IMG/VR virus record: IMGVR_UViG_3300031565_000011
Direction: 5' to 3' (one strand)
Length of the DNA stretch: 64,000 nucleotides
From: an uncultured virus (IMG/VR IMGVR_UViG_3300031565_000011)
Taxonomy: Duplodnaviria; Heunggongvirae; Uroviricota; Caudoviricetes
The stretch's first letter is position 1; each line of letters opens with the position of its first letter. The position numbers were made by a program, and so were the translations under genes. Positions 1 through 64,000 of the stretch are shown here, piece after piece. Below the pieces are notes generated by a model. The model did not search any database, was not told the origin of the DNA, and saw nothing but the letters and a program-made list of their open reading frames with translations.

Positions 1-199
1 CAAATGGAAGACCACGCCCACCCAATGACCGATCAAGCGAGTAGGAGCCGGTTGAAAGACAGGGACCAAGAGGGATAATTCCATCGCCAAGCCTTATCAG
101 GGAATTCTTCCCATATCTTTTCTCGATCCCCTTTATGGCCAACTTTATCCCTTTACCTTTACCACTTGAAGCCACCTTCTTCGTCTTCTTGTTCTTCAT
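1..199 (-). CDS. recA: RecA recombinase, N-terminal part (runs off the window start)
   Basis: Not in the ORF track. Manual translation gives MKNKKTKKVASSGKGKGIKLAIKGIEKRYGKNSLIRLGDGIIPLGPCLSTGSYSLDRSLGGRGLPF, matching the RecA N-terminal signature (IEK.FGK.S..RLG...STGS.SLD.LG.GGLP). A GGGAGG RBS lies upstream. The start codon is uncertain. Confidence 0.88.
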   Translation of the reverse strand, partial: MKNKKTKKVASSGKGKGIKLAIKGIEKRYGKNSLIRLGDGIIPLGPCLSTGSYSLDRSLGGRGLPF

Positions 200-959
200 C
201 CTCATCGTCCTCCCAGTCGCCCTTCTTTTTCTTTTTCTTGCCCCTACCTTTGGATTTCTTGCCCTTCTTTTTTCCCCTATCCTTTTTTACTTTTTCCTTT
301 TTTGCCTTTCCTTTTTTTTTACCTTTCTTTTTTTTCTTGGGCGATTCGTCTTCTTCTTCTTCGTCCTCTTCGTCTTCGTCTTCCCCGTCGTCGACATCTT
401 CATCCTCGTCTTCTTCGTCTTCGTCTTCGTCTTCCCCGTCGTCGTCATCTTCTTCTTCGTCTTCTTCGTCTTCGTCTTCGTCGTCATCTTCGACTTCTTC
501 GTCGTCTTCATCTTCTTCGTCGTCGTCATTCTTGGACTTCTTGAGCCTGAACACCTCTTCAACCCGGCTCTGTGGAGTCCCGTCATCGTTCACCTTTTCA
601 GTATGGGCAATCGAAATCCGAACTTTCTTGCCCAGGAGCGCCTTGGCAATATCGAACTTCCCATCCTTGAACTTGAGGTCTGGAATGAGTTTCTTGAGCC
701 ACTTGCCAAGTTTATTTTTCGGCCTTGCTTCAAGTGGAGTCCATGCCAAAATCGTGGCGTCCTTGTATTTCCCTTTTAGAATCTTGAACGTCCACTGAAT
801 CTGAGGACCGAACTTTCCCTCATCCGACTTCAACTCCACGATTTTAACGATGTAAATGTCCTCCTTAAAAGAAATTGAAATCGACTTCTTTGACATGGGA
901 ATCCGTAGTTTCTTCATGGCCGTTCTCCTCACTGAATCAATCCGAAGGTCCAAGTCCAT
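159..959 (-). CDS. Putative ssDNA-binding protein (DUF669/OB-fold-like) with a long acidic/lysine-block tail
   Basis: Beta-rich ~130-aa domain (Y.VKIVE..G.FGPQIQWTFKI..G.Y) followed by D/E and K tracts. It ends in an aromatic tip (EEGGFKW) and sits next to recA. Alternative start at 917 (GAGGAG RBS). Confidence 0.6.
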   Translation of the reverse strand: MDLDLRIDSVRRTAMKKLRIPMSKKSISISFKEDIYIVKIVELKSDEGKFGPQIQWTFKILKGKYKDATILAWTPLEARPKNKLGKWLKKLIPDLKFKDGKFDIAKALLGKKVRISIAHTEKVNDDGTPQSRVEEVFRLKKSKNDDDEEDEDDEEVEDDDEDEDEEDEEEDDDDGEDEDEDEEDEDEDVDDGEDEDEEDEEEEDESPKKKKKGKKKGKAKKEKVKKDRGKKKGKKSKGRGKKKKKKGDWEDDEDEEQEDEEGGFKW

Positions 960-966
960 ATATACA

Positions 967-1245
967 CTACTCCTTTTTCTCCTTCCTTATTTCTTTCTCT
1001 TTATCCCGATCCTTCGTTACTTGGCGTTGACATTCGGCCATAAGTTTCCTCTCAGTTTGGGATATCTTCTTTTTGTTTTCTACTGGATCATTCCCAAGTA
1101 CAACGAAGGTCTCCATGGCAGAATAAAATCGTTGAGTATGAAAACCCCGCCCCTGAAGGTTCTCTTGGTAAGCTCTTTTTACTATAACGACTCTGCCAAG
1201 GAATTTCCCAACGGCAGTCAGTATATGTTCACTTATCTTAGCCAT
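967..1245 (-). CDS. Hypothetical protein
   Basis: Tightly packed in the operon, with an upstream RBS-like sequence. Confidence 0.6.
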   Translation of the reverse strand: MAKISEHILTAVGKFLGRVVIVKRAYQENLQGRGFHTQRFYSAMETFVVLGNDPVENKKKISQTERKLMAECQRQVTKDRDKEKEIRKEKKE

Positions 1246-1257
1246 TCCACTTCCTCT

Positions 1258-2112
1258 CTATGTAATCTGTTTTAGTTTCAGAAAAGCGCTAATCAATTGT
1301 AATGATTTAATACAACCCAGACGGAAGCGAGCATCACAGTCAGCCAATATAAGGACAGCCTTTCTCGATTTTAGTTTGAAAGCTTGATCGACTAGTCTAT
1401 TTAGTATCCGTTCATTATCAATCGAATATACCAACGAAGCAAATTCCTCTATGCCGAGGCTGAAGAGATCGTCAAGTGATTCCTCATATCCTTCTACTTC
1501 ACCACCTGCAAATATCTCCAAGGTATTCAATAAACGCCTGGCGTCCCCCCCCGAATCCAAGACCATGACCTTTAACTGAGACTTTTTTATCTTTACCTTT
1601 TCATAGCTCGCCACTCGCTTCGCAAGATTGAAAAGATCCTGATTTGAAATTCGTTTAAATATGAATACCTTACAACGAGACTGAATAGCGCTCGTAATTT
1701 TCTCCTGATAATTACAAGAAAGAATAAACCTACAATTCTTATAATTAACTTCCATAATCCGACGAAGAGCATGTTGAGCATCCTTAGTAATCTCTGATGC
1801 CTCATCTAAAAAAACTATTTTGAATTTGTGAAAACTCTTAGTCCTGGCAAATTCCTGTATTCGTTTCCTTACGACCTCGATTCCCCTATCGCTGGAAGCA
1901 TTGAGTTCAAGAAATGAGTTAATATAGTTATCACCGAAGAGAGCCCGAGTAATGATGTATGCGAGTGATGTCTTTCCAGTTCCAGGATCACCAATAAATA
2001 ATAGATTAGGGATGGAACCCTTTTTTTCTATGTACTTAGATATCTGTTTTATAATATCCTGCTGACCAACCACATCATCAAAAGACTTCGGACGATATTT
2101 CTCAATAAACAT
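1258..2112 (-). CDS. Clamp loader ATPase subunit (RFC small subunit / T4 gp44-like AAA+)
   Basis: RFC boxes present: EKYRP, Walker A GDPGTGKT, LELNASSDRGI, Walker B LDEA, RFILSCNY and the SRC motif. Confidence 0.92.
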   Translation of the reverse strand: MFIEKYRPKSFDDVVGQQDIIKQISKYIEKKGSIPNLLFIGDPGTGKTSLAYIITRALFGDNYINSFLELNASSDRGIEVVRKRIQEFARTKSFHKFKIVFLDEASEITKDAQHALRRIMEVNYKNCRFILSCNYQEKITSAIQSRCKVFIFKRISNQDLFNLAKRVASYEKVKIKKSQLKVMVLDSGGDARRLLNTLEIFAGGEVEGYEESLDDLFSLGIEEFASLVYSIDNERILNRLVDQAFKLKSRKAVLILADCDARFRLGCIKSLQLISAFLKLKQIT

Positions 2113-2303
2113 TACTTCTTCCTTTTCTTCTTTGCCATGAATCGAAATCGCGAATGGTCGCCCCTTTGATTTATTTTTATATCATGAAATGAAAACATAG
2201 TTCGTTTAGCTAACCCCGCTCTAATGGCTCCATCAGTCCATCGTTTTAGGACACTGGTTTTAGAGTCAGCGAACCCAGCATGTCCTGCCAAGAATATTTT
2301 CAT
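2112..2303 (-). CDS. Small basic protein, MKI(F/Y)LA family copy A (putative N-terminal segment of a TGT/DpdA barrel)
   Basis: MKIFLAG...RAGLAKRTMFSFH. It overlaps the neighbouring genes' start/stop codons and is paralogous to 3545-3709 and 3706-3879. Confidence 0.7.
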   Translation of the reverse strand: MKIFLAGHAGFADSKTSVLKRWTDGAIRAGLAKRTMFSFHDIKINQRGDHSRFRFMAKKKRKK

Positions 2304-2995
2304 AGTCCAGTCTCATAGTCCGCGACGAATTCTTCCCATCCTTTTTCACGCTGAATACAGGCCGAACAATTTCCACAGCCATACCCCCAAGTATGTCCTG
2401 TTTTATGGTCACCGTTATAACAAGTATGGGTCTCCTCGATAATTCTTCCGAGTACTCCTAATTCCTGGGCAAGTAAAAAGATTTCAGCCTTGGAAAGAAA
2501 CATCAGTGGTGTTTCAAATCTAATGTCTTTAGCAGAACCAAGATTTGTAATTGTCTGGAGTCCTTTTATAAAATTATCTCGACAGTCGGGGAATCCTTGA
2601 AAGTCAGTTTGGCAAACTCCAATAATGACCGCCTTTGCCTCGACAAATTGAGCGTAGGCATGGGCTATCGTAAGGAAAAGTTGATTCCTATTCGGGACAA
2701 ATACTGAAGATATTCCCTCGTCTTCTTTATTAGAAATTGCTTCGTCGTCGTCATCAGCGACTAAAAGATTGTCCATAATTCCTGCCATGAAAGCCAAATC
2801 AATATATTTTAATCGTATATCATGTGTCTTACAGATCATCCGGGCATACCGTATTTCGATATCGTGTTTTTGCCCGTAGTTAAATCCAAGCGGATAAACT
2901 GGATGAAATCTTTTCATTGCCCAATATAGGCAGGTTGTTGAATCTTGTCCGCCCGAAAATAGGACAACTGCTGGCTCTACTTTATCGTTACTCAT
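2300..2995 (-). CDS. queC: 7-cyano-7-deazaguanine synthase
   Basis: SGGQDS PP-loop, YGQKH, VPNRN, PDCR, and zinc cysteines TCYNG...CGNCSAC. Confidence 0.95.
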   Translation of the reverse strand: MSNDKVEPAVVLFSGGQDSTTCLYWAMKRFHPVYPLGFNYGQKHDIEIRYARMICKTHDIRLKYIDLAFMAGIMDNLLVADDDDEAISNKEDEGISSVFVPNRNQLFLTIAHAYAQFVEAKAVIIGVCQTDFQGFPDCRDNFIKGLQTITNLGSAKDIRFETPLMFLSKAEIFLLAQELGVLGRIIEETHTCYNGDHKTGHTWGYGCGNCSACIQREKGWEEFVADYETGL

Positions 2996-3548
2996 TGTTC
3001 TCTACTCCTACCTTCTTGAACTTATATCTGTATCTTTGAAATGGGCTGTACTCTGGATTTATCAGGGCAAACATTTGCCATAGAATTTTAGGATTAACTA
3101 TCTCCGTATATCGGTCAATCTGTTGTAACCAATAAACATTTTCGTCATCATCAAAAGATATATTACTAATTATCCACTTCAAAAGTACCCGGGCGGATGG
3201 TTTCCATTTTAACAAATGAACATATACCTTATCTCTATCTTCTGAGGTCAAGATTAACTGTAAAGTATGGAATATATTGAAAGTAACATCCCTACTATAG
3301 TAATGGATTTTATCAAAGTATTTTATGAGGTCATTTATTCTATCGCTGTTCGATATCCGACAAATAATATCGTTTCCGCTCTTCTGTAAAATCTTTTTCA
3401 GTTTATCTTTGTTTAACCTTGAACCGTCAAGGTCGATCGTTAGTTTGTTTTCGCAAAGCGAGCCCGAACAAAAACGATTAACTGACAGGGTTTCTATCAG
3501 CGATCCACCCACCGGTGGAGCGGAATAACCTACATACAATACCTTCAT
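2988..3548 (-). CDS. Hypothetical protein (possibly a second, non-ATPase clamp-loader subunit)
   Basis: Coupled 186-aa ORF. The function is inferred only from size and context. Confidence 0.55.
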   Translation of the reverse strand: MKVLYVGYSAPPVGGSLIETLSVNRFCSGSLCENKLTIDLDGSRLNKDKLKKILQKSGNDIICRISNSDRINDLIKYFDKIHYYSRDVTFNIFHTLQLILTSEDRDKVYVHLLKWKPSARVLLKWIISNISFDDDENVYWLQQIDRYTEIVNPKILWQMFALINPEYSPFQRYRYKFKKVGVENNE

Positions 3549-3709
3549 TGTTCTTTCCTAATCTTACGCTGCTGCTTTTTGAAAAATGGACGGAAGTCTT
3601 TCTTGAATCGTTGGTCGTTATGGAAGGACGTCAATATATTTATATATCTCGAACGCTTCATGCATCCGGTTTGATCTTTAGTCGGCCATATAGCAAGGTA
3701 TATCTTCAT
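3545..3709 (-). CDS. Small basic protein, MKI(F/Y)LA family copy B
   Basis: Not in the ORF track (54 aa): MKIYLAIWPTKDQTGCMKRSRYINILTSFHNDQRFKKDFRPFFKKQQRKIRKEQ. ATGA overlaps at both ends. Confidence 0.7.
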   Translation of the reverse strand: MKIYLAIWPTKDQTGCMKRSRYINILTSFHNDQRFKKDFRPFFKKQQRKIRKEQ

Positions 3710-3879
3710 TTCCTTTTCCCCTTTATTGAAACCTTGAACCGTTTCCTTTCCAGCTTTTGGTTTTTCAAAGTGAAGTAACTAAACATTCGATTCATCCCAG
3801 CCCGCGAGATGAATCGTTCTTGCTTCTGTGCGTGTCCCTCAACGCATCCTGGGCTCGACGCTAAAAATATCTTTTTCAT
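3706..3879 (-). CDS. Small basic protein, MKI(F/Y)LA family copy C
   Basis: Not in the ORF track (57 aa): MKKIFLASSPGCVEGHAQKQERFISRAGMNRMFSYFTLKNQKLERKRFKVSIKGKRK. It starts 9 nt after the DpdA-like stop. Confidence 0.7.
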   Translation of the reverse strand: MKKIFLASSPGCVEGHAQKQERFISRAGMNRMFSYFTLKNQKLERKRFKVSIKGKRK

Positions 3880-3888
3880 ATCTTATCT

Positions 3889-4686
3889 CTACGCCAGTTT
3901 TTTATTAGACATGAAAGTACTTTTTTGCCCAGCGAGTTCTTGTTCAAGTTCGCGGAAATAGATTGCACAAACTTCGTCGCGATATTTATATGAACCCTTA
4001 CCTACACCAAGATTCCTGAAACGAAATCGCATTTCATCCCCAAAGTATTGCCCGCCAATTCTTTTCAGATAGTCAATCAACTTGATTCGGTTTTTAGGCG
4101 GCAACCTTTTATAGTAATGATGGACTCCAGGACGTCTGTCAGAAACAGCAATGATGGGTGAGTCAGCATCCAGACCGGCTCCGCCGAATAACCTTCTTGG
4201 TATCAGAATCCCACCATGCCTTGCTACCTGTATCCAGGTTGATGAGTCAACTGAAAACCAAGGAAACATCGTCATTAATCGAATACTAGTACAGCCGAAT
4301 CCATGAACTCGGATATTATCAAGCAATCCCTTTTTTTCAAGATAACTGAAACATTTCATCAACAAAAATATCTTTTCTTTCATCTTCATGGCGCCACTAA
4401 CCATTCCTCCGATCCCGATAAATTCAAACTCATTGCTAATTCTTTGGAACCAATAGTCGCTATAATCTTCCAAGTGGTATACTGGTATAGGATTCAATCC
4501 TTTTTTATTCATATACTTAGTATTCTTATAACTAGCGACCGGATCGCCGATCACATCAAGAGCAGCATAGTAGTCAATGACGTCCTGGTATTTTTTAATA
4601 AACCGGATGTATTCGTCTATCTCGATGACCGCTCCCTGCGAAAAGACTGAATATGCCCCAGAGTCTAAAAATATTGAATACTGCAT
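3889..4686 (-). CDS. dpdA: DpdA-like 7-deazaguanine DNA transglycosylase (TGT fold), starting directly at the LDSGA motif
   Basis: Motifs IFLDSGAYS, LDVIGD, IPVYH, IGIGG, VHGFG and SVDSSTW. It lies within the folE/queCDE cluster. Confidence 0.8.
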   Translation of the reverse strand: MQYSIFLDSGAYSVFSQGAVIEIDEYIRFIKKYQDVIDYYAALDVIGDPVASYKNTKYMNKKGLNPIPVYHLEDYSDYWFQRISNEFEFIGIGGMVSGAMKMKEKIFLLMKCFSYLEKKGLLDNIRVHGFGCTSIRLMTMFPWFSVDSSTWIQVARHGGILIPRRLFGGAGLDADSPIIAVSDRRPGVHHYYKRLPPKNRIKLIDYLKRIGGQYFGDEMRFRFRNLGVGKGSYKYRDEVCAIYFRELEQELAGQKSTFMSNKKLA

Positions 4687-5243
4687 TATAGACCTCCGGT
4701 GAAACAGAGTCGCTGAAATTCTTCTTTAACATGCTGGTCCATGAAGGCCCCACGTAAGGCGGAAGTCTTCATAAGCACTTCCTGTCTTTCAACCCCTCGA
4801 GCAGTCATACAGAAATGTTGAGCTACTATAACTACTCCACACCCTACCGGATTTAAATGTTCCGCCATGGCATTGGCAATCTCTCCAGTAAGTCGCTCTT
4901 GTATTTGTAAACGTCTTGAAAAGCAATCAACCAGTCTAACTAATTTAGAGGCGCCCACTACTTTTTCCTTTGGAATATAGGCGACGTGAGCCTTCCCGAA
5001 AAAGGGAAGCATGTGATGCTCGCAAGTGGAATAAAATTCAATATCGGTCATTAAAATCATCTGGTCATAGTTTCCTGTTTCTGAAAACGTGACGCCCAGG
5101 ATTTTCGCTGGGTCTTGGTTATAACCACCAAATAGTTTATCCCAACTTCTTACTACGCGTTCGGGAGTACTAATTAACCCCTCTCGGTTTGGGTCTTCGC
5201 CTATACGCAAAAGTAATTCCCGAACTATTTGTTGACTGGACAT
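4686..5243 (-). CDS. folE: GTP cyclohydrolase I
   Basis: GEDPNREGL..TP.RV, STCEHHMLPF, RRLQIQERLT and HFCMTARGV. Confidence 0.96.
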   Translation of the reverse strand: MSSQQIVRELLLRIGEDPNREGLISTPERVVRSWDKLFGGYNQDPAKILGVTFSETGNYDQMILMTDIEFYSTCEHHMLPFFGKAHVAYIPKEKVVGASKLVRLVDCFSRRLQIQERLTGEIANAMAEHLNPVGCGVVIVAQHFCMTARGVERQEVLMKTSALRGAFMDQHVKEEFQRLCFTGGL

Positions 5244-5244
5244 A

Positions 5245-5808
5245 TCATCTGACTCCTAACAATTTGTGAAGTTGAACGCTCAGTCGCCAATCACCGATAT
5301 TTTCTTTTACTGCCTTAATTGTCTCCTCAATATTCATCTGCCCGTCTCGTTCAATGGGTTGTAAAAATCTATACTGTACATCGAATGAATTAAAATATTT
5401 TACTAGGTCCTGACCATGATACAAAACCTTAAGTTCATTTCCCTTGAATAGTTTAGTTTCCCCCTTAGGCGAAATGGTTATCCAATGAAAAGGAATTTTC
5501 GTTAAAATTGTTCCATTGGTTTCGATTGCGACCCAATAAAAATGGTCCTGTAAAATATTAACTAAAAGATCTAATTCCTGCAGAAGTGGTTCACCGCCGG
5601 TGAGTATTACCCGTCTTTGTTTCGGATAGCTCTCTTGTAATAGTTTTAAGATTTCATTCTCATTAAAATGCTCATTGGTGGAATGATCCGTGTCGCAAAA
5701 CTCACAAGCCATATTGCAACCAGAAAATCTAATAAAAATAGCTGGCATTCCAGTATGTAGCCCCTCCCCTTGAATTGAAAAGAATATCTCTGTAATTTTA
5801 TAAATCAC
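5245..5808 (-). CDS. queE: 7-carboxy-7-deazaguanine synthase (radical SAM)
   Basis: EIFFSIQGEG, CNMACEFCDT, LTGGEP, IETNGT and RLSVQLHK. Confidence 0.95.
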   Translation of the reverse strand: MIYKITEIFFSIQGEGLHTGMPAIFIRFSGCNMACEFCDTDHSTNEHFNENEILKLLQESYPKQRRVILTGGEPLLQELDLLVNILQDHFYWVAIETNGTILTKIPFHWITISPKGETKLFKGNELKVLYHGQDLVKYFNSFDVQYRFLQPIERDGQMNIEETIKAVKENIGDWRLSVQLHKLLGVR

Positions 5809-6152
5809 TAATCTTCCCTTTCGAATATCGCCACACTCCCGTCATTCTCTTCGACCTCTAGCTTAACGCACTTAGGAATGGCATAGCATAAGAACTCGGC
5901 GATGTTTTCCGCGGTTGTCGGGACTTTATGTCCTACCTCGGCGAAAACATCGTTGATGTTATAGTGATCGAGCCTTTCGCAAAGTCTTTTTATTTCTGCG
6001 AAATCGACCACCATTCCCTGCTCGTCAAGTTCCTTTGACTGGCAGGTAGCAGTTATCCTCCAGTTATGGCCGTGAAGCCTCCTGCACTTCCCTGGGTATT
6101 CTGGAAGATAATGGGCAGAAGAAATCGTAAGCGTTTTCTTTACTGTGAACAT
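5808..6152 (-). CDS. queD: 6-carboxytetrahydropterin synthase
   Basis: SAHYL...KCRRLHGHNW, GMVVDF, LDH and TAENIA. Confidence 0.95.
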   Translation of the reverse strand: MFTVKKTLTISSAHYLPEYPGKCRRLHGHNWRITATCQSKELDEQGMVVDFAEIKRLCERLDHYNINDVFAEVGHKVPTTAENIAEFLCYAIPKCVKLEVEENDGSVAIFERED

Positions 6153-6162
6153 TCTTTTCTCC

Positions 6163-6363
6163 TTATAGGTCTAGTCTTTTCATGACTGTGGCGCTCGCTT
6201 CCTTCCAGGATAAGAATTTACTTATTACCGGGCCGTCCATTTCTAACAAATGGACTTCTCTTCCTTCCCATAGAAGTACCAAAGTCTTTCCAGTTTCGCA
6301 CTCGAAGCGAACCCCTTTTCCAATTCGCTGACAGAAGACCTTCCTTCCTTTAGACGTCACCAT
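6163..6363 (-). CDS. Hypothetical protein
   Basis: Short ORF filling the gap between the clamp and queD. Confidence 0.45.
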   Translation of the reverse strand: MVTSKGRKVFCQRIGKGVRFECETGKTLVLLWEGREVHLLEMDGPVISKFLSWKEASATVMKRLDL

Positions 6364-6424
6364 CTTCTTCTTCCTCAGCGGCCATCTCAGTTATAGCAGT
6401 TTATTTTCTCTCTGCTTAATTCCT

Positions 6425-7168
6425 TTATGTTTCCTCTCTGGTCATTATTAGGTACAGCGAGTTATATTTCGGACCGAAGCGGATCAACATAGGTGGGTCA
6501 GGCTCAACGAATATCTTAACTTCCCCGCTTACTGTACTAAATATCTCCTTTACCCCATGACCAAAACAAGCAATCATCGCCTTCCTTATATCCTGTTTTT
6601 CTGGAGTAACCTTAGTCACGAAAGTATTCCGCCCTTTCTTCACGCGAAGGCGAATTGATTTGTCACGATCGACCTCGATGTAGTAGATATGTTCATCCAA
6701 GATATCAGCATCGCCGACCAACGACGCCAACTCCTGCGAATCGAGAGTAAAACGGTTAGTTTTATATTTGAGTTTCAAGGTAGGGGTCTTGACGAAATCT
6801 TTCCCCACCGATATTGCCCCCGCCTTTGAATAACTGTCGATCGCCTTTTTATCCACCGCTTCGAAAGTCCCGATTTTATTTTTTCGCTTTACTCTTATCA
6901 ACTTCTTGTCAGTCGAGATCTCCACGGTCCCATCGAATCGAGAAAGAATCTTTAGAAACACGGCAATATTCCCGAGAACCAACTCGCCAGCCGAGATAAC
7001 CTTTGCTTCCTTGGCGATGTGAAAGTAAATAGACTTTGCGATATCGAGTCCTGTGGCGACTAGCCGGCCTTTTTCTACTGCGATTACGCAGTCAAAGACC
7101 AACCCGTTTAAGTGAACCTTAGATAGAAATTCCTGGAATTCTTTCGCGTCGATTCTAAACTTAGCCAT
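6425..7168 (-). CDS. Putative DNA sliding clamp (PCNA/gp45-like, two-domain size)
   Basis: 247 aa with an internally repeated beta-alpha-beta pattern (F.I.AKEFQEFL / FTLDSQELASLV). It ends in a PCNA-like P.LI......LYLIM.R and is linked to the RFC-like loader and the polymerase. Confidence 0.7.
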   Translation of the reverse strand: MAKFRIDAKEFQEFLSKVHLNGLVFDCVIAVEKGRLVATGLDIAKSIYFHIAKEAKVISAGELVLGNIAVFLKILSRFDGTVEISTDKKLIRVKRKNKIGTFEAVDKKAIDSYSKAGAISVGKDFVKTPTLKLKYKTNRFTLDSQELASLVGDADILDEHIYYIEVDRDKSIRLRVKKGRNTFVTKVTPEKQDIRKAMIACFGHGVKEIFSTVSGEVKIFVEPDPPMLIRFGPKYNSLYLIMTREET

Positions 7169-7682
7169 TGGTATGCCCCCATTCTGCAGACAAAGACTTC
7201 GCGGCCGTCTCTAGTGCGTCAAGTAATTTATTGATTCTGTGCATAGCGTTCGTGTAGATTTCCCTTCGCTCCATGGCGGCGGATTCAAGGTGGCGTTCTT
7301 TCCTAACCATTGAATCCGCTTTGGTTGATGCCATAGTATCCGTTATCTTATCGCCGCTTTCCGCAGCCTTTCTTTTTATTTCAACAAATATCTTTGAACG
7401 CTTCCCCTTTCTATTTCCCTCTGTTCTTAAAAAATCACCTTGAGCCTTTCCAGAATGAACTGCTAAGAATACGTTGAGGGCAGCGAGCTGTACGTGATCC
7501 CTATTAAGTTCGCTTCGTTTATACTTCGATACCATGTCAGCGATTCCAAGCCCGGTATATCTATTTACGATTTTCAGAATACCATGGAGGAATTCGTACT
7601 CGTCAGGCGAGTTCTGGAAAATGCTCCAGTCCACCTTAGTATTCGGCTTCTCGATTAGGCGAGACTTTTTCTTGTCCGACAT
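7161..7682 (-). CDS. Helical protein, possibly a UvsY-like recombination mediator
   Basis: Predominantly helical with a K.TD...... segment reminiscent of UvsY-like proteins. It lies in the same operon as recA. Confidence 0.4.
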   Translation of the reverse strand: MSDKKKSRLIEKPNTKVDWSIFQNSPDEYEFLHGILKIVNRYTGLGIADMVSKYKRSELNRDHVQLAALNVFLAVHSGKAQGDFLRTEGNRKGKRSKIFVEIKRKAAESGDKITDTMASTKADSMVRKERHLESAAMERREIYTNAMHRINKLLDALETAAKSLSAEWGHTNG

Positions 7683-8689
7683 TTCTCGTTCTCCACAAGG
7701 GAATCAATCTTCTTAGTAATGTCAATAATCTTATCCTTGCCCCCTTGACATAGGACTCGATTATTACCCATACTCCGCCCACTAACAAAAATAATACTAT
7801 AAGGTTTCAAAGTCGAAGCGTACCGCTTATCCGCTTCGGCATCTAAGAATATGGTGATACCGCCACGATGATCCTGGACCTTTAGGACCTTCGTTGACTT
7901 GCCTGACATTGGAGTATCTATTTCTATAATAACCCCAGCGACTCCAGCCCGCTCCCACCTATTAAAGTCGGCCAACTGAACTGATGTAATACAATACTGT
8001 TTCATTAAAAAATCTCTTACCTTATCCTCGAAAAAAGGATGTAGTAAAATAAACCCGAAAGCCTCGACTGCATCCTCTACGAAACTCTGCTCAAGATCAA
8101 AAACCTGTTCCTTACGCTGACTATTAAATAACCGTTTTATAGAGTGTCTATCTCCCAGCGCATCGAAGGCCCCTGACTGAATAAGCGATACTATTTTTCC
8201 CTTATGAATCTTTCCACTTATCCGGTCAAGGAAATCGGTAAAAGAAGAGAATGGTCGCTTGGATAGGATCTCCTCGGCGCTTGGCCCTTTTATTCCCTTT
8301 ATTTTGGAGAGCCCGAAACGAATTGCGTGACCTTTGTTTTCCAAGGTGAAGCCGGAGCCTGACTTATTGATGTCGGGAGGAATGACCCGTAACTGATATC
8401 GTCTTGCTTCATTAATATAGTTATATATCTTGTTGAGTTCAGACCCACGTTTCTTATCCTTCTTCACTCCAGTAGCAGTATTAGAAAGTAAACTGGCAAA
8501 GAACTGTCCAGGATAATAGTTCTTGAGATATAGAACCTGGAAAAATAAGAAAGCGTAACTGACAGCGTGGCTATTTGATACACAAATATCATTGGCGTAA
8601 TAATTATGGAAACCACTATCTATTTCTAAATCTAAAGTCTCTTCTTCTCCAATATATGATATATCTACAATTTCTTCAAACTTGTTCAT
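7655..8689 (-). CDS. dnaE: DNA polymerase III alpha C-terminal half, preceded by a 39-aa C-intein
   Basis: IntC (MNKFEEI...HNYYANDICVSN), then SHAVSYA..Q..YLK.YYP..F.ASLL, PPDINKS, IRFGLSKIKG HhH, and a C-terminal OB-like region. Confidence 0.93.
   Translation of the reverse strand: MNKFEEIVDISYIGEEETLDLEIDSGFHNYYANDICVSNSHAVSYAFLFFQVLYLKNYYPGQFFASLLSNTATGVKKDKKRGSELNKIYNYINEARRYQLRVIPPDINKSGSGFTLENKGHAIRFGLSKIKGIKGPSAEEILSKRPFSSFTDFLDRISGKIHKGKIVSLIQSGAFDALGDRHSIKRLFNSQRKEQVFDLEQSFVEDAVEAFGFILLHPFFEDKVRDFLMKQYCITSVQLADFNRWERAGVAGVIIEIDTPMSGKSTKVLKVQDHRGGITIFLDAEADKRYASTLKPYSIIFVSGRSMGNNRVLCQGGKDKIIDITKKIDSLVENEKCRTRKSLA
8573..8689 (-). mobile_element. Split intein C-fragment (IntC)
   Basis: Block F/G pattern ETLDLEIDSGFHNYYANDICVSN with terminal Asn; the +1 residue is Ser (codon 8570-8572). 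Confidence 0.9.
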
Positions 8690-9602
8690 CTGTACCTCCG
8701 TATTTTTTTAACAACAAATCCTTAAACTTCTTTTCATATTTATATGCATCTTGATAAGTCTTTTTATGACACCTTAAACATAAGGTTATGCCATTATCCA
8801 AATCATGCCTATGATTTGGATACTTTGCCTTAGGTTTAATATGATGGGCCTCTACATATTTTTTTTTGCCACAAACAAGACATGTATATAAATCTCTGAA
8901 TAAAATTTGGTCTCTCCATCTTATATCATCCCAAACTATTCTTTTTCTATCTTTTATTCTTTTTAAGTCTCCATCGCCACCTTTAGATATGCTGATTTTT
9001 ATTTTTGTTTTATCAGAATGCTTACATCCTGTATGCCCATCAAAATTTCTTTCCTTAGCGCTTTTAGAAAGGTTCTTTTTATGCTCTTCTGTAAGTCTTT
9101 TGCCCTTCTTTTTATCACTTACCTTTTTTACAGAACTATTAGTTTCCTTGGTTAGTCCCTTATTCCAAGGATCTTTATTATACATAGGATTGTTTTTACC
9201 TAATCTATTACTTGCCATTGTTTTTATTATATTGTTATTATGTTTATTTTTACCTTTATTCCAAACATATGATTTACCAAACTTTCCAAATCTAATATAC
9301 CCACAACAACTATAAGTTAAATATTCACCCGTTATTAAGCATCTTGGAACATCATAGTATTCATCTAAAACTTCAAGTATATTTTTACCATACTTTTCTT
9401 GATAGTAGACGTCTGCAATTTCTGAAATATAAAATACTTTTTTTATAGGACGTTGCATTTTAAGGCGTTTTTTATATCTTTCTGTAGGTATCTTTTTCCA
9501 TGTATAATAATCTTTCTCAAAATTGGCATATAAAACTATAGTTTTCTTTCCAGAATATAGTACCTCATGGATTCCATATTTATCTAATTTTAATTTTTTC
9601 AT
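8676..9602 (-). mobile_element. Free-standing HNH homing endonuclease with NUMOD3 repeats, between the dnaE halves
   Basis: C-terminal CLVC...EAHHIKP...NGITLCLRCH. NUMOD3-like motifs WNKG, GKNNPMY, LTEEHKKNLS and HSDKTKIKIS. Visibly AT-rich and overlapping both dnaE halves. Confidence 0.9.
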
Positions 9603-12078
9603 GCTTTTCTATTGCTACTCCTAGTGACATCATACCATTTTCAGTTAAAACTTCATGGTCTAAGCTTGCTTCTAAAGTTTTCCCTGATTTAGTTTTAATC
9701 CTATAGACCTTTCTTTTACCATTTTTATGCAAACCTTTCACGCGATTAAACTCGTCTTCTTTTGTTGTTTGATTATAGCATAAAACTTTCTCATCATTTC
9801 GTACATCCATTATTTTAATTTTTCCCCTTTTTTCTGTTCTAATATAATGATTTTCTGTAATACATTTATTAAACGAATATTTAGTAAATTCTTTGATAGT
9901 CTTCCAAAGTTGCGAAGCTGATTCGTGATCCATAACTTTATGACTTCGTCTAAAAAATTCATTTTGAAACTTTATTCGTAAACCTTTATCAGTATCAAAT
10001 ATCTTTTTAGCTGCCATTTTTCTAATATTTTCTGCTTCAACCATTGAATAATTAGCAACTTTATTTAATATCTGTATTACCTGTTCTTGGTAAACCAATA
10101 CTCCTCTAGTTTCTTCAAGTATCTCGTTAATATCATCGTTGTCAATCCCCATTCCTTCCTGTGTTATAAACCTTTGAACTGCGCCACTACCAAGCGGACC
10201 TGGACGATTGATAGCATTAAGCGCGGCTATTTCCTGAAAGTTCTTTGGTCCGACCTTTTTTAATAATGAAATAGCAGAATCAGTCTCAAACTGAAACATC
10301 CCGACCGTATGTCCCAGTCGTGCTTCCTTCATTAGTTTTTTATCAGCAAGGTCGATAGTCCATATCTTCTTAGCAAGGCTTTTACCTGTCGTTTCCTTTA
10401 CTAAATCCAAGGTGTCCGAAATAATCGAGCAGGTATTTAATCCCAGTATATCTAATTTAAGCAGCCCTACTTCGCTCAATTCCCTACCCCTTAGTCCCTC
10501 CGAATAGGCCGAGACCACTTGGCCCTTGACTCTTTGAAGTGGACAATATTTGTAAACTGCCTTTGGAGCTATTATCGTTCCGCATGGATGCACTCCGATA
10601 TTCCTGATAAGACCGGATATTTTCTTTGCCAGGTTTATAAGGCTCCGATGTTCCTTCCAGAAATCTTTAAGTCGCCCCGACAAGTTTTTATATGCATCAT
10701 CTATTCCGCCGCTCTTGTATATTTCATCTGCCAACTCATTTATCGGACGAGCGGCCAGTTTGAAAACCCGGCCAATATCACGAATCGCCCCTACTGATCC
10801 GAATGTCCCAAATGTAATAACTCGAGCGACCTTATCATCGCCATATCTTTGTCGAATATAATTAAACACTCGCTCCCTTTTATTTGCATCGAAGTCAAGA
10901 TCAATGTCCGGCATATCACATCTGCTCTCATTTAAAAAACGTTCAAAGATCAGTCCATGCTCTATCGGATCAACCTTGGTAATCCCGAGGACTAATGAAA
11001 CCAGGGAACCAGCAACAGAGCCCCTGGCTGGACCAACAAATATATTATTCTTCTTACACCAGCTAACCAAGTCATCAACAATTAGAAAATAGTCATGGAA
11101 TTTTAGACGTTCTATTACATCGAGTTCACGTTTTAACCGGTTAGCATATTTCTTCTTTTTCATAAAGCCGAGAACCTTGGCCTTGTAAATAACTTCCGAT
11201 GAAAACTCGAAAGGCTCAAGTCCCATGTCCGGTATGTGAAATTTCCCGGTAGGTATTACCAGTGAACATTTTTCTGCTGCTTCCTCGGCGTTACGAATTA
11301 CCTTCCTAAAAGTCTTTTTATCAAGCGCAGTCTTCCAGTCCTTACTTTGTCGCCATATATCCTGGGCAGTCATAAGAGAAAGACTTCGAGCAGTATACCT
11401 TACTTTATCGACCTGGTCAATTGTCAAACGATCACGGACTGCCAGTATAAAATCCTGGATGTAAACGTCGTCTGGACTTACATAGTGCGAGTCGAGGGTA
11501 AGAATAACCTTGACGCCATGCTTTTTTGCCAACTTCAATAACCATCGGTTTACATTGGCTTGTATATCTATTTCGTTAAGTTGAATCTCAACATAAAAAT
11601 CATCCTCAAACCGATCCTTCCAACGCATTATTTCCCTTGCTGCTTCTTCTTCTCTGCCGAATAGTTTTCCAAGTATTCCCCCCATGCAAGCAGTTGAAAC
11701 AATCAATCCGTCACCGTTTTCAAAAACCATCTTAGTAGTAGTCCTTGGTCGATAATAAAAACCATCGACGTGAGCCTCTGAAACAATCTTAAGTAGATTT
11801 CTATATCCATGAATATTTTTTGCTAATAAAACAATATGCCTATACTCTCCCTTTCTTTCAGGCGAATCATCCAAGTACATTTCGGTCCCGACTATCGGGT
11901 TCACTCCCTGTTTTTTACACTCTAAATAAAATTCCAATGTTCCCGATAAAGTTCCGTGATCCGTAATAGCCAATGAAGACATGTCCAACGTCTTAGCCCT
12001 GGTGATCAACGCTTCTATATCAGCGCAGCCATCCAAAACACTGTGGGTTGTATGCTGATGCAGGTTCGTGAAAGTCAT
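9580..12078 (-). CDS. dnaE: DNA polymerase III alpha N-terminal half (PHP + catalytic core), ending in a 94-aa N-intein
   Basis: LHQHT.HS.LDG, ITDHG, GPARGS, PDIDLD, KLDILGL, GMFQFE, GVLVYQEQ, then YSFNK followed by the intein C1. Confidence 0.96.
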   Translation of the reverse strand: MTFTNLHQHTTHSVLDGCADIEALITRAKTLDMSSLAITDHGTLSGTLEFYLECKKQGVNPIVGTEMYLDDSPERKGEYRHIVLLAKNIHGYRNLLKIVSEAHVDGFYYRPRTTTKMVFENGDGLIVSTACMGGILGKLFGREEEAAREIMRWKDRFEDDFYVEIQLNEIDIQANVNRWLLKLAKKHGVKVILTLDSHYVSPDDVYIQDFILAVRDRLTIDQVDKVRYTARSLSLMTAQDIWRQSKDWKTALDKKTFRKVIRNAEEAAEKCSLVIPTGKFHIPDMGLEPFEFSSEVIYKAKVLGFMKKKKYANRLKRELDVIERLKFHDYFLIVDDLVSWCKKNNIFVGPARGSVAGSLVSLVLGITKVDPIEHGLIFERFLNESRCDMPDIDLDFDANKRERVFNYIRQRYGDDKVARVITFGTFGSVGAIRDIGRVFKLAARPINELADEIYKSGGIDDAYKNLSGRLKDFWKEHRSLINLAKKISGLIRNIGVHPCGTIIAPKAVYKYCPLQRVKGQVVSAYSEGLRGRELSEVGLLKLDILGLNTCSIISDTLDLVKETTGKSLAKKIWTIDLADKKLMKEARLGHTVGMFQFETDSAISLLKKVGPKNFQEIAALNAINRPGPLGSGAVQRFITQEGMGIDNDDINEILEETRGVLVYQEQVIQILNKVANYSMVEAENIRKMAAKKIFDTDKGLRIKFQNEFFRRSHKVMDHESASQLWKTIKEFTKYSFNKCITENHYIRTEKRGKIKIMDVRNDEKVLCYNQTTKEDEFNRVKGLHKNGKRKVYRIKTKSGKTLEASLDHEVLTENGMMSLGVAIEKHEKIKIR
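9583..9864 (-). mobile_element. Split intein N-fragment (IntN)
   Basis: Starts CITENH (block A) and contains G.RKVYRIKTKSGKTLEASLDH (block B), followed by a stop codon. Confidence 0.9.
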
Positions 12079-12079
12079 A

Positions 12080-12316
12080 TTAGTTCCCCTTATCCGTCCG
12101 TCTAATTTTACTTGCGATAAATTTCACTGCTTCTGCCTCATCCTCAGTCTTGATTACATTGATAATAGCCAGGACGTCCTCCAATAAAATATACAGCCTG
12201 TGTTTCGGTTTTTCCCCTTTGGCTACAATGTCGATCTCGTCAAGGGATATCCGCCTAAATATCTGCGGATACCTTTTCATAAGCGATTCACCCGGCATTG
12301 CCCGTCTCCTTTTCAA
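12080..12316 (-). CDS. Hypothetical protein
   Basis: Coupled between the sigma factor and dnaE. Confidence 0.55.
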   Translation of the reverse strand: MKRRRAMPGESLMKRYPQIFRRISLDEIDIVAKGEKPKHRLYILLEDVLAIINVIKTEDEAEAVKFIASKIRRTDKGN

Positions 12317-12902
12317 TGAGAAGTTTTAGAAAAGAATAAATTGCGCGACAGCGTCGATATAAACTCGCCATTGAAACTCCCATTTCCTTTGACAACGTTC
12401 TGAACTTCAAATCAGGATCGCGATATATACTCCAATATATTCGCCAATGCTCCTCTGTCAATCGCTCCTTGAATAATCTAAGAAAATCAACTACTAAGAT
12501 TTCATCAATGAAATCCTTTGTGTCTGGAAAGTCGGCCAGCGAAACGCCTTTGTTAAATTCATATTCGGTAAAAGTAATTGTAGGTAATCCAGTCGGCTCG
12601 TGTTCTGTCTGTCTTATTTTTTTAAGTAGTTGACGAAAACGATTCCGAACAGAAATAGTAGCAAGTGTCTTAAATGATGCCCGCTCAGCATCATACATAG
12701 GAATTACACTTGTCGTTATATGTAAAAATCCCTCCTGCATGAGGTCATCGACAGACATATTAGACATAACGTAGGCATATCGTCTCGATAGATATTCGAC
12801 AGTCGGATATATAGCATAATATATTTTTTCAAAAGTGGGCGGTTTGGCGGTCTTCTGGAAACGAAGAACCGCTCGGTCGAGCGCGGTTGTCTTTCGTTTC
12901 AT
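12288..12902 (-). CDS. Phage RNA polymerase sigma-70 family factor
   Basis: Region 2 DDLMQEG...YD.ERASFKT.A...RN, and a C-terminal HTH (RTLSKEMGVSMASLYR). Confidence 0.8.
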   Translation of the reverse strand: MKRKTTALDRAVLRFQKTAKPPTFEKIYYAIYPTVEYLSRRYAYVMSNMSVDDLMQEGFLHITTSVIPMYDAERASFKTLATISVRNRFRQLLKKIRQTEHEPTGLPTITFTEYEFNKGVSLADFPDTKDFIDEILVVDFLRLFKERLTEEHWRIYWSIYRDPDLKFRTLSKEMGVSMASLYRRCRAIYSFLKLLIEKETGNAG

Positions 12903-12908
12903 TCTTTC

Positions 12909-13532
12909 CTAATCCTCCCAACCAAAAATGTACTTCTCAAAATACTTTACTCCGTAGAAGGCAAAGTAAGTCATTAGTTTCCTTTGTTTCCTTAGTTTGG
13001 CCTTTCTATAATGCCTAACCTGTAGTTCGTGGACAGATGATCGAGCATTCCCCTTTATCTTTTGACATACCCGACATTTCACATAGTGGTGGTTAAATTG
13101 TTCTATAATCGGCGGCTTCAATTTAGGTGGTCGATTTCCCTTAGTCTTTTTTAGAACGTGTATCCGGTCGGGGTGTTTCCTAATTATTCCGTTTGGAATA
13201 AATACCTTACAAGCGGGCCGATTCAAGAAAGTATTTATACAACCCTTTTTGCCTTCCACTCCGAATCGTTTACATGCCCAGCACCGGTAGTCAGCACGAT
13301 GTTCTTTATGTTCATAGCGGGACCCAGGAATCTTCTTGAGGTCAACCGATGCCGGATGAATCCTTGCGAAGTAAAGACCAATGGCGCTCTCTAATTTAAG
13401 ACAATCCCGCCTCAGTTGGTCTGTAAGCTGCTTGAATAACAAAGCGCCAGAAATGCTATCAGTGTCTGCCAGGAATTTCAGAATCCCTATTTTCAGAACC
13501 AGGGTTCTTCCCTGGACAATTAAATGTTTCAT
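12909..13532 (-). CDS. Hypothetical basic protein with CxxC pairs
   Basis: CWAC and CRVC motifs; GGAGG RBS. Confidence 0.6.
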   Translation of the reverse strand: MKHLIVQGRTLVLKIGILKFLADTDSISGALLFKQLTDQLRRDCLKLESAIGLYFARIHPASVDLKKIPGSRYEHKEHRADYRCWACKRFGVEGKKGCINTFLNRPACKVFIPNGIIRKHPDRIHVLKKTKGNRPPKLKPPIIEQFNHHYVKCRVCQKIKGNARSSVHELQVRHYRKAKLRKQRKLMTYFAFYGVKYFEKYIFGWED

Positions 13533-13566
13533 GCTGTCCCTCCAATATATCGGGGGTAATATCCTT

Positions 13567-13956
13567 TTAATTAGGCTCTTCCGTCAACACAAACTTATAG
13601 TCAACCCTGACTCCAACTGCCGACACAGGATATCCCTTTACCCATTTCCAAACCTTAAGTTTCTCGATATATATTTCGCCATCCCAGTATATATTTTTCT
13701 TCTTCCTCAGCTTATCAGACTGGAAAAGATTCTTCTTCTTCCTCTTCGCCGGGATAAGAACTGCGTGCGTATATATCCAGTGAGCTTGTTTAAAATCCTT
13801 GGCCTTTATAATTGCAGGAGTAGTCCCGGCCAAACTCCCGCTTAGGACGAAGAAGGTTGGTAATCCCTGTAGGTCTTTCTTTTTACCCTCCTTGCTCTTT
13901 GGTAAAGGCTCGGCGAATGCGCCACGGCGTACAAGTTTCTTTGGTTTCTTGGTCAT
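13567..13956 (-). CDS. Hypothetical protein
   Basis: Preceded by a TTGAAAGGAATACT leader. Confidence 0.6.
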   Translation of the reverse strand: MTKKPKKLVRRGAFAEPLPKSKEGKKKDLQGLPTFFVLSGSLAGTTPAIIKAKDFKQAHWIYTHAVLIPAKRKKKNLFQSDKLRKKKNIYWDGEIYIEKLKVWKWVKGYPVSAVGVRVDYKFVLTEEPN

Positions 13957-14230
13957 AGTATTCCTTTCAAATTGAATTATTTCCCAAAGTCAAGGATATG
14001 GCGAATTCTGCCGCTTTCCTTGTCATATCTCGCCCCGAATCCGCCCCAAAACCGACCAGGGTATGCTTGAAAGGGAAGCCCAGGGGATTGCTGGGGGATA
14101 TCCCCTGGAATCTCTCCCTCGACGATCCTGGAGTCCCTGGGCGTCTCGATTCTATCCCCGCTCCCCTGGGTTCCTTTCGATATAGGTTGAAGGCCGCCCG
14201 CCCGGATTCCCTGAAAATCAAGGAAGCCAG

Positions 14231-14255
14231 GCGGAGCGGCCTTCGACCGCTCCGC
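14231..14255 (-). terminator. GC-rich hairpin, probable terminator
   Basis: GCGGAGCGG/CCGCTCCGC stem just downstream of the 14295-14843 gene. Confidence 0.55.
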
Positions 14256-14294
14256 TTGTCCAGCCCCGCTGACATGAACCAGACTGGCCGACGA

Positions 14295-14843
14295 TTAGAA
14301 ATCGTCGTCGTCGTCTTTCTCTTCCTCCTCGTCGTCGTCGTCTTCCTCCTCGTCGTCGTCGTCTTCCTCTTCCTCCTCGTCGTCGTCGTCTTCCTCGAAT
14401 TCCTCGTCGTCGTCGTCCTTGGCCTTCTTTTTCTTCCCTTTTCCCTTGGCCGCAGGTTTTTCCTTCTTTGCTTTCTTTCCCTTTTTCTTCTTGGGCGCTT
14501 CCTCTTCCTCCTCCTCTTCTTCTTCCTCCTCGTCGTCGTCGTCGAATTCCTCGTCGACTTCCTTCTTCTCCTTCTTCCCCTTCCCCTTCTTTTTCTTGCC
14601 CTTCCCCTTGGTCTCGTCGCGCTCAGCCTTGGCTTCCTCCCGGAGTACCTTGACCTTATCGTCAGCGATCCGACGAAGCTCCTGCAGTTTCTTCCGAAGT
14701 TCCGAGAGCACCTTCTTGGCGGTCTGTCCCGCCTTGTAATCGCCCTCGAGCAGGTCGGTGATTTGGTCCCGGACGAAGAGCGCTGCCGTTGCGGCTGATC
14801 CCGCCATGGTCAGAAGTTTTGGTCCCTTCTTTGCCTTTGCCAT
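14295..14843 (-). CDS. Helical protein with alternating K-block and D/E-block tail
   Basis: GAAAGGAAG RBS before MAKAKK; low-complexity charged C-terminal half. Confidence 0.75.
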   Translation of the reverse strand: MAKAKKGPKLLTMAGSAATAALFVRDQITDLLEGDYKAGQTAKKVLSELRKKLQELRRIADDKVKVLREEAKAERDETKGKGKKKKGKGKKEKKEVDEEFDDDDEEEEEEEEEEEAPKKKKGKKAKKEKPAAKGKGKKKKAKDDDDEEFEEDDDDEEEEEDDDDEEEDDDDEEEEKDDDDDF

Positions 14844-14919
14844 CGTTCTTTCTTCCTTTCGCGAAAGTCGGTTGAAAAGAAATGTTGTCAACGATAACCC
14901 GACCCCATCGGAGATCGGG

Positions 14920-15210
14920 CTACTGGGACTTCTTGGTTTTCTTCTTCTTTTTCTTGGATTCCCCGTCAGTGTCGTTGTTCTTCTTTTTCTTCCCTCCTTT
15001 CTTTTCTGTCTTCCGTTTCTTCGGCGGCACGAGAAGCTCCAGGGATTTCATTACCAACTCGGTCCCCTTCGCCACGGCGCGCAGATGTTTGCGAATCGAC
15101 GGCGCCACGATTGTCTCCAGGGAAACGAGCCCCTCGATTGCCCCGACCAGCTTCGCCGAGGACTTGTCCAGCAGTTTAACGAGCTTTCCTTTGATTTTCT
15201 TCCGAGCCAT
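14920..15210 (-). CDS. Hypothetical lysine-rich protein
   Basis: GAAGGAG RBS before MARKK. Confidence 0.65.
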   Translation of the reverse strand: MARKKIKGKLVKLLDKSSAKLVGAIEGLVSLETIVAPSIRKHLRAVAKGTELVMKSLELLVPPKKRKTEKKGGKKKKNNDTDGESKKKKKKTKKSQ

Positions 15211-15279
15211 ATCTAGTATCTCCTTCTCGGTAATGGCAACGGAACTGTGATCCATTTGGCAGCTACAAGCGTACCAGGA

Positions 15280-15564
15280 TCATACCCGATCTCCGGGCGC
15301 GAGGTGATCTTCGAACCATGGGATGATCTGTTTGCGAATGACCGACCCAAGCCATTTGATTTCGTGATAGTCCAAGCGCCCGAGCTTGGAAAACTTCCAT
15401 TCGGCGTCGTCGTCTTCGCTGTTCCTTCTTTGTCTGGTTATCTGGATTTTCGGCTGCTTCCCATCGTAGGAGTGAGCAGTCAGCCGAAGCCTGGAAAGAC
15501 CGAATGTTTTCTGTTTGAACTTCTTTAGTTCGTTGTCTTTTTCTGACTTGAACTCGTACGCCAT
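15280..15564 (-). CDS. Small nucleic-acid-binding protein, PC4/PUR-like fold suspected
   Basis: RLRLTAHSYDG..PKIQITR......W.FSKLGRL..E gives a beta-beta-beta-alpha pattern. Confidence 0.5.
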   Translation of the reverse strand: MAYEFKSEKDNELKKFKQKTFGLSRLRLTAHSYDGKQPKIQITRQRRNSEDDDAEWKFSKLGRLDYHEIKWLGSVIRKQIIPWFEDHLAPGDRV

Positions 15565-15583
15565 GGTTCTCCCCCTTTCATCT

Positions 15584-15808
15584 TCACGCCTGGCAGTCCC
15601 AGCAGATAACAACTGGAACCGCCTCTCCCTGAAATATCTTCTCAGCGTTGGTCACTGCTTCCGGTTTTTCTACCGGAACCAAAACTGATCTCCCACAGAC
15701 TCGGCAGGGAAGCATATTGAATCCTGCCCGGTTCATCCTCCTTATAAAATAGAAAATCCAAAGAATAGAAAGTAGCAGAGCCCCTATCGCGATGAGAATG
15801 ATCGCCAT
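15584..15808 (-). CDS. Membrane-anchored zinc-ribbon protein
   Basis: N-terminal TM segment, CRVC...CWDC. Confidence 0.65.
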   Translation of the reverse strand: MAIILIAIGALLLSILWIFYFIRRMNRAGFNMLPCRVCGRSVLVPVEKPEAVTNAEKIFQGEAVPVVICWDCQA

Positions 15809-15856
15809 GGTATCTCCTTTCTATATGGATTGAGATTGTATTATTTATATTTCTAT

Positions 15857-16024
15857 TTAATTGAGTAGAAATCTAATAAGTTTAACTGATCCGGCTATTC
15901 CTATCCCGGTCGCGCAAACAATCAATGCTAAAATACAGAGACCAATAATCGCATACGGCCAGTTGAACTCATCATCATGTGTTTCTAATATCTTATTGAA
16001 AACCTGTCTATCTTCCTAGTCCAT
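15857..16024 (-). pseudogene. Small membrane protein ORF with in-frame TAG at codon 3
   Basis: TTGAAAGGAAAAGAT-ATG GAC TAG, then 52 open codons including a hydrophobic helix. Confidence 0.5.
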
Positions 16025-16054
16025 ATCTTTTCCTTTCAATGTTTTATTCCTATA

Positions 16055-16303
16055 TTACCGCCACAGATATTTGAAAATGCGTCGAAGCGTTGACTGCTTG
16101 TGAGGATCTTTTTCTTCGACTGCAACTTTCTTCGCAGATTCATCCGCGATGATGAAACCTGGAAACGCTTCGTACTTTTCTGTTTCCGCCCACAGAGGTT
16201 CCGTCAGAGGCCGGCAAGATTTGCAAAGCTCCTTTCCCTTGTGCTTTGCCCGTCCTAATTCCTTCCCGCAACCCGCACAGGGTGCCCCATAACTCAGGCC
16301 CAT
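16055..16303 (-). CDS. Hypothetical zinc-finger protein
   Basis: CAGC...CKSC; conserved leader. Confidence 0.65.
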   Translation of the reverse strand: MGLSYGAPCAGCGKELGRAKHKGKELCKSCRPLTEPLWAETEKYEAFPGFIIADESAKKVAVEEKDPHKQSTLRRIFKYLWR

Positions 16304-16334
16304 TTTATTTCCTTTCAAAAAAGAAGAAAAAGGA

Positions 16335-16748
16335 ATTTCGGTTGGCGGATATAGGATATTAAATATGGTTATTCGTCTTCTTCTTCCTCGTCGAAGTCGA
16401 AGGCGGGATCACGGTATCCGTCGGCGTTCTGAAGAAAAAGGAGAACGGCGATAAATTGCTCTGCCCGCTCCATTTCCTTTTTGAATTCCGACTTCTTTTC
16501 AGGCCGCCCTAACCTGTATTTCTTTTTGGCGGCCCACGCCTCGTGCATGAAAGCAGACTCGGCTTTTGCGAGGTCTTTCATATGACGCTCCAGGCCAAGG
16601 CGCAATTCCATCAGGCAGTCTGGCACTCGCGCCATGGAAATGGGTTCGATATCCTTTTTCAGAATCCTCCGTTTCTTGTTTCTTTGTTTTGCTCCTTTTT
16701 GCGCCATAATATCTCCTTTCAATATCCTACAATCCGCCAAACCGAAAT
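16335..16748. repeat. ~27-bp imperfect inverted repeat enclosing one gene
   Basis: 16335-16360 ATTTCGGTTGGCGGATATAGGATATT versus the reverse complement of 16721-16748, ATTTCGGTTTGGCGGATTGTAGGATATT. Confidence 0.85.
16369..16707 (-). CDS. Hypothetical protein
   Basis: TTGAAAGGAGAT leader; acidic C-terminal tip. Confidence 0.7.
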   Translation of the reverse strand: MAQKGAKQRNKKRRILKKDIEPISMARVPDCLMELRLGLERHMKDLAKAESAFMHEAWAAKKKYRLGRPEKKSEFKKEMERAEQFIAVLLFLQNADGYRDPAFDFDEEEEDE

Positions 16749-16749
16749 G

Positions 16750-16790
16750 CTAATAATCCGGCTGCAATTTCTCACAGCCGGATTGATAAT
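16750..16790 (-). terminator. Intergenic hairpin with GAGAAATT apex followed by TTATTAG
   Basis: AATCCGGCTG/CAGCCGGATT stem. Confidence 0.55.
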
Positions 16791-17005
16791 TAATAACCTG
16801 GAACCCGCATCGCCTTCTGTTCCGTCGCCGAAAATACAAGGCGATATTCACACCAATCCTCGCCAGGATCAAGAAATGAAGAACCGAGCATTTCCAGGCA
16901 TTCCGCCCTGTCGATCTCCTCGTCGGAGAAAAAGTCCTTGACAGGCCCCCATAGCGCCTTTTTTATTTTCGCCTTGTCCTTGATGGTTTCGATTAAATGT
17001 GGCAT
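16790..17005 (-). CDS. Hypothetical protein
   Basis: Conserved leader, followed by the hairpin. Confidence 0.65.
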   Translation of the reverse strand: MPHLIETIKDKAKIKKALWGPVKDFFSDEEIDRAECLEMLGSSFLDPGEDWCEYRLVFSATEQKAMRVPGY

Positions 17006-17059
17006 GAATATTCCTTCCAATATATTTTGATATTACCTTGCAACGCACAAGGCAATTAA

Positions 17060-17096
17060 CTAATAACCCGAGGGCAATTTCTCGCCCTCGGGTTAA
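17060..17096 (-). terminator. Intergenic hairpin with GAGAAATT apex followed by TTATTAG
   Basis: TAACCCGAGGGC/GCCCTCGGGTTA stem. Confidence 0.55.
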
Positions 17097-17100
17097 TGGG

Positions 17101-17580
17101 TTACTTATTCCCCTTGCCCCCCTTGCCCGCCAGTCGTTTGATGATCCGGATTACGTTCTGGATTCCGTTCCGAACAGCATCCTTCTCCGCGCAAAGGGCG
17201 TGGACGCGACTCTCCAGGCGGGCGATCTCGCTTTCGATTTCCAGGTTCGCCGCCTCCAGTTTTTTCAGGGCGTCCGTCAGGCGATCGGCGGCCCTTCCGC
17301 GCAGGCGCATCGGCAAGGTTGCAGTTTTCGTCTTGCGGGTTTTCTTTTCCTTAGGCGGTTTCTTGTCCCCTCCCGTCCCGGCAATCCTGTCGTGCAGTTT
17401 TTCGGCAACCCGAAGCTTGCCGAACTTGCGGCGATAGTCGCTGTAGAATTCCGAAGCATCTTCCAAGTGTTTTTCCTTGATGAGGCCCAAGATCATTTTC
17501 CGCAGTTTGCGCCTTTCCTTTCTTTCAGCCTTGTTCAGTTCCGCCGTGTTTTTCTTTTCTGTCTTCTTTATGCGTTTCAT
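17101..17580 (-). CDS. Basic coiled-coil protein
   Basis: Heptad-rich C-terminus; conserved leader. Confidence 0.7.
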   Translation of the reverse strand: MKRIKKTEKKNTAELNKAERKERRKLRKMILGLIKEKHLEDASEFYSDYRRKFGKLRVAEKLHDRIAGTGGDKKPPKEKKTRKTKTATLPMRLRGRAADRLTDALKKLEAANLEIESEIARLESRVHALCAEKDAVRNGIQNVIRIIKRLAGKGGKGNK

Positions 17581-17654
17581 CGGTATTCCCTTTCAGTATA
17601 GGGTTCCTATATTTCGTTTCCTGCGCAACTCACGCAAGAATTAATCGTTCTCTT

Positions 17655-17876
17655 TCAATGTTTTTGCTTTGTTGGACGATTCGGATTTGCTTGCCCGCTT
17701 GGAAGTCGATGATTTATCGTCTCCCCAATACATTTCTTGCACAAATGCCCCAACCGCCCCATATCTTTTTTAGTAAAATATATATAAGTTTTTAATTCTC
17801 CGCTTATCGGCGACCTACAACGATGGCAGGTTGTATCGTCGCAGACTATAAATGTTTCCTTAAAACGGTTTCTCAT
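17655..17876 (-). CDS. Hypothetical zinc-finger protein
   Basis: CHRC...CKKC. Confidence 0.55.
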   Translation of the reverse strand: MRNRFKETFIVCDDTTCHRCRSPISGELKTYIYFTKKDMGRLGHLCKKCIGETINHRLPSGQANPNRPTKQKH

Positions 17877-17890
17877 TTTAATATCCTTAA

Positions 17891-18073
17891 TTATCCCATT
17901 TCCTCCGCCTCTTTTTCTCCTGTTTCGTCGTACTCCGCCAATTCCCGCCGATTCCGTTCAAGCATCCTGTTTATACGTTCCTGATACTCTTTCCAGGTAA
18001 AAAGTTTCACTCCCAACCGTTCCCGCTTAGCGTTTGTTTCTCTCCACAGAGATTTATAATATTCTTTATCCAT
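17891..18073 (-). CDS. Small protein, paralogue of 20315-20497
   Basis: Shared YY..L.RETN.KR...G...FTW.EY..RI and EYDETGEKEAEEM. Confidence 0.8.
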   Translation of the reverse strand: MDKEYYKSLWRETNAKRERLGVKLFTWKEYQERINRMLERNRRELAEYDETGEKEAEEMG

Positions 18074-18120
18074 GATATTTCCTTTCAATTTATTGTTAAT
18101 GTCTATTTAAAGGGTTTGGA

Positions 18121-18339
18121 TTATTCGACCACTTCCCTGGAGGAAACCAGGATAACGATTTGATCCAAGAGCGCCAGGGCCTCCCGGTGGTTTTCGGGCA
18201 TGTTCCCGTACCATTCATCCTTATAAATGAAATGCCATTTCCTGGTCTCGATCATTTCCCGAAGCCTGGCGATCTGTCTGCGAATGTTCTTGAGCGAGCG
18301 GTTTTTCTTTTCCGTCTTGGTTTCTTTCGGAATCGCCAT
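18121..18339 (-). CDS. Hypothetical protein
   Basis: Conserved leader. Confidence 0.65.
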   Translation of the reverse strand: MAIPKETKTEKKNRSLKNIRRQIARLREMIETRKWHFIYKDEWYGNMPENHREALALLDQIVILVSSREVVE

Positions 18340-18402
18340 GATATTTCCTTTCCAATATGGGTTTCCTATATTTCCTTTTCGATGTGCGTTACACCGAAAT
18401 AG

Positions 18403-18735
18403 TTATTTGTTTAAACCCTCTCTTATCTTCGCAATATCAATTTCTCCCGCCGCCCGCATCTTTGATGCCTTACGTTTCGAAATACCTAATACAGCCGCTA
18501 TTTGCGCGTTAGTTATCCCATCCTTTACAGAATTAAATTGTTCTTTTGTTGCTATCTCTGTTAAGATTTTTTCCCTCGTTATATCTAAAGCCCTAAATAG
18601 ATTACATTCATCCTTGCAATTACACCCATCACAGGGATTCCCTTTTGTTACCTCGTAGATATAAGGGAACATTTCAAACGGATCATTAATAGCAAGTTCG
18701 CAGTTCATATCTTTAAACCAGGCTATTGATTTCAT
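18403..18735 (-). CDS. Cys-cluster plus HTH DNA-binding protein
   Basis: CDGCNC...C and GITNAQIAAVLGISKRKASK. AGGAGG RBS; AT-rich. Confidence 0.65.
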   Translation of the reverse strand: MKSIAWFKDMNCELAINDPFEMFPYIYEVTKGNPCDGCNCKDECNLFRALDITREKILTEIATKEQFNSVKDGITNAQIAAVLGISKRKASKMRAAGEIDIAKIREGLNK

Positions 18736-18861
18736 TTGTTCCTCCTATTCATATATTTATTTAAAGGGGCTGAACCCTGAACCCCTTTCCAGCAGCGAGA
18801 CCTTTCGGGCAAGGATTCGCTAATTGCATGGGTATGCCTCCAGCGATATCATCGCTGGACC

Positions 18862-19000
18862 CAGAGGCCCTCCGCGATTCCCTGCAGGCGGCGGTGAGTT
18901 CCCTGGCGAAAGGATTCGCTATCAAGGAACCCCAAGTTTCCGCGCCCATCCTTCCAACTCCGGTTTCGGAATCCCTAGTGTTTGTCAAAGATCAGAATCA
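18862..19000 (-). repeat. Structured non-coding repeat, copy 1 (candidate ncRNA)
   Basis: ~135-bp imperfect direct repeat of 21225-21370, with a covarying hairpin. Confidence 0.75.
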
Positions 19001-19001
19001 C

Positions 19002-19045
19002 CTAATAGCCCGGCCGTCAATATTTTCGTCGGGCCGGGCTAGATT
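19002..19045 (-). terminator. Intergenic hairpin followed by TATTAG
   Basis: TAGCCCGGCC/GGCCGGGCTA stem after the 19050-19385 gene. Confidence 0.55.
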
Positions 19046-19049
19046 ATTA

Positions 19050-19385
19050 TCAGATTACCTCTTCGTCGGGTTCCATCCTGCCCGGAATCGTCATGCTCGT
19101 GGCGTGAAGGGTTTCGTTGAAGACCGTGGTCGCGATATAGATCATACGATGTTCAAGGTTTCCCCTCACTTCTTCCAGGGTCACGGTCTTTCCCTGCGCC
19201 TCGGCGAGGGAGAGATAGCCGTCGATCACCTGAGCCATTTCTTCCCTCGCCTTCAACCCCTGAGCGTTCAGACAGGACTGCAAGAAGTCGCGCCGTGCCA
19301 GGGCAGCGCGTTCCTTTGCGTGAAACGATTTCGCCTGGAGCTTCTGGGACTTGATACTTGCGTTTTTTCGTTCAGTCTTTGTCAT
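19050..19385 (-). CDS. Helical protein, paralogue of 19504-19782
   Basis: Shared A...RR...Q..LNA..L.A..E and A...FN..LH. Confidence 0.75.
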   Translation of the reverse strand: MTKTERKNASIKSQKLQAKSFHAKERAALARRDFLQSCLNAQGLKAREEMAQVIDGYLSLAEAQGKTVTLEEVRGNLEHRMIYIATTVFNETLHATSMTIPGRMEPDEEVI

Positions 19386-19433
19386 GGTATTTCCTTTCCA
19401 ATATGAGTTTGAATGTCCGGGTTTGGTTTATTC

Positions 19434-19470
19434 TGATAGGGCATGGATAATTCCTCACCCATGCCCTAAT
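19434..19470 (-). terminator. Intergenic hairpin (GAGGAATT apex)
   Basis: TAGGGCATGG/CCATGCCCTA stem. Confidence 0.5.
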
Positions 19471-19503
19471 ATCTTATCAATACCAATGCCAATGCCACAT
19501 TAA

Positions 19504-19782
19504 TTATTCGAACGGGCTGAACGTTGCAAGGTTACTAACGTGCAAGGCGGCATTAAAGGTATCTCTCGCAACTTGCTCGGCCAATCTCAAAATATAGCCA
19601 GCGTATTTATTCGCCGCCTGCAAGTCTGTTTTCTGCATCGCTAAAAGTATCTCGTTGAATTCCATTATTGCTTCCAGTTTGCAGGCATTTAGTGCTGCCT
19701 GAAACGCTTCTCGCCTTGAATTATCGGCGGCATCCCTTGCCTTTATGCTCTGGTAACGAAATTTTTCGCTTGCCTTTGCCAT
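19504..19782 (-). CDS. Helical protein, paralogue of 19050-19385
   Basis: Conserved leader; similarity as described for 19050-19385. Confidence 0.75.
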   Translation of the reverse strand: MAKASEKFRYQSIKARDAADNSRREAFQAALNACKLEAIMEFNEILLAMQKTDLQAANKYAGYILRLAEQVARDTFNAALHVSNLATFSPFE

Positions 19783-19821
19783 GGTATTTCCTTTCAAATG
19801 TATGGGTTGATATGAACCGAA

Positions 19822-20004
19822 TTATAGCCCCGCCTGACGAATCCGATTCTTTTTAAGATATCTTGATATATAACCATCCGTTTTTCCCAGCTCCTTCAAG
19901 CTTTCTACCAGCATTTCCCGATTCCATCGCGCGATATAGTGATTCCCCTGATAGCAGGTGCGATATTGTTTTACCTCGTCGGTTATCTCCCTGACTGATT
20001 TCAT
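19822..20004 (-). CDS. Hypothetical protein
   Basis: Conserved leader TTGAGAGGAAATACC-ATG. Confidence 0.65.
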   Translation of the reverse strand: MKSVREITDEVKQYRTCYQGNHYIARWNREMLVESLKELGKTDGYISRYLKKNRIRQAGL

Positions 20005-20037
20005 GGTATTTCCTCTCAATGGGGTTTATTGGTATAT

Positions 20038-20283
20038 TTAAACTTGGCTAATCCGTACCTGGAACTTGGTCCCGTTTGCAAGGGATATAAATAAACCCCT
20101 TTTATTTTGTTCCACGTTAATAACGGCAGGATACTCACCATGGCAAATTTCCAAGAGGGCGTTTTCTTTTATTTTACTGTGATCCCAAAACGCCGCATAA
20201 CTACCTTCAAAGAACTGCCTAATCCACTCCCTGAAATCTTTTTCAGCTTCATTGCCCGGAATACCTTGAACGCTAATATTCAT
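20038..20283 (-). CDS. Hypothetical protein
   Basis: Conserved leader TTGAAAGGAAATAAA-ATG. Confidence 0.65.
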   Translation of the reverse strand: MNISVQGIPGNEAEKDFREWIRQFFEGSYAAFWDHSKIKENALLEICHGEYPAVINVEQNKRGLFISLANGTKFQVRISQV

Positions 20284-20314
20284 TTTATTTCCTTTCAAAT
20301 ATGGGGTTAATATA

Positions 20315-20497
20315 TTATTCCATTTCTTCCGCTTCCTTTTCCCCGGTTTCATCATACTCCTGAAAATCCTTCCGCTGCCCTTCAAGAATCGCCTTGATCC
20401 GAGCGCGATATTCCAGCCAGGTGAATGGTTCCATTCCGGCCGTCTTGCGTTTGCGATTTGTTTCGCGCATCAAGTCCCTATAATAACTTTCGTCCAT
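20315..20497 (-). CDS. Small protein, paralogue of 17891-18073
   Basis: See paralogue; CTGAAAGGAAGTATC-ATG leader. Confidence 0.8.
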   Translation of the reverse strand: MDESYYRDLMRETNRKRKTAGMEPFTWLEYRARIKAILEGQRKDFQEYDETGEKEAEEME

Positions 20498-21224
20498 GAT
20501 ACTTCCTTTCAGTATATTTGTGAATGAAAATTATTCCCGCCAATTCTCTGGTCGGAGGATTACAGCGGGCAATTCTTTTTTTTCTAAAGACTATTGTTGT
20601 TCCTGGTACTTTCAATTTTCCCGGCGCTTTGTCGGAAAAGAAGCGTGCTTTACTTTTCAATCCCCTTGGCGATCGTCGCTTTATTCGGCTGTTCCAAATT
20701 TGGAACCTTGCCGATTATTTTTTGAACGGCCAAGGAAAGAAGCGCTTAGGAAAGGTTTGGTGCGAAACGTATAGGCCAGACCTCCCCGAGATCCGTAACC
20801 CACCTATCGTCCAGACCACCCGATTGCCCGGGCATTGCACCTCCGGGGCCCTTTCGGCCATTCCTTGAAATGGTCTTCCGCTTTTTAGTTCAAACGCGGG
20901 AAGCGACAAACCCTGACGCTCATGGCATAAAGGAAGTCCCCGGTCAATGTATTTTTCATCCTTTCCAACTCCCGACCTTTTCGAGCATGGTAGGAATCCA
21001 TTCACCGGAATCGCCAGGCGATCCGGGAGGATATCCAGCGGGCCGTTCATTGGTAGGCGGCAAATAATCGGAGCCGGAGCCCTACTCAAGCGTCCTTATG
21101 ACCAGGGACAATCTACTCCGGCCGAGCGGGGCTGTACCCTGCCTCGACCTCATCAGCGGAGCCGTTAGCAAGCAAGGGACCGACAATGACGTCGGTTTGG
21201 ATAACCGGAAGCGCTGCAACCGGC

Positions 21225-21370
21225 CCCGAGGGGTCCTCCCCGATCCCTTGCAGGCATTGGTGAGTTCCCTGGCGGGTGATCCCGCTATCAAGGAACCCCC
21301 TATTTCCATGCCCACCCTTCCAACTCCGGTTTCGATATCCCTGGTATTTATCAAAGACCGATGATTCAGC
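21225..21370 (-). repeat. Structured non-coding repeat, copy 2 (candidate ncRNA)
   Basis: Direct repeat of 18862-19000. Confidence 0.75.
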
Positions 21371-21467
21371 CAGGGAAGCGGAGCGCCCACAGAGGGGAGG
21401 GGGCCGTGGGGATTCTGGTTCCCCTGGATTCCCTTTCGCTCGGCTCCTGTTTGAATCATGTTCATGT

Positions 21468-21600
21468 CCCCATTATATCCCATAGGGGGAACAAACCTAT
21501 CAATATTTTTTGACCAACCAGAGATTTTTGACACAAAATTTCCATAACACCTTGGAGGATAAGGAGTACAAATTTTTTACCAATCCGTCGATTTTCTTTG
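21468..21600 (-). promoter_or_regulatory. Candidate strong early promoter region
   Basis: TATAAT on the minus strand near 21472-21477, with upstream phased A-tracts. No -35 hexamer at canonical spacing was found. Confidence 0.35.
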
Positions 21601-21738
21601 GCGATTCCCCTGAACCGCCCCACTAATGACCGGAACTGCCCGGATTCTAACCCAGAAAGCACCGGTTCCTGGCGCTTTTTGAAGTTAGCCAAAGTTGATA
21701 CTTTTTGGTCAGGAATCAGTGCCATTTCAGGCCATTTC

Positions 21739-22791
21739 CTACTCATCCACGGCATCGCAGAACTCCACCTTTTCAGCCCTTGAAAGCGACCGAAAGAACT
21801 GCTTTTGCGAGCAGTCGCAGGGGTCCTTACCCTCCGGAAGATTCACACGATACAGGGTCGTGGAAGGGAACAGGAAATCGACCAGTCTCTGTTCTCCCTT
21901 ATCGCCTCCCTCGTCGGCGTCGAATGCTATATAAACCTCGTCAAAGCAAGTAAGCAAAAGCTCTGCTTGCTCGGACGTTACTGAAGTAGAAAAAGAAGCG
22001 ACACAGGGTATGCCCAATGAAGCCACCTTTAAGCAATCCCAAACTCCCTCAACAAGAACAACTCGATCAGTCTTCCCTTTCAGCTTATCCAAACCGAATA
22101 ACAAAAGACCGGTCGGTGCTTTCTTTGGAAAGAGCTTGTCCGAATTATCCCGAGGATTCTGAGCGAAGAAAGAAAACCAATCTCCTTCCTCATTGCATAT
22201 CGGAACTATTATCCTAAGCAGCTCGCGGTAAAAAGCGAGTCCGATCGAGTAATCCTTAATTATCCGACCCACCCTGACTGGATCGAAATTTCTCGACTTG
22301 TTCCTGACCATATATCGAGCGATGTAAATATCATCCTCAAACATAGAAGGAATAAAGGTTGGCTTAGCCTCTCGTCTCTTTTCAGTTTCGGTCGGTTCAT
22401 TCAGTTCTTCTAATTCCTTTTCAAGTAGACCGATGGAATACATGTCGCCGTCGAACGAGAACTGCTTAAGAGTTGAAATCGCCTGGTTGAATGAACAGGC
22501 CTCCATTGCTCGGATGAATTTAATTACATCCCCGCTCCCGCATTTATAACATTTATAAAAGCCGTTCCAGGGAGTCCCGGGTTCATGACGCATGCCGAAG
22601 GATGGCGAATTATCAGGCCCGCCATGGCCTGGCAAGGGGCACGAGCAGTTTAAGTATGTCCCGTTCGGTTTTAGATTCCGAACATTATAGTGGTCAAGAA
22701 TTCGCTTAACATCAGCCCGCTTCCGAAGCAAACTAACAAAGCTTATCTGCCCCTCTTTTCTCTTTGCGTTTTCCATTGTCGGTCCCAGCAT
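21739..22791 (-). CDS. DNA primase (CHC2 zinc finger + TOPRIM)
   Basis: CPLPGH..D.SPSF, CYKC.SGDVI.F, LVEGVWD and FDADEGG. Confidence 0.93.
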   Translation of the reverse strand: MLGPTMENAKRKEGQISFVSLLRKRADVKRILDHYNVRNLKPNGTYLNCSCPLPGHGGPDNSPSFGMRHEPGTPWNGFYKCYKCGSGDVIKFIRAMEACSFNQAISTLKQFSFDGDMYSIGLLEKELEELNEPTETEKRREAKPTFIPSMFEDDIYIARYMVRNKSRNFDPVRVGRIIKDYSIGLAFYRELLRIIVPICNEEGDWFSFFAQNPRDNSDKLFPKKAPTGLLLFGLDKLKGKTDRVVLVEGVWDCLKVASLGIPCVASFSTSVTSEQAELLLTCFDEVYIAFDADEGGDKGEQRLVDFLFPSTTLYRVNLPEGKDPCDCSQKQFFRSLSRAEKVEFCDAVDE

Positions 22792-23396
22792 TACTTAACC
22801 CCTTTCGCTTCTAATTTCCTGATGTGCTTTCCTATTCTTTGCCAATCCTTCTCGGCTCGCTTTTTAAACTCTGGGTTTCTGGCGCAAGCCGAAGGATGAT
22901 ATGTTACATAAATACGATACTTCCTTTCGCCTTCGTATGCCCATCCGGGGCCCCTATTCTTTTCGACTCCAACCCTGGCAGTCAATGAATTAAGGGCTGT
23001 TCCGCCCAGGAGTATTATTAACCTTGGTTTTAGAATTGATATAGTCTGCTTCATTCTAACCACGCAGCGAATTATCTGTAGTTCATCCGGTTTATTAAAT
23101 CCTCCCGAATCCTTCTTACCTGGATAACACATAGTCGAATTAAAAATAAAGCAATCGTTCCTATCGAATCCAGCTATTTCAAGAAGTTTGTCAAGCATTT
23201 TTCCGGCTCTTCCTATGAATGGTACCCCTGCTTTATTTTCTTCTGGACCTGGCGCTTCGCCAAGTATCATTACTCCTTTACTACACCATCCCTTTCCGAA
23301 GACAATCTTTGTTCTTAGCAGATATAGATCGCAATTTTTACATTTACTATATTTATGTCTAAGTCTATGCAGTTGTCTTTCTTGTTTTGGTGTCAT
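22791..23396 (-). CDS. Uracil-DNA glycosylase family 4 (Fe-S)
   Basis: CKNCDL..R..VFG.G, GEAPG.EE..G.PF.GRAG and TYHPS. Confidence 0.92.
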   Translation of the reverse strand: MTPKQERQLHRLRHKYSKCKNCDLYLLRTKIVFGKGWCSKGVMILGEAPGPEENKAGVPFIGRAGKMLDKLLEIAGFDRNDCFIFNSTMCYPGKKDSGGFNKPDELQIIRCVVRMKQTISILKPRLIILLGGTALNSLTARVGVEKNRGPGWAYEGERKYRIYVTYHPSACARNPEFKKRAEKDWQRIGKHIRKLEAKGVK

Positions 23397-23404
23397 AGTG
23401 TTCT

Positions 23405-23535
23405 CCTAAGATTAGATAAAGACAAAGAAAGAAAGAAAGATGGAAACTAAGTCTTAGCCTTAGTCTTAGCCTTAGTCTATAGACTTAGACTAAGATTTCA
23501 TATTTAATCTTTTATTTTCTTTTCATTTCTTATTC
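23405..23535. repeat. Iterated TTAG(T/C)C hexamers with dyad symmetry and an AT-rich flank (candidate replication origin)
   Basis: AGTCTTAGCCTT x2, then AGTCTA|TAGACT palindrome core with TCTTAG/CTAAGA outer arms; AAAG tandem repeats on one side and an AT tract on the other. Confidence 0.6.
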
Positions 23536-24906
23536 TTATTTTCTTTTCTTATTCTTTCTTTTCATTATATTTCTTTTTATTCGAGAATCATTTATACGAA
23601 TAATTCCAAAGTTAGGAAGTATTTCTATATACTCTCGGTCTTTACCTTCGCGTATTTTCAAGAATTGAATACGGGCACGAGGCGGAACTCGGAGTCTCAT
23701 GGCACGAGTTTGAACTATGGCGACCAGGACGTCGGCATTGTGAAGAAGGGCCTGTTTATTAATAGCGATATCAGATGCGGTTATTTCTTCTTTGTCATAG
23801 GCCTCCGGCTTCAACTGGCCGGCCGTAATGACTGGGATTTTCCTTTTCAGTCCAATGTTTTTACATTCAACTAGAATTTGTCCCTGTGGCTGCCAATCCA
23901 AAGAAAGAGTCTGCCGACCACTAAGAGAATTAGGAACCATATTATTTACATAGTCGATAAAAATAATGTCAGGCTCAAACCCTTTCTCCTGGAGTTTCTG
24001 GTCAATAGCAGCAGCTGAGCAATTACCTCCGGTCATGCCGATAACAATGAGTTGGTTTTTAGATAATTGTTTTATAGAGACTTTCCATTTCTCAAGATCA
24101 ATAGAACGCATAAGGGTAGGTTTTTTGAATTTCTTGTGACGGACTTCCGATATACGGGAGTCCATTCGGAAGGCTACCTGACGGGGCGTCATTTCATTAG
24201 TAATATAGGCCACTTTCTTTCCTTGCTCAACTGCGATGTAAACTGCCTGGTCCTGCATAGTAATTGATTTCCCACCCGAGGTTTGAGAAACGAATATAAT
24301 TAAGTCCCCTGGATTATAACCAGAGGTTTCATCATCAAATCTATCATCTATACCGGATTCAATCCCGCGGTGAGCCTCCCCCGATTTTATCTGTGCTTTT
24401 ATTTGTTTTAACCGCTCCCTGAAGTCTCTTCTTACATCAACAAATTCAACTTCTTTTCCGATCTTTATTTGATGTTGGGTAATCGCATCAAATAGATAAT
24501 CCTTTACCATAAAAGGATTTCCGTTCTGTTTGAAAATATCCTTAGCAGTCAATAGCATTTTTTGGATATCCCGCGAGGCTTCATGTACTAATAGTTCTTC
24601 TACCAGATATTGTATAGCCTTGGGTTCTATTTTCAGTCGCGTAATTGATTTGACGAGATTCCCGATCTTACGTTTATGCGGACTATCGGATTCATCAGCC
24701 AGGGTCTTTGCTATCTGTGGATTTATAGGCGCAAAATATCGCGTGTTATAATCCCGAATAAGCCTAAACAGCTCTTGCGTAGCAGGAGTAGTAAAGGTCG
24801 AGACGTTAAGGCTCGAAATGGTTTCATCGCGGTTAAACTTCTTTGTCTTAAGCATGATCCCCAGTAACTCTTTTTCCTTGTCGATGTCCCGGTAACGAAT
24901 TGGCAT
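23536..24906 (-). CDS. Replicative DnaB-like helicase
   Basis: SQTSGGKS Walker A, TNEM, IFIDY Walker B, IPVITAGQL, ADV and KIREG. Confidence 0.9.
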   Translation of the reverse strand: MPIRYRDIDKEKELLGIMLKTKKFNRDETISSLNVSTFTTPATQELFRLIRDYNTRYFAPINPQIAKTLADESDSPHKRKIGNLVKSITRLKIEPKAIQYLVEELLVHEASRDIQKMLLTAKDIFKQNGNPFMVKDYLFDAITQHQIKIGKEVEFVDVRRDFRERLKQIKAQIKSGEAHRGIESGIDDRFDDETSGYNPGDLIIFVSQTSGGKSITMQDQAVYIAVEQGKKVAYITNEMTPRQVAFRMDSRISEVRHKKFKKPTLMRSIDLEKWKVSIKQLSKNQLIVIGMTGGNCSAAAIDQKLQEKGFEPDIIFIDYVNNMVPNSLSGRQTLSLDWQPQGQILVECKNIGLKRKIPVITAGQLKPEAYDKEEITASDIAINKQALLHNADVLVAIVQTRAMRLRVPPRARIQFLKIREGKDREYIEILPNFGIIRINDSRIKRNIMKRKNKKRK

Positions 24907-24984
24907 ACGGTTCTCCTTTACTTCGGTTTTGAATTCCTATAGTAAATATATCCTTATTATTTAATTCTTGTTTATATTTTTTAC

Positions 24985-25023
24985 AAAAAAGAAGACCCAT
25001 AACCCGAAGGGGATTATGGGTCT
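24985..25023 (-). terminator. Rho-independent terminator closing the virion/lysis operon
   Basis: AGACCCATAA/TTATGGGTCT stem followed by a U-tract on the minus strand. Confidence 0.75.
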
Positions 25024-25087
25024 ATGGACCACGGGGCCGATTTGTTTCCGGCAGGCTCCAGAAATCATAACCGTCGAATTACCAACC

Positions 25088-25384
25088 CTACTGGTTACGG
25101 TCGAACTTCTTCAGATACTCATCCAGCACCGGTTGGATTTTCGCTCCTCCGGCTTTTATTTCGATGAGCTCAGTAAGTCCTTTCGATGCCGGTTTGTTCT
25201 CCGTCTTGAACGTTTCCACCGAATCAGTCAGAACCCGGATGACGTTCTCTGCATCCTGGGCGACTGCCTTGGAGACCATTCCTTTTCTGACCAAGATAGT
25301 GAGAACAATGAGCGCGATGGGCGCCAGTAGAACTATGACATCCCGTATAGTGGAAATGGTTTCTCCCATGTCTGCCAGTACCAT
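25088..25384 (-). CDS. Holin-like membrane protein
   Basis: Single N-terminal TM segment; last gene of the late operon. Confidence 0.5.
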   Translation of the reverse strand: MVLADMGETISTIRDVIVLLAPIALIVLTILVRKGMVSKAVAQDAENVIRVLTDSVETFKTENKPASKGLTELIEIKAGGAKIQPVLDEYLKKFDRNQ

Positions 25385-25437
25385 GATTCCTCCTTCTCAG
25401 GATTTCCCGAATTTCTAAAGTTCGAGCCAACCCTCCC

Positions 25438-25487
25438 AAAAACAGGGGAAATCACTAGGCTTTTCTTAGCGAAACCCCCTGTTTTTT
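25438..25487. terminator. Bidirectional terminator-like hairpin
   Basis: AAAAACAGGGG...CCCCTGTTTTT. Confidence 0.55.
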
Positions 25488-25564
25488 GACTTCCCGTTCC
25501 GTGTTCTTGAAAGGGGCTAGGGTAATCGACACAGATTACGGGATTGCTGAAAAGTTGGCGAAAA

Positions 25565-25786
25565 CTACGCCAGAATCTTGAATAAACCCCACGCTTGGTT
25601 GACCACATCCTTGATAGTCTTTTCCGTCAATCTTGCCTCCTTGAGATCAGCCGCTGCCTTCTCCAGGATCGCCACTGCGTCTCTTATTGAGAAGGAGTTT
25701 TTCGCCACTCCAGGATTAAGCCCTTTGCCGGCGAAATAGTCCTTGGCGGAAGTGAATTTCAGTCCTACCTTTTCTTTCTCGGACAT
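25565..25786 (-). CDS. Hypothetical protein
   Basis: Coupled ORF with GGAGG RBS. Confidence 0.65.
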   Translation of the reverse strand: MSEKEKVGLKFTSAKDYFAGKGLNPGVAKNSFSIRDAVAILEKAAADLKEARLTEKTIKDVVNQAWGLFKILA

Positions 25787-26205
25787 TAATTCCCTCCTTT
25801 CAATTTATCGTAAAACTCAAGGATTTCCGGCGTTGCTTTGTTGATCGTTTGGATGGTCGCCAGAACCTCCTCGATTGAAAGCCCTTCGGCATGAGCCTGG
25901 TCATGGGCAAGGGCCACGAATTCCTTGTTGATAAGTGATTGTTCTTTCATGGCAGCCAATTGATCTTTGACTTGCGCGAGCACTTCAGTTCTGGCTGTTT
26001 CCTCCATTTCCCCTACTACTACCAGTCGCTTGGTATCTTCTGAAATGAACCGGTAGTAATTGAGTCCGAGGGTTTCCACGTTATTGTCGAGGTTGATCGA
26101 GTTTTCAAGGCCAAGTTCGGTGGCCTTGATATAGCTCGCTGGAGTGGGGCATCCGACCATTCCGAATGCCAGGAAAAGGAGCACCAGAATAGCGAGGCAT
26201 CTCAT
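25786..26205 (-). CDS. Lipoprotein (possibly spanin-like)
   Basis: Signal peptide with lipobox MVGC, then a helical body. Confidence 0.6.
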   Translation of the reverse strand: MRCLAILVLLFLAFGMVGCPTPASYIKATELGLENSINLDNNVETLGLNYYRFISEDTKRLVVVGEMEETARTEVLAQVKDQLAAMKEQSLINKEFVALAHDQAHAEGLSIEEVLATIQTINKATPEILEFYDKLKGGN

Positions 26206-26630
26206 GTCTTTCCTCCTTCAAAAACGGGCCGTTTTATCGAACCAGTATCCCTCATTGTTTTTGCTTTGACTGCGACTTCTATGCTTTCAACCAAGCCCGA
26301 TGATCCCTGACAATCCTGTTCGCACTGAACGAGGTCAAAGGCTGATGTGCGTAGGAATATCTCCCTCGGTAAATCTTTACCATGCATATCAAGTAGTATT
26401 ACATTGATGTCTTCGAAGTTCTTATTTATTTCGTATGGAAACGATAGACAATCTATTCCTTTGAAATTCAATGAACAGACCACTACGGCAACCCGTCCTG
26501 CCTCCAGAATATTCAACGCCTTTTCAACGGTTGCTACAAAGGTCAATTCCCAGTCATCGCAACCGTTGAGGATTTTCTTTATTTCCGCGAAACGTTTCTT
26601 CTCTTCTATTATTAGTACTTTCGGTTTCAT
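26202..26630 (-). CDS. Receiver-domain-like protein lacking the phospho-acceptor Asp (pseudo-receiver)
   Basis: KVLIIEE..., A.VEKAL..L, VAVVVCSL...G.D...F...I, NVILL, AFDLV. This is a CheY-like pattern without the D and KP residues. Confidence 0.6.
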   Translation of the reverse strand: MKPKVLIIEEKKRFAEIKKILNGCDDWELTFVATVEKALNILEAGRVAVVVCSLNFKGIDCLSFPYEINKNFEDINVILLDMHGKDLPREIFLRTSAFDLVQCEQDCQGSSGLVESIEVAVKAKTMRDTGSIKRPVFEGGKT

Positions 26631-26636
26631 TATAGC

Positions 26637-26879
26637 TCAACCTTTCAACAGAGCCGAAAGAATTGCTGCTACAATAGATATAATGGTCGCTATCCCTCCA
26701 GCATATATAGCGACCTTGGTTTTAAGCACTGCTATTTCGGTACACTGATTATTCACCTTTTTGGTCAGACTGATTATTGCATCAGTAAGCTTATTTATAT
26801 CAACGCGGAGGTATTTAACATCCGACTTGACCTCCGCTTTGAATTCGATAAGCTTGTCATGTTCGGCACCATTTGACAT
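26637..26879 (-). CDS. Coiled-coil plus C-terminal TM protein (XhlA/holin-like)
   Basis: Coiled coil followed by a hydrophobic helix. Confidence 0.55.
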   Translation of the reverse strand: MSNGAEHDKLIEFKAEVKSDVKYLRVDINKLTDAIISLTKKVNNQCTEIAVLKTKVAIYAGGIATIISIVAAILSALLKG

Positions 26880-26902
26880 GTGATTTCCTTTCACTTCACT
26901 AA

Positions 26903-29122
26903 TTACCAAGTCAAAGCAGTTGATTCAAAGTCGGTCCATTCTTCGTATCCCAACACATCGACATATGCATTATGATCCGTTCCTGCCCCGATATGACGTA
27001 GCCCTATTTCTTGAAGGTCGTTAAGATCAACCCAACCTACGACGTTATTCCAAAAGTCAAGACCGGGGGATATTGTAAAGGATGCAGTATGAAGTTGATA
27101 GTCCATTGATAGCCCGGTGGCCGGCCATGAAGGAATCTCGTGCAACCCAGGAATCCCTCCTGACGGAGGGGTTGGATTTGGAGGTCGAAGAAAAAGCTGT
27201 TGCGTTCCATCTTTCCCGATTACGAATGCAGAAACATTTACTCTCATCGAAGTCGTAGGAACCCGGCTAGCAAGCGAAAGTGTAAGCCAACCGGTATCTG
27301 CAAATGACCCTTCCGCTATTGCTCGCTGCCCCAATTCATAAGAGACGTGGTTGCCGATTTTCCGAAGTTGGGCCAACTCCCACGAACCGAGAGAAAGATT
27401 TAAAACTGCTGCGACAAACTTCCAGTAAATCCATCCAGCGGCAGGGAAATCAAATAAAGAATTATCAAGAAGTGGGCCAGAAGCCCATGGCGGTCTTGCT
27501 GCAGTAGAATAAACAAGATCAAGCGATCCGTCTGCTTTCCCAATAAGATATACGTAATACCATGCCGCCTGTGGACCAGCAGCATGTCCCGGATCATTAT
27601 CTTTTGCGCCTGGGCCATAAGCACCGGCAAATGCTACGTCAAGAGCATAGGCTCCGAAATCTCTTCCGTAGTCATGATATGGGCCATAGTTTACCCCTCC
27701 AACGGTTTTTCTAAACGTACCTCTCATTTGATGCAGCCGGTAAGTATCATACGGGCTCGAGTTCTTCGGATAAAATACCATTGCTTGTTCGGCAGCCAGT
27801 TTTGGAATTCCAGGGAATACAGAAACTGGCTTCAGGGTTCCATCTTCATTTAATGAAACGTCAAGCCTATCGTCAAGATCGGTCTTACTTCCCTTTGCAT
27901 CATCCAGAATTGTTTCGGCAGCAGCCAAATCAGTATCAAGAGTTTCTACATCCCTGGTAGGTGGGGTTTCCCATCCAACAGTTCCCTTAGTGATTTTTAT
28001 TTCAGTACGAAGCCGGTTAAGATCATCTTCAAGATCACTAGGAACTCCGACATAAGTATCGTCGTACACTCCAGAGTTCGCGATTTTTGTTTGGTCGATA
28101 TCAGCAGTCGGAGCTATGTTTGCATCGAAGATAATGACCGACTTAAGAGAACCATCTTCGTTAAGTGAAACATCCAGCCTATCATCGAGTGTCGCCTCGG
28201 TTCCTCTGGCAGTTTTAATTTCGTCTCGGATCGCCTGGACCGGATATATGTCTCGGTTTACTTCGTCAGCAATTTCGGCGGTAAGGATAGTATTATTCGC
28301 GTCACGAGTTAGGGTCGCCAACTTGATATAATAATGAAGGTTTTGGTCTGGGTCTTGGAATCCATTGGTAGGGATACCGGTCGAGTTCTCCCTGACGTGA
28401 AGAACATGTTTCAGTTTATATCGAAGAGCCGATACGAACGACGAACCACCGGAAAGAGGATGTTCAAGATTCGGATCTTCTAGTTCGTCGATTTCATCAA
28501 GGTATACATCGAGATATATCACGTCTGGTCTTGGAGCGCCTGGAGTCGATGGAGCAACCCTGAAAGGATCATCCATTGCGGCCACAGTCGTCATATCTCC
28601 GCCCGAGATATTTATCTCTGTTTGAGTATTTGAAATGATCGCGAAGCCAGTCGCCACCCTTGTATTCGGATAGATGGTCCTACCTGCGAATTCATTCACA
28701 GTCCAATTCGCCCCGGTATTTGTAAGCTTTGTTGCCGTAAGAGCGGTCGAACGATCGTGAAGAGTTTCGGCGTCGACGTTAATTGAATCGAACTCGATAG
28801 ATGTGTACCAGAGTCTTCCAAGATGTCCAGCAGCCACGATCCTTCCTGCATCATCGACCGCCATGCTTCCGCCGCCGCCTTTGATTGCGAAGTTATTTAC
28901 GTTATTGATAGTCGACTGAGCAATCAAGAAAGCATTGGCGTCAGGAGAGCCATCCCCGAAAAGTTCCAGGGTTCGGCGGATCTGACGATAGATGGACTTC
29001 AATACATCGTTGATATCTGCATCAACGAGTGGCTTATTCGGACCCTGCTGAAAGACTGCTATGAAATATTCAAGCAGTTCGTTATATATATCCCTGGAAA
29101 CGTTCGCGTGTGCCTGACCCAT
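26903..29122 (-). CDS. Baseplate/tail fibre protein (DUF6519-like N-terminus)
   Basis: FQQG.P.VDAD.ND and IYLDVY..E..EDP.L motifs; internal repeat LDDRLDVSLNEDG(S/T)LK twice. Confidence 0.65.
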   Translation of the reverse strand: MGQAHANVSRDIYNELLEYFIAVFQQGPNKPLVDADINDVLKSIYRQIRRTLELFGDGSPDANAFLIAQSTINNVNNFAIKGGGGSMAVDDAGRIVAAGHLGRLWYTSIEFDSINVDAETLHDRSTALTATKLTNTGANWTVNEFAGRTIYPNTRVATGFAIISNTQTEINISGGDMTTVAAMDDPFRVAPSTPGAPRPDVIYLDVYLDEIDELEDPNLEHPLSGGSSFVSALRYKLKHVLHVRENSTGIPTNGFQDPDQNLHYYIKLATLTRDANNTILTAEIADEVNRDIYPVQAIRDEIKTARGTEATLDDRLDVSLNEDGSLKSVIIFDANIAPTADIDQTKIANSGVYDDTYVGVPSDLEDDLNRLRTEIKITKGTVGWETPPTRDVETLDTDLAAAETILDDAKGSKTDLDDRLDVSLNEDGTLKPVSVFPGIPKLAAEQAMVFYPKNSSPYDTYRLHQMRGTFRKTVGGVNYGPYHDYGRDFGAYALDVAFAGAYGPGAKDNDPGHAAGPQAAWYYVYLIGKADGSLDLVYSTAARPPWASGPLLDNSLFDFPAAGWIYWKFVAAVLNLSLGSWELAQLRKIGNHVSYELGQRAIAEGSFADTGWLTLSLASRVPTTSMRVNVSAFVIGKDGTQQLFLRPPNPTPPSGGIPGLHEIPSWPATGLSMDYQLHTASFTISPGLDFWNNVVGWVDLNDLQEIGLRHIGAGTDHNAYVDVLGYEEWTDFESTALTW

Positions 29123-29135
29123 CGTTTTTCTCCTT

Positions 29136-30683
29136 CTATGGGAACGTTACCTTGAAATCGACTATGTAACGAACCCGATCGTCTATGAAACGAAGAGGAA
29201 AGCGTTTCACCCAGAGAAGCGTTCCAGTGTCGGGCGCTGATGTCGAATCACTCGCAAATTGCCCTGCCTCCCTGGATTCAAGATTAGTAAACGTATTAAG
29301 ATCAATGAAACACCGAATAAGAACCTTCTTAGTTGGGGTCAAGGTTGGATTGTCGGACCCGTCTAAATAAACCCAATTCCTCGGAAACTCTCTGTATAGC
29401 TCTTTTACTAATATCGTTGCTCCTACCGGCGGGGTGGGAGTTCCTGATATGTCCCAAACTGATAGCCCACTCCCAAGTGCAAAACGTCCGAATCCTTGAG
29501 ATAAGTTGGGGTTCGGCAAAGGGAAGTATGATGTTAAGAAAGCTGCGCCTGCGGTGGTAAAGTCTGTTGGATAATTTAGGTTAAATGTTTCATGCATAAT
29601 GAAATATATATCATCCAGAATATTGAAAAAGTCATCAATAATATTCTCAACTTTCCTGACCTGCGATCCCTTTATTCGTTTTGTCGCATTAGGAATAACG
29701 ACAATCGCTACCTTATTAAATCCAATGCTCGAACCATCGGTTAGATCAGCTATGACATAGAAAATGTTATTTTCAGTTAGGAAATCTATTTCCCCTTGTA
29801 AGTCAAGGGTATTAAGGAAACCATTCGGATATCCGTTCATATCTATAACCTCATCCATCGGGACGATCGTTACGGTATGACCAGTAAAGATATTATCAAT
29901 AAGGGAGGTTGTTACGTCTTTCCTTCCTTTCTTTTTATATAAGTCTGGCAGACCAAGAACTTCGGCCCTTGCGGCATCAACTGGGAGATCCCAGTTATAT
30001 GCCCATCCATAAAGAGCAGAAATAAGACTCAGAAATTGAGGCGACGTTCTTGTTGCATCATGGATTACCCCAAGTCCATCCCTGGTTGCTATTGCTCTAG
30101 TCAAGGCAAGCGGTTCATTGAAGAATATATTGAAGAGCTTAAGAAAACGCTGGAGTTCCCCTTGGTCAGTTAATCCATCTTCCGACAACATTATTTTCTC
30201 ATATGCGTCTAACATTGTTGGACTAAGGACACGCTGTCCAGACCCGAACCTTGCCTTGTCATAAGTCCTATGAATCTCGGCTAATTCCAAAAAGAACTTG
30301 TCCTTCTTTTCCGACTTGGTGTCATGGGCTAGTTCGTAAGCTTCTGCGCCTATTCCAGAATACCAGGCGCTGGAATATTCAGTAAATATTTTATAATAAA
30401 AGAACTCCGGTGCCAAACTAGGAAAATCGGTAAACCGTTCTACTGTCGAATCGGAAGTCTCGAATATATTAAGCCCATCATTCTCATCTTCTGGAAACGA
30501 TCCGAGTTTCTGAACTATTCTGAGCTTGGTTACATTGGTATAGTCAACCGGTTTAGTCCAACGTAGAATTATCTGCGGGCCTTCAATCGCTCTGGTGGCG
30601 GATAGACCAATAACGATACGATCGTCTATAGGTGAAGTCCCATAGACGAAAGTACCGTATAAAGGGGTTCCATATAAAGACAT
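29136..30683 (-). CDS. Baseplate wedge / P2 gpI-like tail protein
   Basis: G.LQRFL..F, FL..IS..YGW, LYKKKG; follows the J-like gene. Confidence 0.65.
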   Translation of the reverse strand: MSLYGTPLYGTFVYGTSPIDDRIVIGLSATRAIEGPQIILRWTKPVDYTNVTKLRIVQKLGSFPEDENDGLNIFETSDSTVERFTDFPSLAPEFFYYKIFTEYSSAWYSGIGAEAYELAHDTKSEKKDKFFLELAEIHRTYDKARFGSGQRVLSPTMLDAYEKIMLSEDGLTDQGELQRFLKLFNIFFNEPLALTRAIATRDGLGVIHDATRTSPQFLSLISALYGWAYNWDLPVDAARAEVLGLPDLYKKKGRKDVTTSLIDNIFTGHTVTIVPMDEVIDMNGYPNGFLNTLDLQGEIDFLTENNIFYVIADLTDGSSIGFNKVAIVVIPNATKRIKGSQVRKVENIIDDFFNILDDIYFIMHETFNLNYPTDFTTAGAAFLTSYFPLPNPNLSQGFGRFALGSGLSVWDISGTPTPPVGATILVKELYREFPRNWVYLDGSDNPTLTPTKKVLIRCFIDLNTFTNLESREAGQFASDSTSAPDTGTLLWVKRFPLRFIDDRVRYIVDFKVTFP

Positions 30684-32593
30684 TAGCCGCCTCCCGTATA
30701 GGAGAGGGTGTTACGCTCAAGAACGCCAATTTCATTTTCTAATACGTCAACATTCCCCCTATAGTCAGCGGTTCGGAATGATGCCCTATCTCCCCCTAAC
30801 ATCGGAGTCAAGCCCGAAGCAATGGTAAAGACTATCTGTCCGTTATCAGCGGTATAAGATGAATCAAGTACCCCAATATTTGTTTGTAATCCAGAAAGCG
30901 AACCTCTCACGTTGAATGTATTGGATGTAATAAGAGTAATCGTCCAAGTTTCTTTTACTACATTTCCACTAACTGCAATGTCACCAAAAGTAGCATTTCC
31001 GGTCCAACGATCCAGGGAGACATCACTTCCCTTAACAAGCAATGTAAGTTTGGTGATATCAACATAGTCAACACCGACAACCTCATCAATCACCCTGGTT
31101 ATATCCGATTCGCGGATAGCCTTCCCGAATTCCTGGTTCGTCGCTTGAAAGAATTCTGCCAGAGCGACGTCGACGTCTTGTGTAACTGATGCCTGAACAT
31201 AATTAGCGAATATGTGAATTGTTCCACCTATATCAATCCGTGCCAATCCTGGGTCGAATACTTCAGGGGCCACCCGTATGCTTCCCTTGGCCAGTAGCTC
31301 GACTTTTACGGCGGCCTTGAGAGTAGATGATGGAAGACCACCCCCAGTTGGAATAATATATACTGCCACATTGTAGGTAGCCCCTGGAGCCGTGACCCTA
31401 ACGGCATTCGCATTGCCCACACCAGATATCGACTTCGCACCAGTAATATAGTCGGCTTTGCTAATATACCGGTCATTTGTTTTGAGTATTTCTGACCCTC
31501 TTATCTTTGCTTCGATAAGGGACATACAATCCGCACCGCCTGTAGCAGCTGCTAGATTTATCACTGCCAAGTTTGCCGGAGCACCACCAACTAATATTTG
31601 AGAGTTTACCTGTTTAATAGTCGTGGCCCCTACATTCCCGGTTGCTCCTCCGCCTTCTCTAAAAGCAGCCTGGATGGTTGCTCCAGCCACCGGGACTTTT
31701 CCTTGAGCACCATTGCCAAGGATCATAACAACGGTATCATCCCACTTTCTCTTCCAGATGAAAACCTCATCAGTAGATACTTGCTGATAAAAGGTAACCA
31801 CTGATGCCCAAATTACATCCCCACCTCCCTCATTTATAAGAAGGTATAATGTGTTATCTATTATTTTTGTTGAAACAGTTCGCATTTGTTGGAACTGTGA
31901 TCCATCCGAATTGTCCATCTGTTCCGTGGTAGACTTTCCTTCAGTCGCAGCAACCAGAATATCCAAAGCCGATACATATGCACCCAACGAAACCAAATAT
32001 CCTGACGGAACGTTTGAGTTAAGCTGAAGTTGGGTAGAAGTAGGCTTACTTATAATGGTCCGTTGAATAGGGGCAGTCACGTTATCCCCTATTTCAACTA
32101 CTTGGCCAACCACGAATCCAGTCGAACTACAATTGATTAGATCGGTCCCTCCAGTATCTGCGGTCAATAATTCATGTTTCATTACCGCGGTAATATCGGT
32201 CTCGAAATATATTGGTGATAGATCGGAAAGGGTCTGACATTGTGTCAACGCTGGGATGGAGATATCCTGTTTCAGTGACGCAATGATAGAAAACTTCAAA
32301 GTGGCAGTCGCCGGGTTAGCAGCTGGAATATTCCAGAAGAAGAAGATTTTTTCCAGGCTCTCCCGTTTTATACAGCCAGTCCTTTCATCTCCGACGAACC
32401 CTTCCATGGCCGCCCGATCCACGTAATAGTGAAGCACGGAGATCGCTGCTGCGACTTCATCCAAGAAAGCGTTGCCCAAGTCAGACGGATTGTCATCGGT
32501 CCACTCCGGCGTAGTATAGGGTTTCCGTCGGATCATTTCATCCTTCAGGGCGTCCTCTTCCCTGCTTGTATAATCGGTAGATGGCGCTCCCAT
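30683..32593 (-). CDS. Baseplate J-like wedge protein
   Basis: DYTSR, PEWTD.NPSD.G, G.GAQGK.P, GGGATGNVGA, AATGG.D and DR.I...DY. Confidence 0.85.
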   Translation of the reverse strand: MGAPSTDYTSREEDALKDEMIRRKPYTTPEWTDDNPSDLGNAFLDEVAAAISVLHYYVDRAAMEGFVGDERTGCIKRESLEKIFFFWNIPAANPATATLKFSIIASLKQDISIPALTQCQTLSDLSPIYFETDITAVMKHELLTADTGGTDLINCSSTGFVVGQVVEIGDNVTAPIQRTIISKPTSTQLQLNSNVPSGYLVSLGAYVSALDILVAATEGKSTTEQMDNSDGSQFQQMRTVSTKIIDNTLYLLINEGGGDVIWASVVTFYQQVSTDEVFIWKRKWDDTVVMILGNGAQGKVPVAGATIQAAFREGGGATGNVGATTIKQVNSQILVGGAPANLAVINLAAATGGADCMSLIEAKIRGSEILKTNDRYISKADYITGAKSISGVGNANAVRVTAPGATYNVAVYIIPTGGGLPSSTLKAAVKVELLAKGSIRVAPEVFDPGLARIDIGGTIHIFANYVQASVTQDVDVALAEFFQATNQEFGKAIRESDITRVIDEVVGVDYVDITKLTLLVKGSDVSLDRWTGNATFGDIAVSGNVVKETWTITLITSNTFNVRGSLSGLQTNIGVLDSSYTADNGQIVFTIASGLTPMLGGDRASFRTADYRGNVDVLENEIGVLERNTLSYTGGG

Positions 32594-32601
32594 CTTTCAC
32601 C

Positions 32602-33048
32602 TCAAAGAAGCGTAACTCTGACTTCCGCCAGCGTTGGTCTGCCAGTATCCCCTTTATAGAAAGGAAAAACCAAGTTCGCCTTGGTCATTGTATTTACAAA
32701 GTCAATAGTCATTTCTACGTAGAGCATTGATTTATCCTCAGCTACCCTGGTCTGAACGCTCGACAGAATTAACCGAGGCTCTTGCTCTATAGAATCCGTC
32801 AAAAATCTGACCGCTAATCCGGGCGCCTTTGTCAACTGTTCAAAAGAAAGTTCGAAAAGTCTTGAACCAAAACCCCGATTATATCTACGACTTTTAAGAG
32901 AAGTCATCACTAAGTGCTGGAGACATTCAATTACATGCATCTCGAACTTAGATGCTTCAGGACCATCATGAGAAATCGAGTTCCCTCCTATTCGAAAGGG
33001 AAACTTCCAACCACGACCAAGTATTTCACGATTTAATGCCATCGCCAA
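32602..33048 (-). CDS. Baseplate gp25/GPW-like sheath initiator
   Basis: LGRGWKFPF, FGSRL..L.FE, EPR and NLVFPFY. Confidence 0.85.
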   Translation of the reverse strand: MAMALNREILGRGWKFPFRIGGNSISHDGPEASKFEMHVIECLQHLVMTSLKSRRYNRGFGSRLFELSFEQLTKAPGLAVRFLTDSIEQEPRLILSSVQTRVAEDKSMLYVEMTIDFVNTMTKANLVFPFYKGDTGRPTLAEVRVTLL

Positions 33049-33442
33049 ATTCCTTCATTAGTTTGAAGATAAATGGGGTACGTTTCTGTATCTTGTTTAA
33101 GATACTAGAAAGTCCTACCCTTTGTTCTTCCACTTCCTTGCAGTTTACTTTATCGAGCATTCCCAGGAGTTCATCCCTCCAGTCTTCGAGTAGCCGTATC
33201 TCTTCTTGATTTACGCTATGCCTTTTCGATTCCCCTATGGCCTCGATTACCGAAGAGAGTTTATCTTTTAATGCGGCTTCCCTGCTTCTAATATGTTGAA
33301 GCCTCGTTTTCAATTTCCTTAACCGATCATCTAGTTGCTTCTGCAACTTGGGCGATGACTCTTGATTCATGTCTCGAAATATCGCTACGATTTTCTCCCT
33401 TGACTCTTCGGGGAGTGATCGGAGCATTTCTTCTATTTGCAT
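33026..33442 (-). CDS. Hypothetical coiled-coil protein
   Basis: Coupled ORF in the baseplate operon. Confidence 0.6.
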   Translation of the reverse strand: MQIEEMLRSLPEESREKIVAIFRDMNQESSPKLQKQLDDRLRKLKTRLQHIRSREAALKDKLSSVIEAIGESKRHSVNQEEIRLLEDWRDELLGMLDKVNCKEVEEQRVGLSSILNKIQKRTPFIFKLMKEFGDGIKS

Positions 33443-33990
33443 TATTCACCCTTCACTTTCTGTGTTTCATCTGTTGCCGGAACAAATATAGCAGGGGCAA
33501 GCGGTGGACCGCTCGGACTTCCCACAGTTATCGGATGAGTATGAAAATTATATTTGTTCAATCCAAATGATCCGAGTATCAATCCTTGAACAGCGGTTCT
33601 TCCAAGTTTAATCGTTGCGGCTTCGATTATCCGAAGGAGCGCTTGCTCCTCCCAGTTGTTGCCCGCCTTTATATATATATTAGCCAATATTTCAGCAACG
33701 ATATCACCAGGTGACCCGGAGCCGGCCGGCGCTTCCGAGGCACCACCGGGAGCCCCTAAAAATGCACCGGACCAAATAGGCGAATCAGGATCGCCGGCTT
33801 CAAACTCGATCCATACCTTAGCCCCAACTTTTGGGGTATACCATATCCCTGGAAATGGAAAACTCGGCAATGCCCAGTCAGTAGGAAATTCAACAAAGCC
33901 GGCCTTGGGCACATATGCTTTAATTCGTCCAAGGATCTTTGAGTCATTGTTATCGAACACTGTACCGGCATATTTACCGAATAAACTCAC
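33442..33990 (-). CDS. Baseplate spike (gpV/gp5 OB-fold)
   Basis: GKY.G.V..N.D...GRIK, WA.P, P.VGA.VW.EFE.GD.D.PIW.G, and C-terminal HTH. Confidence 0.88.
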   Translation of the reverse strand: MSLFGKYAGTVFDNNDSKILGRIKAYVPKAGFVEFPTDWALPSFPFPGIWYTPKVGAKVWIEFEAGDPDSPIWSGAFLGAPGGASEAPAGSGSPGDIVAEILANIYIKAGNNWEEQALLRIIEAATIKLGRTAVQGLILGSFGLNKYNFHTHPITVGSPSGPPLAPAIFVPATDETQKVKGE

Positions 33991-35147
33991 AACGACACCT
34001 CTGCAATTACATCAGGCTGAACCGATTGCCCAGGATTCCGGTTGCTTGGGGTCTGACTTCCCGCTATACTTGGAGGTAAACGTTTCTGTAGACCCATTCT
34101 GGTTTTTACAGCAAAGAACCTGGTTATATATCCTTCTGAATCATCCCGGTAATGCATCACGCTCTTCACATAATAATATCCCGACAGATGCCCAATACCC
34201 GATATACGAACCGCTCTTCTCGCCTTTATCTTTGGGTTACCGTTAGTCTTCCCCCATCCAGAAAGTACATACAAATCCTTCTGAGCTTTCCGGTTTGCCA
34301 GGTCCTGAAGGGTCATAACATTGGTAGCCCCATCCACTGGAGAAATATACCTTGTCGGAGACGGTATGATTACTGAACTTGGGGCTCGATAGGTCGGAGA
34401 ACTTCTTGTTTCCTGTTGTGTGAATGCATCGGGAACCACAATAGATCGAGCAGTCAAAACTGTACCGAGGTCTTTGTCAAGGATAGATGTTATAAATGTG
34501 TTGGCAGTACTCAGAAGAGTTTTAGTAGGCCAAAAATCAATTAGTTCATTTTCTCCCTCTCCATAGTTCAATTCAAGCCTGGTATCATCAAACTTAACTT
34601 GATGAAAATGCAGAGTCTTATCCTCAATGTATAAAATATATCCGTTTCTTTTGGCCAACTTCGCAAGAAATGTAAGGTCCGACATATCGAGTTGGTTTAC
34701 TTGTGAACGTCTTTCTTGTGTGGTTTCGACTTCCGAAAGCAAAGAATATTCAGCAGCTATTTGTGTCGTTATTTCGGAGTCCGTTATATTCCTGAACGTC
34801 CTTCTGCGTTCTCCTTTTTCTTTCAATTTAATTGACTCATCAAATCCGATCAGCCGAATAGTCGGGGCATCTCTTTCTGGAAAACCATATGTAGGACGCT
34901 GAATTATAAAACGTCCCATATATTCAAACGTTCCTCCTATCCCGATCCACACGTCAAGATTTCCTCGCTCTCTAAATATATCGGTATCAGTTATTGCACT
35001 GCCTTTATTCCATAGCTCCACAATCGCCATGTCGGCCATGCAATCATCCTGTCGAATCTCGACGGAGAAGAGATGATCCTTCAAACCAAGAGCCTCAAGC
35101 TCCTGGCCATCGAGGTAAACCTTCGGCTGAAAAGTTCGCAGAGTCAT
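33987..35147 (-). CDS. Baseplate hub (gpD/gp27-like)
   Basis: TDS.I..QIA.EY.L, Q...SD..FL..LA.RNGY, GNP.I.A and SG.YYV.SV.H. Confidence 0.85.
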   Translation of the reverse strand: MTLRTFQPKVYLDGQELEALGLKDHLFSVEIRQDDCMADMAIVELWNKGSAITDTDIFRERGNLDVWIGIGGTFEYMGRFIIQRPTYGFPERDAPTIRLIGFDESIKLKEKGERRRTFRNITDSEITTQIAAEYSLLSEVETTQERRSQVNQLDMSDLTFLAKLAKRNGYILYIEDKTLHFHQVKFDDTRLELNYGEGENELIDFWPTKTLLSTANTFITSILDKDLGTVLTARSIVVPDAFTQQETRSSPTYRAPSSVIIPSPTRYISPVDGATNVMTLQDLANRKAQKDLYVLSGWGKTNGNPKIKARRAVRISGIGHLSGYYYVKSVMHYRDDSEGYITRFFAVKTRMGLQKRLPPSIAGSQTPSNRNPGQSVQPDVIAEVSL

Positions 35148-35464
35148 ACGGAACCGAAGTCAGTAAAACTTGGTATTAGAAGAATTCGTCCCTTGTCAAT
35201 TTCGTCATCTGGGTAGAACATTCCGTTTATATCCGCTATGAGAAACCACCTTGTTGATATTCCACAAGAGTTATGAGAAAGAAGATCAAGAAGATCGCTT
35301 TGGTTTGTTTCGTGAATACTAACAGTCTCCTTCATATCCTTCTGAATAAACATTCTTCTATCATGTAGAAACGTAATAGTCTTTCCATCTTTGGTAACCT
35401 TGCTCGCAGTAATCTTTTTTCCATTCTCTCCACGGATGTATCTCGATCCTTCAAATATAGACAT
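35144..35464 (-). CDS. LysM-like/tail X baseplate protein
   Basis: SRY...D.LD.L......W..IAD.N...P...L.IP. Confidence 0.75.
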   Translation of the reverse strand: MSIFEGSRYIRGENGKKITASKVTKDGKTITFLHDRRMFIQKDMKETVSIHETNQSDLLDLLSHNSCGISTRWFLIADINGMFYPDDEIDKGRILLIPSFTDFGSV

Positions 35465-36060
35465 CAGAAATTCCTCCGATCCTGCCCCTTCTGTCGAGGA
35501 CGAATTACCTTCCTAAAAGTCACGGACACCCTTGCCCGAATCGGACTAAACTGTGAATCTTGAATTTCCTCGACCCCCGATATCTTAGTGATTACTACTC
35601 GCTGCGCTTCGATTCCCTTTTCGATAAATATTACATTAGGAGTCCGAACAAACCTATCATCTATCAAGAACAATCCAGGATTAGAATGAGAATCAAGCCA
35701 GTTTAGTTTCCCGACGACCGAATCCTTATACCCCTGTTTCGACCCATGAAAGCCAAAGTCGGTGAAAAGAAGTTCAAGAGAAAACTCTGACTTTTTTATT
35801 CCCTTAAACTCAATTGCATCATCTCCACCAATAATATGCTTATCATTAAACTCAATGGTCTTTTCAAAGGGCCAAGTCGTAGGATTGTAGTCTAACTCAA
35901 TAAAATCATCCAGATTTTGCTCATCACGAAAAACAACTTTATTGCCAATTTTATTTCTGGCATTTGTTTTTACATTACGGGGCTTCTTTTCAATCACTCC
36001 ACGTTGCGAACCCACGATATCGCTTCGCAGCCCCTCAAGATCGAGTTCGTTACCAGGCAT
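35464..36060 (-). CDS. Tail tube initiator (CIS-tube-like)
   Basis: YNP...K, L.L.F and PIRA.V.VTF; follows the tape measure gene. Confidence 0.7.
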   Translation of the reverse strand: MPGNELDLEGLRSDIVGSQRGVIEKKPRNVKTNARNKIGNKVVFRDEQNLDDFIELDYNPTTWPFEKTIEFNDKHIIGGDDAIEFKGIKKSEFSLELLFTDFGFHGSKQGYKDSVVGKLNWLDSHSNPGLFLIDDRFVRTPNVIFIEKGIEAQRVVITKISGVEEIQDSQFSPIRARVSVTFRKVIRPRQKGQDRRNF

Positions 36061-36068
36061 AGTTCACC

Positions 36069-38819
36069 TTAGTAGAAGCTTCTCAAATTCTGAAGGTCGG
36101 TAAGTTCTTTGGTTTGTCTTTGAATTTCTCTACCATCCAGGAAAATTCGATTTTCAATTACTATTGTCGTGGGCGCCCCGGCTCCGGCTCCGGCCATTGC
36201 CGGAGCACGTCCCTGGGTAATTGCCCTAAATACTTGTGCTATATCCTTAGGTGTGAGCCCGGTTGGCAGAGGTAATACCATCTCGGGTTTTCCTTCTTCT
36301 GCCAATGCCGCGACAGTAGGCTTAGTTACAATTCCTCCATGCTGGAGTCCAACTACTGAGCCGATCGCCCCAAGCAGCCAACCGGTTGGGGTTCCCTTCA
36401 TGAATATATCTTTTACCAGTTTCGCGACCCGTTGAAGCGGATCGACAAGATTCGTTACCCAGCGGGTAAGGGTGGTGAATACGCCAACTAACCAACCAAC
36501 TATCTTAGCCATCGGGACGAGAGTCCCCCTTACTATCGCTCTGGTAATTACTCCGAAAGTTTTCCAGAAGGATATATTTCTTCCTCCTCTACCAAATAAG
36601 GCCACTCCAAGCGCATCGAATGCTGACGATAGTTCATCAATGACAGGAACCAAAGGCGCAAATGCCGCTTCCATTTCCTGTACAATAATTTCAATTACAG
36701 CCCCATTAACAGCTGCAAAGAATGCCATGACCTCAAACATTTTAGCGAATGGAAGCATAACTACTGTCATTATTGATTTGAATAATTTACCCAGTGGTCC
36801 TATCCCTCCCATAGCCGAAAACAATCTGCCCAGCGGTGCGAATATGGAACCAATTGCTTTCTTCATTGTAAAGAATGCTTCTCGTACTCCTCCGAGGTTC
36901 TGTTTCCATGCGACGGCAAACATCTTAGCAGTAATAATAAGAGTTCCGAGTATAGGCGATATAGCGAATAAAATAAAAGCCCAAAAAGCCTGTGCCGATC
37001 CCTTTGCCTCCCAAAAGGCCCTTGCTATCTTACTTACGATTACGATAGCCAATAGGACTGCTGCGATAAGCGCTAATATCGGATTGGCGATTATTACTGC
37101 CCAAAGCCCCCTTAATGCTCCGGTCAATAGTCCAGCCCCGGCTGCTCCGGCTCGCATCGCCGTACTGCTCATTACAGTTGTTTTAGCCTGAAATAAAGTA
37201 GCCCTTATATTTCCCCATCGAAGCCCAGTACTAAGCCTTTGAAGGGCATTATTTATTGTAAGGGCAATACTATTACCGACTGTAGCTATTCGATCGGCCG
37301 TGGAAGCTGATACTGCGGCCCAAGTAACAGATGTTCTGGATGATATTCCAATGCCAAGAAGCGACTCAAGTAAAAGCCGAATCTTCATCTTGGCATTCAT
37401 CAATGTAGTCTGTGTAATCCTAAATTGTTCTGCTATAATTAGTCCGAGCAATTGCAACCTGGTATATCCTTCTACTCCAAGAATCAACCTGCTAATTATC
37501 AAATACGCAGCCTTTGCCTTAGCGAGCAATCCATATTTCATATTTAAGGCAATTATAGCGCTTCCCAGCAAGAGCATGGTCCCGATCAATACCGAAAGAA
37601 CGGCCCCGAGTCCTATCACCAACATAATTAATTTGGTTGTTCGTGGGAACCACGTCGTAAGAGTTATAATTAAGTTAACGAATTTCGTAAATATAGTTAC
37701 GAGGGTTTTTATTGGACCAAGCAACGGAGTCCCAAATTGAGTGGCAAGGGTAGAAAGCGACCCACCCAGAAGAATCAATCTGCCTGTTAATGGTTCAAGA
37801 GTCTTCTTTCTAAATTCGGCGGCGGTTCCATTAGCTGTTTTCAACTCGAGTTCCATATGGGCGAATTTATCGGCGCCCATACCAACGACTGCGTTATAAG
37901 TATTCAAACCTCTGGCGCCGAATATCGACATTAATGCAGCCTGTCTTTCCTGCTCTGTCACACCCGCTAAACGCTTTTCAAGATCGAAAATAACCGGGGC
38001 TAAATCCCTGAAGTTTCCCCTTACATCAAAGAGGGAAACGCCAAGTTGCGCCATGGTCCGCGATGCCTGTTCCTGGGTAATCGCCCGAAGCGCTGATCGT
38101 AAAGTAGTAGCAGATACCGATGCCTCAGCACCAGTATTCCGCAAGGCGCCCAGGACGGTCACCGTATGTTCGAACTCCTGTCCGGCAGCCCTGGCATTAC
38201 CCGAAACCCTGGAAAGCATGACAGTAAGGTCACGCGCCTGGATATTAGAAAGCTGTGTAGCTCGCAAGAGTTTATCAGTTACACTTGTTGCCTCCTTTAC
38301 ATCAAACCCAAATCCCCGAAGGGCTGCTGAAGCCGCCATTGCTGCTTCAGCCACACCAAGCTGACCTAGCGATCCTGTAGCCAGGTCAAGGACGGGAAGC
38401 AGGGCCTTAGTTGCTTCTTCCGCAGTAAAGCCAGCTGTAGCAAGTTCTTTTAATCCTTCCGTCGCCTGACGAGGAGTCCACTGAGTGCTAATCCCTGCTT
38501 CAATCGCCGCAGAAGTTAAGGTCCTTAGTTGAGAAGTAGTTGGATCAAGTATGGCGCCAACCCTCGCCATGCCCTCCTCAAACCGGGCGGCTGATTTTAC
38601 GACCCCCACCAAAGCAAGGCTTACTCCTGCGCCGCCAATCAGTGCTACGGCTCCTATCCTTGTAGCAACCCCGAACCGCAACTGTGCAAGCCTTGCTTTC
38701 TCGGTCTGGATTGTAAGCGCTTGCATAGACGCTGAGGCGGCCATAGCAGGACCGCTTAAGCGGTTCGCCATGGTTAAGACCACGCCAAGTCCAAGCGCTG
38801 TACCAACTCCGAGTGCCAT
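36069..38819 (-). CDS. Tail tape measure protein (TP901-type core)
   Basis: FE..MA.V.A, T...A..GL.ELA.AG, LP.LDLA; hydrophobic repeats; GGIVT.PT.A...E.G.PE.V.PL tail. Confidence 0.92.
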   Translation of the reverse strand: MALGVGTALGLGVVLTMANRLSGPAMAASASMQALTIQTEKARLAQLRFGVATRIGAVALIGGAGVSLALVGVVKSAARFEEGMARVGAILDPTTSQLRTLTSAAIEAGISTQWTPRQATEGLKELATAGFTAEEATKALLPVLDLATGSLGQLGVAEAAMAASAALRGFGFDVKEATSVTDKLLRATQLSNIQARDLTVMLSRVSGNARAAGQEFEHTVTVLGALRNTGAEASVSATTLRSALRAITQEQASRTMAQLGVSLFDVRGNFRDLAPVIFDLEKRLAGVTEQERQAALMSIFGARGLNTYNAVVGMGADKFAHMELELKTANGTAAEFRKKTLEPLTGRLILLGGSLSTLATQFGTPLLGPIKTLVTIFTKFVNLIITLTTWFPRTTKLIMLVIGLGAVLSVLIGTMLLLGSAIIALNMKYGLLAKAKAAYLIISRLILGVEGYTRLQLLGLIIAEQFRITQTTLMNAKMKIRLLLESLLGIGISSRTSVTWAAVSASTADRIATVGNSIALTINNALQRLSTGLRWGNIRATLFQAKTTVMSSTAMRAGAAGAGLLTGALRGLWAVIIANPILALIAAVLLAIVIVSKIARAFWEAKGSAQAFWAFILFAISPILGTLIITAKMFAVAWKQNLGGVREAFFTMKKAIGSIFAPLGRLFSAMGGIGPLGKLFKSIMTVVMLPFAKMFEVMAFFAAVNGAVIEIIVQEMEAAFAPLVPVIDELSSAFDALGVALFGRGGRNISFWKTFGVITRAIVRGTLVPMAKIVGWLVGVFTTLTRWVTNLVDPLQRVAKLVKDIFMKGTPTGWLLGAIGSVVGLQHGGIVTKPTVAALAEEGKPEMVLPLPTGLTPKDIAQVFRAITQGRAPAMAGAGAGAPTTIVIENRIFLDGREIQRQTKELTDLQNLRSFY

Positions 38820-38822
38820 TTA

Positions 38823-39008
38823 TTATCCCTTCGATTGTCTGGCGACTTCCTCGTGCCACCGAGTAGCGTATTCAATCCAGAATCGTCGCTCTTCGTCGGT
38901 CATTTCCCATATCTCCTTATACCCCCAACCTTTGAAAAGCATTCCTATTGCCCCGACCTCCTCCCACGTCTGCCAAATCGCCGCAGGCCTGCAGTCGGCA
39001 ATAAAAAA
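38823..39008 (-). CDS. Tail assembly chaperone frameshift extension (gpGT-like, -1 frame)
   Basis: Slippery T TTT TTA at 39008-39002. The -1 frame reads ...GWGYKEIWEMTDEERRFWIE... and stops 3 nt before the tape measure start. Confidence 0.75.
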   Translation of the reverse strand, partial: FFIADCRPAAIWQTWEEVGAIGMLFKGWGYKEIWEMTDEERRFWIEYATRWHEEVARQSKG

Positions 39009-39814
39009 TCCGACGGATCTACTGCGAACTCGAATGTCCGACTACAAGTGGAACAAGCAAGAGAATTAGTGGTATCTGGTCCAGGCTGATTTTCAATGAA
39101 TCGACCCAGGAACTCATCGAAAATCCCTATGTCGAGATGCTCGAAGAAATCCGCATCTACTGGCTGACCATCGAAGTCCTTACAGGCAGCGGTCACGATT
39201 GCATAGGCAGATTCGTTGATGTTTTGGATTTGCTCCCTGGAAAGTCCTTCTTCCTCGAATCCTCTTGCCAAACGAAATCGGGCGGTATGTCCTTCCGCCG
39301 AAACAGTCAGCAGCCACTCTCCTTCCTCGAACTTATAGTCCGTTTCCTCTACCGGGATAGTTTCGATTTCCGCCGGCGAAGTATGGACCTGAAGAGGAGC
39401 GCTGCAGTGTGGACAGTCGAGATTCTGGATGATCGGCGTCTGCTTTTTAGTTAACTCTCTGATCCGTAGTACACAGGCCGCCCGATCACCCGAGTACATC
39501 GAACGGATCATTAGCTTGTTCTCAGCTTTCTTGTCGTTAAACTTGAAATGACTAAACTCCAGCAATTCGACAAGAGCCGTGGTCACCACCCTTCCTGGGT
39601 TCGCGAGGATATCCGGCCTACCGATTTTCTTCCTAACCGTGCCATCTAACGGTCCCAGCAGAACCGTCCTGTAAAGTTCATTCGAGAGATCGACTGAACC
39701 TATAGGAAGTTTGAACTCCATTTTCTCATCTCTGCTGGTCATTTCCGGGACGGGAGACCCCATGCTCGGAACAATTGGATCTCTCCCGTTTTCCATGCCA
39801 TTCTCCTCGGTCAT
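38945..39814 (-). CDS. Tail assembly chaperone (gpG-like, with CxxC pairs)
   Basis: Located between the tube and tape measure genes; F.LP.G, GDR, CPHC, QPGP and CSTC. Confidence 0.75.
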   Translation of the reverse strand: MTEENGMENGRDPIVPSMGSPVPEMTSRDEKMEFKLPIGSVDLSNELYRTVLLGPLDGTVRKKIGRPDILANPGRVVTTALVELLEFSHFKFNDKKAENKLMIRSMYSGDRAACVLRIRELTKKQTPIIQNLDCPHCSAPLQVHTSPAEIETIPVEETDYKFEEGEWLLTVSAEGHTARFRLARGFEEEGLSREQIQNINESAYAIVTAACKDFDGQPVDADFFEHLDIGIFDEFLGRFIENQPGPDTTNSLACSTCSRTFEFAVDPSDFLLPTAGLRRFGRRGRRSGQ

Positions 39815-39864
39815 CTTTCTTTCTCCTTATCAACGGTCTACCAATCTTGGTAAGTTCGTCCGAC

Positions 39865-40380
39865 CTACAGCGGTCGGAGATCGAGAGGGTCGGGCAATCC
39901 GCCCTCATTCTGGATGACTGCCGACTCCATCCAGACGTCGGATGTTCCGGCTTCCAGGGAAGCATGCCCGAGTTTGCTCGGCCAGCACTCAAAGTAGCTC
40001 CATCCTTTCAACCGATTGTTGAAGTCGTCCATCAACTGGATTTTCAGCATCCTTCTAAACATCGCCGAAGGGTACTGACCCCGCTTCTGGACTAGCTCCA
40101 CTTGAGCCCGCCACACCTGAAGATCGTTCGACCTGCTCTTGCCCCGATTCAAGGTCAGTTCGCCCGACTTCAAGATTCCAGGCAGCTTCTTGGTCATCCG
40201 GTCGGTCCCCTCCCGATATTCGACGACCTCGCTTTCCTCCTCGATTCCCTCTACCGACCGGAACCCTGCACGCCAAGATCGAATCCCAACCGCCATCACG
40301 CGAAAGCGGAAGCCAACGTAGGGGTCCAGCCTCTGACCGGCTTTCTGCCCGCTCGAAGGCAATGAAAGAACGTGTGGCAT
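39865..40380 (-). CDS. Tail tube protein (T4 gp19-like)
   Basis: DPY.GFRF.V, AGF..V.G, YREG, KLPG, LTL.RG and WPSK. Confidence 0.92.
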   Translation of the reverse strand: MPHVLSLPSSGQKAGQRLDPYVGFRFRVMAVGIRSWRAGFRSVEGIEEESEVVEYREGTDRMTKKLPGILKSGELTLNRGKSRSNDLQVWRAQVELVQKRGQYPSAMFRRMLKIQLMDDFNNRLKGWSYFECWPSKLGHASLEAGTSDVWMESAVIQNEGGLPDPLDLRPL

Positions 40381-40420
40381 AATTTTACTCCTTATAAAAC
40401 GAACCGAACTTCGCCGAATT

Positions 40421-42724
40421 CTACTGCTCTTCGATGGAGCGCTGCCCCCTGGAATTGGTCACCAGGAAAACCACCTTCTCGGCCGTACCTACCACGTTGA
40501 AGCCGAATTTGGTTTTGAAGATTCCGGCATCTCTCTGCGCTTGCGGATTGATTCCTTCCCCGTTATAGACGTAGTATGCCTCGTCGGGATTTCCCTCCGG
40601 AACGAAGACCCCATCCTTCCAGAGGTCATACAGGAAGGAACCGATTTGATCGAACACGTCAGAAGATAAATCCTCATTGTTCGGCTCAAAGGCAGTCCAT
40701 AACGAATCCCCGATGACACTCTGCTCCACGAAAATCGTGGTTCGCATGACATGAACGAACTGTTGAGGTCTTCCTTCCTTGAGCAGAGTCCTGTCCCCGA
40801 ATACCCGAATACCGTACCCAGGGAATTCGCGGATAATGTTGATTCCCCGCGGATTGAGAAGAAGCGAAGCATCATCCCAGTCGATGACCTTGTCATCCGT
40901 GGTCAACCCGACAATGCCTTTAATCCGCTCGTTCGCAGGAGCCTTGTGGGTTCCGCGATCCGCTGCCACCCTCGACCAGATTCCCATAACCCATCCTTCC
41001 GCCGAGTGATCCTGCAGTAGAATATAGCCGGTTTCCGGGTCGTAGATGGTCAACCATGGGAAATAGATCACCCCACGCATCGAGGAAAGGCTCAACGTGT
41101 AGTCCCTCCACTCGATCGCTTCCGAAACCGAATCAATCGACTGGGGCATAGCGCCCACATACATGGCATGGAGTTCGGCATCACACCAGTTGATTCCATT
41201 CTCCACTATCAATTTCGATGTCTGCCCAGGTGTGGCGATCATCGAAACCGCTTTGATGCCCTTGAACCGATGGATACCGGTCTCCGCTCCGGGTGTGGAA
41301 ACTCCCATGTAGTCGGCATCGGTCGGAGTTTCCCCATCGAGTCCGTACACCATTGCCACAGCCGAAACTGGGAATGGCAAGTCGAGATAGGCTGGAGTAC
41401 TGGAAGGGTTGAGGTCGACTGCCTCTATAAGTTCGCTCTTATTTCCCCTTCCCGAAAGCACGATGTTGATGTACTTGAGCGCGTTAGTGGGTTGCATCGA
41501 AAGCTGTTCGTGGTTCTCGAAATTCCCGAGTTCGTCCTCCACTTCAAGATCGAACTCAAAGGAAGTCGCCGGAGAGTTGGCAGCAATCGGAGCACCCAAG
41601 GTGATCGGAAGGAAGAAAATCGTATTCCCCGACACTGCTGTGACGAGGACCGTAATCTCGGTGGTCCCATCATTGATATAGACCAAGCTTCCGACTCTTG
41701 CCCCGATTGCATTGTTAAGAGTTATCTGGTTTGCCCCGCTGACCAGTGGAGTTGTGATCGTGGATGACAGGGCGTGGGTCGTTGCGGTCTTGACTACTGC
41801 TCCCGCAGTGTATCCATTCAAGACCTTTGACTTGAACTTGAGTTTCTTGTTGACCGTATCCACCTGCCAGACCACGAAATAGTCCGTGTTGACTCCATCA
41901 TCCAGAATCACGAGATCTCCGACCTCAAAGTCTCTGACCGATGTTATCTCGACTTCCGTGGTGGCGCCTGCCGTAATCACCGCTGAAGTGATGGTGGAGA
42001 TTTTCATGGTCGTGTATTTCAGGAAGTTTCCCCACCCACCCGGATTTGCTGCCGATACCTTGAACGAATGTGCGTTCTGGTCCGAGTCATCCGCCCAGGA
42101 ATCCGCTACCGCTGGCCCGGAACCATTCGCCAAAGGCGTAAGTGCCAGGACGGCGACTACTCCCGTGCCATCCGATGCGGGTGCCAAGGAAACCACCACC
42201 AACTGGAGTGCCTCCAGATGCGCGTTGATGGCGGCCAGAACTTGGTTAGCGGTAGATATCACTGCTGGAACTGCATCCGTTTCCAAGGATACGTCGATAT
42301 CGTACCCGTTCACAGTCTTTGTCACGGTGATCGCAAGGGGCAAGGGCCCCGACCCTGGATCGGTCAGCTTGATCTGAAGGTTATTTCCCTGGGCCCCAGG
42401 ATGGATGGCAGTCCAGAGCAAGGCTGAATTGGCAGTCCCGGTGACGAGACTGGCGAAGACCTCCGGCGTCAGAACCCGAGAAATCCAAGCCGATCGTCCC
42501 TCATTCACGAAGAAACCACGAATGTGCTTCGGCCCGGCGTATCCACCGTAATAGCTTCCACACTTCCGTTCGAACTCTTCCCACGAGGTCACGAACTCAG
42601 CCTTATCGGTCCTGCCTTTTTTTGACCGAATGATAAACCCCGCGATGCTGACTGGAACTCCTTCGATGGTAGGAGGGTTATCGAACTGCTCCCGAAGATT
42701 GAGCCCAACGTGGTACTCAGGCAT
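40421..42724 (-). CDS. Tail sheath protein
   Basis: S.AGF, VTSW.EF, GFF.NEG, YFPW, G.HKAPAN, LNPRGIN.IR.FPG.GIRVFG.RTL and FEPN. Confidence 0.95.
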   Translation of the reverse strand: MPEYHVGLNLREQFDNPPTIEGVPVSIAGFIIRSKKGRTDKAEFVTSWEEFERKCGSYYGGYAGPKHIRGFFVNEGRSAWISRVLTPEVFASLVTGTANSALLWTAIHPGAQGNNLQIKLTDPGSGPLPLAITVTKTVNGYDIDVSLETDAVPAVISTANQVLAAINAHLEALQLVVVSLAPASDGTGVVAVLALTPLANGSGPAVADSWADDSDQNAHSFKVSAANPGGWGNFLKYTTMKISTITSAVITAGATTEVEITSVRDFEVGDLVILDDGVNTDYFVVWQVDTVNKKLKFKSKVLNGYTAGAVVKTATTHALSSTITTPLVSGANQITLNNAIGARVGSLVYINDGTTEITVLVTAVSGNTIFFLPITLGAPIAANSPATSFEFDLEVEDELGNFENHEQLSMQPTNALKYINIVLSGRGNKSELIEAVDLNPSSTPAYLDLPFPVSAVAMVYGLDGETPTDADYMGVSTPGAETGIHRFKGIKAVSMIATPGQTSKLIVENGINWCDAELHAMYVGAMPQSIDSVSEAIEWRDYTLSLSSMRGVIYFPWLTIYDPETGYILLQDHSAEGWVMGIWSRVAADRGTHKAPANERIKGIVGLTTDDKVIDWDDASLLLNPRGINIIREFPGYGIRVFGDRTLLKEGRPQQFVHVMRTTIFVEQSVIGDSLWTAFEPNNEDLSSDVFDQIGSFLYDLWKDGVFVPEGNPDEAYYVYNGEGINPQAQRDAGIFKTKFGFNVVGTAEKVVFLVTNSRGQRSIEEQ

Positions 42725-42829
42725 GATTATAACTCCAAATGAAAAATCTTCTTAGTTCAGCATTTCGGGCAGTCTCTTAATCAATGCCCACTCAGTATCC
42801 GTGAATCCGCCAGTCGTCTTCTCTTGGCG

Positions 42830-43120
42830 TTATTCGTCGTCTGTCTTTTTTCCTTTCTTCATGACGATCGTTTTCTTGTCCGTCTTTGAAGCGGGCGCTC
42901 GCTTCGGCGCCTCCTTTGTTTTCTCCTTGGACGAAACTTCGATCACAGAGGCGGCGGAGTAAACGACCACTCTTCTCTGTTTGCGATCCTTGGCAAAGAG
43001 TGGATCGCACTTTTCTGTCTCCGTCAACTCCCTGCTTATCTCTCCACGGCTGAGAGGAATTGAATGTCCATCGGTGAATACGATCGAGAAATCACCGTTG
43101 GTGTTGTTACGAACTTTCAT
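42830..43120 (-). CDS. Hypothetical virion-associated protein
   Basis: Coupled ORF upstream of the sheath gene. Confidence 0.6.
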   Translation of the reverse strand: MKVRNNTNGDFSIVFTDGHSIPLSRGEISRELTETEKCDPLFAKDRKQRRVVVYSAASVIEVSSKEKTKEAPKRAPASKTDKKTIVMKKGKKTDDE

Positions 43121-44396
43121 AGCTCCTTCCTCCTCTATCTACAACTGTCGAAAAGGTCTCCACCAATGGAACTTCTTGATATTCGTTATCGGTCCAGTCT
43201 CGATAAACGACTGAAAAAGTATAACGTTTTACTGATAGGTTTTCCCGTGGAACGTTAGCGGAACCAAACTCCGCTTCGTCCACTATCGGGAGCCTCTCCC
43301 CAGTTCCGATGGAGACCAACACTTTGTTAGTCAAAGCTCGAATTAGTGCCCTGTTCATTTCGATAGAGAAAAGTTCCTCCGGTGTATATGAAAGAACTCG
43401 TATTGGCATCCGGTATGTAGTGGGGAATTTTCTAATTCTTGCTTTTTTCTTGGCCTTATTTTTTTCTACTTTATATCCATCATTACGAAAGTCCATATCC
43501 TCCGCGTGATCGCCAAGTTCAATGATATACTTCGGAACATCCGAAAAGCTATAGTCTGCGTCAGGAGCAATGTAAGGATATATCCTCACCCTAAGCACGA
43601 CCCGGATTTCAGAGTTAATGGCCTGACTCGCAGTAAGGATTATAGTCTGTGAATATTCTTTCTCCCCGGTTTCCTTAGTTTCTACCAATGTCTTAGTGAA
43701 ACTAGCGAATATATTGGTCTGTCGTCCAGGATCGGTAGTGGCGTTCCAGGCACCGACCACGCTCATTATCTCCGACTTTATATTCGGAGGGAACGTCGTC
43801 GCAGCAGCCCCGAGCACTACTCCTATTTCGGTCTGTATCTCTATTCCATTCTCTAGCCTCTCAAAAAGTGACTGGAGAACATCGACTTCTGGAATGAAGT
43901 CGAGTTCATAATGAATCGACATGCCAATGAGAAATGGTGATGCTATTCCGGATGAGTCTGGACTAAGTTGAACCTTTATTTTTACTTGCTTATAACCACC
44001 AGTTACAAATGGGAAAGAAGCAATATTGTCTTGTATGTCGAATTCTGACGACCAGTCGTTGAGGCCAGCAACCATCCAACCAGCATTCCAGTAATACCAG
44101 GTCGTACCTCCATCGTTTGATATTTGAAAATCAAGAGACCCGAGAATATTTCCTTCCGAGTCAGTTTCAAAGGCTACGTCTGCTTCAATCGACCAAAGGA
44201 AAGTAAGAGAACGTATTTCCGCATTCGGGAACTCCAGGGTTGCCGGACTCCTGAACTTACCTTCAGATCCAAAGGAGACTTCTCCAGCCTCATCGGTTGG
44301 AAGCAGTTGAGCATACCTGCCCAGTTCCAGTTTAGTCGAATCCCAGGCAAACTCAACTTTCTGGATTTCCGAAATACTTTGGTAAAGCGTAGGCAT
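43107..44396 (-). CDS. Putative tail terminator/neck protein with extra N-terminal domain
   Basis: Position between tail completion and sheath genes. Confidence 0.5.
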   Translation of the reverse strand: MPTLYQSISEIQKVEFAWDSTKLELGRYAQLLPTDEAGEVSFGSEGKFRSPATLEFPNAEIRSLTFLWSIEADVAFETDSEGNILGSLDFQISNDGGTTWYYWNAGWMVAGLNDWSSEFDIQDNIASFPFVTGGYKQVKIKVQLSPDSSGIASPFLIGMSIHYELDFIPEVDVLQSLFERLENGIEIQTEIGVVLGAAATTFPPNIKSEIMSVVGAWNATTDPGRQTNIFASFTKTLVETKETGEKEYSQTIILTASQAINSEIRVVLRVRIYPYIAPDADYSFSDVPKYIIELGDHAEDMDFRNDGYKVEKNKAKKKARIRKFPTTYRMPIRVLSYTPEELFSIEMNRALIRALTNKVLVSIGTGERLPIVDEAEFGSANVPRENLSVKRYTFSVVYRDWTDNEYQEVPLVETFSTVVDRGGRSYESS

Positions 44397-44400
44397 TGCT

Positions 44401-44997
44401 CTATTTCAAGAAGGAGTTAAACGCCGCAGCAACTGCTTGCTGATAGATAAGCGCCACTTCTTTCTTGCTTTCCTTTACAGCAGGACCTATAAACGGCCTT
44501 GGCCTTATCCTTACAACTTTCGCAAGTATGAAATCCTCTCCAAAGACCAAGTTAGGTTCGCCCGGTTTTACATCCCTACGAAGCGGAATAAATAGCGCCT
44601 TTGCTGATCTTGGAATAATAATTGTGTCTTTCGGTGGAGCGCCTATTTCCCCTCCTTCAAGAACCCTGGCAATAAGGGCCAAGGATGTTCCGCTTTCGCG
44701 ATTAGTTTTTCCTGCCGGAACTCCCACCCATCCCATCATCGGAGCAAGTGGAATAAAAGTAACCGATTGCCAAAGGTCACCCCTATCCTGCAATGGTTTA
44801 GAACTCCCCTTCCGCCTTATAGTTATAGGAGAGTTCGGTGGACTCGTCACTTCACGAATCTTTTTTCTAATATTTCTAACTACCAATAACCCAGCGCGCT
44901 TAGTAGCAATAGTCCCAGCGACAACCAGCCTTTTGTTGAGGGCAGGAACCGTCAACAATCGGTTTAGTTTATCCCAGTCACCAACGCGCTGAATCAT
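44401..44997 (-). CDS. Tail completion protein (HK97 gp10/Mu gpG-like)
   Basis: NSP.TI.RKGSSKPL.D.G.L, LE.G and I.PRPF..P. Confidence 0.75.
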   Translation of the reverse strand: MIQRVGDWDKLNRLLTVPALNKRLVVAGTIATKRAGLLVVRNIRKKIREVTSPPNSPITIRRKGSSKPLQDRGDLWQSVTFIPLAPMMGWVGVPAGKTNRESGTSLALIARVLEGGEIGAPPKDTIIIPRSAKALFIPLRRDVKPGEPNLVFGEDFILAKVVRIRPRPFIGPAVKESKKEVALIYQQAVAAAFNSFLK

Positions 44998-45425
44998 GGG
45001 TTGCTCAACAATTCCCTGGACCTGCGAAAATATATCATCATTAAGTTTGCTTTTTTCCGTAAATATCCTGCATGTTTTATTTCCGTGATTTCATACTCTA
45101 CGACATCGCCCGCAACCTTAGTAAGCAAGTCACCAATTCCTGGCTTCGTAACAAGTGCATCGAATGTTGTTTTTCTTATTGTCAAACGCCCGGTAGTTAT
45201 AGGAGTATTTCCGGTTTCCGTTGGGAGTTTTTCCTCTTGAATATCATAATATATTTGTGCCTTAAAATTCAAGACATCTCCGGTATCGGGACCAGACCAG
45301 GTCTTCTGTCCCCTGGGCCTTCTTGAAACTCTATCAACCGCTGGGCGATTCTCCCCTGGAACTCTGCCAGTTTTGGTCAAGAGTTTTATCTCGATGTCGA
45401 CAAGATTCATTCGTAAAGGAATCAT
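44994..45425 (-). CDS. Putative head closure protein
   Basis: Beta-rich, with size and position typical of this gene. Confidence 0.55.
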   Translation of the reverse strand: MIPLRMNLVDIEIKLLTKTGRVPGENRPAVDRVSRRPRGQKTWSGPDTGDVLNFKAQIYYDIQEEKLPTETGNTPITTGRLTIRKTTFDALVTKPGIGDLLTKVAGDVVEYEITEIKHAGYLRKKANLMMIYFRRSRELLSNP

Positions 45426-46369
45426 GCGAAATCCACGTGAATCTGCGGTTCGGCATAGTAGGACAATTGCCGATCAACAAAATAATCTCCGGTCAATCCC
45501 ACACCCCCTCCATCTGCGTCGCCAAAGAGAGTATAAGAATACCGATCTGTTTTCTCCGACTTAATTTTCCCGGCCATGACTGCGTCGTCATAATCGTCTG
45601 TATTTATTCTTATGTTGAGTCGTTTCACTAAAAGAAGCGTCGCTCGTTCGATGAGTCTTGGTATCGCTCCAAAAGTAAGAACCCTTGTTCCTACCGGCAA
45701 TTGCTGGGCATCCTTAGTTTCGATAGCATCAAATACCAACTTTTTATTTCCGACGTCGATACTGTTGACTATTACCTGTCCCAAAACTTCCCTACCCGAA
45801 TCGTTCTTCTCGAATAAAACAACATCCCTTGCCTGAAAGCCGGATATACTGGTCAGGATTGCATCAATACCCCCGTTTGAAATTAACGTCGTAGTATCGG
45901 TAAGTATCCGTCTCGTCGTCCCGCTTCTAGCAGAGAAAGTATCCATCCATCCGGAGTAACAATCAAAGAGGACGTTTCCCCTTCCTCCGAAGAATTCCGA
46001 ATAAAGTAATTCAAGATATCGACCATAGACTTGATAATCACTCGAATCAAAGACAGCCATGTCATTCGGACCAGATGCAAGTAGAATATCCACTTTGTCT
46101 GGAACTAAGAACGGCCTACTGGCTGAAGCGGTCGAGATTTGCGCCAAACTAAGTACCTCCAGAATCGGGACCCGATTCGGAAGATAAAGCAAGGCTGATC
46201 CCATGCCATCAAGTATTTTCTGGCTCCGCACAGGAGTGAACCATTGACCCAGAGCATCAGAGAGGTAACCAGATGCCTCAGCGATCAACAGAAGGGCATC
46301 GGGAGCAGGCAGTTCCGTTTCGGTGAACCCTTCCTGGCGGAGCCGAGTAATTGTTGTGTATCGGAACAT
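45422..46369 (-). CDS. Head-tail adaptor protein
   Basis: Y.T...LR, LI..AS, GQWF.P, P..I..A and KSE....YSY. Confidence 0.7.
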   Translation of the reverse strand: MFRYTTITRLRQEGFTETELPAPDALLLIAEASGYLSDALGQWFTPVRSQKILDGMGSALLYLPNRVPILEVLSLAQISTASASRPFLVPDKVDILLASGPNDMAVFDSSDYQVYGRYLELLYSEFFGGRGNVLFDCYSGWMDTFSARSGTTRRILTDTTTLISNGGIDAILTSISGFQARDVVLFEKNDSGREVLGQVIVNSIDVGNKKLVFDAIETKDAQQLPVGTRVLTFGAIPRLIERATLLLVKRLNIRINTDDYDDAVMAGKIKSEKTDRYSYTLFGDADGGGVGLTGDYFVDRQLSYYAEPQIHVDFA

Positions 46370-46384
46370 CGCTCCCTCCTATCC

Positions 46385-46924
46385 TTAGTAGTCTTCGTCT
46401 TCTTCGTCGTCTTCGGTCCAGCCCTCGTTGTCTTCCTCGGGCTCTTCCTCGACTACTTTCTTCTTCTTTTTCTTGCCCGACTTTTCCCCTTTCTTCTTTT
46501 TCTTCTTGGGTCTTTCTTCCTCCTCGCCGTCGTCGTCGGGTTCCGTCAGTTCCTCCTCTTCTTCTACTTCTTCTTCCACTGCCTTTTTCTTTTTCTTTTT
46601 CTTGTCCCCGGTGAGAACTTCGGTCGATCCCGGGAAAGACGTAGGAAGAGGAGTAGGCGGTTCGGTGCCGGAATAGCTCAGTGGCGTAACCCCGGTCGAC
46701 TTCGCCCCACCCAGGGGAGTCCCGCTCGCATCAGTTTCTTCGATATCGTTTTTCATCCTGAACATCTCGATATCGCAAGCCAGAGTGACCCGGGCAGGCT
46801 CCTTTTTTGAAAAGGAGTAATGGTGTCCGACCCGCCCGAAGCAAGCATAAGACGAAGCAGACTTCGGAATGAAAAAAGCCACTTGCTCTTCCTTCCCCCG
46901 CATTTCGCGATCCTGGTTCGCCAT
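46385..46924 (-). CDS. Hypothetical protein with K-block/E-block tail
   Basis: Short globular N-terminus followed by charge-block repeats. Confidence 0.7.
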   Translation of the reverse strand: MANQDREMRGKEEQVAFFIPKSASSYACFGRVGHHYSFSKKEPARVTLACDIEMFRMKNDIEETDASGTPLGGAKSTGVTPLSYSGTEPPTPLPTSFPGSTEVLTGDKKKKKKKAVEEEVEEEEELTEPDDDGEEEERPKKKKKKGEKSGKKKKKKVVEEEPEEDNEGWTEDDEEDEDY

Positions 46925-46954
46925 TTCCTTCCCCTTCAAATAGAAGATTCTTGC

Positions 46955-48067
46955 TTACCCCTTCACGAGTCCGATGGTCACTTCAGCGCCCGTACCGAGA
47001 ACCGCGACCTCGCCGGCGGTTCCAAGCACAGACCCTGCATTGCCAGCATCGGCCGCCAAGTGAGTGGCGGATTTCGCAGCATGCGTCTCGTAGGCGGCTT
47101 TCCACTCTGCGACCACGGCAATGATATCCTCGTACTCGGTCGCGGTGCCTGCGACGGCGGTGGTGTCCGCATCAAGGTGATCGTCAGTGCTTGTCCCGTG
47201 CGTGTTGATCGTCGCTTTCAGGCCGTTGATAAGAGCCACGACAGTCGCCTCGGTTGTCGCCGCAGCCGTAACGTTTGCCACGCCCGCAGTCGGGTGAACT
47301 CCCAGGTGAGCGATATGGGCGTTCAAGTCCGTTTGAAATTCGTTGGTTTCCAAATACAGCGCTGTAATTTGGATACCAGCGTTTGGACTCGTGATAGTAT
47401 TTGTCCCATCGGCCAGACCATGAACGGGACCCGTGGTCAGGATGATGTGCGCGTTGAACCCGGTGGTGTTCTTGATCTCGTTGATGAGCGTGACGACACT
47501 ATCCCAGTCCGTGGCGTTCGCCGCAACGATTGTGTTGGTAGTGTCGGCATTGGCGTGCTCGCCTCCGGCCGTCAGAATCCGATGCGCCTCGTACATCGCC
47601 TTCAAATCATTGACGAGCAGTACAGTCTCCGCTTCCGTTGTAGCCGGGCTGGTAGCTGTGATAACGTTCGTTGCATCCGCGGCCCCGTGAACGCCACCCG
47701 CCGTAAGGATTCGATGAGCCTCGTAATCCAGCACGGCCTCGTTCAGGATTGTGAGGATGTCGGCGACGGGGTCCGTTGCCACCGGAGATCCGATAGGATT
47801 GTCCACGTCCGCCGCCATGTGAACGCCCCCGGCTCCCCGGTGGGCGTTGTACTGACCAAGCCCGGCGTCCATGGCGGCCTGGATCGCTTTCTGTCTCACG
47901 TTGATGAGATCCAAGTTCGCTTGGATCGCTTTCTGCCTCACGTTGATCGCGGTGAAGTCGTCGGCGATCTGACGCAAGGCCTCGGTGAGGGTCGGAGACG
48001 GATGGTTATCTCTCGGGGCTAAACCGGCCCCACCATCGAGGAACAACTCCTCTATGATCGTGGTCAT
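46955..48067 (-). CDS. Putative capsid decoration/structural protein with His-containing repeats
   Basis: Directly after the capsid gene; repeats of YEAHR..GG.H..AD..N.I. Confidence 0.6.
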   Translation of the reverse strand: MTTIIEELFLDGGAGLAPRDNHPSPTLTEALRQIADDFTAINVRQKAIQANLDLINVRQKAIQAAMDAGLGQYNAHRGAGGVHMAADVDNPIGSPVATDPVADILTILNEAVLDYEAHRILTAGGVHGAADATNVITATSPATTEAETVLLVNDLKAMYEAHRILTAGGEHANADTTNTIVAANATDWDSVVTLINEIKNTTGFNAHIILTTGPVHGLADGTNTITSPNAGIQITALYLETNEFQTDLNAHIAHLGVHPTAGVANVTAAATTEATVVALINGLKATINTHGTSTDDHLDADTTAVAGTATEYEDIIAVVAEWKAAYETHAAKSATHLAADAGNAGSVLGTAGEVAVLGTGAEVTIGLVKG

Positions 48068-48124
48068 CTTAGTCTCTCCTATTTTAAGTTCCTGTTGACT
48101 TCCTGCTACTAGCCGGATTTACGA

Positions 48125-49411
48125 CTAGTAGGGCTGGCGCCGGACGTTGATACCCTTGACCACCTTGTCCAGCGATTCGACCTGGGTGTCGGTCTCGTTA
48201 ATCACGACGGTTTCCCACCGAGCATAGTCCTTCTCGAACTCGGTGTAGATCTCCGTCTTGTCCAGGTTGCCCCACAGGAAGTTGAGGGGATTGGCGAGCC
48301 AGACGATGGCTCCGTCGTTCAACGATCCTGCCGAACCGGCATCGGTTCCGACATAGGCCGCGACGGCGATCCCCACGGTGGCCCAGCCATTGCCCGCGCC
48401 GATCGTCAGGATCGCGCCCGAGCCCTTGGTCGGATGCTCGATGTAGAGATGGCCGAAGCCATCATCCTGGACGACAGTCGTTTCCAGTCCGACAGTTGCC
48501 CTGATGAAAGCCGCCACTTCGTGAGCCGACCAGACTCCCTGTGGAACGGTGACCGTCTTGGCGCCCGCCCCGAGATTGATAACCAGGGTGTCGTTCGTTC
48601 CGGTCACGAAATTCCAGGGACCCTGCGTGGTACCCATGATATGGCCGGCCACCGCAACCGTCACTGCCACCGGTTTCCTGGAAGGCATGAGTGGAATGGT
48701 GATGATCGGAATGCCGAAAGGCGCTTCGATATTCCCCTTGAAGGCGCGCTCTCCAATCTGGTCGATGCGCTGGGAGTTCAATTCCACCCAATCCACCTGG
48801 ATACTTCTCGGCATGAAAAACCGCAGACCCGGATCGTCCTGGTAGGAATCGGGCATACGTCGGATCATATTGGCGAAGAGCTGCTTGCTCACGAATCCGC
48901 CGTTTAGATCCACGATGTGCGATCCGTTGGTGAGTTTGTCGAGCCCGTCGTTGACCCGAAGCAGGTCGTTGATGGGCGTTCCTGCGCCGAGGAGCGTATC
49001 GCCGTTGATATGGAGATTCTCCAGGTCGGTTGCGATCTGCGCCAGCATCGCCTCGCTGACCTGCTGAACGATCCGTTCCTTCGAAACGTTCCTCCGAATG
49101 GCGCGTCTCGTAATGTGGAACCGGGAAGCGAGTTCCGCGGTATCCAGGGTGATCTGGTTGAAGAGCGGGGACCCGGTTTCGTTGATGATGGCGTTGTCCG
49201 CCAAACCGACCGTGATCGGTTCGCCGATATGGAGCTTGGGCACCTCGAGCCTGGGGTTTTCCATGATTTCCGTCCGGCAGAGCGGAATGAGTTTGGTGAA
49301 CTTGCGGACGTACATCAGGAAGACATCACGCTGTTGCGCGTTGAGAAGTCCGCCGTTGAGGAACGAACTTCCCGTAACCGCCTTGTGGATGAAAGCGTCA
49401 TTCCCGTTCAT
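48125..49411 (-). CDS. Major capsid protein (HK97 fold) with an inserted domain
   Basis: GGLLN.QQ...F, F.QI.L, I..DLE.L..NGD, DG..KL, FGIPI..P.MP and NP.N..WG. Confidence 0.88.
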   Translation of the reverse strand: MNGNDAFIHKAVTGSSFLNGGLLNAQQRDVFLMYVRKFTKLIPLCRTEIMENPRLEVPKLHIGEPITVGLADNAIINETGSPLFNQITLDTAELASRFHITRRAIRRNVSKERIVQQVSEAMLAQIATDLENLHINGDTLLGAGTPINDLLRVNDGLDKLTNGSHIVDLNGGFVSKQLFANMIRRMPDSYQDDPGLRFFMPRSIQVDWVELNSQRIDQIGERAFKGNIEAPFGIPIITIPLMPSRKPVAVTVAVAGHIMGTTQGPWNFVTGTNDTLVINLGAGAKTVTVPQGVWSAHEVAAFIRATVGLETTVVQDDGFGHLYIEHPTKGSGAILTIGAGNGWATVGIAVAAYVGTDAGSAGSLNDGAIVWLANPLNFLWGNLDKTEIYTEFEKDYARWETVVINETDTQVESLDKVVKGINVRRQPY

Positions 49412-49485
49412 TTCATTTCTCCTTCTCATTGAAAAACCGTTGAAGAAATACTACCTACTACTAGTATGGATTGATCCTTCCTTGA

Positions 49486-50391
49486 CTAGAAATCCTTGAC
49501 GGATTCGAACATCGAGACGAAGGGATTCGATTCCTCCGTCACCTTGGAATCCACGTCCTCCGAACCATAGGTCCGTTTGTAGTCCTCCTTCTTTCCGGTG
49601 GGAGGTTTGCCGGTGTCATCGCCCGTAAGCGCCTTTTCGATAGCCTCGACGCGGCTGACGACCTTTCCGAATTCTTCCTTGGCGGCATCCTGGAACATCT
49701 TGGTCAGCTCGACTCCCCTGGTATCGAGCATTTTCTTGACCTCTTCCTTGGTTTCTCCCAGGGATTTGGTCAGTTCCGCCCTGGTCTCCTTGCTGGCGTC
49801 ACTCTCGGCGTCCTTCTTGACGGGAGCGACATCGGAATCCGAGACCGGTGGGGGCGGAGGCGTAGCCGCCTTCTTCTCGAGTTCCTCGATTTTCACGCTC
49901 AACGCCTTCAGGTTGACGGTGAGATCCTCGATGGATTTCACGAGTTCTGCGTTCTCCAAGTCACGATCTCCTTTTCCGTCCGGGTCAAGGTCATTGTTCT
50001 TCTGCGCCGCCGATGGGTATTTCTGGAGGACGGATTCCAGTATCCCCATGATGGCACGAAACTCCGTGGCGATTTCCTTCGAAAGTTGGCTCCCCTCCTG
50101 TTTGTCGGTAGTCGGGTCGCCTTCTTCCCCTACACCCTGCATCTCTTCCATTTCAGAGGCAAGAGAAACAAGGCGCTCGATGGCCGGCTTAGCCATCTGG
50201 ATAACGGCCTTCAGGACGGAAGAAGAAACCACAGTCTTTCCATCTGGTCCCTCCATGCCCGGTCCCTGGCCCTGACCACCCATGGCTCCCTCCTTTCGTT
50301 TAACAAGAAGAAAGGTTCTCTTTATGGCGGCACGATCCACCAGAGAGACTTCCTTCGTCTTTACGTCCTTCAAATCGAATTCATAGGACAT
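49486..50391 (-). CDS. Capsid scaffolding protein
   Basis: EVSLVDR.A.KR.FL.VK N-terminus followed by a coiled coil; lies between protease and capsid genes. Confidence 0.7.
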   Translation of the reverse strand: MSYEFDLKDVKTKEVSLVDRAAIKRTFLLVKRKEGAMGGQGQGPGMEGPDGKTVVSSSVLKAVIQMAKPAIERLVSLASEMEEMQGVGEEGDPTTDKQEGSQLSKEIATEFRAIMGILESVLQKYPSAAQKNNDLDPDGKGDRDLENAELVKSIEDLTVNLKALSVKIEELEKKAATPPPPPVSDSDVAPVKKDAESDASKETRAELTKSLGETKEEVKKMLDTRGVELTKMFQDAAKEEFGKVVSRVEAIEKALTGDDTGKPPTGKKEDYKRTYGSEDVDSKVTEESNPFVSMFESVKDF

Positions 50392-50399
50392 GATTTACC

Positions 50400-51332
50400 T
50401 CACGATCTTCTGACTCTTGTTCCTACGCCCCCGATAGAAAACCCAGTTATTTCCCCCTTCTTTACTTCTTTCCAGACGCCGTCGTCAACAACTCTCACAG
50501 ACAACAACCAGGTTCCCTTCCTGACCTCTTGTCCACAAAAGTTAAAGGCAACTGGTGCAATATAAGATTCCATAATGTTAAACTTCTTTTTAAAGTCTTT
50601 ATGTTGGTAGCCAATAGTTTGTGCCTTTTCCATAAAGTAATGCGCTGCTTTAGCAATTTCTTCTTCTGAAATCATATCCCCTTGTGTATCTATTACGTTT
50701 GGCTCAAGAACTATGCCGTAAACTATTCTTTCGCCCTCATCCACTTTAATAATTGGAGTAGTGATACTTAATAACCCTTCGTCTATTGCACCGTCCTCTT
50801 GAATAGGTACCAAGTCTTCGGTTGCCTCATCAAGAATATGCTCCTGCATATCCTTTAATTCGTCTTCGTCCTCCTTTTCAATTTTGCTAATGGGCATAAT
50901 AGAAGCGTGTGCGATCCCACTATCATCCATGGCAGAAATGATCTCCGAATGATAGTGATAAATTGAATCACGCGAAAGCCCGAAAAGCTGTATCGAAATA
51001 TCATCCAGCTCACATATAGAATGTAAAGCCTTATGAACGCCAAGAATTTCCTTTTTTGTTTTCTTGACCGCCGGTTCAAACGTCATCGGGGTTATTTTAT
51101 TATCCTTTAGCCATTTCTTAGCATCAGCTTCTTTCCAGTCTTTCGTTGGAAAACGAAGCGCCTGAACCGCCCACGCGTTGGGAGGGCCTTCTTTTATATG
51201 CCCCCATATAATGCCAATCGTCTTCGGGACCTCCAACTTGCCCCCGAAGATTTTACCGCCAGAAATCCTTCTAAAACGGTCAAACCGCTTTGGGTCCTGA
51301 AGCCTGGCAGCGTGTTCGTTTGGGAAAGGCAT
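50400..51332 (-). CDS. XkdF-like prohead serine protease
   Basis: RIVYG.VLEP..D.QGD...EEI.KAAH.F, ESYIAP, KGTW and GEITGFSIGG. Confidence 0.88.
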   Translation of the reverse strand: MPFPNEHAARLQDPKRFDRFRRISGGKIFGGKLEVPKTIGIIWGHIKEGPPNAWAVQALRFPTKDWKEADAKKWLKDNKITPMTFEPAVKKTKKEILGVHKALHSICELDDISIQLFGLSRDSIYHYHSEIISAMDDSGIAHASIMPISKIEKEDEDELKDMQEHILDEATEDLVPIQEDGAIDEGLLSITTPIIKVDEGERIVYGIVLEPNVIDTQGDMISEEEIAKAAHYFMEKAQTIGYQHKDFKKKFNIMESYIAPVAFNFCGQEVRKGTWLLSVRVVDDGVWKEVKKGEITGFSIGGVGTRVRRS

Positions 51333-51377
51333 TACTTTATCCCTCCTCGTTATTCAAGCATTCTTTCCTGATGTTTG

Positions 51378-51692
51378 CTATTTTCCCTGTTTGGCGTTCT
51401 TTGCAGCGAGCTTAAGTTCTTTGTCAGTGAAGTTCAAGCGATGTTTGTGCTGGTCCTGAACGTCGGTGAATCCGAGCACGTCTCCCTCTGTGACCGACTG
51501 ATCCACCTTATGGACATGTCCGTTCACCCGCTCGGAATTTCCGACGATTTTCCCATTACGAAGGGTGAGCGAAACCCGATGCTGGTGCCCCGCCATGATT
51601 CCACTCAAGAATTCCACTCGGTGTGTTTTCTTCTCGACCCTATCGTTGACCTCGTCATGAAGAGCGCTCAACCTTTTCTCAATCCGTTCCAT
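51378..51692 (-). CDS. Small protein with three HxH motifs
   Basis: GHQH, GHVH and QHKH. Confidence 0.6.
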   Translation of the reverse strand: MERIEKRLSALHDEVNDRVEKKTHRVEFLSGIMAGHQHRVSLTLRNGKIVGNSERVNGHVHKVDQSVTEGDVLGFTDVQDQHKHRLNFTDKELKLAAKNAKQGK

Positions 51693-51984
51693 GATTTCCT
51701 CCTATAATTCCAAGAATCTCTGCCTCTTCTTTTACTAATGTTTTTATTTCTTTTGTAACCTCTCTCATATTTTTTATAGTTTCAATAAACCCTTCTTTAT
51801 ATATTGCAAAGAAAACCGCCTCCTCGAATGTACCATCATCGAAAGATTCCAAATTTAATTTCAAAAGAATTTCCCCATCGGTTTTCCCACCCTTATAATC
51901 GCCGCCAGTACGAGTCACGACCCCATCTCGCGCCCATTTTGAAATTTTTTCTCTTAGTATCATTTTGCCCTCGGTTTTTCCCAA
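51679..51984 (-). CDS. Hypothetical protein (candidate partner of the MuF C-terminal domain)
   Basis: Overlaps the MuF stop; AT-rich like the MuF tip. Confidence 0.55.
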   Translation of the reverse strand: MGKTEGKMILREKISKWARDGVVTRTGGDYKGGKTDGEILLKLNLESFDDGTFEEAVFFAIYKEGFIETIKNMREVTKEIKTLVKEEAEILGIIGGNHGTD

Positions 51985-54002
51985 CCTTCAATCTTTGAAA
52001 GGTTCTGTTTAAACCATTTCAAAGTTCCAGGGGCTTTATATCTAAGCATTTCTGGATCAGCATAAAAATAACCGAAAGACTCTGCAAAATGTTCATCTAC
52101 ATTGGTTTTAGCATAATTGGAAACAAAGGCTCCTTTTGTACTTCTAATTTTTGCATCATAATCTCTCCATTTTTTCCAAATGCCTTTCGGCAATGTTCTT
52201 ATTTCGTGTAAACAGCCACCATGAGTATGATGAGCAACTTCATGTGACAATGTAATTTTTATATCGTTCCAAGAAATAGTCCGCCCATCCACGGGGGATT
52301 TTCTTGCCAACGAAATACTTTTGTTAATATAAAAACCAACTGCCTTGGAGCCAGCATCCGGAATTGTTTCTTCATATAATGTGATATTATTAAGACCTTT
52401 TAACGCCACAGATGGGACCTTCTTGCGTAAAATATTAGTAATTCGTTCAAGGTCCTTCCCCGCTAAAGGGGATATGTTCCCTTTTTTATCAATAAATCTA
52501 ATTGATTTTCCATTTAATAAACGATCAACTTCTGTATTTATTATTTGTTTCGCGCCTTTCGTTTCGGCTGCTACTTTCACTAATTCCAATGTTCCAGTTT
52601 CCGGGATATTAGAAGGAATAATAGCTGGAATTTTATCAATAAGCAACCGAGTAGGAGTTAAAATTCCAGTTGTTTCTTTCCCACTTACCGCAACATCATC
52701 TGTCATTATTCTAAGATTGCCATCTTTATCTGCCCTTATATTTTTAATCGTTGATTTTGTTCCAGTTCCGGGATCTAAATAAGGCTGGCCTATCGCAATA
52801 TTATTGGAAGCAATATTTTCCGTCCACTCCTGGGTTTTAATATCGTCTTCATTAACTACTGTAGTGGTTCGGCAATTCGCATGATAAGGCGGGAGCACTG
52901 GGGCGTTCATATCGCCGGATGCTAAATCCTGGACATCTCTTGAAGCCCGTTCATCTTTGGTACCAAGAGATTTACCATCCTTGCCAAACCTGCTATCGGG
53001 TAGGTAAACTGGATTTCCCTTGGCATTCTTAATATACAAAGCATCTCGTCCTTCCGATGCCTTCATCTGGTCAAAATAAACCCAGGGACGTAATGCCTTG
53101 AAAGCATTTGTTTCCGCATCGGTTCCAGGAATTCCAGCTTGTGTTATATCCTTTACTATTTTTCTGGCTATCTCGACATCGAATATCATGCCGTCCATAT
53201 GCTCACAAATTTCCGTGGTCCTTTCATCCAGGACTGCAAATATCTCATATCGTCTTACCCTTGCCTCTACATATGCATTTACCTGGGCAAATTGTCGCGA
53301 CCTGTTTAAGACATCATTGGCAAGAATCCGATAATATACGTCCGAACGTATCGGCATTTTTTCTATTAGGGTATCGCGAATACTCTTATCAAGGGCCGAC
53401 CTGACAAGTCCGCTCTTGACGTGATCCGCAACTATTTGATTTATTTGTCCGATCAGCAGTTTATCAGGCATTCCAGAAATAAAGAAGTTGTTTTGATTAT
53501 TTAGTACATTTATTACCGCCTTATCAATCTTTGTCATGCCGCTCTTAATTGCTCGATTATATTGTTTGAGACTATCAGCCATTACTTGCCGAGTAGCCTT
53601 CCACTGGGTTTCGACTATGCTTTGAATATTCTTGCTTACATCCTTGGCGACTGCTGGACCGTATAAAGTCGAAAGGGCCCCTTCCAGTTTCTTTACTTCG
53701 GACGTCTTAAATGAATAATCTCCAGGCGATCCGGTCACCCCTTTATTTACGAATTGCGTGACTGCTGTTTTGGTCCCTTTCCCTTTTACTTGCGAAGCCA
53801 GGCTATTACGCAAGTCTTGGAATATCTGAAGTTCCCGTTTTGTCGGATCATCTGGAAATCTAGTTCCCTGCTTTTTAATTGACGGGTCAAGCAAAGCAAG
53901 GGTCGACTCGACCAGTTCCCGACAAATCAACAATTGTTGAATCGGAACCCGAGCGAGTATATCAGTATTGAGCAACGCGATATTACTAGAGTTCAATATC
54001 AT
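51960..54002 (-). CDS. MuF (SPP1 gp7-like) minor head protein with C-terminal zincin metallopeptidase-like domain
   Basis: AVLDERTT.IC..MDG..F and PPYHANCRT (MuF); HEVAH...SNYA.TN..E.FAESF (zincin). The start is uncertain. Confidence 0.85.
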   Translation of the reverse strand: MILNSSNIALLNTDILARVPIQQLLICRELVESTLALLDPSIKKQGTRFPDDPTKRELQIFQDLRNSLASQVKGKGTKTAVTQFVNKGVTGSPGDYSFKTSEVKKLEGALSTLYGPAVAKDVSKNIQSIVETQWKATRQVMADSLKQYNRAIKSGMTKIDKAVINVLNNQNNFFISGMPDKLLIGQINQIVADHVKSGLVRSALDKSIRDTLIEKMPIRSDVYYRILANDVLNRSRQFAQVNAYVEARVRRYEIFAVLDERTTEICEHMDGMIFDVEIARKIVKDITQAGIPGTDAETNAFKALRPWVYFDQMKASEGRDALYIKNAKGNPVYLPDSRFGKDGKSLGTKDERASRDVQDLASGDMNAPVLPPYHANCRTTTVVNEDDIKTQEWTENIASNNIAIGQPYLDPGTGTKSTIKNIRADKDGNLRIMTDDVAVSGKETTGILTPTRLLIDKIPAIIPSNIPETGTLELVKVAAETKGAKQIINTEVDRLLNGKSIRFIDKKGNISPLAGKDLERITNILRKKVPSVALKGLNNITLYEETIPDAGSKAVGFYINKSISLARKSPVDGRTISWNDIKITLSHEVAHHTHGGCLHEIRTLPKGIWKKWRDYDAKIRSTKGAFVSNYAKTNVDEHFAESFGYFYADPEMLRYKAPGTLKWFKQNLSKIEGWEKPRAK

Positions 54003-55572
54003 CCAGTTGCTCGTCCTTCCTGGAATCAAGCGACTTCTCGATCATTTTGTTGAGATTCAAGAGCCCGGAAACCAGGGACGATCCTTCTGCCCTTCCCTCC
54101 GGAACCTTTAACTGCTGAAGTGCGAGCGGTAGTGGATAATCGCCCCACGCTTCCTTGAACCTGGGCAACTTCAAAAAGTCCCGTATATCATTCGGAGTAA
54201 TCCCTCCGGTCCTTTGAAGCCTTGAGAAAACCATCGCTTCGCCTTCGTAGTCGATCGTCCTCGGCCTAATCAAAGAAAGCCAAATATACTTTATACCGTA
54301 TGCCTTCATGATGGTGTTGTTGAGGATATATTCTACATCATTTATATCTGGTCCGAAGACCTGCTCTAGCGTAATCGAGCGACCGGTATTGGCTGATGCT
54401 CTGCTCGCGTCTTTCTCAAAGAAAACGGGATGCAGGTTGAACGATTCGGAAATATCTCGTGAACCCTTTTCCTGATAATTAAGAAAACTACCATCTTCAT
54501 TAACACCGATTGTCAGCTTTTCTATTGTGATTTTTACATCTTCTTTTTCAGCGAATGAACCTTCGCGCTTGCCAGCCTGTAAGATCATAACCCGGCCGGT
54601 ATTGTCTGGTCCTTTCCCTTTCTTCTCAACGAACTGTCGAATGTCGTCACGACTTTCCTTTGAGAGCCTCGCCGGTCCGCTCACAATAATAGCGATCCTG
54701 GGCGTGGCGTCATTCTCAAAGAAGGTCGCGTTTCGCTCTGCTGCAAACCGGCTTCCCGCAATGGCTGGCCCGCACGAGAGATGCCTCGGAATTCCGTATG
54801 GCGAATCGCGAAATCCTTCAACTCGAAAATGAATTACCTTTAACGCATGCTTCTCCGGAGGAAGAACCTCACCGTTGATATTAGGCCTTCCGGTTTCTTT
54901 ATTTATAACCCTATCATCTTCCCAGTCTTTATAATACGTGGCTTTGCCGGCGCGATCATCAACAACAAACATTCCTTGTTTGGTAATCCTGACATTATGA
55001 CCAACTAACCTATCAAGTCTAACCGGCCATCCCTGTTGTACGTCATTGGCCTCTGAAGTGACCAAGGCAGTCTTGACGGTCATGTAGCCGTTTCCGACTG
55101 CCTCGCGATCAGCGATGACCTGTCTTAATATATTCACGAACGACTTCTTTGGGTTTGGCGATTCAAGGAAGTCGTCGACCCTATCCTTTTCCTCCTCGAT
55201 TAGTTTAGTTAATGTATCCGCTTCCTTTCTCTCAGCCTCGGTCATTTCCTTTCTTGACCCGGCGAGCTTCCTGGCATATTTAGGTTTAGGAACCAGGGCC
55301 CATCCAAGTCCGGCCACGTTGACTGATCTTATATAAATACATGCGCCCAGTCGAGTAGATATCTCCGGAGCAAGCGCCCACTCATCAATAGCAAACGGAG
55401 GTTGAACTACCTCTGTCCCACCTATCATGGCGGAGGTAGATATAGACGTTGAAGTCGAGACACCGAAATCGAAACCGGCTTTGCGCAGTTTCTTTTTAAT
55501 CGGGGTATCGATGATTACTTCGAGAAAGGACGAGTCCCCTTCTCCTTTGGCGGTTCGCTCTTTTTTACTCAT
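53986..55572 (-). CDS. Portal protein
   Basis: D.EA.GNGY, IHF, YG.P, N..FFEN.A.P and G.ITPN..R. Confidence 0.9.
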   Translation of the reverse strand: MSKKERTAKGEGDSSFLEVIIDTPIKKKLRKAGFDFGVSTSTSISTSAMIGGTEVVQPPFAIDEWALAPEISTRLGACIYIRSVNVAGLGWALVPKPKYARKLAGSRKEMTEAERKEADTLTKLIEEEKDRVDDFLESPNPKKSFVNILRQVIADREAVGNGYMTVKTALVTSEANDVQQGWPVRLDRLVGHNVRITKQGMFVVDDRAGKATYYKDWEDDRVINKETGRPNINGEVLPPEKHALKVIHFRVEGFRDSPYGIPRHLSCGPAIAGSRFAAERNATFFENDATPRIAIIVSGPARLSKESRDDIRQFVEKKGKGPDNTGRVMILQAGKREGSFAEKEDVKITIEKLTIGVNEDGSFLNYQEKGSRDISESFNLHPVFFEKDASRASANTGRSITLEQVFGPDINDVEYILNNTIMKAYGIKYIWLSLIRPRTIDYEGEAMVFSRLQRTGGITPNDIRDFLKLPRFKEAWGDYPLPLALQQLKVPEGRAEGSSLVSGLLNLNKMIEKSLDSRKDEQLDDIEL

Positions 55573-56371
55573 GGCCTTGCAGTTTCCTCTTGAACCGTGA
55601 AAGCAAGTCTAATCCTTCGACCGACTTTCTGATTTCCTTCACCGATACAGGCTCATCAACTACTTCGCGGTTTGATCGACCAAGGATGTTCCGCATTTTC
55701 CCTATCTTCTCGGCGTAGGAGCCAGGAACTACTTGCCTAACAGGCCAAATTGGGCGGTCGTCGACCGGAGCATTCGCGGTCGCATTGTCCATTGATTCTC
55801 CTAATACTCTTGCCACATCGGTGTCATCTTCGATGAAATCACCAATGGTCTTGGCCAATGGATATCTGATACCATTGATTCGAGGCTGTCGGCGTATGAA
55901 GTCTTCTGTTGATTCAATTCCATCCCTGGAATTTAGAGGAACTTCTCGGTCGGCCCTTCTTGTGGTCGGGCTTATAGATTCCATTTCTCCCGATCCAACA
56001 ATCCCGACCTCGCGAATGAATACTTGCGAACCAGGTTCGTACTCAGCTTTTAGTGGAGGAATGAATGACTCCACAACGAATATCTTATACGAATAAAGAG
56101 TTCGTTTCTTACCCCACCACTCCCTTCTTTCCTCGTCTGAAATCCTGTGCCTTGGTCGTATGGACTCGAACTGTTTGATGGTAATCTTTTTCGGAATAGC
56201 GAAAGTTATAATTGCCCATACTTCACCCCCGGCGACCACGTACACTTCCTTACCAACATATTTCTGGAATGCCTCTGACTTTACGAATAGAGCCTTCTTG
56301 CCTTCTGCTACAAACTGAGCATGCGACCGAACCAAGATAAGACCCGGGAGTTTCTTCGGCATATCAGCCAT
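55565..56371 (-). CDS. ASCH/PUA-like domain protein
   Basis: GL.L...HA..V..GKK...VKS, LY.Y and P......PG.Q.F; GGAGG RBS before 56371. Confidence 0.55.
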   Translation of the reverse strand: MADMPKKLPGLILVRSHAQFVAEGKKALFVKSEAFQKYVGKEVYVVAGGEVWAIITFAIPKKITIKQFESIRPRHRISDEERREWWGKKRTLYSYKIFVVESFIPPLKAEYEPGSQVFIREVGIVGSGEMESISPTTRRADREVPLNSRDGIESTEDFIRRQPRINGIRYPLAKTIGDFIEDDTDVARVLGESMDNATANAPVDDRPIWPVRQVVPGSYAEKIGKMRNILGRSNREVVDEPVSVKEIRKSVEGLDLLSRFKRKLQGHE

Positions 56372-56372
56372 G

Positions 56373-56612
56373 TCAATCTCCTCCCACTTCCTCTCGAACC
56401 TTGACCTCCGCACGATTATCCGGTTTCTTTGTAAGAATATTGAAAAACTCCTGCATCGAAATATCATCCGAAACTTTCTCGCATTTTTTTACTACCATAA
56501 TCCAGAACGCGAGGGTCCCGTACGATATACTCGACTCTTTACGTTTCTCAAGTTCGGCGAGAACTTCTTTCGCCATTTGTAAATCGGCCACTATTGGCTT
56601 GTCTTCTATCAT
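56373..56612 (-). CDS. Hypothetical protein
   Basis: Coupled ORF. Confidence 0.55.
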   Translation of the reverse strand: MIEDKPIVADLQMAKEVLAELEKRKESSISYGTLAFWIMVVKKCEKVSDDISMQEFFNILTKKPDNRAEVKVREEVGGD

Positions 56613-56616
56613 TACT

Positions 56617-56736
56617 CTATTCCTTTATACGAATCATTTCACCGCAGTGGATACACTGAACCCATTTCGCCCCAGCGGGCACTAATGCCGGAGTTTTCTT
56701 TTTACATTTCTTACAAACAAATGTTCTGGCTATCAT
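56617..56736 (-). CDS. 39-aa zinc-ribbon protein
   Basis: Not in the ORF track: MIARTFVCKKCKKKTPALVPAGAKWVQCIHCGEMIRIKE. Confidence 0.6.
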   Translation of the reverse strand: MIARTFVCKKCKKKTPALVPAGAKWVQCIHCGEMIRIKE

Positions 56737-56738
56737 GT

Positions 56739-56909
56739 CTATTTTTTCTCCTCATCTCGGACGTCTTGTTTTCTTTTCAATATTTCATAGAAATCAAATT
56801 TTCCACACTTGCATTGATATAATCCCTGAAGTAAAATAAAGCGGGTTTGACAAAATTTACATATTGGATTCTTGGGTCGTTCATTATCCCGTGATTCGTC
56901 AAAGGCCAT
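56739..56909 (-). CDS. Small zinc-ribbon protein
   Basis: CKFC...CKCG; GGAGG RBS. Confidence 0.55.
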   Translation of the reverse strand: MAFDESRDNERPKNPICKFCQTRFILLQGLYQCKCGKFDFYEILKRKQDVRDEEKK

Positions 56910-56923
56910 TGATAGCCCCTCCA

Positions 56924-58186
56924 CTATGCGTAAACTAACTCAATATTAAGATAACCTATCGAACCGCCAATCAAATTATGGTCAATTTGTAGTCCGCAAT
57001 GATCTCCGGCAGCCAAAACAGAAAATACCGGGCTCAAGTCAAGTTCCCACAAACGGTCTCCCAACCCCGTCAAATCATAGGTATTGGCAACCTCCGATTC
57101 TGCGTGTGCATTATAAAGCTCACCGTGTTGGGCATAATTAGAAAAAAGGTCAATATCCTTCCCAGCACCGGCAGCAGCAGGCTGGACAATTCCAATAATC
57201 TTAAGAGAAACAAGTGAAACGAATTCATCTGGAATATAAAAAGAAAAATGACCTTGGCCATCGGTCGCAACTAAATTAACTGCAAATTCACCATACACTC
57301 CAACCCTTGTCAAGGCGAAAACTACCTTCTTAGCCGGTGGCGGGGCAGAAATGATTTCTCCGGCAGCATTCGTTTTAAGAATCTCATCTGCTGTAAGTGT
57401 GGCTAATTCCCAGTCTATCCCTCCCGCATCCTGCAAGCGCTTTACCCTTGCCTGTAGTAAGTCAGCCGCTAAGAATGAATCCGATCCGCCCGTTTTATGT
57501 GTATCCTTATGTGCTTGCGGAATTTGCGCATTAGCAAGAATTCCAAGTAAACCAGTCACAACTATTTCATCTGCTCCACCGGTCTCATGAGAAGGATTGT
57601 GTACGGCCGGTAATAATTCGCCATCAACTGGCCTAGTATGGTGAGCAGCCGTAACCGCTGAGTGGTTTGAAATAGCAGTATTTCTTTCGGTGGGAGTATC
57701 AGCTCCGATTCCCACCGGTGTAACCGGATCGCTTCCACCCATATGTGACGCCGCATGAGCTTTAGGCGGCTGAGGAGTAACAGACTCTCCTGCGAGCCCA
57801 GTCAAGTTTATTTCGTCTGTTCCGCTATCTTCATGACTCGAAGCGTGGACAGCCGGAGGAGTTGCCGGCAGATTAACCAAGGGAACCAATGCCGAACCAT
57901 CCAAAGGGGCGTATCCATTCGCAACCCCTTTCTCTGCTAAAATCTCTAACTGAATCCAAGCGGAGCCATTGTAATACTCGTAACCAACTCGAGTAACGTT
58001 ATAGCCGACAGGATATGGGTTATTCGGGTCTGGAGTAGGACGACCACCATCATTCGCCCACGTCCCCCCTCGAGCATCAGTAATCGCGCCGATCTGTTCT
58101 TCCTGTTTATTATGGTCATCAGCCTCGACAACATCTACCGCATCGCCAACGATTTTCTTGACGTAGGGATATTGAACTCCAGCCAT
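56924..58186 (-). CDS. Fibre-like virion protein with HxxxHxxGGxD repeats
   Basis: KG.ANGYAPLD motif, His repeats and a beta-rich C-terminal domain. Confidence 0.65.
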   Translation of the reverse strand: MAGVQYPYVKKIVGDAVDVVEADDHNKQEEQIGAITDARGGTWANDGGRPTPDPNNPYPVGYNVTRVGYEYYNGSAWIQLEILAEKGVANGYAPLDGSALVPLVNLPATPPAVHASSHEDSGTDEINLTGLAGESVTPQPPKAHAASHMGGSDPVTPVGIGADTPTERNTAISNHSAVTAAHHTRPVDGELLPAVHNPSHETGGADEIVVTGLLGILANAQIPQAHKDTHKTGGSDSFLAADLLQARVKRLQDAGGIDWELATLTADEILKTNAAGEIISAPPPAKKVVFALTRVGVYGEFAVNLVATDGQGHFSFYIPDEFVSLVSLKIIGIVQPAAAGAGKDIDLFSNYAQHGELYNAHAESEVANTYDLTGLGDRLWELDLSPVFSVLAAGDHCGLQIDHNLIGGSIGYLNIELVYA

Positions 58187-58277
58187 TTGTTCAGTCCTTT
58201 CCAATCGTCAAATTAAAGTAACCTTATAATTTCCAGATGCGGGAACCTGCCATTTGCATCGCCCATATTAACTCTGT

Positions 58278-59345
58278 TTAGGCCAACTTCATAATATGAA
58301 CCCTTGTACTTTCCAAACCAGTGTTTATTGCTTTTGCCCCGCCTGTATTTTGGTAGCCGTAAATATAAACCACTTCATCTACTGGTAAATAAAGTATTGC
58401 AGTGACCATCGGATTAATTATTTCCTGATTAGTCCCAATATCTGCCGCGTACCCAATTCCCTGCCCGACATTATATCCATCGACATTAATTGCGATACTA
58501 TAAAGAACGTCGGGCGCAACATCGCTTATTCTAAAAGCAGCGCTCACCAAATAATAACCCGCCTTTGTTACGGTGAAACCGCTGGTGCCTGTATCAAATT
58601 CTCCTTGAATATCAAATACTTCCGTATCAAAAGGAATTTTAGTCCAGCTGGCGTTAGGCATATCCCATGCTGCGTTCCTGTAGGCAGAACACCCGCTTTG
58701 CTTCGGGAAATCTACAATTCCCCCATCATATATTTTCATTACCTGAGTTCCGCCGTCTTGGACATCCACGCTATCAGCGGCGGCAGTTTGATTTACTGTG
58801 AGCTTCTTAAAAGCAGGTGAATCCGTCCCGACTAATCCCGTCCCGCTTCGCTTCAGGATATCGCCGTCCGCGACTGCCCCGACCAGTAGGTCGGTGGGAC
58901 CCGTAGTCGTCCTCAGTCTTTTTGCAACCGCTTCCAAGAGATCAGTCGAAGCAAAGGGGTCGGTTCCTCCGCTCTTGTGCGAATCCTTATGCGCCAATGG
59001 GGTTCTCGACGATCCTTGATCGTCAAGCGTTGCGTTGGAAACTAAAGCATTTAATTCAGCCAGTGTCGCCGACGAATGGTCAGACCCACCAAGAGCATGG
59101 GGGGAGAGAGAAAATCCACCGAGCGCTGAATCTATTCCGCCAAGGTGGTCATCGACAATCTGATTCCCGCCCCCGCCAAGTATATAATTGATGGGCGAGT
59201 GTGTCGTGCGCCCGTACTGCCCCACGTTGAGCCTCGAACCGCCAGTCAACGCTTCAATCAGGGTGGCGAGAAGGCTCCCGTCCGCGTCTGCGGCATTACA
59301 GTTCATTAGGGAGCCGTCTTTAATTTTGACAAGAGCCTCAGCCAT
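58278..59345 (-). CDS. Fibre-like protein with C-terminal C1q/TNF-like domain
   Basis: W.KI.FDTE.FD..EFD....FT..KAG.Y.V, typical of trimeric C1q-like heads. Confidence 0.65.
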   Translation of the reverse strand: MAEALVKIKDGSLMNCNAADADGSLLATLIEALTGGSRLNVGQYGRTTHSPINYILGGGGNQIVDDHLGGIDSALGGFSLSPHALGGSDHSSATLAELNALVSNATLDDQGSSRTPLAHKDSHKSGGTDPFASTDLLEAVAKRLRTTTGPTDLLVGAVADGDILKRSGTGLVGTDSPAFKKLTVNQTAAADSVDVQDGGTQVMKIYDGGIVDFPKQSGCSAYRNAAWDMPNASWTKIPFDTEVFDIQGEFDTGTSGFTVTKAGYYLVSAAFRISDVAPDVLYSIAINVDGYNVGQGIGYAADIGTNQEIINPMVTAILYLPVDEVVYIYGYQNTGGAKAINTGLESTRVHIMKLA

Positions 59346-59787
59346 TCTTATTCCTCTTTCTGGCTGTGCCCTTTGGTGCCACGAACATGCGCCCACCTTC
59401 GATCAGAACTTCCTCGTCCTCGCCAACGCCCAACCGCTGAAGAAGAATCCTATTCTCGCGGAACAAATCCTGCTCCTCGCGAGTCACCACGATCTCCTTC
59501 AAGTCGGCGGTCTCGCGTCTTAGCACGAGGATTTCCTCGTCCTTGCGGGCTACTACTCGCTTGAGCATGACGATATTTTTCTTTTCGCCGATCAGTTCCT
59601 CTTGCAGCAGCGCAAACTTATACTGGAGGGCCTGTATTGAATCCAGAGGCCGCACCGTCGGCGACGGCTCCCGTTTAGGGACGTTGGCCTCCTCCTTCAC
59701 GATTGTTGGAGGATAAGAAAGAGAAGCATCAGATAATACCTTTTCCGCTGGCTTCTTCTCGCCTCTACGTGTTCTCTTTGTTCCCAT
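59338..59787 (-). CDS. Coiled-coil protein (possible fibre chaperone)
   Basis: Heptad-rich; located between fibre genes. Confidence 0.55.
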   Translation of the reverse strand: MGTKRTRRGEKKPAEKVLSDASLSYPPTIVKEEANVPKREPSPTVRPLDSIQALQYKFALLQEELIGEKKNIVMLKRVVARKDEEILVLRRETADLKEIVVTREEQDLFRENRILLQRLGVGEDEEVLIEGGRMFVAPKGTARKRNKNG

Positions 59788-59816
59788 GGAAAACTCCTTA
59801 CCAAGGTCAAGTCCCC

Positions 59817-62171
59817 TTACGCTTCGAAAGCGTACTCCTTGTTCGCGAATAGAATAACCTTCGCGTTGACCCCGATCCCGTCCGCTGTCCCCTTAAACAC
59901 CTTCCCGGTAGTAGGGACCGCGGTAGTCCACTTATGCTCATTGGGATCGGCGTTGCAAAGGAAAACCTCCTCTCCGTAGACGGTAGGTTCCTCGGCGGCA
60001 ACCCACACAACAGATAGAATTCCCATCGGGGAGAAGTACCCGGTTGCAGTCGCGGCTCCGGTAGTAGTCGCGATCCCCGCGAACCCATCGCTCGCCGCTG
60101 CGCGTCGAACCAGTTGGCCAGACCCGTCAAACTTCACGGCATCCTTAGCGGTTATCCCTCCTGTGCCGATAGTCTTCGCGAATTGCGGGCCACCGTAGAG
60201 ACCGTCCATTATGAACACGTCAGCGATCAGCTCGCCGTTGATATGCTGATCCCCACTGAAGATGTTGTCTGCGGCCCTGAAACTACTATGGTCGTCAGAG
60301 TCGTGCCGGGTTTCGTTGAGGTACTGAGTGTGATCGTCATCGGCGAGGCCGTTCAGGGCGAGGCCGTGGTCTATCTTCCCACCGACCCCACTGCCGGCCG
60401 ACTGGTGAGTGTGGTCCTTTACCTTCTGGAGGTCAGCCAGCTCGCCGCTCAAACTGGCAACACTGATCTCGTCGGCTCCACTATTCTCGTGACGGCCCGA
60501 GTGATCGGCATAGGGATCGTCTGTGAGATCAGCGAAAGCAAGAACCTCCTGAATCCAGCCGGCGGCGAGTTTCCCTGCCCCGTCTGCGATGGGGATCTTG
60601 CTCGCAGTGGGCGTGGCCGTGGCGTTCGCGGGGTCCTTAATCACCTTCAAACTTGCATTTAATCCAGCATACCCACTGGCCGCCTCGCGTTCGGACTCCT
60701 TCTGGTAAACCGTGTGCGGATCGGCTGCCCCAACGTGATCGAAAGCCCAATCTGAAGTCGGAGCCTTCGTTGTTTCACCGTCGGTGGGAGTTCCAGTCAG
60801 GTGGTCGGTGATTGAAGCGGGTTGCTGCACGACCTTGGAGCTGGCATCAAGGGATGCGTATCCGCTCGCAGCCGCTTTGTTTCCGGTGTGTTCTATGGTG
60901 TTAGCCCCGGCACCATGGACGCCAGTCGTAAGACCTTTATGGGTCGCAAGCGTAGATGGCTCCCCATCCAGGCCAGCAAGACTCATCTCATCCCCGCCAG
61001 CGTTTTCATGCGTAGCTTTATGGAGTTTGGGATCTTGAGACCCGCGGCTCGAAGCGTCCAGACCCATGTAGCCACTCGCAGAACCCTTCTCAGATTCCTT
61101 CTGATACTCGGGATGCTGATCTGCATCATTCTCGTGGTCGTATGCCCAGTTGGAACTAATCGGCGCAGTCGTCGCAGCATTCACCGGCGTATCGTCAACA
61201 TCAAGCTGGCCGAGAAGAGTATCATCGGAAATCTTGGCGCTGAATTCCGCTTTCGTACAAATGCCGTGGACAGACGCATCAAGGTCATGGTCGCGGGCAT
61301 GGTGATCATCGATGGATATATCATTCAAATCATCGTGGCTCATAGTTCCTGGACCGAATTTCACAAAGGTCTGTGAATCAGTCCCGATAGTATCCACCTC
61401 AGCGGTTAGTACCCACTGCTCGTCCCCGTTGAGCGTCCCCTCATCAATGAAAAGCATCATTCCAGCGTTCACCTCGGCGGCCTCGTCGGAATCAATCACG
61501 CGAGTGAACACGAAAGGATTTCCGACGTCCCCAAGGGCCGTTACCTTGTAAATTCCGTTCTGAAGCGCAGCAGCTTGGTTCTTCACAAGAATGCGATCAT
61601 CGACGGCCATGCTGACGCCATCCTGCGCCGGGAGCGCGCCGTTGGCATTGGCGGTGAGAGTAGCTCCCACTCCGAGCGTACCATTGTCATAGGTGCAAGC
61701 TGGGAGGGCAGCAGTAGTCGATACCCGAGCGGACGGCTTGGACTGTAGCCCAGTTCCGACGCTATCTACATATGCTTTAGTCGCAAGATGAGTTCCTTCC
61801 GTCGGAGCTATACCGGCGACCACGCCTGAAAACGCCCGTGTACCATCGGCCTTGGTGTAAAGGGGATGGTCGTCATCGCCCCTTCCGGTCAACGCTCCGT
61901 GGTCGACCGTTCCAGCTTCAGCGCCGGCAGATGCGTGGGTGTGATCGCCGATTGCCGAATGCTGCGCCCTGGCCGTCCCTTCATCGTGGGTGTCATAGTC
62001 AGTCTTCAACTGCGCCACGTCCACGCTATCCACGGTGCCGGTTACTGAGATGTTGCCGGTCACCTCTAAGCCGTTGGAAACCTTCAACTTTGGAATAGTC
62101 CCGTAATTAGCCGTGTTCGGAACCCCAAGGTTGCCAGTGGCAAGCACGACCGCTAATTTGTAGTCCGCCAT
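59817..62171 (-). CDS. Long fibre/appendage virion protein
   Basis: H.ATK.YVD, DG......RILVKNQ...NGIY, DH..L.G..DDDH..Y, and A.GY..LD.S repeats. Confidence 0.75.
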   Translation of the reverse strand: MADYKLAVVLATGNLGVPNTANYGTIPKLKVSNGLEVTGNISVTGTVDSVDVAQLKTDYDTHDEGTARAQHSAIGDHTHASAGAEAGTVDHGALTGRGDDDHPLYTKADGTRAFSGVVAGIAPTEGTHLATKAYVDSVGTGLQSKPSARVSTTAALPACTYDNGTLGVGATLTANANGALPAQDGVSMAVDDRILVKNQAAALQNGIYKVTALGDVGNPFVFTRVIDSDEAAEVNAGMMLFIDEGTLNGDEQWVLTAEVDTIGTDSQTFVKFGPGTMSHDDLNDISIDDHHARDHDLDASVHGICTKAEFSAKISDDTLLGQLDVDDTPVNAATTAPISSNWAYDHENDADQHPEYQKESEKGSASGYMGLDASSRGSQDPKLHKATHENAGGDEMSLAGLDGEPSTLATHKGLTTGVHGAGANTIEHTGNKAAASGYASLDASSKVVQQPASITDHLTGTPTDGETTKAPTSDWAFDHVGAADPHTVYQKESEREAASGYAGLNASLKVIKDPANATATPTASKIPIADGAGKLAAGWIQEVLAFADLTDDPYADHSGRHENSGADEISVASLSGELADLQKVKDHTHQSAGSGVGGKIDHGLALNGLADDDHTQYLNETRHDSDDHSSFRAADNIFSGDQHINGELIADVFIMDGLYGGPQFAKTIGTGGITAKDAVKFDGSGQLVRRAAASDGFAGIATTTGAATATGYFSPMGILSVVWVAAEEPTVYGEEVFLCNADPNEHKWTTAVPTTGKVFKGTADGIGVNAKVILFANKEYAFEA

Positions 62172-62210
62172 CTCACATTCCTCCGCAATTGTAGAATTGA
62201 CTCGGTTGTC

Positions 62211-62834
62211 TTATTCTATTTCAACCACGCAGTTGGGTGCAACGATCACCTCAGTGGTATTTTTCGCTATTCCCAATCTTTGGATAATTTTATATAATGG
62301 TGGCATAGGATCAAAAATCGGGTTAACTATATGTTCCCCAGCTATTGTACTTAAGAAAAGGCGATCTTGTGCTGCGAGGCCACTAAAACCATCCACCCTT
62401 CCAAGCAACCTAACCTTAGCAATCGTAGAAATCGGCTTTACCACAACAATTCCAATAGCCTCCAGGACTTTATCTGTCGCAGATGCAAGAATTACAGTAT
62501 CATTCTCGCCCTGAGCAACCCAATTATTAACGCTAACTTCAGCGGCACAGTTATACAATACGTCAACCGACGACCCTCCGCCTCCGCCGCTCCCCCCGTA
62601 AAACTGGGTCCACTCAAAGCCATCCCAATATTCATAACATTCTTCGTCCGTGTTCCAACCAACAGGATGAGGTACTCCGACGCTTGGGGTCGGACGAGTC
62701 GCATCATCCCATGTTCCGCCAATTCGTTCTGTTAACCCTTCTATTTGATCGTCAGGATTATTGAACAAATCTTCATGAAGTGGGGTCGTCGAAACAACCT
62801 TTAACTTCGGATAAGGATATTTAATCTCACCCAT
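62211..62834 (-). CDS. Virion protein sharing its N-terminal domain with 56924-58186
   Basis: YPY...N...QI...GGTW...RPTP...PVG.N...YEY..G..W.Q is shared between the two proteins. Confidence 0.65.
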   Translation of the reverse strand: MGEIKYPYPKLKVVSTTPLHEDLFNNPDDQIEGLTERIGGTWDDATRPTPSVGVPHPVGWNTDEECYEYWDGFEWTQFYGGSGGGGGSSVDVLYNCAAEVSVNNWVAQGENDTVILASATDKVLEAIGIVVVKPISTIAKVRLLGRVDGFSGLAAQDRLFLSTIAGEHIVNPIFDPMPPLYKIIQRLGIAKNTTEVIVAPNCVVEIE

Positions 62835-62867
62835 TGCATATCACGTCCTACTTCCGCAATCGAACTA

Positions 62868-63275
62868 CTATGACGTAATTTCACTGAGCGTCGTAAATCC
62901 TTTCTTTATTCCGATCATTATACAAAGAAACATTTCACCTCCGGTCCCCTTTGCGAATGCCCAATCCCCATCCTCTGACAAACTGGACAAGTCGGATAAT
63001 ATAGGAGTAGTTCCGGCGAGTAAAATTTGAGCCTTTCCGGTAGAATGGGGAACGGGCTCTCCGAGATGGGCCCCAACAAGGCCATTTAATGTAGTTTCAT
63101 CCGGAGCAGATAAGACTCCAGAAAATACAACCTTACAGTCCCCGTTTATCTCGTCTATTCTTTCAAGCGTGGCGGATGAGATTGAACTCTGATTTATCTC
63201 GACGGTAAAAACCGAGGTATCCACCTTATGGTTGGGAAAGTTGTCGTTGATTGAATACGTATAAGTTTCGGACAT
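62868..63275 (-). CDS. Hypothetical virion-associated protein
   Basis: Coupled ORF. Confidence 0.6.
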   Translation of the reverse strand: MSETYTYSINDNFPNHKVDTSVFTVEINQSSISSATLERIDEINGDCKVVFSGVLSAPDETTLNGLVGAHLGEPVPHSTGKAQILLAGTTPILSDLSSLSEDGDWAFAKGTGGEMFLCIMIGIKKGFTTLSEITS

Positions 63276-63736
63276 TATGCCACCCTCCAAATTTCAATTC
63301 TTGCATCTGCGATTCCCTGAGCAGTTCCGCCTATGAAATCAGCGAATTGGATTTTTAATGTTTTGGCAGCCCCTGTGAAAATTATCTCTGCAAATCCGCC
63401 TATACTGGTTCTATCATTGTCCGTTTTGATTTTTCGTATCTCTTCCTGAATTACGACAGCGTTGGTGGAATTATAAAGCCTAAATTTTCCTTGATCGTCG
63501 ACGTTATCTACAGTTGCCATCCAGCCAACTCGATAAGTTCCAGTTAGTGCCGGAGTGGTAAGAGTTACCTTATCCTGATAAACGGCCGACGTTGTCGTTT
63601 GTCGTGCAAGGGAGACGGCTGTCTGATAATTCTTGCCGAAAACCGCAGCGGTTGCAGAGCCCAAGCAGCTGCACATCTGAGTACAGCTAACCTTATCGAC
63701 TTGCATGACCCCATCGATCAAACCTTCTTTTGCCAT
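63275..63736 (-). CDS. Hypothetical beta-rich virion protein
   Basis: Beta-sandwich-like C-terminal pattern. Confidence 0.6.
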   Translation of the reverse strand: MAKEGLIDGVMQVDKVSCTQMCSCLGSATAAVFGKNYQTAVSLARQTTTSAVYQDKVTLTTPALTGTYRVGWMATVDNVDDQGKFRLYNSTNAVVIQEEIRKIKTDNDRTSIGGFAEIIFTGAAKTLKIQFADFIGGTAQGIADARIEIWRVA

Positions 63737-63746
63737 CTATCTATCC

Positions 63747-64000
63747 TCAAGCCTGTAGACGAGTAACGGCAATACGAGCTTCCCATTTAATTGTCGTAGC
63801 TGCAACGCCAGTAACCCGAACGTCCACCGTCTGGTTTGTGGTATCGGCTTCCAAATTTACATCATATGCCGAGGTCGATCTACGTATAAATAAAGAAGCA
63901 GTATTGCCCTGTTGTGTGACATTCCCCGCTGTATTGCGATAAAATACTCCCTCCAGATGATAGATAGCACGTTGGGTGCCATCCGACTTCCTGGCTACAA
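63747..64000 (-). CDS. C-terminal end of a beta-rich virion protein (enters from outside the window)
   Basis: Open frame VARKSDGTQRAIY...VRVTGVAATTIKWEARIAVTRLQA*. Confidence 0.65.
   Translation of the reverse strand, partial: VARKSDGTQRAIYHLEGVFYRNTAGNVTQQGNTASLFIRRSTSAYDVNLEADTTNQTVDVRVTGVAATTIKWEARIAVTRLQA

Follow-up and report, generated by a model that had tools for sequence, protein, structure and literature searches.

DpdA enzymes select the guanines in phage DNA that become 7-deazaguanines, and thereby determine which restriction enzymes and Cas nucleases a phage evades; we know of no established determinant of the DpdA target motif. The bacterial enzyme, part of the Dpd restriction-modification system, is described as exchanging a guanine in DNA for preQ0 (PMC10164549). 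DpdA from S. Montevideo (7ui4) is a single chain of 413 residues that forms a TGT-like TIM barrel, with Asp95 as the general acid/base, Asp256 as the nucleophile and Asp130 as the base-reading residue. It requires the DpdB ATPase, has a large insertion, Ins8, with a structural Zn site (CXCX2CX22H, a motif that TGTs have as well), and carries a beta1/alpha1 insertion that helps form the DNA-binding surface and a beta2/alpha2 insertion that flanks the active site (PMC10164549). Phages of the 9g/Seurat/CAjan group of Escherichia phages and Pseudomonas phage iggy likewise encode a one-chain enzyme, DpdA1 (phrog_887). These enzymes are reported to be motif-specific, the motif being GA in phage iggy (PMC10484667), and two motifs are attributed to the CAjan enzyme (PMC7544227).

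The window analysed here, a stretch of 64,000 nt from a soil phage, contains on its minus strand a preQ0 operon (QueD, QueE, FolE and QueC) that includes a dpdA gene and three mini-ORFs. A sequence-only reading had taken the latter four for a split transglycosylase with three alternative small subunits, and all four ORFs are present where it had placed them, among the following genes.

5808..6152, minus strand: QueD (6-carboxytetrahydropterin synthase), with which the preQ0 operon opens; Pfam PTPS, E 3.1e-27; phrog_2389, QueD-like
5245..5808, minus strand: QueE (radical SAM, 7-carboxy-7-deazaguanine synthase); Pfam Radical_SAM, E 3.4e-11; phrog_2076, QueE-like, E 3.3e-36
4686..5243, minus strand: FolE (GTP cyclohydrolase I); Pfam GTP_cyclohydroI, E 4.1e-69
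3889..4686, minus strand: "headless" DpdA catalytic core, 265 aa, predicted barrel strands 3-8; phrog_887, E 3e-41
3706..3879, minus strand: N-module mini-gene C, 57 aa; rank 3 of 1113 ORFs with the one-chain N-terminus profile
3545..3709, minus strand: N-module mini-gene B, 54 aa; one-chain N-terminus profile, E 2.2e-4; complex model
2988..3548, minus strand: 186-aa ORF with no assigned function; no Pfam or PHROG match
2300..2995, minus strand: QueC (7-cyano-7-deazaguanine synthase), for the final step towards preQ0; Pfam QueC, E 7e-71
2112..2303, minus strand: N-module mini-gene A, 63 aa; rank 1 of 1113 ORFs with the one-chain N-terminus profile

The junctions between these genes also read as had been described. 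Base 4686 belongs to both the FolE stop codon and the dpdA start codon, which leaves no space for an N-module upstream of dpdA, and a GGAGG lies 8-12 nt ahead of the dpdA ATG. Mini-genes A, B and C are located 10-1780 nt downstream of dpdA on the same strand: C starts 9 nt past the dpdA stop, 4-nt overlaps (ATGA) are found at the C/B, B/ORF186 and QueC/A junctions, and A overlaps both the QueC stop and the start of a clamp-loader gene, with which it shares base 2112. Co-translation is suggested by the overlaps of 1 to 8 nt that extend from FolE as far as the clamp loader.

The DpdA core begins MQYSIFLDSGAYS, with its start codon five residues ahead of the catalytic FLDSG, in keeping with the proposal that the ORF opens almost at its catalytic motif. 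It matches phrog_887 and phrog_7068 (the latter at E 4.2e-20); its PHROG matches begin at profile columns 57 and 29, column 57 being that of the phrog_887 profile, which has 509 columns. A Pfam search returned no TGT match at E<=1. With tblastn, 234 phage records were identified, and those of 9g/Seurat-type phages among them carry the annotation DpdA. The AF2 model of the core alone (pLDDT 83.5) has six barrel strands, and its top Foldseek matches are TGT, ArcTGT and bacterial DpdA (E 3e-4 to 1e-3, probability 0.99-1.00), with 7ui4 at rank 4 (E 1e-3). Structural alignment with VIA-align gave Z scores of 12.8-13.7 and rmsd values of 3.1-3.7 A over 213-226 residues, and placed core residue 1 on residue 95 of Z. 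mobilis TGT, 88 or 98 of QTRT1 and 88 of ArcTGT. As the core aligns from TGT residue 95 onward, strands 1 and 2 are absent from it. A complete (beta/alpha)8 barrel in the large ORF, which would have told against a split enzyme, is therefore not what the core is predicted to form on its own.

Four residues, D8 (FLDSG), D44, H128 and D147 (PWFSVDS), are invariant across 24 relatives of the core. By analogy with bacterial DpdA, D8 and D147 may be read as counterparts of Asp95 and Asp256, and D44 as the probable counterpart of Asp130. Fold, as modelled, and catalytic Asp residues thus place the core in the TGT/DpdA superfamily, and it is clustered with FolE, QueD, QueE and QueC within a single operon. 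It resembles bacterial DpdA in its TGT-like barrel with the two catalytic Asp equivalents and differs in being split; the Zn-site motif is absent from the core sequence, which has three scattered Cys only, and no DpdB-like gene was seen beside the core.

The one-chain phage DpdA1 proteins are 34-36% identical over the window core, share the core motifs FLDSG, VHGFG and PW[YF]SxDS, and have the same FolE/QueD/QueE/QueC neighbours. Unlike the window core, they have strands 1-2 within the chain itself, and it is their first ~60 residues that are homologous to A, B and C. Relative to this arrangement the three N-modules of the window are encoded separately, lie downstream and no longer follow the ancestral order. 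In GottfriedDienst and Microcystis phage Me-ZS1, both of which were examined, no additional modules are found near the one-chain dpdA.

Mini-genes A, B and C share the pattern on which the sequence-only reading was built. Each has a hydrophobic first strand (MKIYLA(I) in B, MKIFLAG in A, MKKIFLAS in C), a connector of 22 (B), 32 (A) or 27 (C) residues from the strand-1 Ala to the strand-2 Ser, a second strand ending S-F/Y (NILTSFH in B, TMFSFH in A, SYF in C), and a basic tail with 10 K/R against 1-3 D/E. A profile made exclusively from the sequence ahead of FLDSG in 87 one-chain DpdA homologues was searched against all 1113 stop-to-stop ORFs of at least 30 aa in the window, and its top three matches were A (E 1.6e-5, 20.7 bits), B (2.2e-4) and C, for which this uniterated match is weak (0.098), ahead of the next ORF at 0.82. 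Iterating the profile twice on related loci gave E values of 3.5e-8 for B, 1e-7 for A and 5.4e-5 for C, with the next ORF at 0.98. That A, B and C rank as the first three of 1113 indicates a likeness beyond chance. The proposed profile alignment of the small ORFs with one-chain N-termini also gave a match (hhalign probability 95.3%, E 2.3e-8), module columns 2-37 falling on one-chain DpdA columns 1-47; the K(I/L)Y(L/F)A...LLSY pattern that the sequence-only reading had placed ahead of FLDSGA is visible in one-chain DpdAs and agrees with this alignment.

Pairwise searches were less productive. With blastp, A, B and C had no match at E<=1e-3 among 106 modules from other loci, which means that conservation is established for the family and not for these three genes, and in a word-indexed search A had no near-length homologue besides itself. 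A, B and C could be grouped with recurrent module types, using patterns that were composed after inspection of A, B and C, so this grouping is no test. Taken as genes, A, B and C are almost certainly real and homologous to the DpdA N-module.

The sequence-only reading also proposed that the small proteins complete the barrel, and this was modelled for B, the one mini-protein of the three that was paired with the core. The predicted complex scored 0.83 (0.74, 0.89 and 0.83 in three runs), and the best control 0.01; of 157 solved complexes 116 attain the score mark, as do 2 of 215 mismatched pairs, counts that apply only approximately because custom alignments were used. At least 39% of contacts agreed between runs, and the pLDDT of the partner was at least 39 (40 in one of the three). 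The tightest contacts in the model are those of B residues 2-4 with core residues 144-147 (the PWFSVDS strand) and of B residues 23-27 with core residues 4-7 (the IFLD strand), such that the two strands of B lie on the last and first strands of the core and the barrel is closed in the model. The score, coming from the halves of a much-solved fold (TGT, DpdA), may in part reflect likeness and not binding. A and C would dock in a like manner, judging by their homology and conserved strand residues. In P0248, which has three modules in cis, only the core-adjacent module is placed confidently in the barrel (pLDDT 86-95, against 44-67 for the other two).

The neighbourhood survey that the sequence-only reading had called for located stand-alone modules in 68 of 80 related IMG/VR loci, mostly directly after or before dpdA. 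Two or more are present in 50 of the 80, up to five in some, and just one in 18 of the 68; all 185 module matches in the 80 loci (E<=1e-3) lie on the dpdA strand. The modules have M-K-I-Y-L-A as strand 1, then a variable connector, and L-x-S-Y/F as strand 2. Residues M1, I3, A6, L26 and S28 are nearly invariant across 61 modules, dN/dS was below 0.5 in 19 of 19 inter-locus pairs (median 0.28), and the mini-gene family is under purifying selection. The database search yielded 759 cluster representatives at E<=1e-3; the best 150 of these were nearly all called as stand-alone proteins (41-117 aa), 145 of them being 117 aa or shorter. The headless core with separate N-module genes is a layout common in uncultured phages, and our literature search found neither a paper on it nor a published name for the N-module mini-protein family.

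These data speak against the small ORFs being unexpressed remnants, in decay, of dpdA 5' ends that were rearranged. Broken cis modules, which have lost strand 1 or lie out of frame, do exist in some related loci (for example L016, L019, L033, L037, L048 and L054), but A, B and C each have a start codon and their full length, A and B show coupling to the stops of their neighbours, and both the selection on the family and the prevalence of stand-alone proteins among the best-matching clusters make decay highly improbable.

A second explanation, which we consider unlikely, is that one mini-protein is the true missing quarter and the other two are redundant, or compete for the slot as regulators of enzyme amount or timing, with targeting unchanged. 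There would be only a single slot to fill, the loci with just one module fit such an arrangement, and of the three it is C that matches the ancestral N-terminus least well. Against it stand the retention of two or more modules in 50 of the 80 loci, the recurrence across loci of paralogues with visibly different connectors, dN/dS values that would be unexpected for drifting duplicates, and the integrity of A, B and C, which are free of indels in four soil runs.

Mini-genes also adjoin DpdAs that have their own cis N-module, as confirmed by profile in 12 of the 80 loci, and N-modules occur in addition as 2-3 tandem cis copies. "Spare heads" is for these reasons a more fitting term than a simple split, and in the 12 loci the mini-genes are not required for the barrel and could have another role. 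The proposal that the first barrel strands are supplied in trans is supported by homology, by the strands missing from the core, by the docking model of B and by the neighbourhood survey. The same 12 loci, together with the strongly basic tails and the possibility that a complex model of two fold halves passes through likeness to solved structures, would suit mini-proteins that derive from the DpdA N-terminus, are no longer barrel parts, and have a job of their own, as basic DNA-binding proteins or as poisons of a folding host TGT or DpdA, with the core acting alone or as a strand-exchanged homo-oligomer. This explanation appears more doubtful still than that of a single working partner: conservation in the 61 modules falls on the two strands that would pair with the core, the least-error contacts of the model fall on those strands, the modules keep to the dpdA strand and mostly abut dpdA, and an open six-stranded barrel would leave both edge strands unsatisfied.

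The reading that best accounts for the locus, to which we assign a probability of roughly 0.6, is that of a DNA 7-deazaguanine transglycosylase made in pieces, with one core and alternative modules. The 265-aa core would supply strands 3-8 and all catalytic residues, and would be unable to close its own (beta/alpha)8 barrel, while A, B and C would each reproduce the first quarter that it lacks, consisting of strand 1, helix/loop 1 and strand 2, followed by a basic tail. Docking of strand 1 on the last strand of the core (PWFSVDS) and of strand 2 on its first (IFLDSG) would yield an active enzyme that replaces guanine in phage DNA, presumably with preQ0 supplied by the co-operonic FolE, QueD, QueE and QueC. 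Complementation of the core in trans by at least one of the three mini-proteins is quite probable.

The slot would take one module at a time, and three genes could thus yield up to three isoforms of one enzyme, presumably alternating. What would set these apart is the connector between strand 1 and helix 1, together with the tail that follows strand 2. The corresponding parts lie on the DNA-binding face in bacterial DpdA, from which we infer by analogy that the isoforms may differ in DNA binding or target motif, and so could protect a broader set of guanines. That A, B and C are functional alternatives that alter DNA targeting is a tentative suggestion, as is the wider picture of a TIM barrel completed by interchangeable quarter-barrels to give several DNA transglycosylases with different DNA-binding faces.

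Partial parallels exist. Eukaryotic QTRT1/QTRT2 is a TGT-fold enzyme that likewise needs a second, non-catalytic polypeptide, and structural comparison places its two subunits among the best matches to the core; QTRT2, however, forms an entire paralogous barrel, paired side by side, not an inserted quarter, and is one partner and not a set. Type I restriction-modification systems combine one catalytic unit with alternative HsdS specificity subunits, and TIM barrels assemble from separate fragments in laboratory complementation. The window system may work in a similar way, by analogy only, since HsdS is a separately folded DNA-reading subunit outside the catalytic fold, unlike the N-modules, and the split TIM barrels known to us are engineered, not natural multi-variant systems.

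If this reading is correct, a constant core with a variable, DNA-facing piece of 55 aa would offer a direct handle on the determinants of the DpdA motif. Guanines could be hypermodified in several contexts, and new contexts could evolve by duplication of a 60-codon gene with the core untouched. It would also be a rare natural TIM-barrel enzyme made from separately translated pieces, and would bear on ideas that derive barrels from units of a quarter or a half. In genome annotation, hundreds of "hypothetical" phage proteins of 50-80 aa (the 759 clusters) and "truncated" TGT-like genes would together make up one enzyme.

The cultured Edwardsiella phage vB_EpM_ZHS (OM621816) is the best GenBank phage match, with 36% identity over 92% of the core. 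Its annotated DpdA likewise starts just before FLDSG, and an N-module is encoded downstream by an ORF of 60 aa (E 3.2e-6), with a second, weaker one (E 0.77). Unlike in the window core, an in-frame upstream ATG would add ~43 residues; by eye these might be a degenerate cis module, and the N-module profile finds no match in them. The genes of this phage are annotated as hypothetical proteins only.

The 186-aa ORF sits within the module array and is translationally coupled to B and QueC, and is a candidate member of the DpdA module system at most. Beyond the Pfam and PHROG searches, in which a LAGLIDADG hit was weak (E 0.066), it had no match to the iterated N-module profile, and in the protein atlas it retrieves viral hypotheticals only, with a poor model (pLDDT 0.43). 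A homologue, P0275, has 62% identity.

The minus strand of the window between 2112 and 6152 is occupied by a single densely packed operon, whose genes are listed here with the one that follows.

5808-6152, minus strand: QueD
5245-5808, minus strand: QueE
4686-5243, minus strand: FolE
3889-4686, minus strand: DpdA-like gene, 265 aa, referred to as the core
3706-3879, minus strand: mini-ORF C, 57 aa
3545-3709, minus strand: mini-ORF B, 54 aa
2988-3548, minus strand: ORF186, 186 aa, no assigned function
2300-2995, minus strand: QueC
2112-2303, minus strand: mini-ORF A, 63 aa
1258-2112, after mini-ORF A: RFC-like clamp loader

Adjacent operon genes overlap by 1-8 nt, except that 9 nt separate dpdA from C. 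As the dpdA start and the FolE stop have one base in common, and GGAGG lies ahead of that start, there is no upstream coding room for an N-terminal extension of DpdA. The window otherwise carries genes for replication proteins and for the virion of a phage with a contractile tail (sheath, baseplate, tape measure, portal). Its sequence was found almost unchanged in several soil metagenome runs; contigs from four soil DNA runs are near-identical to the window and contain no indels relative to it, giving no hint of on/off frameshifting in this window, and a scan of a single metagenome for relatives returned only a 99.96% copy (L086). The nearest record (G001/L004/L005) stops within dpdA, such that the mini-genes lie outside its extent.

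By sequence the core belongs to the phage DpdA1 family, and it has a TGT fold. It matched phrog_887, annotated as queuine tRNA-ribosyltransferase, with an E-value of 3e-41, in an alignment that begins only at profile column 57, and its match to phrog_7068 begins at column 29. A tblastn search with the core returned 234 phage records, and all matches listed start at query residue 2-5. Among 120 database homologues, FLDSG lies at position 40-80 in 87, and a sizeable group begins directly at this motif; in the one-chain DpdAs of Microcystis phage Me-ZS1 and the 9g-like phage GottfriedDienst it is preceded by 60 residues. The cores of relatives P0004-P0006 are 60-72% identical to that of the window. 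Neither the core nor the mini-ORFs matched a Pfam family, and a phmmer search of the core against PDB sequences identified no TGT (best E 0.12, unrelated), so a fold search was needed. In its AF2 model (pLDDT 83.5) the core forms six barrel strands, and the best Foldseek matches of this model were bacterial TGT, archaeosine TGT and the bacterial DpdA 7ui4. VIA-align superpositions (Z 12.8-13.7, rmsd 3.1-3.7 Å, 213-226 residues aligned) placed residue 1 of the model at residue 95 of Z. mobilis TGT, 88 or 98 of QTRT1 and 88 of ArcTGT, and the entire region that forms TGT strands 1 and 2 has no counterpart in the core, which thus does not form a complete barrel in one chain. D8, D44, H128 and D147 are invariant in an alignment of 24 headless relatives; analogy with the bacterial DpdA (PMC10164549) suggests a general acid/base role for D8, a nucleophile role for D147 and base reading for D44 and H128.

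Mini-ORFs A, B and C are copies of the first quarter that this DpdA is missing. A profile built from only the pre-FLDSG parts of 87 one-chain homologues (the N-module profile) ranked them as the top three of the 1113 stop-to-stop ORFs of at least 30 aa in the window, with E-values of 1.6e-5 for A, 2.2e-4 for B and 0.098 for C; the fourth-ranked ORF scored 0.82. Iterating the profile twice with modules of related loci changed these values to 1e-7, 3.5e-8 and 5.4e-5, respectively, with the next ORF at 0.98. Using hhalign, columns 2-37 of a 61-member module alignment were matched to columns 1-47 of a 50-member one-chain DpdA alignment with a probability of 95.3% (E 2.3e-8). In the AF2 model of the natural protein P0248, a database homologue with the N-module in cis, the chain runs strand, helix, strand, helix and then the FLDSG strand. 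Both module strands are kept in A (MKIFLAG and TMFSFH) and in C (MKKIFLAS and RMFSYF). Most of the difference between modules lies in the connector that follows strand 1 and in the basic tail that follows strand 2: from the strand 1 Ala to the strand 2 Ser there are 22 residues in B, 32 in A and 27 in C, and the tail holds 10 K/R and 1-3 D/E in each. A word-indexed search with A found no match besides A itself, and single-linkage blastp clustering gathered 90 of 109 modules into a single cluster, with A, B and C each remaining a singleton. We could not find a name for this mini-protein family. The sequence-only reading had proposed that the first strands of DpdA are supplied in trans by A, B and C, possibly altering the choice of guanine; its observation of an apparently split DpdA is confirmed, and the split itself is well supported computationally.

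One alternative is that the mini-proteins have an independent function. When the core (24-row alignment) and B (61-row alignment) were modelled as a complex, three runs scored 0.74, 0.89 and 0.83, and three controls 0.01, 0.00 and 0.00; in calibration, 116 of 157 solved complexes and 2 of 215 mismatched pairs reached that mark, rates that are only approximate with custom alignments. At least 39% of contacts were common to the core and B runs, with partner pLDDT values of 40, 83 and 66. The contacts of least error pair B residues 2-4 with core residues 144-147 (the PWFSVDS strand) and B residues 23-27 with core residues 4-7 (the IFLD strand), a predicted strand pairing that is the one expected if B provides barrel strands 1 and 2. 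This result may owe much to fold likeness, since the pieces make up two halves of a fold for which many structures have been solved, and the model shows the fit of the pieces to the fold, not binding in the cell. Contig X5 from a soil run differs from the window at two positions in 2.8 kb (3685 and 4589), each non-synonymous by codon reading: P9S in module B, just past strand 1, and Y33C in the core, Y33 being a residue that the complex model lists as contacting B residue 43. These two changes are too few for calling covariation.

A core paired with its modules in trans would most likely operate as follows. On its own the core would be unable to close the barrel, and the two strands of a module would slot in between its last and first strands, with a single module occupying each core at any time. 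An insertion after strand 1 in the bacterial DpdA crystal structure helps to make a positively charged DNA-binding surface (PMC10164549). Phage DpdAs of the one-chain kind act at specific motifs and leave some guanines unmodified: that of phage iggy acts at the motif GA and modifies about 16.5% of G (PMC10484667), and in CAjan two motifs are modified (PMC7544227). From the differences among the modules, the DNA surface of DpdA and this motif specificity, we infer that A, B and C may give rise to three isoforms with differing DNA-binding faces, which would widen or shift the set of protected guanines. Interchangeable modules and specificity switching are plausible but unproven; alternatively, one module may be the true partner, and the remaining ones regulators or spares. 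Because the operon comprises FolE, QueD, QueE and QueC, and no tailoring enzyme beyond these was found in it, the inserted base would most likely be preQ0, by analogy with Hutinet et al. (PMC6884629).

Scanning IMG/VR with the headless-core alignment yielded 80 loci, several of which are duplicates (e.g. L043/46/47/67, L076/80 and L082/84). The iterated profile gave 185 module matches at E<=1e-3 among the 16,550 ORFs on both strands of these loci, and all 185 lie on the dpdA strand. Stand-alone module ORFs, mostly directly after or directly before dpdA, number at least one in 68/80 loci, two or more in 50/80, and up to five. The loci encode 99 distinct mini-proteins, among which groups with similar connectors recur across loci, as judged descriptively from motif patterns written after the sequences had been seen. 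It is also possible, though improbable, that the mini-ORFs are relics. Across 19 inter-locus pairs of modules other than A, B and C, at 50-95% identity, dN/dS was 0.15-0.37 (median 0.28), values biased downward by the choice of pairs on protein identity; the least diverged pairs (dS 0.17-0.44) gave 0.29-0.36. When 1.84 billion cluster representatives were searched with the module profile, 759 proteins matched at E<=1e-3, 46 of them at E<=1e-10, and among the best 150, lengths of 41-117 aa apply to 145. The other five are P0145 (207 aa), which has two modules without a catalytic core, and four DpdAs with tandem modules before FLDSG in one chain, three in P0195 and P0248 and two in P0144 and P0267. 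Tandem cis modules were also found in P0018 (three), P0098 and P0117 (two each), and some mini-proteins contain two modules (P0124, P0125, P0130). In the P0248 model, the core-adjacent module alone is confident (pLDDT 86-95) and lies in the barrel; the two preceding modules have values of 44-67. Internal starts or exchange between protomers are possibilities for such surplus cis modules.

Upstream of the core, fewer than 40 codons are open in 31/80 cases, a profile-confirmed cis module is present in 12/80, and in 37/80 a longer open stretch gives no significant match and, by eye, is a mix of divergent cis modules, strand-1-less or out-of-frame modules, and unrelated sequence. Spare modules are thus found alongside headless, broken-headed and complete enzymes. 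In six loci (L016, L019, L033, L037, L048 and L054), the frame before the core holds module strand 2 and the next helix, and strand 1 is absent or in another frame, an arrangement that suggests cis modules severed by a frameshift or stop.

A cultured phage, Edwardsiella phage vB_EpM_ZHS (L001), also has this layout. Its DpdA is annotated from just before FLDSG, and a 60-aa module (E 3.2e-6) lies downstream. Within 2872-3786 of L001, starting at an in-frame ATG that directly follows the FolE stop would add ~43 residues beginning MILWPGG, and the annotated start (2986) may be too far downstream; by eye the added residues resemble a degenerate N-module, and the N-module profile gives no match to them. 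Full-text literature searches, together with word searches of the main text of PMC10516641, PMC6884629 and PMC10484667, turned up no description of split DpdA or N-module mini-genes; the supplementary tables of these papers might still include such genes unremarked.

Module B and QueC flank ORF186, and translational coupling links it to each of them. It has no family match in Pfam or PHROG, and its likeness to P-loop/AAA-type folds in the Atlas is weak and below threshold, the Atlas model itself being poor. We considered it as a fourth N-module and as a homing endonuclease, and rejected both for lack of evidence: it has no module-profile match, and its LAGLIDADG E-value of 0.066 is below threshold. 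For both a homologue of ORF186 (P0275, 62%) and the DpdA relative P0005 the longest contig measures 10,716 bp, so the pair may also be linked there.

Elsewhere in the window, a long acidic (D/E) stretch gives way to a K-rich tail in the minus-strand ORF at 159-959 (266 aa); the frame open on the opposite strand is an artefact of the low-complexity repeat. A PolIII-alpha-like DNA polymerase (phrog_405) is encoded in two ORFs within 7655-12078 on the minus strand, with profile columns 42-793 in ORF 9580-12078 and columns 793-1087 in ORF 7655-8689. An HNH endonuclease gene (8676-9602) lies exactly between the two and overlaps each, making the polymerase a second split enzyme of the same replication module, with a homing endonuclease as the likely cause.

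Follow-up and report, generated by a model that had tools for sequence, protein, structure and literature searches.

A fractured dnaE gene in an uncultured soil phage: a putative naturally split intein with a free-standing HNH endonuclease gene between its halves

The dnaE gene of the uncultured soil phage described here is fractured, with an open reading frame (ORF) for DnaE-N followed on the minus strand by an HNH endonuclease gene and then by an ORF for DnaE-C. We consider it very probable that a mini-intein at YSFNK|SH was broken by an endonuclease gene, that its two halves now trans-splice, and that the cassette was horizontally acquired. The locus lies in a stretch of 64,000 nucleotides, referred to below as the window. 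The first-pass annotation had already read it as a fractured dnaE with a naturally split intein and a free-standing HNH gene between the halves, a core reading that is upheld by Pfam, by PHROG and by intein homology.

RESULTS

Layout of the locus

The ORF list agrees in every detail with the layout first described, in which a 308-aa HNH gene overlaps both split halves. The three ORFs lie in three separate reading frames, and the HNH ORF shares 23 nt with the IntN ORF (stop included) and 14 nt with the start of dnaE-C. The features are as follows.

9580..12078, minus strand: DnaE-N ORF, 832 aa, a 738-aa extein plus the 94-aa IntN, then a stop (ORF list)
9865..12078, minus strand: dnaE N-extein, 738 aa; PHP, DNA_pol3_alpha and finger domains (Pfam); ends ...KYSFNK
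9583..9864, minus strand: IntN, 94 aa; Cys1; begins CITENH and ends IKIR; block B SLDH, His70
9580..9582, minus strand: stop codon after IntN
8676..9602, minus strand: HNH endonuclease ORF, 308 aa plus stop; free-standing; homologue P0030
8988..9524, minus strand: endonuclease N-terminal module with two NUMOD3-like repeats, residues 27-205 (BLASTP, alignment A5)
8703..8936, minus strand: HNH nuclease domain, residues 223-300; Cys241/244/275/278, His253-His254, Asn270, His279
8695..8699, minus strand: GGAGG, putative Shine-Dalgarno sequence; 5 nt separate it from the dnaE-C/IntC start downstream; within the end of the HNH gene
7655..8689, minus strand: DnaE-C ORF, 344 aa, the 39-aa IntC plus a 305-aa extein (ORF list)
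8573..8689, minus strand: IntC, 39 aa; begins MNKFEE; blocks F and G; ...DLEIDSGFHNYYANDICVSN
7655..8572, minus strand: dnaE C-extein, 305 aa plus stop; begins SHAVSY; HHH_6 (Pfam), OB-like tail

The GGAGG sequence may serve the dnaE-C/IntC start codon. Upstream of the HNH start codon the only such sequence is a GGAG at a distance of 15 nt, which makes the expression level of the endonuclease uncertain. Scans of the sequence for transcription signals stayed at chance level, with 20 promoter-like sites (15.3 expected) and 3 terminator-like sites (3.4 expected). Elsewhere, the window has genes for a clamp loader, a helicase and a primase, and a polymerase/exonuclease-like ORF, a weak assignment, at 22791..23396. 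A megablast search with the locus as query gave no match in the phage collection, and related-locus searches with single proteins recovered the window's own record alone.

The exteins and their junction

Both DnaE pieces are full-length with intact domains according to Pfam. Residues 1-738 of the N-extein are 57% identical to residues 1-739 of an uninterrupted DnaE of 1041 aa (P0171), and the C-extein shares 54% identity with residues 740-1037 of the same protein and 62% with a second protein that is likewise uninterrupted (P0005). The junction in the former, 739|740, reads YSFNK|SHSVAY, and the window exteins abut there without loss or gain. In the PHROG 405 profile, a single position, 793, is both the end of the N piece and the start of the C piece. 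The earlier statement that joining the exteins restores an FNKSHA motif is thus confirmed by exact abutment in both comparisons.

The intein halves

In the ORF translations, the halves have the boundaries first assigned to them: ...YSFNK|CITENH opens the 94 aa of IntN, which a stop follows, and the 39 aa of IntC end in CVSN|SHAVSY (YANDICVSN, then SHAVSY). The FNK|SHA site, the +1 Ser, the penultimate Ser and the block B motif SLDH all read as originally given. The class 1 splicing residues are all present, namely, C1 and H70 of IntN, D20, H28 and N39 of IntC, and S+1. C1 and the block B His are invariant when IntN is aligned with 10 relatives (11 sequences); D20, H28, N33, S38 and N39 of IntC are invariant in 14 sequences; and Ser+1 and His+2 are also invariant in these alignments (11 IntN and 14 IntC sequences). 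Two residues that are usual but not obligatory in class 1 are missing, with Ser38 standing for the penultimate His and Ser67 for the block B Thr. These two serines could slow splicing, though both recur in relatives. The net charges of the halves are opposite, +8 for IntN and -9 for IntC.

Searches of the PDB with phmmer matched IntN to the Ssp DnaB mini-intein 1mi8 (E 5.3e-6) and IntC to the Npu DnaB intein 4o1r (E 4.1e-5) and to gp41-1 6qaz (E 0.021). The Pfam family Intein_splicing (PF14890) scored 24.4 bits on IntN (E 2.7e-5) and 12.4 bits on IntC, both below the gathering cutoff of 35.8 bits; half-domains cannot attain a cutoff set for the full length.

In three related phage contigs (L011, L012 and L015) the same dnaE site is occupied by a contiguous mini-intein, and in the alignment with these inteins the end of the window IntN and the start of its IntC fall in adjacent columns. 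These contiguous alleles, together with that of Rhodococcus phage NiceHouse, have the same splicing residues as the split intein. The L015 intein is 47% identical to the window IntN and 68% identical to its IntC, and its predicted structure (pLDDT 91.9) resembles the Ssp DnaB mini-intein 1mi8 (TM 0.85/0.88, rmsd 1.8), gp41-1 6riz (TM 0.78/0.89) and the cyanobacterial split DnaE intein 4kl5 (TM 0.80/0.84). On this model, the break between the window halves maps to the loop preceding the long C-terminal strand pair. The HINT fold of the window intein is thereby a prediction taken from its contiguous relative L015.

The endonuclease between the halves

The intervening gene had been labeled HNH/NUMOD3. 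The HNH part of this label stands, with PF01844 matched at residues 241-282 well above its cutoff (36.7 bits against 21.4, E 4.8e-9) and with a domain that appears intact in its Cys4 cluster and its His-Asn-His residues. The NUMOD3 part is more tentative, since PF07460 reaches 12.7 bits (E 0.12; cutoff 20.4 bits) and the repeats are visible as two similar stretches at residues 167-179 and 192-204; many homologues of the protein carry PF07460. The model of the protein has pLDDT above 90 at residues ~20-80. Its fold matches in VIA-align all fall on residues 223-308 (Z 8.2-8.9, spanning 223-304) and comprise the IscB HNH domain (Z 8.9), EcoKMcrA (Z 8.7) and the phage GVE2 HNH protein (Z 8.2), and Foldseek gave weak HNH-domain rows only, none at E<=0.001. 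The profile match, the Cys4 zinc site with the His, Asn and His residues, and these VIA-align matches agree with an HNH endonuclease of the beta-beta-alpha-metal fold.

The closest homologue of the HNH protein (P0030) is full-length, 65% identical and also an HNH enzyme. The first ~200 residues, by contrast with the nuclease domain, are homologous to Vsr-like endonucleases that occupy the same dnaE site in relatives; BLASTP gave 42% identity over 180 residues (E 5e-37, on residues 27-200) with the endonuclease of locus L013. A Vsr-like nuclease domain is found in L009, L013, L016-L019 and P0031, and the C terminus of the L013 endonuclease is homologous to a DUF559/MTES_1575 protein of L006 (E 2e-14). 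Because the first ~200 residues are common to the HNH and Vsr-like proteins, a nuclease domain appears to have been swapped onto a kept N-terminal module. We lean toward the view that at one dnaE site, within one intein allele, the endonucleases keep this ~200-residue module, whose role is presumably target recognition, and exchange the nuclease domain in place.

Distribution of the intein family

Relatives show the same layout with unrelated endonuclease genes, and of 17 related viral loci, 13 have the split architecture. The family is widespread in the library: of its best 150 representatives, sorted by simple motif patterns into approximate junction classes, 52 are C-pieces that start with an IntC of the window type (split), 36 have a contiguous intein at FNK|SH, 14 have an empty site, 27 have an internal IntC with no N-junction within the protein, and 21 are of other kinds; the closest split DnaE-C piece is P0004. 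Ser predominates at the penultimate position in this same set (SN|S in 68 against HN|S in 38). The cassette has a GC content of 28.6%, against 40 to 42% in the exteins, and so forms a low-GC island. The median identity to 18 relatives is 69% for IntC and 23% for the C-extein. Given the low GC content and the far better conservation of IntC than of the C-extein, the whole IntN-HNH-IntC cassette appears to have come horizontally from an AT-rich lineage.

DISCUSSION

Trans-splicing is the reading of IntN and IntC that we find best supported, since the halves line up end to end along contiguous inteins, the residues for splicing are conserved and the charges are opposite. In the model that we propose, the starting point would be a myovirus-like phage dnaE with a class 1 mini-intein at the conserved YSFNK|SH. 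The endonuclease loop of the intein would then have been invaded by a free-standing homing endonuclease gene, whose insertion left a 94-aa N-half and a 39-aa C-half. DnaE-N, the HNH protein and DnaE-C would be encoded in one operon and translated separately, and the basic IntN and acidic IntC would come together to re-form the HINT fold. The steps of splicing would be formation of a Cys1 thioester, attack by Ser+1, cyclization of Asn39 and an O-to-N shift, and the ligated exteins would form a DnaE of 1043 aa. The HNH protein would be the selfish driver of the arrangement, probably cutting dnaE alleles that lack the cassette, which would then be copied in by repair. It would itself be a chimera, with ~200 N-terminal residues of the type found in its Vsr-like relatives and only the nuclease domain being HNH.

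The halves might instead merely dock, holding two DnaE chains together as a two-chain polymerase without splicing, and the missing penultimate His and the Ser that replaces the block B Thr could be taken that way. We regard this as improbable, because all class 1 splicing residues are in place and do not vary among diverged relatives, the junction seen most often in the best 150 representatives is SN|S, and the same splicing residues recur in the contiguous alleles (L011, L012, L015 and NiceHouse), where splicing is obligatory since the intein interrupts the conserved FNKSH motif. It is a good deal less probable still that the endonuclease insertion inactivated dnaE and that the gene is decaying while the phage uses another polymerase, for which the weak ORF at 22791..23396 might be a candidate. 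Both pieces are intact over their full length and have their own start codons, with GGAGG for dnaE-C; the split recurs in 52 diverged representative clusters as well as in the related viral loci; and the clamp loader, helicase and primase encoded in the window also speak against decay.

Homing endonuclease genes often live in group I introns, and removal of the intervening gene at the RNA level to give a contiguous intein was raised by the first-pass annotation; skipping of the gene by the ribosome would have the same outcome. An Rfam search of 7000..12600 at E<=1 gave 0 matches, and therefore no group I intron model matches there. Moreover, the stop and start codons stand exactly where the intein of contiguous relatives continues, the three overlapping ORFs occupy three frames, and relatives keep the layout around endonuclease genes of unrelated origin, all of which makes this alternative very unlikely. 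An assembly or sequencing artefact has to be weighed for a sequence known from metagenomic contigs only, and of all the alternatives we give it the least credence. The nearest record (G001), which served as the reference in place of the window's own assembly, is identical in sequence and arrangement; one 14-kb contig of run X1 spans the fractured locus; contigs of runs X3 and X5 bridge its junctions with 0 differences, those of X5, a run not flagged as a possible source, spanning the junction of the IntN stop and HNH start with 0 differences; and 4 contigs carried the DnaE-C protein and 5 the HNH protein. Among the contigs of X1, X3 and X5, none joined the flanks across the HNH gene or across the cassette. 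An apparent joint from 8009 to 9501 in these three runs (20 letters a side, in a contig of ~500x depth) was given no weight, since such joints usually reflect other organisms or repeats.

The trans-splicing model places the locus among the fractured genes reported by Dassa, London, Stoddard, Schueler-Furman and Pietrokovski in 2009 (PMC2677866), which include the loci DnaE-1, DnaE-2 and DnaE-3. As presented there, those genes resemble the window in their adjacent same-strand ORFs, terminal IntN and IntC, an endonuclease gene between them, a phage-like origin and oppositely charged halves, and dnaE is one of eight host genes. By our comparison by eye with the intein sequences of the supplement, the C-inteins of DnaE-2 and DnaE-3 end in Ser-Asn as the window IntC does. 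The intervening genes in that account are GIY-YIG or Vsr-like, whereas that of the window is HNH, a type that was not observed there though it "could fracture genes." In phage Aeh1, nrdA-a/mobE/nrdA-b is likewise a replication-related gene split by a free-standing HNH gene in one operon, but as summarized in that paper there is no intein and the two chains assemble without splicing (PMC2677866). The PolB gene of Pseudomonas jumbo phage MIJ3, as described in its report, is in two genes with a putative split intein, and an HNH-family homing endonuclease ORF stands free between them; it differs in its host gene, a family B polymerase, and in an intein that begins with Ser and ends His-Asn|Ser (PMC6892783).

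The cultured Rhodococcus phage NiceHouse (MT521992) has an intein at the same DnaE site, YSFNK|C...N|SHAVAY, and a homologous N-half, with a tblastn alignment reaching query residue 808; unlike the window intein, it is a contiguous mini-intein without an endonuclease gene and with a penultimate His. A preprint lists DNA polymerase III alpha among actinophage intein hosts (10.1101/2025.01.02.630785). The closest solved relatives, by sequence and by the L015 fold, are the Ssp and Npu DnaB mini-inteins and gp41-1 (1mi8, 4o1r and 6qaz/6riz), which differ in their helicase hosts and penultimate His and are ~27 to 30% identical in structural alignments. Like the window intein, gp41-1 is a phage-derived natural split intein with Ser+1, according to its supplementary entry (PMC2677866). 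The cyanobacterial split DnaE intein (Ssp, Npu) shares host protein and fold with the window intein, and its halves are encoded at separate loci in the same paper's account (PMC2677866), whereas the window halves share one locus. The cyanobacterial intein has Cys+1 where the window intein has Ser+1, and its sequence similarity to the window IntN is weak (E 0.3 to 0.4, PDB phmmer). We take its insertion point to be a few residues upstream of the window's site.

These comparisons bear on what had been proposed as new. A literature search for the FNKSH motif with intein and DnaE found no paper. The proposed novelty is overstated and the locus is not a new kind, FNK|SH with +1 Ser being widely used, both in NiceHouse and in the split and contiguous representatives (52 and 36 of the best 150). 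Nor is the penultimate Ser distinctive, being the commonest state in the family and present in DnaE-2 and DnaE-3 of the 2009 study. The combination of fractured dnaE and HNH had its elements in print, fractured dnaE in 2009 and a split intein with a free-standing HNH gene in MIJ3 PolB. Fractured genes have been known as a class since 2009, and the locus would add to them a clean and probably active case in a replicative polymerase. What appears to be new is the swap of nuclease domains, HNH for Vsr-like, on a kept N-terminal module.

For protein engineering, the window intein would be one more candidate natural split intein, and its family, which counts over 50 diverged natural split inteins with Ser-Asn|Ser at the junction, could be a source of candidate orthogonal trans-splicing pairs. 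For the family, FNK|SH of phage DnaE emerges as a busy intein site at which empty, full-length, mini and split alleles coexist, and this coexistence lends support to the gene-breaking model of the literature. The chimeric endonuclease gives direct evidence, at the sequence level, of homing endonucleases trading nuclease domains while other modules are kept. If the swap is true, the HNH and Vsr-like enzymes would be a naturally matched pair with which to study the effect of cleavage chemistry on homing.

The fractured dnaE locus and its genomic setting

The window is a fragment of a phage genome in which the minus strand holds nearly all genes, and PHROG matches include tail sheath, baseplate, tape measure, portal, clamp loader, DnaB-like helicase, primase and a queuosine-type gene cluster. 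Its dnaE is fractured into two pieces that carry the halves of a split intein, with a free-standing HNH gene between them. This arrangement, proposed in the first-pass annotation, is borne out by the ORFs, their domains and intein homology, and its figures for these ORFs all proved correct when the ORFs were re-checked. The locus consists of three overlapping ORFs, all in different frames:

7655..12078 (-), the whole dnaE locus
ORF 1 (-), dnaE N piece, 832 aa, with PHP, Pol III alpha core and finger domains; ...KYSFNK is followed by 94 residues starting from Cys (IntN) and then a stop
ORF 2 (-), endonuclease, 308 aa, with the HNH domain at residues 241-282
ORF 3 (-), dnaE C piece, 344 aa; 39 residues (IntC) ending ...YANDICVSN precede SHAVSY and an HHH_6 domain

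The HNH ORF overlaps its neighbors by 23 and 14 nt, and a GGAGG ends 5 nt upstream of the start codon of IntC. The window sequence is present in soil metagenome runs, and an IMG/VR viral record is identical to it (100%) over the dnaE locus. When contigs from four soil runs were compared with the locus, one 14-kb contig from run X1 spanned it entirely with zero differences. The IntN/HNH junction is bridged by contigs from runs X3 and X5, and the HNH/IntC junction by an X3 contig, again with zero differences; X5 was not flagged as a possible source.

Several other features of the window were observed. A protein with sigma-70 region 2 (Pfam E 2.2e-6; PHROG RNA polymerase sigma factor) is encoded just upstream of dnaE, and the 7-deazaguanine/queuosine-type cluster suggests that the phage DNA is modified. 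One ORF of 198 aa, in which a stretch rich in Lys precedes long runs of Asp/Glu, had no match in a PHROG search, and mirror low-complexity ORFs lie opposite it on the other strand.

2300..6152 (-), 7-deazaguanine/queuosine-type cluster
2300..2995 (-), QueC-like
3889..4686 (-), queuine tRNA-ribosyltransferase-like
4686..5243 (-), GTP cyclohydrolase
5245..5808 (-), QueE-like
5808..6152 (-), QueD-like
12288..12902 (-), sigma-70 region 2 protein
14295..14891 (-), 198-aa low-complexity ORF

Two halves of one intein and a predicted trans-splicing reaction

The tails of the two dnaE pieces each represent one half of a single intein. Sequence matches link IntN to the Ssp DnaB mini-intein (1mi8, E 5.3e-6) and link IntC both to the Npu DnaB intein (4o1r, E 4.1e-5) and to gp41-1 (E 0.021). 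Of the 20 loci recovered by a profile-guided IMG/VR scan, one is the window's own record, 17 are relatives (L006-L022) and two are weak matches that lie in a different gene. Thirteen of the 17 relatives are split at the same dnaE site and three (L011, L012 and L015) have a contiguous mini-intein at exactly that site, while L014 lacks the upstream DNA. In a joint alignment with the contiguous inteins, the column holding the end of the window's IntN directly adjoins the one where its IntC starts. A contiguous mini-intein also occupies this site (YSFNK|C...THN|SHAVAY) in the cultured Rhodococcus phage NiceHouse. A model of the L015 mini-intein (pLDDT 91.9) superposes on 1mi8 with TM 0.85/0.88 and rmsd 1.8 and on gp41-1 with TM 0.78/0.89; placed on this model of a contiguous relative, the window's break point falls in the loop preceding the long C-terminal strand pair.

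The exteins abut precisely, as the earlier claim of a restored FNKSHA motif had it. Among relatives sought in a 1.84-billion-protein library, the closest at full length (P0171, 1041 aa) has no interruption at YSFNK|SHSVAY; identity is 57% between its residues 1-739 and the N-extein and 54% between its residues 740-1037 and the C-extein. Position 793 of the PHROG 405 profile is both the end of the N piece and the start of the C piece. The predicted spliced DnaE has 1043 residues. A second library relative, P0005 (62% identity), is also uninterrupted, and P0004 (59% identity) is a C-piece beginning with IntC.

Trans-splicing of the window's two halves is a well-supported prediction because of the conserved splicing residues, the opposite charges of the halves, the GGAGG before IntC, the commonness of the SN|S junction and the absence of an Rfam match. 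Cys1, the block B His, the block F Asp/His, the terminal Asn, Ser+1 and His+2 are invariant (11 IntN and 14 IntC sequences), and the sequences sharing them include contiguous alleles, in which restoration of FNKSH needs splicing. The net charge is +8 for IntN and -9 for IntC, an opposite-charge pattern described for natural split inteins (Dassa 2009, PMC2677866). Counting against splicing, the window's intein has Ser instead of both Thr in block B and His at the penultimate position; SN|S is the commonest junction of the family, with 68 against 38 HN|S by simple motif patterns among the best 150 library representatives. The alternative that the intervening gene is removed at the RNA level is unlikely, since an Rfam search of the dnaE locus gave no family match. 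The earlier observation is confirmed, and its interpretation is supported.

A foreign cassette at a heavily used site

Taken as one unit, IntN, the HNH gene and IntC have a GC content of 28.6%, compared with 40-42% for the exteins and 46% for the window, and median identity to 18 relatives is 69% for IntC versus 23% for the C-extein. The IntN-HNH-IntC cassette is foreign. Searching the library with a profile built from 19 C-pieces gave 15,520 proteins at E<=0.001. FNK|SH is a heavily used intein site, with every stage of the homing cycle represented, because split, contiguous and empty classes occur among the best 150 matches.

Classes among the best 150 matches, sorted by simple motif patterns (counts approximate)
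C-pieces beginning with IntC (32-66 aa): 52/150
Contiguous inteins of 131-460 aa at the FNK|SH site: 36/150
Internal IntC without an N-junction: 27/150
Empty site: 14/150
Other: 21/150

Individual loci vary further. In L020 (4665..6986) and L021, which share a layout, the reading frame of IntN continues into NUMOD4 and HNH_3 domains before a stop and IntC opens a separate ORF, a form that looks like an intermediate between a full and a split intein. L010 (6124..6989) and L022 (6487..6938) are split at the same site with no ORF of at least 90 aa between the halves, and their endonuclease gene may have been lost or decayed. In L009, L012, L015, L016-L019 and L022, ORF ends and starts judged by eye indicate that dnaE is broken once or twice more upstream by other intein-like halves; endonuclease-like ORFs lie between these halves, two of them matching Pfam DUF7487. 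In L023 (6641..8437) and L024 (3900..5696), a 51-residue IntC-like match (38% identity, E 3e-4), perhaps a related intein half carried by a different host gene, opens a 599-aa non-DnaE ORF.

A probable exchange of the nuclease domain

The HNH domain of the window protein retains four Cys, His253-His254, Asn270 and His279, and its structure matches HNH folds (Z 8.2-8.9). The ORF between the intein halves of relatives is mostly Vsr-like: those of L006 and L008 match MTES_1575/DUF559, that of L006 also NUMOD3, and the endonucleases of L009, L013 and L016 align with this type (E 2e-14). L008 has an additional hydrophobic 162-aa ORF (6486..6971) between the Vsr-like gene and dnaE-C. Residues 27-200 of the window endonuclease share 42% identity (E 5e-37) with the N-terminal region of the Vsr-like protein from L013, a likeness also found in L009, L016 and the library protein P0031. 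Because its N-terminal part matches Vsr-like proteins while its nuclease domain is HNH, the window endonuclease is a chimera, with a conserved N-terminal module and NUMOD3-like repeats joined to an HNH domain at the position that a Vsr-like domain takes up in relatives. A full-length HNH homologue (P0030) shares 65% identity with it.

Relation to known fractured genes

Our literature search found no publication on the FNK|SH dnaE allele of the window or on the nuclease exchange, which is weak evidence of absence. In the available text of a 2025 preprint (10.1101/2025.01.02.630785), Pol III alpha is among the actinophage intein hosts, and inteins invaded by free-standing endonucleases are discussed. 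The available text of Dassa 2009 (PMC2677866) describes 26 fractured loci, dnaE accounting for three, in which the intervening genes are GIY-YIG or Vsr-like, and predicts that HNH genes are able to fracture genes too. The window locus is a further case of this already known class of fractured genes.
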